Source of the DNA: a candidate division WOR-3 bacterium
GTDB lineage: Bacteria > Hydrothermota > Tepidihabitantia > B3-TA06
NCBI GenBank assembly: GCA_965649265.1
Contig: CBFGKC010000021.1
Coordinates: forward strand, 1-28,629
Reading direction: 5' to 3'
DNA: 28,629 nucleotides
Both the position numbers and the translations under genes were made by a program. The notes beneath the pieces were generated by a model, which was given only the letters and a program-made list of their open reading frames with translations, did no database searches and was not told the origin of the DNA. Of this stretch, positions 1 to 28,629 are shown piece after piece (the stretch's first letter is position 1; each line of letters begins with the position of its first letter).

Positions 1-64
1 GCGAGATGACCGATGCAGAATTGAGCAAAAAATGGGGCTTTTGAAGTCATCTAGGCATAAAAAT

Positions 65-103
65 CCCACCGGCCTGGCGGCCACCTCCCTTATGGAAGGG
101 AGG
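65..103. repeat. REP-like double-hairpin palindromic element
   Basis: CCCACC-GGCC(tggc)GGCC-A-CCTCCCTT(atgg)AAGGGAGG; a related, interrupted copy lies at 28400-28475. Confidence 0.55.
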
Positions 104-150
104 CAAACGGCGGATTAAAACAACGCCTCTAGACGGGAAAAAAATTCTCT

Positions 151-178
151 TCCTGGGATGTTACGGAACATCTTGGGA
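151..178. repeat. intergenic hairpin
   Basis: TCCTGGGATGTT-acgg-AACATCTTGGGA, 12-bp stem with G-U pairs. Confidence 0.45.
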
Positions 179-179
179 T

Positions 180-226
180 CGGGGCCCCCCCAAAAACACT
201 TTGTGTTTTTGGGGGGGGTAAAAAAA
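180..226. repeat. CGGGG(Y)CCCC-hairpin-GGGG-TAAAAAA element, copy 1
   Basis: Perfect inverted repeat CCCCCCCAAAAACAC-ttt-GTGTTTTTGGGGGGG preceded by CGGGG and followed by GTAAAAAAA. Confidence 0.6.
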
Positions 227-250
227 TTGGCCCCGCCTTTCGGCGGGACC
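220..250 (-). terminator. rho-independent terminator of the 23S rRNA transcript
   Basis: Minus strand reads GGTCCCGCC-GAAA-GGCGGGGCC-AATTTTTTT (GC stem, GNRA loop, U tract). Confidence 0.75.
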
Positions 251-299
251 TTAAATTTCTTTGAGGGAGGGGGTTCCCCGCGCAAGAACGAGGTCGAGG

Positions 300-345
300 C
301 GGGGTCCCCATTAAAATACAGAGTATTTTAATGGGGCTAACAAAG
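300..345. repeat. CGGGG(Y)CCCC-hairpin-GGGG element, copy 2
   Basis: CGGGGT + perfect 14-bp stem CCCCATTAAAATAC-aga-GTATTTTAATGGGG + CTAACAAAG. Confidence 0.6.
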
Positions 346-361
346 AGGGATGCAAGCGAAG

Positions 362-3376
<3,015 letters not shown>

Positions 3377-3531
3377 TGTATCTCCGCTTGCATTCCCAAT
3401 TTTCCATAGAGTTTGTTCTCGAATCCTTAGTTTTAGCAAAGAGAGTCAAGAACGTTGACGGAAGGACACGGTCCTTCCACCGTTCAATTTCCTTTTCACA
3501 CTATCCTGCTTCTCTCGCCCTGCAGAAAAGG

Positions 3532-3559
3532 ATTATAATCAAGTTTCAGGGTTTGTCAA
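3532..3559 (-). promoter_or_regulatory. sigma70-type promoter of the 23S rRNA gene
   Basis: Perfect TTGACA-16 bp-TATAAT about 155 nt upstream of the 23S 5' end; a leader hairpin GGAAGGAC/GTCCTTCC is followed by a weak boxA-like CGTTCTTGAC. Confidence 0.9.
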
Positions 3560-3726
3560 GTGCTTTAACACTCAAATTGGATTAATTCGCCCTCTAACTC
3601 GCTTTCCGCAAAGACCTTATTGAACCCTTTGTAAAACATGCCGCAACCGGCTTTTCATGTTGTTCGATTAAGTTTAGATTCTGCAACATGTTATACACGA
3701 ACTCGCCGTCGCTGGCATATTACTTT

Positions 3727-6621
3727 CTATTGCAGCTTGACTACCTTGCACCCGGTTTGCAGGCCGGCGGTCTCGAGTCTGATAAAGTAAACACCGCAAG
3801 CTACCGCTTGACCGGCGGTATTCTCACCATTCCACGATATTGAACCGTTTGAAGAAAAAATACGCCATTGGTTCGTCAACCTGCCCTGACAATCATATAT
3901 CCTCATTACGGCGGGGCCGACCCCCTGAGGAAGTATATACCTGATATGTATCTGGCTTCCGGAAAGGACACTCGACGAAAGCTCCAGTTTTAAAGCGCCG
4001 GACGGCAGAATCTCATTACCGGGGATGCCGCCGAATGTGTCGGCCACGGTCAAAGTTCTTAGATCCAGCTCGCTGCCGAATGAGTTGCGTTCGCACCACG
4101 ACACGAAGCATCTGCCGTCGGCAAACAAAGCTTGCGGGGAGCTTGACAAGGCATGAGGCGTACAGCTTAGATTCGCGATCTTTCCCAGATGCCCTTTCTT
4201 GTAGAACAAGTCGGTCTCGTTATCTGCCAGAGATGCCGTCCAGAAGATATGGTATTTATCAGCGGATACCGGGCCCCCGCAGATTATCGGTTCACTTGCA
4301 TCACAACCGTCATCGCTCAGACGTTCGGCTATAGTCCATTGCCCTGAGATATTCGCTCCCTTGGCATCGAAACTTGAATAGTAGACGTTGCTATGCAGCG
4401 TGCCCGGGTTATCCGCCGCGGCGACCATATTAAGATAACCGTCATAACAATCAAGACACGGAGCGCCGATGAAGTTGTAATCAGTATTTGCAGGTATTAC
4501 TTCCATCTGATTTCGCCAACAGGTATCACCAGGAATCATGCAGCGATATCCCAACCCCTGCAACGTTGCACCCTCGGTGCGAACCAGGTAAACGGCGTGA
4601 ACACGTCTCTGTTCGTCTATCGCAAGTGAAACAAACGAGCCTGTTTCGAAGGAATCGTTATAGAATTCGGATAGCACATCGATTTTTGCTTCCTCCGGGT
4701 GAAACTTGTGAAACCGGAAACAAACGACCGGCATTGTGTAGGAATTATCCAGAAAGGAGGAAATACAAGAAACACCCGAGGCGATGAAAACCGTGTCATC
4801 CGGACGCACTACTATGGAAGGTGCAGTAAATGCCGACCAGTTTGTGAGACTCGAAAGAGCAAAAGGCTCGTTATTCCATTGGATGACTCTGTTCGTGTCA
4901 AGCGTTCCATGCCTGTACAGGAGAGATGAACCGTCAAACCAGCATACGGCAAGCTGCCTGTCATTCTGACCGTGTGAGAAAAAAGAGGGAAATTGAGGGC
5001 TTGTTCCACCACAAACAAGTTGCCTTCGAGCCTGGGACAGCTTTGATAGATCCTCCGCCACGCGTATCCACAGAGAGTCATCTTCCACATACAGGAGAGC
5101 CGTATAAAATCTGTACTTTCCCCACTCGTCGAGCCACGTGCTCGCGGTCACAATGCTGCGCTGGTTGTTAGAACCGCTTGAGATTCCCCCCCCGGGGCGG
5201 ATACTTCCGATGCAGTAATTGCACAACATGTCCGCCTTCATGGCGGTTGCACTGTAAGTTCTAATGTTTCGAACTGCTATATCCTGCGGTCCATACGCGC
5301 CAAGCGTATCGTGACTCGAAACGTAATTGCGTGAAGAAGGATTGGTCAGCCCGTCGAACTGCTTGTAGCCATAGTTCGGATTAAAAAAACAAGATGAGTC
5401 GCCTACACCCTTGAATCTGTTTGCATCACTTTCGTAGAATCCGTAAGGCCTCATATCCAGATTGTCACGTCCCTGAACAGGATCGAGCGTCACAGGTGTA
5501 AGCCCGTTCCATCTCCAGTTTCCGCTCGCAACCTCGAGATCGAGAGGTTTTACCAGATAATTGCTGTCACTCCAGCAGTCTTCGCCGGCAAAATTGAATC
5601 CTGTCGGAGACATTTTCTGGTGCCAGATTAAAAGGCCCTGCCCGGGCCATTTACTTTCATAATAATTCTGCCCGAGGTGGACCGAAACGTAAAAAGAACC
5701 GAGACAATAAACTGTGTCCTTAGTCACGTCATGCAAAGTCCTGTTCAGATTAGCACCTGGAAGACCAACCTTGTTGATCCATCCCGCTTCGGCACGCCAT
5801 ACAGGATTCAAGGGCGTCGGAAGTGACCCCTTTGAGTCATAGAATCCCATTCCCGCACACTCAGGATCAAAGCCTCCCAAACCATAATGATCGGGGTTGT
5901 AACCTATATCGGGAAACCACTGGTGGTTGAATTCGTGAACGATGCCGGCCACCGCATCGCCGTGGTACGACGAAGGTTGTCTGGAAAGGCCGAAGATTTG
6001 AACGTACACCTTTTTGAATGTTTTCGAAACAGGATTGTAAAGTGAATCGTTTGTAGGAATAAGCCAGACGGTCCACCATCCGCCCGGGGCCTGACCCCAT
6101 CCCCCTCCGTAAGGTTCAGGCCAGACAACGAATATCCAAACCAGCGGTGTATCATTCACGCCTGGCTTGTCGTTATTGGGCCACCACATGGCATTATCGG
6201 CAAACGACCACACTCCTTCACGGTCGATGCGCTTTATTAAAGAATCCACGAACGCACCCTTGGTAGTATCTGTATAGCTTGTTGGGGTATGCATCCCCTG
6301 CATAACGTAACAGTTTTTATTGTTGTGCCAGGCTTGAGCAGAAACCATGAACTTCCTCATGGAAACCGATTTATAATAGCTTGGAACACTTGGAGGTACA
6401 GTATCGCAGATATCAAAAACATACCCCGGAAGCGGAGTATCCTCTCCATGATGATGGGACCCTTGAGGATTATCCCATTCACCAAGGGCATAAACAAAAA
6501 CAATTTTAACCGTATCAACAGGATTAAAGGGCTTACCCGGACCGCTAGGCATCATCGGGCTTGCAGTAAGGGACGAAAGGATAAAGGCATAAGAGATCGC
6601 TGCTGCGACTTTTGGCTTCAT
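3727..6621 (-). CDS. secreted M6 (immune inhibitor A)-like zinc metalloprotease with beta-rich C-terminal region and T9SS/FlgD-type C-terminal domain
   Basis: Signal peptide, HEFNH zinc motif, GLGGFDPECAG, PTPLNPVWRAEAGW, GLLIWH; C-terminus IYDCQGR..WNGEN..GVYFIRL..KVVKLQ. ATG 6621 is preceded by GGGAG; alternative GTG at 6636. Confidence 0.75.
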   Translation of the reverse strand: MKPKVAAAISYAFILSSLTASPMMPSGPGKPFNPVDTVKIVFVYALGEWDNPQGSHHHGEDTPLPGYVFDICDTVPPSVPSYYKSVSMRKFMVSAQAWHNNKNCYVMQGMHTPTSYTDTTKGAFVDSLIKRIDREGVWSFADNAMWWPNNDKPGVNDTPLVWIFVVWPEPYGGGWGQAPGGWWTVWLIPTNDSLYNPVSKTFKKVYVQIFGLSRQPSSYHGDAVAGIVHEFNHQWFPDIGYNPDHYGLGGFDPECAGMGFYDSKGSLPTPLNPVWRAEAGWINKVGLPGANLNRTLHDVTKDTVYCLGSFYVSVHLGQNYYESKWPGQGLLIWHQKMSPTGFNFAGEDCWSDSNYLVKPLDLEVASGNWRWNGLTPVTLDPVQGRDNLDMRPYGFYESDANRFKGVGDSSCFFNPNYGYKQFDGLTNPSSRNYVSSHDTLGAYGPQDIAVRNIRTYSATAMKADMLCNYCIGSIRPGGGISSGSNNQRSIVTASTWLDEWGKYRFYTALLYVEDDSLWIRVAEDLSKLSQARRQLVCGGTSPQFPSFFSHGQNDRQLAVCWFDGSSLLYRHGTLDTNRVIQWNNEPFALSSLTNWSAFTAPSIVVRPDDTVFIASGVSCISSFLDNSYTMPVVCFRFHKFHPEEAKIDVLSEFYNDSFETGSFVSLAIDEQRRVHAVYLVRTEGATLQGLGYRCMIPGDTCWRNQMEVIPANTDYNFIGAPCLDCYDGYLNMVAAADNPGTLHSNVYYSSFDAKGANISGQWTIAERLSDDGCDASEPIICGGPVSADKYHIFWTASLADNETDLFYKKGHLGKIANLSCTPHALSSSPQALFADGRCFVSWCERNSFGSELDLRTLTVADTFGGIPGNEILPSGALKLELSSSVLSGSQIHIRYILPQGVGPAVMRIYDCQGRLTNQWRIFSSNGSISWNGENTAGQAVACGVYFIRLETAGLQTGCKVVKLQ

Positions 6622-6691
6622 TTTCTCTCCCTTCACGTCTTTTTGGATTCTACGACTCCACTCTTATGTGCTGTCTCGCTCATAGCACTTA

Positions 6692-6719
6692 ATGATAAAT
6701 ACTACCGATAGTATGTCAA
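6692..6719 (-). promoter_or_regulatory. sigma70-type promoter
   Basis: TTGACA-16 bp-TATCAT. Confidence 0.7.
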
Positions 6720-6769
6720 TACGGTATTTTCCCGTTGCATTTCTCAGTCTTAAGACAAAGCGGCTGACA

Positions 6770-7942
6770 TCATCGCAGGTATATCTTTTTTTTGATTACC
6801 CTGGCTCGATCGATCGTCAGGCGGAGAAAGTATGCTCCATTGGAAACCAGGCGTCCTATATCATCTTCACCGTTCCAGGTATATTCATGATCACCGGGTC
6901 CCTGATTCTCACCCGCCACTATCCTTATGAGATTACCTATCAAGTCGAAAATACCGCAGAATACCTCTGTGGATTCAGGCAGCGAATATGAGAATTTAAT
7001 GCCTTTGCGAGTCGATTCAAGCATACGGAGGCAGTACATTTCCGAGTAGTCCACGCCGGTCGTTGGATCTTTAAGATATTCCGAATACCACATATACTGC
7101 CATTGACCGTTGCTGTCCGGTCTGTTGGACGAAAAGTACATTCTGTCGGCTTCTGCGTTCAGGGAAGGGCCATCGTTAAACTGCCAGTCGCCGTTGACGA
7201 ATATCGGGCATGGGAGCATTTCGGTGTTTCCGAAATATTGACCCAGCCAGCGAGAACGCCAGATTGTCCGGCCGCCGGTCCACATTGAAAAATAGAGCCA
7301 CATGCCGTCAGCCGAAACCCATGGATCGTATTCGCAGTAACCTGGATGAAGGTATTCAAAGACCCTCTCCCTTGTCCCCCATGAACCATCCGGCTGCAGT
7401 GTATATTTGAAGATATCATCGCAATCCGAATCATAGTCGGATGAGACATACAATGTTTTTCCATCAGGGGCAACAAAACACGTGAACTCCGAACCGGGTG
7501 TGTTCACATTCGGCCCCGCATTCTTCGGCTGCCCCCAATCGCCGGACTCGTTATCCCATTCGGCATACCACACGTCGTAAGCACCATATCCACCCGGCCT
7601 GCTCCAGGAACACCAAAAGAGCCTGGAATGGTCTGCTGTGACGGATGGGGATAACTCTCTGCGTACATCGTTAGTGTTCACGGACAGTCTCGTGACTGAA
7701 TCCCAGGCGCCTTTATCCCGATTGTACCTTGCGACATAGATGTCATCCCCATGTTCAAAATCTGCAAGCGTATAGTAGAGCTCCGATCCATCGGGAGAAA
7801 TGTGAGCGTGGTAAACGCTGCCTGAAGACTCCGGCGGAAAAAAGGTGTTAATTGAATCGGAGAGTTTTACAGGCTCACACCATTGCCCCTGGGCATTGAT
7901 GAGACTCGCAAATAAGACAAGAATTGAAATTGCGTACCCCAC
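6770..7942 (-). CDS. secreted PD40/TolB-like beta-propeller protein with FlgD-Ig/T9SS-type C-terminal domain
   Basis: Repeated ISPDGSELYY, PSVTADHSRLFW, VAPDGKTLYV, VSADGMWLYF; GGYGAYDVW; C-terminal WNGEDDIGRLVSNGAYFLRL; SD AAGGAG. Confidence 0.8.
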   Translation of the reverse strand: MGYAISILVLFASLINAQGQWCEPVKLSDSINTFFPPESSGSVYHAHISPDGSELYYTLADFEHGDDIYVARYNRDKGAWDSVTRLSVNTNDVRRELSPSVTADHSRLFWCSWSRPGGYGAYDVWYAEWDNESGDWGQPKNAGPNVNTPGSEFTCFVAPDGKTLYVSSDYDSDCDDIFKYTLQPDGSWGTRERVFEYLHPGYCEYDPWVSADGMWLYFSMWTGGRTIWRSRWLGQYFGNTEMLPCPIFVNGDWQFNDGPSLNAEADRMYFSSNRPDSNGQWQYMWYSEYLKDPTTGVDYSEMYCLRMLESTRKGIKFSYSLPESTEVFCGIFDLIGNLIRIVAGENQGPGDHEYTWNGEDDIGRLVSNGAYFLRLTIDRARVIKKKIYLR

Positions 7943-7960
7943 TTTTTCTCCTTATACAGT

Positions 7961-7988
7961 AGGATAAGAAAAGTCCACACTTTGTCAA
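7961..7988 (-). promoter_or_regulatory. sigma70-type promoter
   Basis: TTGACA-16 bp-TATCCT. Confidence 0.65.
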
Positions 7989-8045
7989 GGCTAATTAATA
8001 CTCCCCCTCCTCCCTCTTTACTTGGGATGGATTCTGGATTTATGT

Positions 8046-8684
8046 CTATTCCTGTTTCCCGACGAAGTTTATAATAACCTTTTTGATGTCCCAAAGGTGA
8101 TCGAGCTTCTCGTGGATCTCTTCGGCTATATGTGAAGCAAACTTGTGCTTTTCGGTAAGATCGAGGTCTATGGTGATTACCCCATCCTTCACGTCGAAAT
8201 CCCTCAATAGCTGCATGCGCACGATCGATGCCCCGGTCAGCGGGTTGAGGACGTTGCGCAGTTTTCGCAAAAGGACGTCCGGAGTCGTCGGGATCTTTTC
8301 CGCGAGACCGTGTTTTTCTTTCCACTGATCGATTGCGGAGCGCAGCGCGTCCACGGCAAGAACGGCGCAGTGCATCTTGACCGGCGGCAGCCCCTCCAAT
8401 TCTTCCGCGGCCTCCTTCCACCCTATCTTTTCGGCCTCTTCAATTGTCTTTCCCTTGACCATATCGGTGAGGATGGAACCGGTGGCGATATTGGAAGCAC
8501 ATCCAAAGCTCTCGAACTTGATATCGGTTATGATGTGAGTGGATTCGTCGACCTTGAGGGAAATCTTGAGCATGTCGCCGCAGGCAGGGCTGCCCTCCAT
8601 TGCCGTTGCGTCGGCGTCCTTAATTTCCCCTACGTTGTGCGGGTTTTTGAAATGCTCGATAACTTTTTTAGAATAAGGAAGCAC
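8046..8684 (-). CDS. iscU: Fe-S scaffold IscU/NifU-N fused to a C-terminal DUF59 (SufT/MIP18-like) domain
   Basis: HFKNPHNVG, PACGD, FGCAS, LPPVKMHC (three scaffold Cys plus the LPPVK motif); C-terminal LRNVLNPLTGASIVRMQLLRD..ITIDLDLT resembles DUF59. Confidence 0.9.
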   Translation of the reverse strand: MLPYSKKVIEHFKNPHNVGEIKDADATAMEGSPACGDMLKISLKVDESTHIITDIKFESFGCASNIATGSILTDMVKGKTIEEAEKIGWKEAAEELEGLPPVKMHCAVLAVDALRSAIDQWKEKHGLAEKIPTTPDVLLRKLRNVLNPLTGASIVRMQLLRDFDVKDGVITIDLDLTEKHKFASHIAEEIHEKLDHLWDIKKVIINFVGKQE

Positions 8685-8695
8685 TCTAACTCCTT

Positions 8696-9865
8696 TTATT
8701 CCTTGAATCCATTTTCGGGCGTGAGGGGAGATAGTTTTCGTAAATCTGCAACAACCTCCTTGAGAGCCTCCAGGGTCGAGGAAACCTCCTCGGGAGTGTT
8801 GAACCTCGAAAAGCTGAAGCGCATGGAACCGTGCGCCTGCTCGTGCGGTCTCCCCATCGCTAAAAGAACGTAGGAAGCTTCAAGGGCCTTGGAGAAACAT
8901 GCCGATCCAGTTGCCGCGGCGATGCCGCGCATATCGAGGTGCAGAAGTATGGATTCGCCTTCTATGAAATCGAACGTCACGTTGAGTATGTGCGGTGCGC
9001 CCTGATCGAGCGAACCGTTGAGGTGAACCCACGGAATTTCTCGTGCGATTCCTTCCCATAGCTTTCGTCTTAAACCGTCTATATACGAGATGTGCTCGGG
9101 ACGAACCATCGAGATGGCCTTGGCCATTCCGAAAGCGCCCGCGACATTTTCCGTACCCGGCCTGAGTTCATACTCATTGTATCCCCCGAACATGATGGGC
9201 GAGAGTTTGACTGATTTGCGTCGGTAAAGCGCTCCAATGCCTTTGGGGCCGTGAATCTTGTGGCCGGTAAGAGACGCAAGAGATACGTCCATCTTTTTAA
9301 CATCAAAAGGAACCTTGCCCCACCCCTGAGCGGCATCGGTGTGAAAAGGAATGTCTCGTGAGCCGCACATTTTACCTATCTCTTCGAGAGGCTGGATGGT
9401 TCCCACTTCGTGGTTGACGAGTTGGACCGTACAGAGCGCGGTACCAGGCACAAGCGCAGCCTCTAACTCGTCGAGTTTTACCCTGCCTTCGGAATCGACA
9501 CCTGCCTGAACCATTTCTACCCCCTCCTCCCCCAGTCCGCGAAGAACGTTCAGTACGGACTCGTGTTCTATGGCAGTTGTGACGACGCGGACCGGCTTCT
9601 TCAACGGACGCAGATAACCCAAAAGAGCCAGGTTGTTAGCCTCGGTGCCTCCGGATGTGAAGATTATTTCATCGGGCTCGGCGTTTATCGAACGAGCGAT
9701 CTCCGTTCTCGCCTGCTCGAGCTTATCTTTAGATTCAAGCGATGCCTGGTGTCCGAAGTGGCCGGACGGTGCGGCGTATTCATCGAGAAGAAGTGGACGC
9801 ATCTGCTCGAGGACCCATGGGTCCAGCCGGGTCGTGGTCGCATTATCGAAGTAAATCTCGTTCAT
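8696..9865 (-). CDS. iscS: cysteine desulfurase (IscS/NifS, group I)
   Basis: YFDNATTT, FTSGGTEANN, HTDAAQ, GHKIHGPKGIG (PLP Lys), RPGTEN, TGSAC catalytic Cys. Confidence 0.95.
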   Translation of the reverse strand: MNEIYFDNATTTRLDPWVLEQMRPLLLDEYAAPSGHFGHQASLESKDKLEQARTEIARSINAEPDEIIFTSGGTEANNLALLGYLRPLKKPVRVVTTAIEHESVLNVLRGLGEEGVEMVQAGVDSEGRVKLDELEAALVPGTALCTVQLVNHEVGTIQPLEEIGKMCGSRDIPFHTDAAQGWGKVPFDVKKMDVSLASLTGHKIHGPKGIGALYRRKSVKLSPIMFGGYNEYELRPGTENVAGAFGMAKAISMVRPEHISYIDGLRRKLWEGIAREIPWVHLNGSLDQGAPHILNVTFDFIEGESILLHLDMRGIAAATGSACFSKALEASYVLLAMGRPHEQAHGSMRFSFSRFNTPEEVSSTLEALKEVVADLRKLSPLTPENGFKE

Positions 9866-9867
9866 AT

Positions 9868-10308
9868 CTAGGACTTCGTTGCGCCGGAACCGATATCGTC
9901 ACATTTCACCGCTCTCGGAAGAAACCAACCAGAGCGCCGCAAACGCCTGTCAACCAATGTCAATGCGGCAAAATATACGATAACGGAAGAAAATATCATG
10001 ATTGCAGTAATCCAAACCTTGGAGGTAATGGCATTGCCGATAAACCACATTGCAATACCGAGCAGTATCGGACCTATAAACACGAGCAAGGAAGAGATTA
10101 TCGACGGTGCGGACGCGGTCGAAATCGTAACACCATCGCCTTCCTTGAGAGTGCCTTGCGCCCGCGCAATCAATACGCGACTCTTCCCGGCAGGAAAGCA
10201 CAAAGCATGCTGCCCGCACGATGCGCAGCCCCCGTGCTCGGGCATCTTGACTTTTACCAGAGGCCCTTCGATAGTCATGACCTCTCCGTATTCTTTAAAT
10301 TCCACCAT
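9868..10308 (-). CDS. rseC: RseC/MucC family membrane protein
   Basis: E.G.V..I.G...KV, CASCGQHALC cysteine motif, GD.V.I, two C-terminal TM helices. Confidence 0.8.
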   Translation of the reverse strand: MVEFKEYGEVMTIEGPLVKVKMPEHGGCASCGQHALCFPAGKSRVLIARAQGTLKEGDGVTISTASAPSIISSLLVFIGPILLGIAMWFIGNAITSKVWITAIMIFSSVIVYFAALTLVDRRLRRSGWFLPRAVKCDDIGSGATKS

Positions 10309-10312
10309 GCTA

Positions 10313-10340
10313 ATTATAGGTTTTTTGTAGGATTTGTCAA
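10313..10340 (-). promoter_or_regulatory. sigma70-type promoter, leaderless start of rseC
   Basis: TTGACA-16 bp-TATAAT, ATG 4 nt after the -10 box. Confidence 0.85.
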
Positions 10341-10356
10341 GTAAAACTACTCAACA

Positions 10357-10382
10357 GGAAATCTCTCAGCGGAGAGATTTCC
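10357..10382. terminator. perfect 11-bp hairpin (terminator of the symporter operon, or operator)
   Basis: GGAAATCTCTC-agcg-GAGAGATTTCC; the U tract is weak. Confidence 0.55.
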
Positions 10383-10393
10383 AAGTTGTATTC

Positions 10394-10421
10394 ATTTTAG
10401 TCGTTCACCCTCTCTTGTCAA
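10394..10421 (-). promoter_or_regulatory. second, upstream sigma70-type promoter of the Fe-S operon
   Basis: TTGACA-16 bp-TAAAAT. Confidence 0.65.
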
Positions 10422-10441
10422 GAACACATAGAAACAAGTCA

Positions 10442-11857
10442 TTATTCAGCAACTGACTGCTGCCGCGTCTTCACGGGAATGATCAGCGAGGTGCTTACCA
10501 GAACCACGGCGGCTACAACAAGAGCCACTACACCGTCGACAAGACCAAAGGTTGGTAATATTTTCAACCAGATGAGAATGACGGCACCTTCTCCTGCCAA
10601 TATGGACAAAATCGCGGACACTGGATTCACTTTATTTTTAAAATACAGAGCCGCTACCGTAGAGGGCCAAAGAACCACTAAACCCGAGAAAGTAGTCTTG
10701 ACAAGTGTCGTGAATATTCCGGCGGAACCGAACCCGGCAAAAACGAGAACGATAACACACACGCATACGGCGGCGGTAAGCAAACGTCCTACCAAAACCT
10801 TGTTTTTCCTTACACCGAGATCGTGAGTGAGCATTGTGGATACGGCAAGAAGCTGAGCGATGGCCGTTGAGATAAGGGCGGCAAGAGCGCCTGTCATGAC
10901 AAGGGCATGAACCCACGGCGGAGCAAAATGGGCGACCATCGTCGGAAGGACCATGTCAGGGGAAGAAAAGGTCAGATCGGTTCCACGAGCCCATACCCCG
11001 ATCAATACCGGCGCAAGGAAAAGAAAACTTACAAGCAAGGGATAAAGCCAGGTGCTCGCCTTAAGGGTTTTCAGGGACCGAGCAGTATAGAACCTCGTAA
11101 AAAGCTGGGGAAACATGGGATTAACGAAACTCCAGAGAATGATTAACGATAGCCAGCCCTGAGGAGTGTAGTAACCAGAAGGACCGGGTCTCATGAAATG
11201 ATCGGGAGAGCGGCCGAATGCCGCAAGGCCCGCTTTTTCGAATCCGCCCAGACCTTTCGCCACAAAAAGAAGCGCCGCAAGCATAGCAGCAATCATTATA
11301 CCTCCCTGTAGAACATCGGTCCATGCTGTTCCTCGCATACCCGTCAGGGCAACGAATAATCCAAGCACCGACACCGTCGCGACGGCTCCGACAGTGGTAA
11401 TTTCGACTCCCGAAATGCTCGAAAGAATCATGCCTGCACCAAGCGCCTGGGTGAACAAATACGGAATGGTAAAGACGGTCATAACCAGAAAAACCAGTAT
11501 CCTTAATGGCCTGCTTTTGAGTTCACTGCCTATCAACTCCGGAGCAGTCATGTATCCATTTTCTCGACCAAGCTGCCAGACTTTTCGGCCAATCAAGTAA
11601 AAGGAGAAAGGAACCAGTGCCGTCCCCGCACCCATGATTCCGTACTGCCCAAGTCCGAACTGCCAGGCTGCACCGGCAAAGCCAAGAAAAAAGAACGCGG
11701 AAAAATTAGTGGCGGCGAAACTCAGGAAGAAGACCACCGGGCCAAGCGAGCGGCCGGCCAGAAAGAACTCCTCAGGAGTCTTACCCGTTCTTTTGAATGC
11801 GAATATGGAAATTGCAATCAATACCGCAAAGTAACATGCAAGAATAATCCAATTCAT
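10442..11857 (-). CDS. sodium:solute symporter (SSS family, PanF/PutP-like)
   Basis: EEFFLAGRSLG, ATNFSAFFFLGFAG, GMRGTAWTDVLQG, PQLFTRFYTA, GALAALIST; about 13 TM helices; ATGA overlap with the upstream gene. Confidence 0.92.
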   Translation of the reverse strand: MNWIILACYFAVLIAISIFAFKRTGKTPEEFFLAGRSLGPVVFFLSFAATNFSAFFFLGFAGAAWQFGLGQYGIMGAGTALVPFSFYLIGRKVWQLGRENGYMTAPELIGSELKSRPLRILVFLVMTVFTIPYLFTQALGAGMILSSISGVEITTVGAVATVSVLGLFVALTGMRGTAWTDVLQGGIMIAAMLAALLFVAKGLGGFEKAGLAAFGRSPDHFMRPGPSGYYTPQGWLSLIILWSFVNPMFPQLFTRFYTARSLKTLKASTWLYPLLVSFLFLAPVLIGVWARGTDLTFSSPDMVLPTMVAHFAPPWVHALVMTGALAALISTAIAQLLAVSTMLTHDLGVRKNKVLVGRLLTAAVCVCVIVLVFAGFGSAGIFTTLVKTTFSGLVVLWPSTVAALYFKNKVNPVSAILSILAGEGAVILIWLKILPTFGLVDGVVALVVAAVVLVSTSLIIPVKTRQQSVAE

Positions 11858-12186
11858 TCAAAGCCCTCCTCTCCCTCCTCACCACGCTCACCCCCTCCCC
11901 CTTTCACTCCACTCCCTCCGGGAGTTCCCGGGAATTTTACTCCGGATTCTTCCGGCCTTGTGTTCTCATTCCAGGTGAAACGTACAAGGATGCCGAATGT
12001 GAGAGCAATGAGAAGGACTAAGCCTACTTCGGCCCATAACCACATGGGAACCCCGAAGAGAAGATCCGGTTTCTTTCCCCAGTTGTAAAAGTCCAAGCTC
12101 AGGGCAATCAGGAAGAGCCATGCGACAATCCACAGTATGATTTTCGTCCGCGCTCCCGGTATTAACTTTGAATCTTTTGAACTCAT
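11854..12186 (-). CDS. small membrane partner of the SSS transporter (DUF3311/DUF997-like) with a Gly/Glu low-complexity tail
   Basis: DFYNWG..P.LLFGVPMWLW, two TM helices, SD CAGGAG; typical position directly upstream of an SSS gene. Confidence 0.75.
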   Translation of the reverse strand: MSSKDSKLIPGARTKIILWIVAWLFLIALSLDFYNWGKKPDLLFGVPMWLWAEVGLVLLIALTFGILVRFTWNENTRPEESGVKFPGTPGGSGVKGGGGERGEEGEEGFE

Positions 12187-12369
12187 GTTCACTCCTGAAA
12201 TGTTGCATTACACTGCGAGTCGTTGACTGCGGGTATAACATCTTTTGAGCTATACCTCTCAACAATACTGCTTTTAAAATCTCCCGAGATCGTCCGGGGA
12301 GGTGTGTTACGGGGTGTTTTTCCTGGATTGCCCGGCTGGAAAAACTAAACAATGCCGGATAGATGCAGG

Positions 12370-12397
12370 ACTTTACTGATGAATATTATTTTGTCAA
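12370..12397 (-). promoter_or_regulatory. sigma70-type promoter giving a ~175-nt structured leader
   Basis: TTGACA-16 bp-TAAAGT. Confidence 0.6.
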
Positions 12398-12459
12398 CAG
12401 AGGAGAATAGTGTTCAATTATAAGGATATTTAGAAATCAATTTTTAGGAAATGTAGGAG

Positions 12460-13122
12460 CTATCGTGAATTGTCTGGCCGGCAAGCTTTTACACATATTC
12501 CACATATGTGCTGGCCGGCAACGTGCTTGCGAACGAAGGTATCAAGCTGACTGTAACAGCGCTCGTGGTCGAAAAGCTCAGGGTCTTCTGCTATAGCCGA
12601 TGCAGGACAAACCTCTATGCAGGCACGACAGGTTCCACAGTCTTTGATAAGCCGCGTTCCAGGTTCAAGCGGTGCGTCGGTAAGCACGGACACGAGCCTT
12701 ACCTGAGAACCGAACTCGGGAGTTACCAGAAGGTTCGAGCGACCAATCCATCCGAGCCCGGCTTCAACTGCCGCATGTTTGTGCGAGAACATGCCACGCT
12801 GCTTCTCCCAGTCGACCAGTTGTGAGGCAGGAACTGGATAGGCCGAAAACCCTTTCTTCTCCAGATATCTGTAGACCTTCAATGCAAGCTGGTCCAGAGC
12901 CATATTCACCATCCTGTAATGATGATAGTAGGTCTTGGTCGGATGATCGGCGATCTCTTCAAGCACGGCTGAGGAAAGTTTTAACGCCGCAATTACTGAA
13001 TATTTGTACTTCTTTTCTTGCACGAGATTCCTCTCTGGAGACAGGAAAGAAATATCTGCGACACCGACAAGGTCTGCTCCTTCCTTGATAGTGAACGCAA
13101 TGAGATCAGAAGTCATTTTCAT
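12460..13122 (-). CDS. QueG-like (epoxyqueuosine reductase family) 2x[4Fe-4S] protein
   Basis: [58 protein letters not shown] and C..CGICVKAC; true QueG activity uncertain. Confidence 0.8.
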
Positions 13123-14986
13123 TTTCTTCTTGAGGGGTCGCTGCCTTCAGATGCCTGTAAAGCGCGAGAAGCGCTACAGGAGTAACACCGGAGATGCGTG
13201 ACGCCTGTCCCAGGGTTGTCGGCTTGATAAGATTGAACTTTTCAATGACTTCGTTTGAAAGACCCGGTACGACGGAGAAATCCAGGGTGTCAGGAATCGT
13301 AACTTTTTCGATGCGTTTAAAACGCTTGGCTTCATCGAGAGCCCTGTCAACATATCCCTTGTATTTTATTTCTATCTCAACTCTCTCGCGAACAAAAGGT
13401 GCCAGCTCCGAAAGCCCTTTGTCCAGTTCATCCATGTCGTTTATGTTTAATTGGGGACGCCTGAGAAGGTCTGCTATGCTTAGTTTTTCGGTTGTTGCTT
13501 CAACTCCATGTGATGCAAGGACCTTGTTTGTGCCGGTAATCTCGGGCCTGGTTTTTTCGAGTCTCTGAAGTGTTTCGCTGACCGCGGTTTCCACGGCCTC
13601 GACCTTGCGATAGTCTTTTTCTCGAAGAAGTCCTATGTCTTTGCCTATCTCGGAAAGTCGCACTGCGGCATTATCTTCGCGCAAGAGAAGCCGGTATTCC
13701 ACACGCGAGGTAAACATCCTGTAAGGTTCGTTTGTACCGCGCGTGACAAGGTCATCTATGAGTACGCCTATATACGCCTGATCCCGACGCAGTGTTAATG
13801 GAGATTCTCCTTTTACCCTCAGTGCGGCATTGATTCCAGCAATAAGCCCCTGAGCGGCAGCCTCCTCGTAGCCGGTCGTTCCGTTTATCTGCCCGGCAAG
13901 AAAAAGATCACGGATTTTCTTGGTCTCAAGCCATGCATAGAGCTCGGTAGGTTGAACGTAATCGTGCTCTACGGCATATCCCGGCCTGGTCATTTCAGCG
14001 TGTTCGAGCCCCGGCACGGAACGAACCATCCTGACCTGAACGTCCAGGGGGAGGCTTGTAGAAAGGCCGTTGGGATATATCTCGTGCGTGGAGATTCCCT
14101 CGGGTTCAATGAAAACACGGTGAGAATCCTTGTCCGCAAAGCGAACGACCTTATCTTCAATAGAAGGACAGTATCGAACTCCGGTTCCCTGTATTTGTCC
14201 TGTGTAGAGAGGCGATCGGCTGAGATTTTCCTCGATTATTTTATGCGTCTCCAGGGTAGTACGCGTAAGATAACAAAGAGCCTGGTTTTTTAGTTTTGCC
14301 TTGGTGAAAAAGCTAATACCGGGAGGGGGCTCCTCTCCGGGCTGGGGTTCCATTTTTTTGTAGTCAAGCGATCTTGCGTCAAGCCTAGGAGGCGTACCTG
14401 TTTTGAATCTGCCCAGCTCAAAGCCAAGAACCCTGAGGCTCTTAGCGAGAGAGTTCGAAGCATGATCCCCCAGCCTCCCCCCCGGGAAACTCTCTGCGCC
14501 GATGTGAAGCAACCCCGTGAGGAAGGTACCCGGAGCCACAACTACGGCTTTCGCCTTTATCCTTCCCGCCGCCCTCGTTTCGACACCCGCAACTCTTTCA
14601 TTTTCTACTAGCAAAGCTTCTACTTCGTCCTGCCAGAGGGACAGGTTCGATGTCTCCTCTAACACTCGCTTCGAGAAATCACGATACATGGCCTTGTCGC
14701 ATTGAATACGTGTGGATTGAACGGCAGGACCCTTGCTTTGATTCAATCTGCGAAAATGTATCCCGCACCGGTCGGCCAGGCGCCCTTGCAGGCCTCCAAG
14801 CGCGTCAAGTTCCCTGACAAGCTGGCTTTTCCCGAGGCCGCCGATCGCCGGGTTGCACGACATCTGACCGATGGTTTCCAAGTTCAAAGCGACAAGAAGG
14901 GTACGGCACCCCATACGGGCTGACGCATACGATGCCTCAATTCCCGCATGGCCTGCGCCTATGACAATGACGTCATAAGAAGTCAT
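13106..14986 (-). CDS. mnmG: tRNA U34 carboxymethylaminomethyl modification enzyme MnmG (GidA)
   Basis: [67 protein letters not shown]. Confidence 0.98.
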
Positions 14987-17388
14987 CAGAAAAGACCCTG
15001 CACAAGAAGATATATCATTACTCCTGCTAGAACCAGAAAGAGAAGGGCCGTGAGGATTTTAGTGAGACCGGCACGTCGTGTAAGGAAGGTCTGCAGGTGC
15101 TTCTCGGTCATTCCGAATCTGACAAGTATGAAAACTATCACAAGAGGAACAATGAAGGCGACGTTATACAGAATCAGATACAAAAAGGCCTTGCTTTTCA
15201 ACTCGGCTACCTGGGCGACATACACCAGTGTCGGCAGGTAAACCTGGCCGGTACACACAAGTTCGAAAAGGGAAACAAAGAATCCTGTCACAACCGCGCC
15301 GACGACGAATCCGCCCAATGTGGTTTTTGACCTTATCATCTTGTTCATCCGTTTACGAATCCTGTCCGGCATCTTCAATGCCATTCGTTCGCCCTCACCC
15401 CGTTTCAGAAGCAGGTAATCTCTAAAAGAAAGAATAGCAAGAACAAGGAGGAACAAAACGGTTGCACCGAAAATTACCCTCGAAACCCAGCGAAGAACTG
15501 TAAGAAGCGCAAGAATCTGATAGGCCAGTAGTCCTAGAATGAGGTAGGTAAGAAAAACAGACAGGATGAACGGTATAGCCACCCACAACACCTTGCGCCG
15601 CTCGACGCCCAGGACTGACAGATAGGTGATAAAGAATATGAGTGTCGCAAAGGCGCAAGGGTTGATGCCGTCTATGAGACCAGCCCCCAGTATGGGAAGA
15701 ATGCTGAACCCCTCAAATTGCCTAATAATTTGTTCCTTGCCCCTGCTGCGCAGTGAATCAATCTTTTCCCACGGGATCGACTTACCGCGCTGAGACTCTA
15801 CGAGATTCTTGAGCGAGACGAGGGACACATCATCCCTGACAAGATAACCACTGCCTACAAAGATAGCCGGAGTGAGAAGTCGCTCTTCTTTTTTTAGAGA
15901 ATACGCTTCTGCGAAAGCGGCCAGAAGCGTTTTGGAAGCTGTGTCCTCAACGCTGTAGATTTTTACCGAGAGAGTCGAATCTTCGGAAGCAATGGCACGT
16001 AAAAGAGAACGGGCCCTGTCGCACTCCTTACAGCCGAAGGTAGAAAAAAAGACTAGCTCCTGACCGCCGCTTTTAGTCAGGGAGGTGTCGACAGGAACGG
16101 TACTGGTGTCGACATTAAGAACAAGAGACCGACCCGCGTATAAGGATGAATCCTTGCTCGAGTATTTGGGTCGGATGGAAAGAAGAAGTTTCTCAAGGCT
16201 TGCCGTCACCTCTTCCTCGCCGCTGAGAACCATGCCCTCAAAAAAAAGAACGGGGATATCGTTATCGCGATCGTTGGCAGCGGCTTCCATCTTTTCAAGT
16301 AAAGCATACTCGTTGGATTCGTTAATGTCATGAAGCTTGACCGAAAAAAGACCGGGATGTTTTTTTATGAGTTGTGGTAGAAAAACCTTAATCGTTCTCA
16401 TGCAGTGAGGGCAATCGGGCGCATAAAAGAGATCTATGAGCACGGGAGAATGTTTTGAAGAAGAAATCGTTTGCGTGTCATGCGGAATTAACGTCGAGTC
16501 CAGCTCAACGCTGTCTTCCTCAAGATATGGTGCAATCATTCTCTGGATTGAAGGCTCTTCCGGATAATCGGTTGTCAGCGCCTTCACCTCGTTGGTCTCA
16601 AGCGAGAGAGATGGGGGAACGGCGACTCGACTGAAGCGGGCAATCCCGAAGTGCTTAGCATCCGCGCCTGCACCGAGGATATAGGCATTGCCAGATTTCT
16701 CAGGCGAAGGAAGGTTTGCCGGCGTGTGTCCGGAGATGATGATGTCGAGTTCCGGGAACTCCTTTGCTATTTCTCTTTCCTCATCAATTCCGAGGTGTGA
16801 GAGAAGAACTATAACGTCACCCTTGCTTTTGAGCATAGGCATTGCCGCGCGAAGTTCGGCTGCGGGATCGGTGGCCTTCACCCCCCCGAGTTTTGATGCA
16901 TCGTAGAAAAGGAATGCGCCCTTGTTGATGAGAGACGTGATGACAATCTTCAAGCCTCCGCGCTCCTTTACGACATACGGCTGGACGAGCCGTTCGCCGT
17001 TCCGGTAGACATTGAGGGAAATAAAGGGCAGCCTGTTTTTCATCCTTTTCTCGAAGAAATCGTACCCGTCAACGAATTCCTGGTCGCCGAGGGCCACGGC
17101 ATCGAGCGGTATCCTGGAATAGGCCTCGACGAATACCGAATCCTTCAACCTTGACGGGAAAGGCGCAAGCAGATCGCCCGCATCGAGTACGAGGATGGAT
17201 GGGTCCGTGCTTTTAGCCGAATTGACAGCACTTGATCTTCGTGGAAGTCCGCCGTACGGATCGTCCGGGCAGCGACACCAGGTTATGGTACCGTTCGGTG
17301 AGGCGATGTAAAAGATGTTGAACTCCTGGGATTGGAGGACCGACACCGCAACAGTCACGAGGAGAATCCCCACTAATTTTCTCAACAT
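14986..17388 (-). CDS. exported multidomain protein: UshA-like metallophosphoesterase (CxC) + two thioredoxin folds + CcdA/DsbD-type TM domain
   Basis: Signal peptide; [28 protein letters not shown]; FYAPDCPHC; FSTFGCKEC; [11 protein letters not shown] and ELVCTGQVY in a multi-TM C-terminus; TGATG overlap with mnmG. Confidence 0.8.
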
Positions 17389-17397
17389 ATGGGTTTG

Positions 17398-17425
17398 ACT
17401 ATAATTAAGAATGGAGCGCTGTCAA
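17398..17425 (-). promoter_or_regulatory. sigma70-type promoter, near-leaderless
   Basis: TTGACA-16 bp-TATAGT, ATG 9 nt after the -10 box, no SD. Confidence 0.75.
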
Positions 17426-17429
17426 GGTC

Positions 17430-17457
17430 TTTACAACGGCTCCTGGATGCGTAAAAT
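17430..17457 (+). promoter_or_regulatory. sigma70-type promoter, leaderless, back-to-back with the previous one
   Basis: TTTACA-16 bp-TAAAAT, ATG 6 nt after the -10 box. Confidence 0.75.
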
Positions 17458-17463
17458 TCGACC

Positions 17464-17880
17464 ATGAAAGAGTTCTCGGACGGTCACGGTTTTCTTTTGA
17501 GATTCGACCGGGGAGAAGAGTTTGTGACCCTTCTTATCGACTGGGCACGAAAGGCAAAGCTCGATGGAGCCTTTCTTTCCGGTCTTGGAGCGGTAGAGAG
17601 GCCGAAGCTCGGATACTACGACGCTCATAAGAAGGGTTACCTGGAACAAGAGTTCGAAGGCGAATACGAGATAGCTTCACTTACAGGCAATCTCGGCTGG
17701 GATGGCAAGGAACCGCTCGCGCACATACACGCAGTCATCTCGGGACCTAACTTCATCGCTTTCGGCGGCCACCTCTACTCGGCGGTCGTATCAGGGACTC
17801 TCGAGATCAACGTGATTGCGTTCGAAAAAAAACTAGCAAGGCAGTACAACGAAGAGCTTAAACTCAAGCTCCTTGATTGA
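17464..17880 (+). CDS. PPC/DUF296 (AF0104-like) protein
   Basis: LRFDRGEE, GLGAV, EIASLTGN, HIHAVIS..FGGHL..TLE. Confidence 0.9.
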   Translation: MKEFSDGHGFLLRFDRGEEFVTLLIDWARKAKLDGAFLSGLGAVERPKLGYYDAHKKGYLEQEFEGEYEIASLTGNLGWDGKEPLAHIHAVISGPNFIAFGGHLYSAVVSGTLEINVIAFEKKLARQYNEELKLKLLD

Positions 17881-17885
17881 TACAG

Positions 17886-17957
17886 GGGCCCGTAGCTCAA
17901 TGGCAGAGCAGCTGACTCATAATCAGTTGGTTGTAGGTTCGAATCCTTCCGGGCCCA
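17886..17957 (+). tRNA. tRNA-Ile2 (anticodon CAU, lysidine type); CCA not encoded
   Basis: Cloverleaf with GGGCCCG/CGGGCCC acceptor stem, GCTC/GAGC D-stem, GCTGA-CTCATAA-TCAGT anticodon arm, GGTTCGAATCC; pattern fits Ile2 better than Met or fMet. Confidence 0.9.
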
Positions 17958-17969
17958 TTTTTGTTTGAT

Positions 17970-18530
17970 ATGGCGGAACGCAAAAAATCACAAACCAAAA
18001 AAGATCAGGTGAGAAGGGCGTCCACAACTAAAGCGGCCGCCTCCTCGACCACTGAAGGGAAACAAAAGCCCCCCTCCCCCCGATTAAAAAACAAGATCCC
18101 TCAGGAAGTCGGCTGGAAGATTTTTCTTGCCTCAGAGAGACCGTGGCGTACCGTGATCGCTCTCGTCATTATTGCCGGCACGATTTTCGTTTTCGGCTTC
18201 TGGGTCGCTTTCTGGGCCGCGATAGTGGCCTTTCTCGTTTTTTTCGCGATGCTGAATTCATATTTCATCCCGATCAACTATCAGCTGACCGCGGATAAGG
18301 TCATAATAAAAAAGTTCTACTACACGGACAGGCGTGACTGGAAAATGTTTAGAAGGTTTTTTATTACCCCGACAGGTGTGGTTCTTTCAACGTTTGCGGA
18401 ACGCAAGCGATTCCTGGATAACTTCAGAGGCGTACAGCTATTCCTTCCTTTTGACAGGGATGAACGGGAAAAAATTCTCGACTTTATAGAGTCAAAGCTA
18501 CCGCTGGACTCCGGTCAGCACCGCCAGTGA
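17970..18530 (+). CDS. hypothetical membrane protein (2 TM plus a small beta domain, YcxB/PH-like)
   Basis: Basic N-terminus, two TM helices, YFIPINYQLT, LDNFRGVQL; alternative TTG start at 17961. Confidence 0.7.
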   Translation: MAERKKSQTKKDQVRRASTTKAAASSTTEGKQKPPSPRLKNKIPQEVGWKIFLASERPWRTVIALVIIAGTIFVFGFWVAFWAAIVAFLVFFAMLNSYFIPINYQLTADKVIIKKFYYTDRRDWKMFRRFFITPTGVVLSTFAERKRFLDNFRGVQLFLPFDRDEREKILDFIESKLPLDSGQHRQ

Positions 18531-19313
18531 CGAAAGCGCCGCTTCGAGCGGCCTTATCTCCATCACAAGATATGCGTCGCTTTCCCTTGCCAGGGTAAGA
18601 TAAGGTTCAAGACTTTGAGTATCAGTAATCGCGAGATGGGCGTCCCAATCCTTGTTATTGTCATGAACGTGGACTACCCTCAAAGCATCCTTTTGCTCCT
18701 CGAAGAACTCGAACTCGTCCTCCGCTATCGTAGGTTGTGCTGCTTTAAGATGGCCGATATCCATTGTGTATGAAAACCCGCCGACCTTGGAAAGTATATC
18801 CCTCACGAATTTCATGTGAAATCCACCTACGTTCTCAATACAAATAGGAGGGCCCTTGCGCAGGAGATTGGATGCGCGTGAAAACCGCATTAAAAGCGTT
18901 GTTTCGTAGTACTCGCGGTAGAGATCCGAAGCCTTTCTCTTCTGACCCGAATACGCGAAATGAGGAGCATCACCAAGATGAAGGGTTAGTGCCCTTGCAC
19001 CCGTATCGTTGGCTTCCTCCTGCATTTTTACAAGCCACGTCAAGTAGCGGCCAAACATCTCATCTTCCACGGCAAAGAAACCCATCCCTTCCGGCAGGTG
19101 AGCGGTCCAGGTTATTCCTTCGCCGGTTACAATCCTGACTATCTCCTTTCGATCACGCGCGGTAGTAAGCTGGGCAAGGAAGTACGGATTGTTGAGGTTT
19201 ATTTCCATGATCTTCACATTACGCAGAGAAAGATAGCTCATCGCTTCGGCAATGCTCGCAAATCCATCAAGCACCTGAACGCCTGAACGATTGGCAAGAT
19301 TATCATTAATCAT
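18498..19313 (-). CDS. sugar-phosphate isomerase/epimerase (AP-endonuclease-2 TIM barrel) family protein
   Basis: AHLP, TLHLG, CIEN, MDIGH, HVHDN..DAHL, VME metal-ligand motifs; 3' end overlaps the convergent gene by 33 nt. Confidence 0.85.
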   Translation of the reverse strand: MINDNLANRSGVQVLDGFASIAEAMSYLSLRNVKIMEINLNNPYFLAQLTTARDRKEIVRIVTGEGITWTAHLPEGMGFFAVEDEMFGRYLTWLVKMQEEANDTGARALTLHLGDAPHFAYSGQKRKASDLYREYYETTLLMRFSRASNLLRKGPPICIENVGGFHMKFVRDILSKVGGFSYTMDIGHLKAAQPTIAEDEFEFFEEQKDALRVVHVHDNNKDWDAHLAITDTQSLEPYLTLARESDAYLVMEIRPLEAALSSLAVLTGVQR

Positions 19314-19347
19314 TCCGGGATTTTATTGAAAATCCCGGATGATTCAA
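19314..19347 (-). promoter_or_regulatory. leaderless promoter overlapped by a perfect 11-bp inverted repeat
   Basis: TTGAAT-16 bp-TAAAAT-6 nt-ATG; inverted repeat TCCGGGATTTT-attg-AAAATCCCGGA at 19314-19339. Confidence 0.65.
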
Positions 19348-19352
19348 GAAGA

Positions 19353-20660
19353 CTATTCTTTTTTTTCAGGGGACTCGCTGCGGAGAAGCCCCTCCACTCT
19401 CGCCAGCTCTCGCCTCTGCCTGGTCAGTATCTCGTCTCTGAAGTCCTCGGGAATACCCTGGTCGCGTTCTATCTGGGCAAGCAAGTTGGAGATACTCGCA
19501 CACCTCTGATCAAGTTCAGCAATCCTTGCCGAGTGTCTGGAATCTGGTTTTGGTCTTTTCCTTCGGATAAATCCCCAAAGGTAGTAAGCGGCAAGAGGCA
19601 GGATTAGCGTCGCGCCTGCCCCTGCGATCCAGAGCCACCACGACCCCGGGAAAAGGAGATAGAGCATACTGAAAAAAAGTCCTGCCACGGCGACGAGAAC
19701 CACCCACGCGGCAAAAAGCCTCTCCTGTCTGAATGACAGTCTCTTGAGTTCCGAAAGAGTCGCCTTGACGGTGTCCTCCTCCCTTATCGAAAAGATATCG
19801 GTAAGTCTTCTGCTCGTCGGATCGAAATCCTCGGAGAGCAAAGCGAACTCTGACGTTTCGGAAAGTCTAGAAGCCAAAAAACGAGGGGACTGGAAGCGTC
19901 TCTCGCGTATTATGAAGTGATTCACACGACGCAGGAACCGGGCGAAATCCTGAGTGTTTCCGGAATGACGAACATCCTCCATGCGCTCAAGCCAGCGGCG
20001 AAGGGAGAGTCTGTGCCACGAGGCGGCTCCCTCGCGATAGACCCAGCGTTCAATCTCTCGTATGGCTTCTTCTTCGTCAACCTTGAGGTAGTATACACCC
20101 TGGTGCATAAAAATATCACCGGACGCGGAAAGCTTTTCTCCCGAATCAGGCAAGAGACCAATCTTGATGATGGCGGTGCCGTGTGTAAATCCGAAATCCA
20201 GTTCACCTGCAATTCTTTCAGGTGTTATGCCGGTCAGAAAGAGAGTGGAATCTGCCGCTTCGGAATGACGAAGTTCTTCGGGGTCGTGTGAGGAGAGCGA
20301 GGCCTCTATGAAACGCGTAAGGGCCTGGGAAAACTCACGCCGGTGCCACAGAAGCCCCTGGTTGATATCGAGAGTGCTCTTCGAAAGATCGAGATCAAGC
20401 CGCACGAACCCTCCGCCGTCCTCAAATAGCCTGACGGTAAGCGTGTACTCTATCTCGTCGGCAAGGCTGCCTTTGTCGAGAATGAAAACGAGCGAACGTC
20501 GGCCCGCAAAACGCTCCCAGCCCGGATTGCCGAGTGAAATTGATAGATGCTGGGAAAGCCTGTAGAGATCTGCCTCCGAACCAAGAGAGAAAACGGCAAG
20601 CTCGACAATGCGCTTTGGTGTGGGAGGCTCCTTCTCCCGAAACATATCTAAAAACCCCAC
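19353..20660 (-). CDS. hypothetical membrane protein (two C-terminal TM helices plus coiled coil)
   Basis: 435-aa ORF, GTG start with SD GGAGG; no family recognised. Confidence 0.75.
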   Translation of the reverse strand: MGFLDMFREKEPPTPKRIVELAVFSLGSEADLYRLSQHLSISLGNPGWERFAGRRSLVFILDKGSLADEIEYTLTVRLFEDGGGFVRLDLDLSKSTLDINQGLLWHRREFSQALTRFIEASLSSHDPEELRHSEAADSTLFLTGITPERIAGELDFGFTHGTAIIKIGLLPDSGEKLSASGDIFMHQGVYYLKVDEEEAIREIERWVYREGAASWHRLSLRRWLERMEDVRHSGNTQDFARFLRRVNHFIIRERRFQSPRFLASRLSETSEFALLSEDFDPTSRRLTDIFSIREEDTVKATLSELKRLSFRQERLFAAWVVLVAVAGLFFSMLYLLFPGSWWLWIAGAGATLILPLAAYYLWGFIRRKRPKPDSRHSARIAELDQRCASISNLLAQIERDQGIPEDFRDEILTRQRRELARVEGLLRSESPEKKE

Positions 20661-20694
20661 GGAATTCCTCCCACAAAACCATTGATCATACCGT

Positions 20695-20722
20695 AGGATA
20701 GCGACTTATAGGAAATTGTCAA
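20695..20722 (-). promoter_or_regulatory. sigma70-type promoter
   Basis: TTGACA-16 bp-TATCCT. Confidence 0.7.
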
Positions 20723-20811
20723 GTCATGAATGCAGGTTTGCTTTTATCTTAAAAACCAAAAAATGTGAGGAGGGTTGGAGAAGTCGGAAGGGGGCTGAGG
20801 AGGGCTGGTTG

Positions 20812-20839
20812 TTGACAACATGACCTTTGTGAGTTTAAT
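20812..20839 (+). promoter_or_regulatory. sigma70-type promoter, leaderless start of the resB-like gene
   Basis: TTGACA-16 bp-TTTAAT (imperfect -10), GTG 6 nt later, no SD. Confidence 0.55.
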
Positions 20840-20845
20840 TAGTCC

Positions 20846-21628
20846 GTGAGTCCAAAAAAAAGGAAACTTGCCAGGAAAAAAGAGATAGCTGAAAAGTGGT
20901 GGATGATTATCGTTCTTGCGGGATTCCTGGTGATAGCCGGAAGCCTTGGAGCCGGGTTGATTTTCGGCACCAGGCAGCCGCTTGTACTCACTGAGGGGGA
21001 AACGACTTCTCTGGCTTTCGGGTCAGGGGATTCGCTTTACCTTCACAAGTTCCGCCTGACTTTTTATCCGGAGTCGCAATCGATCAAGGACTATCAAGCG
21101 CTAGTGGCATCACGTATCAACGGAAGACTGAAACTGGACACCGTTTCCCTCAATCATCCCTTGAAAAGAGGTTTCAAACGAATCTATCTTGGCGGCTACG
21201 GCCTCAGCAAGGATTCCGTCTATCTGCGTTTTGTTCTGCGCACGCCGTGGCTGGATACCATTCCATACGAATTCCCTCCGGCAGGCGTAATAAACGACGA
21301 GCGTTTTCCGATGATTATTTCCTTCGAGAACTTTCGCATCGATCGCTCGCAGCTGTGGCCATTACCCGAGGTGCCCGAGGTAAAGGTAAAGATCATTGAG
21401 CCGGGTAAGCTGATTGCGGAAAAAAAGATGCGGGCCCCGGACTCTCTCGTGTTCAATGATTACGTTCTTTATTTTGACGGCATAAGATTCAGACCGACCG
21501 CCACTTTCATGTGTGTATACGATGTAAGCTGGATTGCCGCCCTTGCAGGCGCGGCAATCATCCTTGCCGGGTTCGTTCTTGGATATGCGATAAGGGCGAA
21601 AAAGAAATTCGGGAGCCCCCATGTTTGA
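20846..21628 (+). CDS. resB: ResB/CcsB-like cytochrome c biogenesis protein (short, divergent)
   Basis: TM, L.EGE, F.L.FY..IKDY, VSLNHPL...F.RIY, C-terminal D...W....G TM; overlaps a ccsA-like gene. Confidence 0.7.
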   Translation: MSPKKRKLARKKEIAEKWWMIIVLAGFLVIAGSLGAGLIFGTRQPLVLTEGETTSLAFGSGDSLYLHKFRLTFYPESQSIKDYQALVASRINGRLKLDTVSLNHPLKRGFKRIYLGGYGLSKDSVYLRFVLRTPWLDTIPYEFPPAGVINDERFPMIISFENFRIDRSQLWPLPEVPEVKVKIIEPGKLIAEKKMRAPDSLVFNDYVLYFDGIRFRPTATFMCVYDVSWIAALAGAAIILAGFVLGYAIRAKKKFGSPHV

Positions 21629-22514
21629 ACCACTTAAGCTCTTTGCCTTCGAGAAAACGGCGCTCGTGATCATCGAAGGTCTTTACCTCATTTCTGTAAT
21701 CTTCTACTCCCCACCATCCTTGAGCACAAAAAAAATCCTAAAGGCCCTCGGCCTTGCATTTCATATCCTTGCCGCACTCCTGACCGCCGGCTTTCTCGTG
21801 ATGAGGTTTTTCGTAACCGGCCACGCACCGTTTGTCGTTTTTTACGAGGCCATAGTCTTTCTTGCCTTTTCCGTATCTTTCGCGTTTCTGATACTTTCCT
21901 GGGGCAAGGGCGTTTTCGGCTTCGGCAGAGGTGCTGCAGGTCTATCATGGATCCTAACTCTCATAGCTCTGATTCAAAGGCTTGTAAACCAGTCGGGCAC
22001 TTACCCCCGTTACCTCATTCCCCAGCTTTCAAGCTCTTTATTCGAGCCGCACGCCGCAACTGCATTTCTTGCATACGCCTGCTTCACACTCGCTTTTTTT
22101 GCATCGTTAACATCGCTGATTTCAACAAAGAACGATACAAAGCTTGAGCGTCGCTCCGTAGCCGAGTTCTTCTTATGGCCAGGGGTGATCCTTTATACCG
22201 TATCTCTTATTTTCGGAGCTGCGGCCGCACAAAAAGCCTGGGGTTCCTGGTGGATGCGGGAGCCGAAATGGATTTCGTCCCTTGCCGTATGGCTCTTGTT
22301 CGTCACTGCCCTGGTACTGCGCAGCAGCATGGGGAAGGAAACGATTGGAGACGATACCCAGCCCCACGGGAAAAATAGAGAAGAGCAACGAGGACCGGTG
22401 CCAGGGCGGCAAAAGGGAAGAGGCGTCCTTTTCAGCTGGCTTGTCATTATGGGTTTTGTGGTGATGTTACTGACCTTCCTAGCCGCGAACTCGGGTTCAC
22501 ACAAGTTCCTATAA
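21621..22514 (+). CDS. ccsA: CcsA/ResC-like heme attachment membrane protein (non-canonical WWD domain)
   Basis: GHAP...YE, LIPQLSS...PH....LAY, WGSWWMREPK, C-terminal GSHKF. Confidence 0.85.
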   Translation: MFEPLKLFAFEKTALVIIEGLYLISVIFYSPPSLSTKKILKALGLAFHILAALLTAGFLVMRFFVTGHAPFVVFYEAIVFLAFSVSFAFLILSWGKGVFGFGRGAAGLSWILTLIALIQRLVNQSGTYPRYLIPQLSSSLFEPHAATAFLAYACFTLAFFASLTSLISTKNDTKLERRSVAEFFLWPGVILYTVSLIFGAAAAQKAWGSWWMREPKWISSLAVWLLFVTALVLRSSMGKETIGDDTQPHGKNREEQRGPVPGRQKGRGVLFSWLVIMGFVVMLLTFLAANSGSHKFL

Positions 22515-22528
22515 AATTCTTCTTACAC

Positions 22529-22557
22529 TTGACAGCTTTTGCATATCGGCGTAGTAT
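22529..22557 (+). promoter_or_regulatory. sigma70-type promoter, leaderless
   Basis: TTGACA-17 bp-TAGTAT, ATG 5 nt later at 22563. Confidence 0.7.
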
Positions 22558-22562
22558 TTACC

Positions 22563-24695
22563 ATGCTAAAGGGCGAGAAAAATGAGATAGAAAAAATTAT
22601 CGATGATATCCAAGATGATCCATACGACCAAAATTACGACAAGGCTCTACCTCTTATTATCAAGCATTTAAAACCGTTCCAGGAAGCTCTCAAAGGAATT
22701 AGTTCCTCGCAGGCAAAAAAATGGTCTATTCTCGCATTTGACTTAAAAGAAAAAGAATACTACGCGCATGCTCAGGCGATTTACAGCCGGCTAAAAGAAA
22801 TTAAACCCGACGATCCATCGATTCACCAAAGCCTTGCTGAAATCTCGGAGAAACTAGGAGATCACGAAGCAGCGGAAAAGGAGTACAGACAATGCCTAAA
22901 ACTCGATCCCGGATACACATCAATTTCTGATAACCTGGCTGAGGTTCTTGAGAACAGAGGAAAAATAAGAGAAGCTGTAAAAATCTACGAAAAAGAAGCG
23001 AAGCGGGACCCTTCCAGAGCAAGTGAAAAATATGGAAAGATAGGCAGTCTTCTTCAAAGAAACGGAAATATCAGGGAAGCCGAACGAGCATATCGTCAAG
23101 CTGTAAGGGAATCAAAAAGCATTACTAACTACAGGGACTTGGGGTGGTTTTTAAGTAAGCAAAAAAGATTAATTGATGCGGAAAAAATCTACAAGGAAGG
23201 AATCAAAGATAATCCATTAAGTGCAAGCCTGTACGGAGACCTAGCGAGGATACTATGGAGTCTTCGTAAAAATGATGAGGCTGAATGGTATTACCGGCAG
23301 GCCATAAGGCTCGGCAGACATCCTGTAGCCTCGTATTATTACCTTGCCGTCTTGCTGAAAGAGGCGGGAAAAAAAGACGAATCTTTGGCTGTCGTAACAG
23401 AAGCGTTAAAACGATACGCCAAGTCAGATGTACTCCACGTACCTCAACATTATTACTATGCGCGTCTGTTAGAAGAAAACGGTGAGTTGGAGAGAGCCCG
23501 AAAGAAGTATCAGAAAGCCATTGAAAAAAACCCCATGGGGCCGACCGCATACAATGCCCTGGCTGCATTGCTTGAGAAGGAGGGGGGGGGAGGAAAGCTT
23601 TATCAAGCCGAAGCACTCTATCGCAAAGCTGATTTGCTCGGCCAGGGGGAGCCTAAATTCAAATTCGATCTGGCGAGATTTCTTGAGAAAAAAATTGTAA
23701 AGGAGAAAAATGTCGACAACAAGGAAATCGATGAAGTAGAACGTTTATATAGACAGGTAATCGAAGCCGATCCCACCAATTCTGCCGCATACAACAACCT
23801 GAGCAATATCCTGAGAAGGAAAAGAGAATATTCGGATGCCAGGGAAGTCTTGAATAAGGCTTTAAAACATCTTAAAGAACTCCCTTCGGAGAGCCAGACA
23901 AAAGTTGTAACAAGCACATGCTGGTTGATCTGCGAAACGGCATGTAACTTATTTCAATTAGGTGATTTCAGGGCAACCCGAAAATCAGTGGATTCTTTAC
24001 TGGGTCTTATCAAACGTTACCGGTCTCCTGTGGAACCAAAGAACGACCTGCTATCGCAAGCTTATTTCCTGTTGGGTTCCGCAGATTTGCAGCAAAGACA
24101 TTCTTACCGGGCAATCAAAAACCTGCAAAAAGCGGCGGTCTTGAATCCACAGGATGCTTCGATTCGATACAACCTTGCTCAGGCTTACTACTGGGCAAAC
24201 AAAAACAGGGAAGCCGTACAAGTCCTTGAGGATGCAATCCAGCTAAAAAGCAAAGAGAACAAACAATCTAAAGAAGTAAGGAGAAAATATCCTAAGGCAG
24301 ATGAATTGCTTGACACGATACATAAACTTAAAGAACCAATTCGCCTGAAGTGGTGGCAGCCCTTGCCCTTTTCTTTGATATCTGTTGGATGGATCATCTT
24401 TGCCTTGTTCAAAAATAGTTGGTTTCCGGATTACGACAAGGAACTTATGCCATACCTGTTTGGCGTGACAATTATCGTTTCCGTTTTGTTGCTCATCTAT
24501 CCCTTGATCGAGAATTTAACATTGAAAGCCAAAACAGGAAACATAGAAGCTGAACTCGCTATGAAGTCTGTTCTCGGGAATGAATCGAAAACTTACACGA
24601 TTGAGAATCCACGTATAATCCCTGAAGCACAGGAAGAAAAAATAAAAAAGCCTAAAGCACAAAAAGACGAAATAGACGAAATAGATGTGATATAA
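22563..24695 (+). CDS. tetratricopeptide-repeat protein with two C-terminal TM helices
   Basis: Many TPR-like repeats (LA..L...G...EA...Y..AI...P, AYNNL); start moved from TTG 22539 to ATG 22563 because the promoter overlaps the former. Confidence 0.88.
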   Translation: MLKGEKNEIEKIIDDIQDDPYDQNYDKALPLIIKHLKPFQEALKGISSSQAKKWSILAFDLKEKEYYAHAQAIYSRLKEIKPDDPSIHQSLAEISEKLGDHEAAEKEYRQCLKLDPGYTSISDNLAEVLENRGKIREAVKIYEKEAKRDPSRASEKYGKIGSLLQRNGNIREAERAYRQAVRESKSITNYRDLGWFLSKQKRLIDAEKIYKEGIKDNPLSASLYGDLARILWSLRKNDEAEWYYRQAIRLGRHPVASYYYLAVLLKEAGKKDESLAVVTEALKRYAKSDVLHVPQHYYYARLLEENGELERARKKYQKAIEKNPMGPTAYNALAALLEKEGGGGKLYQAEALYRKADLLGQGEPKFKFDLARFLEKKIVKEKNVDNKEIDEVERLYRQVIEADPTNSAAYNNLSNILRRKREYSDAREVLNKALKHLKELPSESQTKVVTSTCWLICETACNLFQLGDFRATRKSVDSLLGLIKRYRSPVEPKNDLLSQAYFLLGSADLQQRHSYRAIKNLQKAAVLNPQDASIRYNLAQAYYWANKNREAVQVLEDAIQLKSKENKQSKEVRRKYPKADELLDTIHKLKEPIRLKWWQPLPFSLISVGWIIFALFKNSWFPDYDKELMPYLFGVTIIVSVLLLIYPLIENLTLKAKTGNIEAELAMKSVLGNESKTYTIENPRIIPEAQEEKIKKPKAQKDEIDEIDVI

Positions 24696-24715
24696 TGAAG
24701 AAAAGGTGAAAAAAA

Positions 24716-25267
24716 ATGAGCATCCTCTTCAATCCCCGAAAGTTTTTTGACGAGATTGAGCGGTCTCACCAGTTGTCGCTGCTTCTCATCGTTTTGAGAT
24801 GGGGGGCAACGGCATCCTTCGTAATTCTGCCGTTGTGGCTTATGGAGTCGGGGCCGTTCGTGAAACCATGGCTACCCATCCCCTCAGATACCTATTACTT
24901 CTGGGAACTTATCTACCTTCTCCCCTACGGTGCGCTCCTTACACTCGCGATATCGGGTTTTTCTACACTTTGCCTGCGAATGTGCGGCCGCGCCGGTGCC
25001 TCTTTCAAAGAGGTTTTCGCCATTGTATCTTACGGACTTTTCTTGCCTTGGGTGCCTTGCCTGATATGGGACGTATTCCTCGTTTTTACTCATCATTGGT
25101 CGCTTTCCTGGGCTGTGCCCGTGCATTCGGCGGCACTCGTTGCCGAAGCCTTCCTTTACGCCTGGGGTTTCAAGAGAGTGTTCGGCACACCCTTGTGGAA
25201 GGCGGTCCTAATAGCGATTCTGAACACCATCCTGTTCTGGGGCCTGTCGGCGATTATTGTAAGATAA
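24716..25267 (+). CDS. Yip1-family membrane protein
   Basis: ILFNPRKFFDEI N-terminus, G.GASFKEVF..VSY, about 5 TM helices; SD AAAGGTG. Confidence 0.75.
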   Translation: MSILFNPRKFFDEIERSHQLSLLLIVLRWGATASFVILPLWLMESGPFVKPWLPIPSDTYYFWELIYLLPYGALLTLAISGFSTLCLRMCGRAGASFKEVFAIVSYGLFLPWVPCLIWDVFLVFTHHWSLSWAVPVHSAALVAEAFLYAWGFKRVFGTPLWKAVLIAILNTILFWGLSAIIVR

Positions 25268-25280
25268 TCTGGAGGTTTTT

Positions 25281-25670
25281 GTGAGAAAACAATTGTTTTT
25301 TGCAGCTTGTTTGTTGCTTTCCGCTTGCACACCTCGAGTTGGCATTGACAAGGGGAATGAAATCGTTTCTACAAGAACCAGGCCTGTTTTGATTGAAGAA
25401 TTCTCCGTCGACAGCTTTCTAGTAAGATCCTTCGAGTACAGTCACGACAAAAGAACCGATTGGGAGACAGTTTACGCCTTCCCTGTCTACAAGAAAACGG
25501 ATAAACCGCTAAGGGTAATCGTTCTGGAGTGGCACAACCTTTTCGGAACTAAGGCTTATTTTCTTGAAGAAACTTTCAATGGTGGAAACCATTTCACTTA
25601 TGAGACTTACGAGCAACGTCCGGAATACCCCGCACTGAAGGATAAAGTGATAAGCATCCTGCAACATTGA
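25281..25670 (+). CDS. hypothetical lipoprotein
   Basis: Lipobox LLLSA-C after a basic N-terminus; SD GGAGG. Confidence 0.75.
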   Translation: MRKQLFFAACLLLSACTPRVGIDKGNEIVSTRTRPVLIEEFSVDSFLVRSFEYSHDKRTDWETVYAFPVYKKTDKPLRVIVLEWHNLFGTKAYFLEETFNGGNHFTYETYEQRPEYPALKDKVISILQH

Positions 25671-25694
25671 CGGACTATTTTACTTTCCTAAAAT
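25667..25694 (+). promoter_or_regulatory. sigma70-type promoter, -35 overlaps the upstream stop codon
   Basis: TTGACG-16 bp-TAAAAT. Confidence 0.7.
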
Positions 25695-25730
25695 AAATAC
25701 AGATACGAACACTCATAATGAGGAGGAACA

Positions 25731-26660
25731 ATGCAAGACGCATACGAGCACAGACCAGGTATGCTATCAAAAAAAACGCCTGAGCCCGTGAACTGTTCTT
25801 TCTCCTGGAGCGTCAAAACCATTCTTACCCGATTAGGGCTTGATATACCTGTCTACGAGATACGAGGTTTTTCGCTTAACGCCTTCGCGATATGGGCGCA
25901 TCCGGACAAGCCAGTGACACTATGGCTGGACTCCAACTGCGACGTTTTCAACGAGACGCTGCTGCGCTCGCTCGGGTTGAGAGGAGAGCTTTTGAAGATA
26001 CCGGACAAGGAAAGTGACTTTCTCGATTACTTCATTCACCACTGGAGCGGCAGGGTCATGGAAAATCTTGTTCGCGGAGTACCGGTCGCCTGCACCGAAA
26101 CCTGGACGTCTTCCACCTGGGGCATAATTACAGAATGGAACAAGGATAAAAGGATCCTCAAAGGTTATGTCCCGAGCAGCGGGAAAGTAATAGTGAACGA
26201 TTCCTGGCCTCGCAAGATACTGCTTATAGGAGGTTCTGCAGTAGCGCTCAACGCAGACACGAGTATCAGACTGGTTTTGAAACAAGCCGTCGACTTAGCT
26301 TCCAACCGCATAGGAAAGACCGGATGGGTAAGCGGCATTGATGCATACATACTCTGGCTGCAAAAAATAAAAGAAGCCTATTCCAGCAACGTGGCCGATC
26401 ACAGCTCCTTTTCTCAAAGCATCGCGGAATCCCGAAAAGACGCCGGCCGGTTTCTCACTCACCATGCAGATTTTCACGATTCGGAAACCGAGCGCATGAT
26501 GCTTTCGCTGGCAAAGAGGTACCATATGATTTCTGAAAATCTGGAAGAGGCTGGAAGTGCGCCGGGTATAAAACCATTCGTTAGCGCTCTCACGGAGGCC
26601 ATGCGTTCCGAGGAGAAAGCACTGCTGCTTCTCGAGGAGTTAATCTTTCGAACAGAATAG
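25731..26660 (+). CDS. hypothetical protein (weak BtrH-like resemblance)
   Basis: 309-aa ORF, SD GAGGAGG; helical C-terminus SGIDAY..W..ESRKDAGRFL. Confidence 0.7.
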   Translation: MQDAYEHRPGMLSKKTPEPVNCSFSWSVKTILTRLGLDIPVYEIRGFSLNAFAIWAHPDKPVTLWLDSNCDVFNETLLRSLGLRGELLKIPDKESDFLDYFIHHWSGRVMENLVRGVPVACTETWTSSTWGIITEWNKDKRILKGYVPSSGKVIVNDSWPRKILLIGGSAVALNADTSIRLVLKQAVDLASNRIGKTGWVSGIDAYILWLQKIKEAYSSNVADHSSFSQSIAESRKDAGRFLTHHADFHDSETERMMLSLAKRYHMISENLEEAGSAPGIKPFVSALTEAMRSEEKALLLLEELIFRTE

Positions 26661-26689
26661 TTGACAGCACCCATGAAAACCTATATGCT
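26661..26689 (+). promoter_or_regulatory. sigma70-type promoter directly after a stop codon
   Basis: TTGACA-17 bp-TATGCT. Confidence 0.55.
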
Positions 26690-26708
26690 TAGGTATGGGA
26701 GCTTCTTC

Positions 26709-27758
26709 TTGAAAAGAATATCTCTCGTTTTTTTCCTTCTCGCGTCTCTTCACGCTTCAACGTGGGAAACCCCTTATCCTTTCAATTCAATAATGAGTTC
26801 CATTACTCCTGAATGGCCTAGAGAGAAGGATGAACGATTTCATTTGAAAATCCATATATCCGGTTTGTTAAATCTTACGACATTTACGGCAAATAACGGC
26901 GATGCGTCAAGTGTGATAAAAAGAGGTCTCACCTCCCTCACAAGCGCTAAGGGTATCACGGGTGTTACGGGTGTTACGGGTTCTGCCCCCTCCTTTTTTT
27001 TGTACCCGGAGCTTGCGGTCAGTACCGAATTCAAGTCATTTGGATTCGAGATCTCGGCTTTGCAAATCATTTCAGCGACAGATTATAGTTGGGAGTCGGA
27101 TACACTTGGTTCGGGTAATTCCCTGAATCTCTACAGAATCAACGCTCAGGGAATGTGGCAATTTTTACCTTGGCTTGAGATTTCCACAGGATATAATCAT
27201 TACCTGGGATACCGGGAAAGATATGATTCGATCTCATTTGCTCAGGCGCCCTCTTTTTCCATTGGTGCCGCATTTGAACCGCTGAAGGACCTCAAGTTGA
27301 GCCTATTAACTCACACTCCTGCAAGACTTTATTTCAAAGAACTCACGGATACGTTAAAACTCCCTTTAATTTTTTTGGCGGATGTCGGGCTTTTCCCCAC
27401 GGAAAAGCTCGATTTTTTCGGGTCGGTTAGATTTTCTCAAGTATTTCCTGAAAATCGAGATGCGGATTCAACCGATGATCTCTTAAAGGCCTTCGGGTTC
27501 AGAGCAGGAGCGGATTTCAAACCCATACCTTCGGTCAATCTGCGACTTATGGGCGACTATTCGGCATCCCCTCTTTACACTCTCGAACCTTTGTGGTCCG
27601 ATGAACAAGGAATCGTCATTTCGCTTGAGGGTTCATGGCGCAAGGAACCACTTGTTTTTTCTGCACTTATCGCGTCGGGGCGATACTACGCTTCAAAAAC
27701 GGATGGCTTTAATTCGAATTCCTATATACTTCGTCTCGGCGCAGCGTTCGAATTGTAA
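26709..27758 (+). CDS. outer-membrane beta-barrel protein
   Basis: TTG 26709 with SD GGGAG gives signal peptide MKRISLVFFLLASLHA; alternating beta-strands; C-terminus YILRLGAAFEL. Confidence 0.72.
   Translation: MKRISLVFFLLASLHASTWETPYPFNSIMSSITPEWPREKDERFHLKIHISGLLNLTTFTANNGDASSVIKRGLTSLTSAKGITGVTGVTGSAPSFFLYPELAVSTEFKSFGFEISALQIISATDYSWESDTLGSGNSLNLYRINAQGMWQFLPWLEISTGYNHYLGYRERYDSISFAQAPSFSIGAAFEPLKDLKLSLLTHTPARLYFKELTDTLKLPLIFLADVGLFPTEKLDFFGSVRFSQVFPENRDADSTDDLLKAFGFRAGADFKPIPSVNLRLMGDYSASPLYTLEPLWSDEQGIVISLEGSWRKEPLVFSALIASGRYYASKTDGFNSNSYILRLGAAFEL
26952..26981 (+). repeat. in-frame 9-bp tandem repeat (GIT-GVT-GVT-G)
   Basis: GGTATCACG GGTGTTACG GGTGTTACG GGT. Confidence 0.7.
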
Positions 27759-27766
27759 ATATTAAC

Positions 27767-27794
27767 TTGACTTAGCCTGAATATTTTCTACACT
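27767..27794 (+). promoter_or_regulatory. sigma70-type promoter
   Basis: TTGACT-16 bp-TACACT. Confidence 0.7.
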
Positions 27795-27821
27795 TAAAAG
27801 AAAATCACGCAAGGAGGCTAA

Positions 27822-28313
27822 ATGAAAGCCAGTCCCAAACAGTCGCTAGAGGACCTTTTCGCAATGGCCGTAAAGGCCGAGATTGAAGCCCAGGAAATAT
27901 ATTCCAACATCGCTAACCATACGAAAAACTTTGTCTTAAAAGAGAAGATGCAGTTTCTGGCGGGCGAGGAGAAGAAACATGAGGCCATACTCCGCGGCCT
28001 GTTCAAGCAGAAGTTTGCCGCCAAAGAGCTCGTGCTGCCGAATGAGACGATGGCTCCCGTTCCCGCATGGAACCCCGCCGAGGGTATGGCGATAAGTGAC
28101 GTACTCAAAGCCGCTATGCAGACCGAGTTGGATTCAAACTTATTCTACCACGAGATGGCCGGACGAGTAGATGAACCCAAGGAAAAAGCCATGTTCAAGT
28201 ATCTCGCGGCCATGGAACAGACGCATTATCAATTGCTTGAGGTCGAGTACCACGCGGCGACCGAGATAGAAGATTACGATCGTTTTGACCCGGCCGTGCA
28301 CTTTGGAGCCTAG
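27822..28313 (+). CDS. ferritin-like/rubrerythrin-family diiron protein
   Basis: AVKAEIEAQEIY, EEKKH, AMQTE..FY, MEQTH (two ExxH motifs); SD AAGGAGG. Confidence 0.9.
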   Translation: MKASPKQSLEDLFAMAVKAEIEAQEIYSNIANHTKNFVLKEKMQFLAGEEKKHEAILRGLFKQKFAAKELVLPNETMAPVPAWNPAEGMAISDVLKAAMQTELDSNLFYHEMAGRVDEPKEKAMFKYLAAMEQTHYQLLEVEYHAATEIEDYDRFDPAVHFGA

Positions 28314-28350
28314 GTAAGGCACGCAGATACGGCAAAAACGTCCTGGCAAC

Positions 28351-28378
28351 TTGACGAGGCGTTTATGCGTCCTATAAT
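28351..28378 (+). promoter_or_regulatory. strong sigma70-type promoter upstream of a region with no called ORF
   Basis: TTGACG-16 bp-TATAAT. Confidence 0.8.
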
Positions 28379-28399
28379 GTAGTTAGAGAAAAGGAAATT

Positions 28400-28475
28400 A
28401 CCCTCCCCTAACCATCAACCCCTCCCGCGAGCGGAGTAAGGCAACTTACCCCGCTCGCCTTACTTATAAAAGGGA
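28400..28475. repeat. REP-like element apparently interrupted by a second palindrome
   Basis: CCCTCCCCTAACC..CCCCTCCC [GCGAGCGG-A-GTAAG-gcaa-CTTAC-C-CCGCTCGC-CTTAC] TTATAAAAGGGA. Confidence 0.55.
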
Positions 28476-28505
28476 TTTTTCAGAAGCCCCACATCGCACG
28501 GAAGC

Positions 28506-28569
28506 CGGGGTCCCCAGGGAAGCGCGTTCCGTTCGTGAGAACGGCGTGATTCTCTTGGGGTAAAAAAAG
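28506..28569. repeat. CGGGG(Y)CCCC-hairpin-GGGG-TAAAAAA element, copy 3
   Basis: CGGGGTCCCCAGGGAA..CCGTTC-gtga-GAACGG..TTCTCTTGGGGTAAAAAAAG. Confidence 0.6.
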
Positions 28570-28629
28570 TGGGACAAAAGCTGGTCAGAAGATGGACAAA
28601 ATAATCTGTAGAGTGAAGTCAGGTTTAAC

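Follow-up and report, generated by a model that had tools for sequence, protein, structure and literature searches.

The window analysed here is a stretch of 28,629 nucleotides from a candidate division WOR-3 bacterium. It encodes a ResB/CcsB-like protein followed by a CcsA-like protein of the WWD family, and the genes, codons and motifs discussed below are collected in Table 1. The two frames overlap by 8 nt (21621-21628). An earlier reading made from the letters alone (the sequence-only reading) had given the coordinates, lengths, intact frames and overlap of the pair, and all of these are as claimed. The overlapping order is not peculiar to the window: in the WOR-3/"Stahlbacteria" family to which the genome belongs, the two genes were adjacent and translational coupling was kept in all 8 of the 8 loci examined. 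A scan for promoters and terminators did not do better than shuffled sequences: it gave 8 sites where shuffles gave 6.0 +/- 2.7, and 11 where they gave 6.8 +/- 2.7.

Table 1. Positions of the gene pair, of its key residues and of a neighbouring gene within the window.
Feature	Positions	Strand	Description or basis
ResB/CcsB-like gene	20846..21628	+	260 aa, GTG start
L24 codon, CcsB-side membrane haem His site (H. hepaticus H83)	20915..20917	+	profile alignment
CcsA-like WWD-family gene	21621..22514	+	297 aa, ATG start, eight predicted membrane helices
H48 codon ('LAFH'), helix 2 of the CcsA-like protein	21762..21764	+	family-specific invariant His
H68 codon ('TGHAPF'), periplasmic loop motif common to ordinary CcsA	21822..21824	+	opposite 'SEHAPW' of 7s9y
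H144 codon, P-His1 ('FEPH')	22050..22052	+	aligns with H761 of 7s9y
WWD-like loop WGSWWMREPKW, residues 207-217	22239..22271	+	alignment to canonical CcsA
V232 codon, CcsA-side membrane haem His site (H. hepaticus H858)	22314..22316	+	alignment to 7s9y
Charged insertion, ~30 residues (residues 235-270), helix 7-8 loop	22323..22430	+	alignment and model
H294 codon, P-His2 ('GSHKF')	22500..22502	+	aligns with 'SGLH' of CcsBA 25vk
Polytopic membrane protein gene, candidate third component	24716..25267	+	183 aa; Yip1-like by feature search only

The pair consists of true but very divergent homologues of ResB (CcsB) and CcsA, and the homology is weak. The ResB-like protein matches PF05140 with 39.5 bits (cut-off 24.6; 4.1e-10), a match confined to the central part of the 486-position profile (positions 142-278). 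The CcsA-like protein matches Cytochrom_C_asm, PF01578, with 65.3 bits (cut-off 29.9; 8.1e-18), and its score against the equivalog TIGR03144, 79.1 bits, is below the cut-off of 187.6. When the PDB was searched, a single-sequence phmmer run with the CcsA-like protein and a profile of the ResB-like proteins both returned no match, and the CcsA-like family profile reached the CcsBA of H. hepaticus, 7s9y, with an E-value of 6.4e-15. The structural comparison points the same way. The AF2 model of the CcsA-like protein (pLDDT 89.7, pTM 0.89) superposes on the CcsA half of 7s9y (chain 619-901) with Z 24.1 and an rmsd of 2.8 A over 263 residues in VIA-align. For the ResB-like protein (pLDDT 78.4) the top Foldseek matches are again CcsBA, 7s9y and 7s9z, with E-values of 7.8e-7 and 6.5e-6 and a global TM-score of just 0.20.

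The ResB-like protein carries a single membrane helix at each end, and the ~185 residues between the two form a beta-rich periplasmic domain; in the model the helices cover residues 3-40 and 228-254, with strands in between. The sequence-only reading had described a ResB without the usual N-terminal helices. This is correct for the genus-level clade of the window, where the protein has 260-263 aa (4 of the 9 aligned proteins), but it does not extend to the rest of the family, since the other five relatives have 299-335 aa and two extra hydrophobic segments, which contain no conserved His. The charged insertion in the CcsA-like protein is likewise confined to a few sequences (P0001-P0004 of the alignment), is modelled with a pLDDT of 53-60, and lies in a loop that would be cytoplasmic.

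Both membrane haem histidines of CcsBA are replaced in this family. On the CcsA side, the profile alignment to 7s9y sets H858 ('ILHLR') opposite V232 ('LVLR'), and the column holds His in none of the 13 family proteins (Ala in 6, Val in 4, Leu in 2 and Ile in 1). Among all 165 aligned rows 134 carry His, and 10 of the 152 non-family rows are further cases without it. Counted by genome, the site is non-His in 10 of the 10 family genomes whose gene spans it. On the CcsB side, the column is an invariant Leu (9 of 9 family proteins). The alignment of this side, which is anchored by six canonical sequences only, places opposite L24 the His of 'LLHLSF' in three fused CcsBAs (P0046, P0083 and P0142), of 'IVFHLSM' in two WOR-3 ResBs and of 'LLLH83ASF' in 7s9y, where H83 of the PDB numbering is the H77 of older numbering. 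The sequence-only reading had assigned its residue equivalences by eye, and from them had reported no His in the first ResB helix, none in the CcsA helix after the WWD, and a coordinated loss of the two; the profile alignments bear out the equivalences, and among the homologues the co-loss is family-wide (0/13 and 0/9). The longer ResB-like proteins have an 'RWH' that was considered as the canonical membrane His and rejected: it aligns instead with 'TRHVW' at the helix edge, and the WOR-3 ResB with this edge motif also carries a canonical 'VFHLS'. Outside the family but in the same phylum, all 18 CcsA-type genes keep the His together with the canonical WGxYWxWDPKE. Fourteen of these 18 are in genomes with no ALAD match, so haem auxotrophy alone does not remove the membrane His.

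The histidines that face the periplasm are retained, as had been noticed in 'FEPH' and 'GSHKF'. P-His1 and P-His2 are His in all 13 family proteins, and the P-His1 column is His in all 145 filled non-family rows. The H68 column has His in 97 of the 165 rows. The loop between P-His1 and P-His2 was said to be rewritten, and this stands for most of it. Where the canonical loop is WGxYWxWDPKE, the family has the consensus WGSWWxW[E/N/T]PK: family-wide, Y has become W, D214 has become E, N or T (D in 0/13) and E217 is gone (0/13), while W, G, W and K are retained. In the adjoining GAxWA motif, also flagged as altered, the Trp (W202) is Ala in 9 of the 13 proteins. What does not stand is the Arg of 'WMRE'. 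R213 (codon CGG, 22257-22259) is private to this genome: Trp fills the column in each of the remaining 12 family proteins, and 156 of the 165 rows have it. WxRE is therefore not a family marker by which homologues could be collected. Among the family genomes, W213 is Pro in genus g4 and Arg in the window, some members carry C, F, L or R in place of W207, and D214 is variable. The WWD loop is less constrained in the family than in ordinary CcsA, unlike a strictly conserved haem pocket, and the W213R of the window could impair the pocket. Conservation reaches 85% or more at 26 positions of the 152 other rows. Of these the family keeps R62, P70, L132, H144, Y152, G208, W211, K216, T285 and others; it replaces W202, A203, D214, E217 and H232, all located within or next to the two haem sites.

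Helix 2 of the CcsA-like protein has gained a histidine. H48 is invariant in the 13 family proteins and across the 11 family genomes, whereas only 4 of the 105 filled non-family rows have His there. Judged from the model helix 37-66, with residue depths taken from the helix boundaries and not from coordinates, H48 would lie in the inner leaflet. H55, on the same helix, is His in 8 of the 13 proteins. H48, joined by H55 in those 8, could be a relocated ligand, a possibility that the sequence-only reading had itself raised for LAFH.

The variant pair marks one WOR-3/"Stahlbacteria" family. It is intact in all 10 related genomes, which represent four genera, and in the tree the family forms one clade among CcsA-type sequences (SH-like support 99) on a long stem, 0.78 substitutions per site compared with a median of 0.125 for internal branches. 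Within genus g2 the CcsA-like gene has a dN/dS of 0.14-0.29 and the ResB-like gene one of 0.10-0.29, values similar to those of two neighbouring genes (0.13-0.19 and 0.10). Across the 13 CcsA-like proteins 38 columns are invariant, including all three key His. The pair is under purifying selection and is not decaying. Private substitutions with dN/dS near 1, which the sequence-only reading had named as the signature of decay, are thus not the pattern found; the losses are family-wide and dN/dS is 0.10-0.29.

We then consider what haem metabolism the organism has. The genome is 96.4% complete, and therefore gene absences are not proven. It contains a single PF01578 match and a single PF05140 match. 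Targeted searches of this genome did not find ALAD, ferrochelatase or cytochrome bd, nor HemW, HemN_C, Ni_hydr_CYTB, HmuY or HemS. A CxxCH scan gave 34 of 11,188 ORFs, none of which is a recognisable cytochrome c; four stand-alone CxxCH ORFs without a Pfam family may be single-haem proteins. The related genomes give a similar picture. ALAD was found in 0 of the 10 related family genomes, and a non-exhaustive census of five cytochrome c Pfam families found PF13442 and PF09699 in 0 of these 10, and PF00034, PF03264 and PF14537 in 0 of the 11 family genomes. The family, made up of uncultured anaerobes, appears to be without haem synthesis and without c-type cytochromes. This background fits the repurposing that the sequence-only reading had suggested. 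The genome also encodes a FecCD-type permease and two genes with B12-binding domains.

The neighbouring genes offer one candidate partner. The Yip1-like gene lies directly downstream of the CcsA-like gene in six related genomes (G100, G093, G094, G095, G097 and G098). In the window a TPR gene stands between them, and in genus g4 the Yip1-like gene does not adjoin the pair. The protein is present in this genome and in 9 of the 10 related family genomes; of 261 other genomes in the phylum, one has it. Its mean column identity is 83%, and its Atlas lead is PF04893, seen on 39% of the best cluster. In a comparison of this genome with G100 it is 81% identical, and the CcsA-like protein, which is among the less conserved at the locus, 54%. 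The CcdA-Trx fusion, which had been tied to the pair, was rejected as part of the system: its Trx-Trx-CcdA part is widespread in two sister families (16 of 16 and 30 of 31 genomes), neither of which gave a match to the CcsA-like protein.

Because the family shows neither apparent haem synthesis nor c-type cytochromes and the pair is nevertheless retained under selection, the System II-like machine probably does a different job here. The claim that coordinated loss means repurposing is thereby upheld as far as the loss is family-wide, under selection and set in a genome where ALAD, ferrochelatase and a recognisable CxxCH cytochrome were not found. We favour, with a probability of about 0.4, a System II derivative which has lost the cytoplasmic haem-loading site and its substrates and keeps a CcmC-like periplasmic ligand pocket. 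Such a derivative may have arisen as follows. In a System II ancestor of this one WOR-3 ('Stahlbacteria') family, the haem-loading site on the cytoplasmic side would have been dismantled, its axial His giving way to aliphatic residues; the two N-terminal ResB helices would have been lost later, in the genus of the window. The periplasm-facing side was retained: the Trp-rich loop in its core, the beta domain of the ResB-like protein, and both P-His1 and P-His2. As the organism seems to have neither endogenous haem nor CxxCH apocytochromes, the complex would no longer export the one to the other. It may instead act like CcmC, holding a planar ligand between the periplasmic His on the membrane's outer face and presenting it or passing it on, with the ResB-like domain as a cap and the co-inherited Yip1-like membrane protein as a possible partner. 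The ligand would most likely be scavenged haem or another metallo-tetrapyrrole. Against any handling of haem counts the fact that no haem-using or haem-importing gene was found among those searched. A bolder form of this proposal is distinctly unlikely in our estimate. It would make the ResB-like, CcsA-like and Yip1-like proteins the first WWD-family machine outside cytochrome c maturation, working outside-in in the periplasmic capture and hand-off of a scavenged tetrapyrrole, either haem or a corrinoid for B12-dependent enzymes, with the cytoplasmic loading site deleted and a new H48/H55 His ladder on helix 2, in a bacterium without tetrapyrrole synthesis or cytochromes. The idea that the pair is the corrinoid importer of the organism has two B12-binding-domain genes in its favour but is weakened by the presence of an ordinary FecCD-type permease too.

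Three other explanations were weighed. The pair may have a role independent of haem, either as a membrane regulator or adaptor like HemX, or with H48, H144 and H294 binding a metal ion or a non-tetrapyrrole ligand. HemX sets a precedent in S. aureus, free of c-type cytochromes (PMC5801465); the targeted searches and the CxxCH scan gave no sign of haem metabolism in this genome, the constraint on the Trp of the WWD loop is relaxed within the family, and the long stem branch suggests a change of function. We nevertheless find this role doubtful, as the residues kept most strictly are the periplasmic haem ligands of every characterised WWD protein, and the ResB partner and translational coupling are retained at all family loci examined. 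Moreover, there is no haem biosynthesis here for a HemX-like control to act on, and another ligand is without positive support. It is also unlikely that the complex still carries haem across the membrane, and perhaps acts as a synthase too. It would then pass imported haem through the conserved four-helix channel without axial ligation, as CcmCD does, or along relocated His of helix 2, to an acceptor that lacks CxxCH or went undetected. CcmCD is reported to transport without axial ligands (PMC13141917), so that the loss of the membrane His alone does not exclude haem transport. The clade without H232 is exactly the one that acquired H48 (13/13 against 4/105). H55 is one helical repeat from it on the same face, in a column where ordinary CcsA often has a polar residue (H 17, N 12, Q 8) and 7s9y has His. 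In 4 of 9 relatives 'RWH' begins the ResB helix, at the cytoplasmic edge in some genera, the core helices superpose on 7s9y at 2.8 A, and the FecCD permease could import haem. However, no acceptor, cytoplasmic haem source or chaperone was found in this genome, and CcsBA variants without membrane His lose function (PMC6299221 and PMC11322641). The genus of the window lacks the two ResB helices that go with the membrane haem site, and neither H55 nor the ResB-edge His is conserved in its own clade.

A decaying System II relic, left undeleted after the loss of cytochromes, would explain why its substrate was not found in the genome. It would also account for the private changes at conserved Trp in the clade of the window (W213R, and W207 to R, L or F in close relatives), the low-complexity insertion, the loss of ResB helices and the position of the CcsA-like protein among the less conserved at the locus against G100 (54%, compared with 81% for the Yip1-like protein). 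For the family it is largely refuted and we regard it as very improbable, because the frames are intact in all 10 related genomes of four genera, dN/dS is 0.10-0.29 in genus g2, the 38 invariant columns of the 13 proteins include the three key His, and the overlapping gene order is conserved.

CcsBA is the main model for how haem crosses membranes, and its four His are treated as universal. The family is a natural ResB/CcsA lineage in which the membrane ligands are replaced, the acidic residues of the WWD are rewritten and a new membrane His has appeared, with purifying selection retained. It can be seen as a natural experiment on whether the CcsBA scaffold works without axial ligation, as reported for CcmCD, and on what other jobs WWD proteins may have. 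There is also a caution for annotation: in WOR-3 and similar uncultured lineages, the label 'cytochrome c biogenesis protein' is not evidence of respiration.

HemX of Bacillus and Staphylococcus is encoded by a stand-alone gene in a haem-biosynthesis (hemA...) operon. The HemX of S. aureus is a PF01578 member in a host without c-type cytochromes and controls the abundance of glutamyl-tRNA reductase (PMC5801465). The likeness is that of a CcsA-like membrane protein, short in both cases, retained by a host that lacks c-type cytochromes; the difference, in gene context, is that the window gene is coupled to a ResB-like gene in a genome without ALAD. On CcmF, the System I synthase, the eight N-terminal helices of 6zmq superpose on the model with Z 22.1 and an rmsd of 3.5 A over 249 residues. 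In CcmF a pair of membrane His holds a membrane haem b (PMC10663686), and these two ligands are absent in the window family. The window protein further differs in scoring 26.7 bits against TIGR00353, whose cut-off is 569, and no CcmF was found in the genome, which has only one PF01578 match.

With System II CcsBA/ResB-ResC (H. hepaticus, 7s9y and 7s9z) the pair shares the two-gene order of ResB and CcsA with overlapping frames, the eight-helix CcsA fold, P-His1, P-His2 and the Trp-rich loop, and in ResB the motif around 'FRLTFYP...SLNHPL'. It differs in that both membrane haem His are replaced, the family no longer has the D and E of WDPKE or the GAxWA Trp, the periplasmic domain of the window's ResB has only ~185 residues, and the host, at 96.4% completeness of its genome, is without ALAD or recognisable CxxCH cytochromes. 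All CcsBA proteins are said to possess both membrane haem His in a review (PMC10663686), and variants without them lose haem binding and function (PMC6299221 and PMC11322641). We found no description of such a CcsBA/PF01578 variant in the literature, where supplementary alignments (Table S1, PMC10663686) could hold exceptions.

The closest parallel to the pocket that we propose is CcmC, which acts with CcmD in System I and loads CcmE. By the same review (PMC10663686), CcmC has a four-membrane-helix core, a WWD loop, two periplasmic His and no membrane His. The haem channel of CcmCD was mapped biochemically (PMC12077264), and CcmCD is described as having no haem axial ligands, with haem ligation not needed for transport (PMC13141917). 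The window protein differs from CcmC in its sequence, by which it is a CcsA (34 bits against TIGR01191, cut-off 186), in having eight helices and the loop EPKW where CcmC has six helices and the loop DPRLT, and in its ResB-like partner. On the other hand, the two are alike in the periplasmic His pair that flanks the WWD and in the absence of membrane His, and the core helices 5-8 of the model (residues 130-297) superpose on CcmC, 7f02_C, with Z 11.9 and an rmsd of 3.8 A over 139 residues.

The two genes have uninterrupted frames with an 8-nt overlap, as the sequence-only reading had described for this CcsBA-like pair. The ResB-like protein matched Pfam ResB PF05140 with 39.5 bits (cut-off 24.6), covering only profile positions 142-278 of 486, and had no match in the NCBIfam search. 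The CcsA-like protein scored 65.3 bits against Cytochrom_C_asm PF01578 (cut-off 29.9), and 79.1 bits against the NCBIfam CcsA equivalog TIGR03144, below its cut-off of 187.6. PF05140 and PF01578 each have one match in the 2.74-Mb genome (96.4% complete), and these are the pair.

Features of the window discussed in the text
Feature	Position	Strand	Remarks
NifU-like, cysteine desulfurase and RseC/MucC-family gene cluster	8046-10308	-	
800-aa fusion	14986-17388	-	Signal-peptide-like start, UshA-like phosphoesterase, two thioredoxin-like domains, CcdA/DsbD-like membrane domain
435-aa protein of no known family	19353-20660	-	Two C-terminal membrane segments; divergent from ResB-like gene
ResB-like protein	20846-21628	+	260 aa, GTG start, intact frame
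CcsA-like protein	21621-22514	+	297 aa, intact frame
Charged insertion, ~30 residues	22323-22430	+	CcsA-like residues 235-270, loop between helices 7 and 8
TPR protein	22539-24695	+	718 aa, C-terminal hydrophobic segments; between CcsA-like and Yip1-like genes
Rubrerythrin	27822-28313	+	

In CcsBA, all four histidines are reported to be needed: two periplasmic ones (P-His1 and P-His2) and a membrane pair, which holds haem close to the cytoplasmic face and in whose absence haem fails to reach the WWD site (PMC6299221, PMC11322641, PMC10663686). The published names of the membrane histidines clash, the CcsB-side residue being TM-His1 in the 2018 paper (PMC6299221), while in later papers (Table 1 of PMC11322641) H858 is TM-His1 and H83 is TM-His2 (Helicobacter hepaticus numbering); they are therefore designated by subunit here. 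When the profile of the CcsA-like proteins of the window's family was compared with H. hepaticus CcsBA (7s9y, E 6.4e-15), H761 (P-His1) fell on H144, the WWD loop on residues 207-217 and H858, the CcsA-side membrane histidine, on V232. In the second solved CcsBA, 25vk (E 2.4e-12), 'SGLH' fell on H294. An alignment of 161 proteins, giving 165 rows on the family profile, was prepared from 12 near relatives and the 150 best cluster representatives, with one protein in both. In its H858 column, 134 rows have His and 8 are gapped; of the 23 rows with some other residue, 13 are the family (A6, V4, L2, I1). On the CcsB side, the histidines of three fused CcsBAs ('LLHLSF...'), two WOR-3 ResBs ('IVFHLSM') and 7s9y ('LLLH83ASF') all land on L24 of the ResB-like protein, a column that is Leu in all nine ResB-like relatives; this alignment is anchored by these six canonical sequences only. 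Hence the claim that both membrane histidines are absent holds across the family by profile alignment, and so does the claim that the periplasmic ones are kept, H144 and H294 being invariant in the 13 family proteins.

Outside the family, all 18 CcsA-type genes of the same phylum keep the H858-equivalent His and the canonical WGxYWxWDPKE, including 14 whose host genome has no ALAD match; a further, nineteenth locus belongs to the CcmC type. Eight non-family CcsA-type proteins in the alignment (P0030, P0048, P0099, P0113, P0124, P0130, P0137 and P0156) also have no His at the H858 column, showing V, F, G, P, M, I, L and Y. WDPKE is canonical or near-canonical in most of them, P0030 has 'ALVLR' in common with the window's protein, and some of the eight may be alignment slips.

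The structural comparison with H. hepaticus CcsBA suggested by the sequence-only reading supports the fold. The AlphaFold2 model of the CcsA-like protein (input alignment of 60 sequences; pLDDT 89.7, pTM 0.89) has eight long helices. Foldseek ranked 7s9y at the top (E 2.9e-6, TM-score 0.64), and in VIA-align the model superposes on 7s9y residues 619-901 with Z 24.1 and rmsd 2.8 A over 263 residues, compared with Z 22.1 for CcmF (6zmq) and Z 11.9 for CcmC (7f02_C), the latter over model residues 130-297 only. The ResB-like model (pLDDT 78.4) runs in the order helix, beta-rich domain, helix; its two significant Foldseek matches are 7s9y (E 7.8e-7) and 7s9z (E 6.5e-6), with a global TM-score of only 0.20.

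Most of the 26 positions with a conservation of at least 85% in the 152 non-family rows are unchanged in the family, including R62, P70, E76, L132, L136, H144, Y152, G199, G208, W211, K216, T285 and N290. Systematically replaced are H232 and the following: W202 of GAxWA is Ala in 9 of the 13 proteins, A203 is Ser in 10, the D214 column holds E (8), N (4) or T (1) and never D, and E217 is lost in all. At residue 210 the 13 proteins all have Trp instead of the canonical consensus Tyr. The rewritten WWD noticed earlier is thus family-wide in these changes, except for the Arg of WMRE: R213 arises from a single-base change (codon CGG, 22257-22259) confined to the window sequence, position 213 being Trp in the other 12 family proteins and in 156 of 165 rows overall. 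For this position we also recorded Pro in the two genomes of genus g4, and W207 is Cys in genome G097 and Phe in G100. Judged from such sequences, the WWD loop is under less constraint in the family genomes than in ordinary CcsA. P31, P32, H48, W110, E142, W186 and A230 are among the residues that the whole family shares but that are rare elsewhere. H48 ('LAFH') lies about 7-11 residues from the positively charged end of model helix 37-66, an end that is probably cytoplasmic. In helix 215-238, V232 would be 4-6 residues away from the cytoplasmic end. Residue 55, which lies one helical repeat above H48, is a His in 8 of the 13 family proteins and Thr in the window clade; in ordinary CcsA the column is often polar (H 17, N 12, Q 8), with His at the aligned 7s9y residue. 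The charged insertion (pLDDT 53-60) occurs only in the four closest proteins (P0001-P0004).

The ResB-like protein was also noted earlier as short, without the N-terminal membrane segments. This is true of the window clade, four of the nine relatives, with 260-263 aa; the other five have 299-335 aa and two extra N-terminal hydrophobic segments without a conserved His. Because the reading frame is closed upstream of 20846 (261 aa open) and no plus-strand ORF is listed in the 186 nt that separate the gene from the next one, the two helices are really absent from the window's protein. In CcsBA the first two helices probably cover the membrane haem site, as a figure legend states that they are hidden to show the ligands (PMC11322641).

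A CcsA-like orthologue is present in all 10 relatives of the window's family, across four genera (E 7e-29 to 7e-88), while the best match outside it among 272 species genomes of the phylum is 7.6e-18. In a search of 1.84 billion cluster representatives, only three fell below 1e-30, the next being 2.4e-17. A FastTree analysis of 141 rows groups the 13 family proteins in a single clade with an SH-like support of 99, and the clade's stem measures 0.78 substitutions per site, compared with a median of 0.125 and a maximum of 0.795 for internal branches; no sister group is claimed because the backbone is poorly resolved (70 of 138 branches open). Nei-Gojobori dN/dS values from five genomes of genus g2 were 0.14-0.29 for the CcsA-like gene and 0.10-0.29 for the ResB-like gene (10 pairs each), 0.13-0.19 for the Yip1-like neighbour (6 pairs) and 0.10 for rubrerythrin (1 pair); they apply to g2 and not to the window's own lineage, because synonymous sites are saturated between genera.

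The inventory of haem biosynthesis and CxxCH motifs gave no ALAD, ferrochelatase or recognisable cytochrome family match in this genome. Cytochrome bd subunit I, HemN_C, Ni_hydr_CYTB, HmuY and HemS were likewise not found in whole-genome searches; all these searches, those for ALAD and ferrochelatase included, were positive in named control genomes. CxxCH occurs in 34 of 11,188 ORFs of at least 60 aa, twice only in a class I tRNA synthetase. The 18 with 140 aa or more include no cytochrome family match: 11 match other families and 7 match none; three of these seven lie inside longer ORFs, and the four stand-alone ones have, by eye, no signal-peptide-like start. The 16 shorter ORFs comprise 14 inside longer ORFs, ribosomal protein L31 and YidD. 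Across the family, the 10 relatives have no ALAD (22/272 in the phylum), PF13442 (37/272) or PF09699 (23/272), and PF00034, PF03264 and PF14537 are each absent from the 11 family genomes. In a published WOR-3 survey, only 16 MAGs, all from one subgroup, have a cytochrome c-dependent chain, and its main text does not contain the word 'heme' (PMC12542636). In WOR-3, 69 genomes have a CcsA-like match and only 11 of them also match ALAD; therefore canonical System II in apparent tetrapyrrole auxotrophs seems common in the phylum, and several such genomes do have cytochrome c domains. This genome carries two B12-binding-domain genes and one strong FecCD-type permease. The NifU/desulfurase cluster and rubrerythrin would fit an anaerobe with many iron-sulfur proteins.

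Directly after the CcsA-like gene, a 183-aa polytopic membrane protein is encoded in six related genomes of genera g1 and g2 (G100, G093, G094, G095, G097 and G098); only in this genome does the TPR gene intervene, and in genus g4 the gene and the pair are on different contigs. Besides this genome, 9 of the 10 relatives encode the protein, against a single one of the 261 others in the phylum. Pfam gave nothing useful, and a language-model search provides a lead only to Yip1 (PF04893 on 39% of the best cluster, score 0.97). Within a single family, co-inheritance gives no independent support for a partnership, and we regard the protein as a candidate partner. The 435-aa protein keeps its position in G094, G097, G098 and G102. 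The 800-aa fusion, with CPHC and CKEC in its thioredoxin-like domains and an UshA-like head (130 bits against NF041198, under its cut-off of 275), keeps its synteny in G097 and G098. The proposal that this CcdA-Trx fusion belongs to the system fails: its Trx-Trx-CcdA part (residues ~310-795) is general to the class (103 of 132 genomes) and common in two families without a CcsA-like match (16/16 and 30/31 genomes), and matches to the head occur in the window's family and at least two others, f2 and f5.

We tentatively favour, with a probability of about 0.4, that the pair has been repurposed as a ligand-binding module, which would act at the periplasmic face. The repurposing proposed earlier is partly supported by the loss of the membrane histidines, the selection values and the absence of substrates and haem supply from the family among the genes searched; its CcdA-Trx link and the WMRE Arg drop out. 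Simple decay is very improbable, being contradicted by the conservation and dN/dS, but may apply to the window's own copy, which shows W213R, the insertion and a truncated ResB. A role independent of haem is unlikely yet deserves more weight than decay: haem-related genes are wholly absent among those searched, the Trp positions are relaxed, and HemX is a reported precedent (PMC5801465). Slightly more doubtful is that the pair keeps a transport function, for which one may cite the report that CcmCD transports haem without axial ligands (PMC13141917, PMC12077264), and helix 2 of the family, with H48 gained and H55 in some members.

The pair is of moderate to high relevance for haem-trafficking research, and it is a caution for metabolic annotation of uncultured lineages. 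As each CcsBA histidine is needed and the family is without the membrane pair, it fails two defining features of CcsBA. It retains four core helices together with the loop and both periplasmic histidines, a set that all WWD proteins share and that is also the complement of CcmC.
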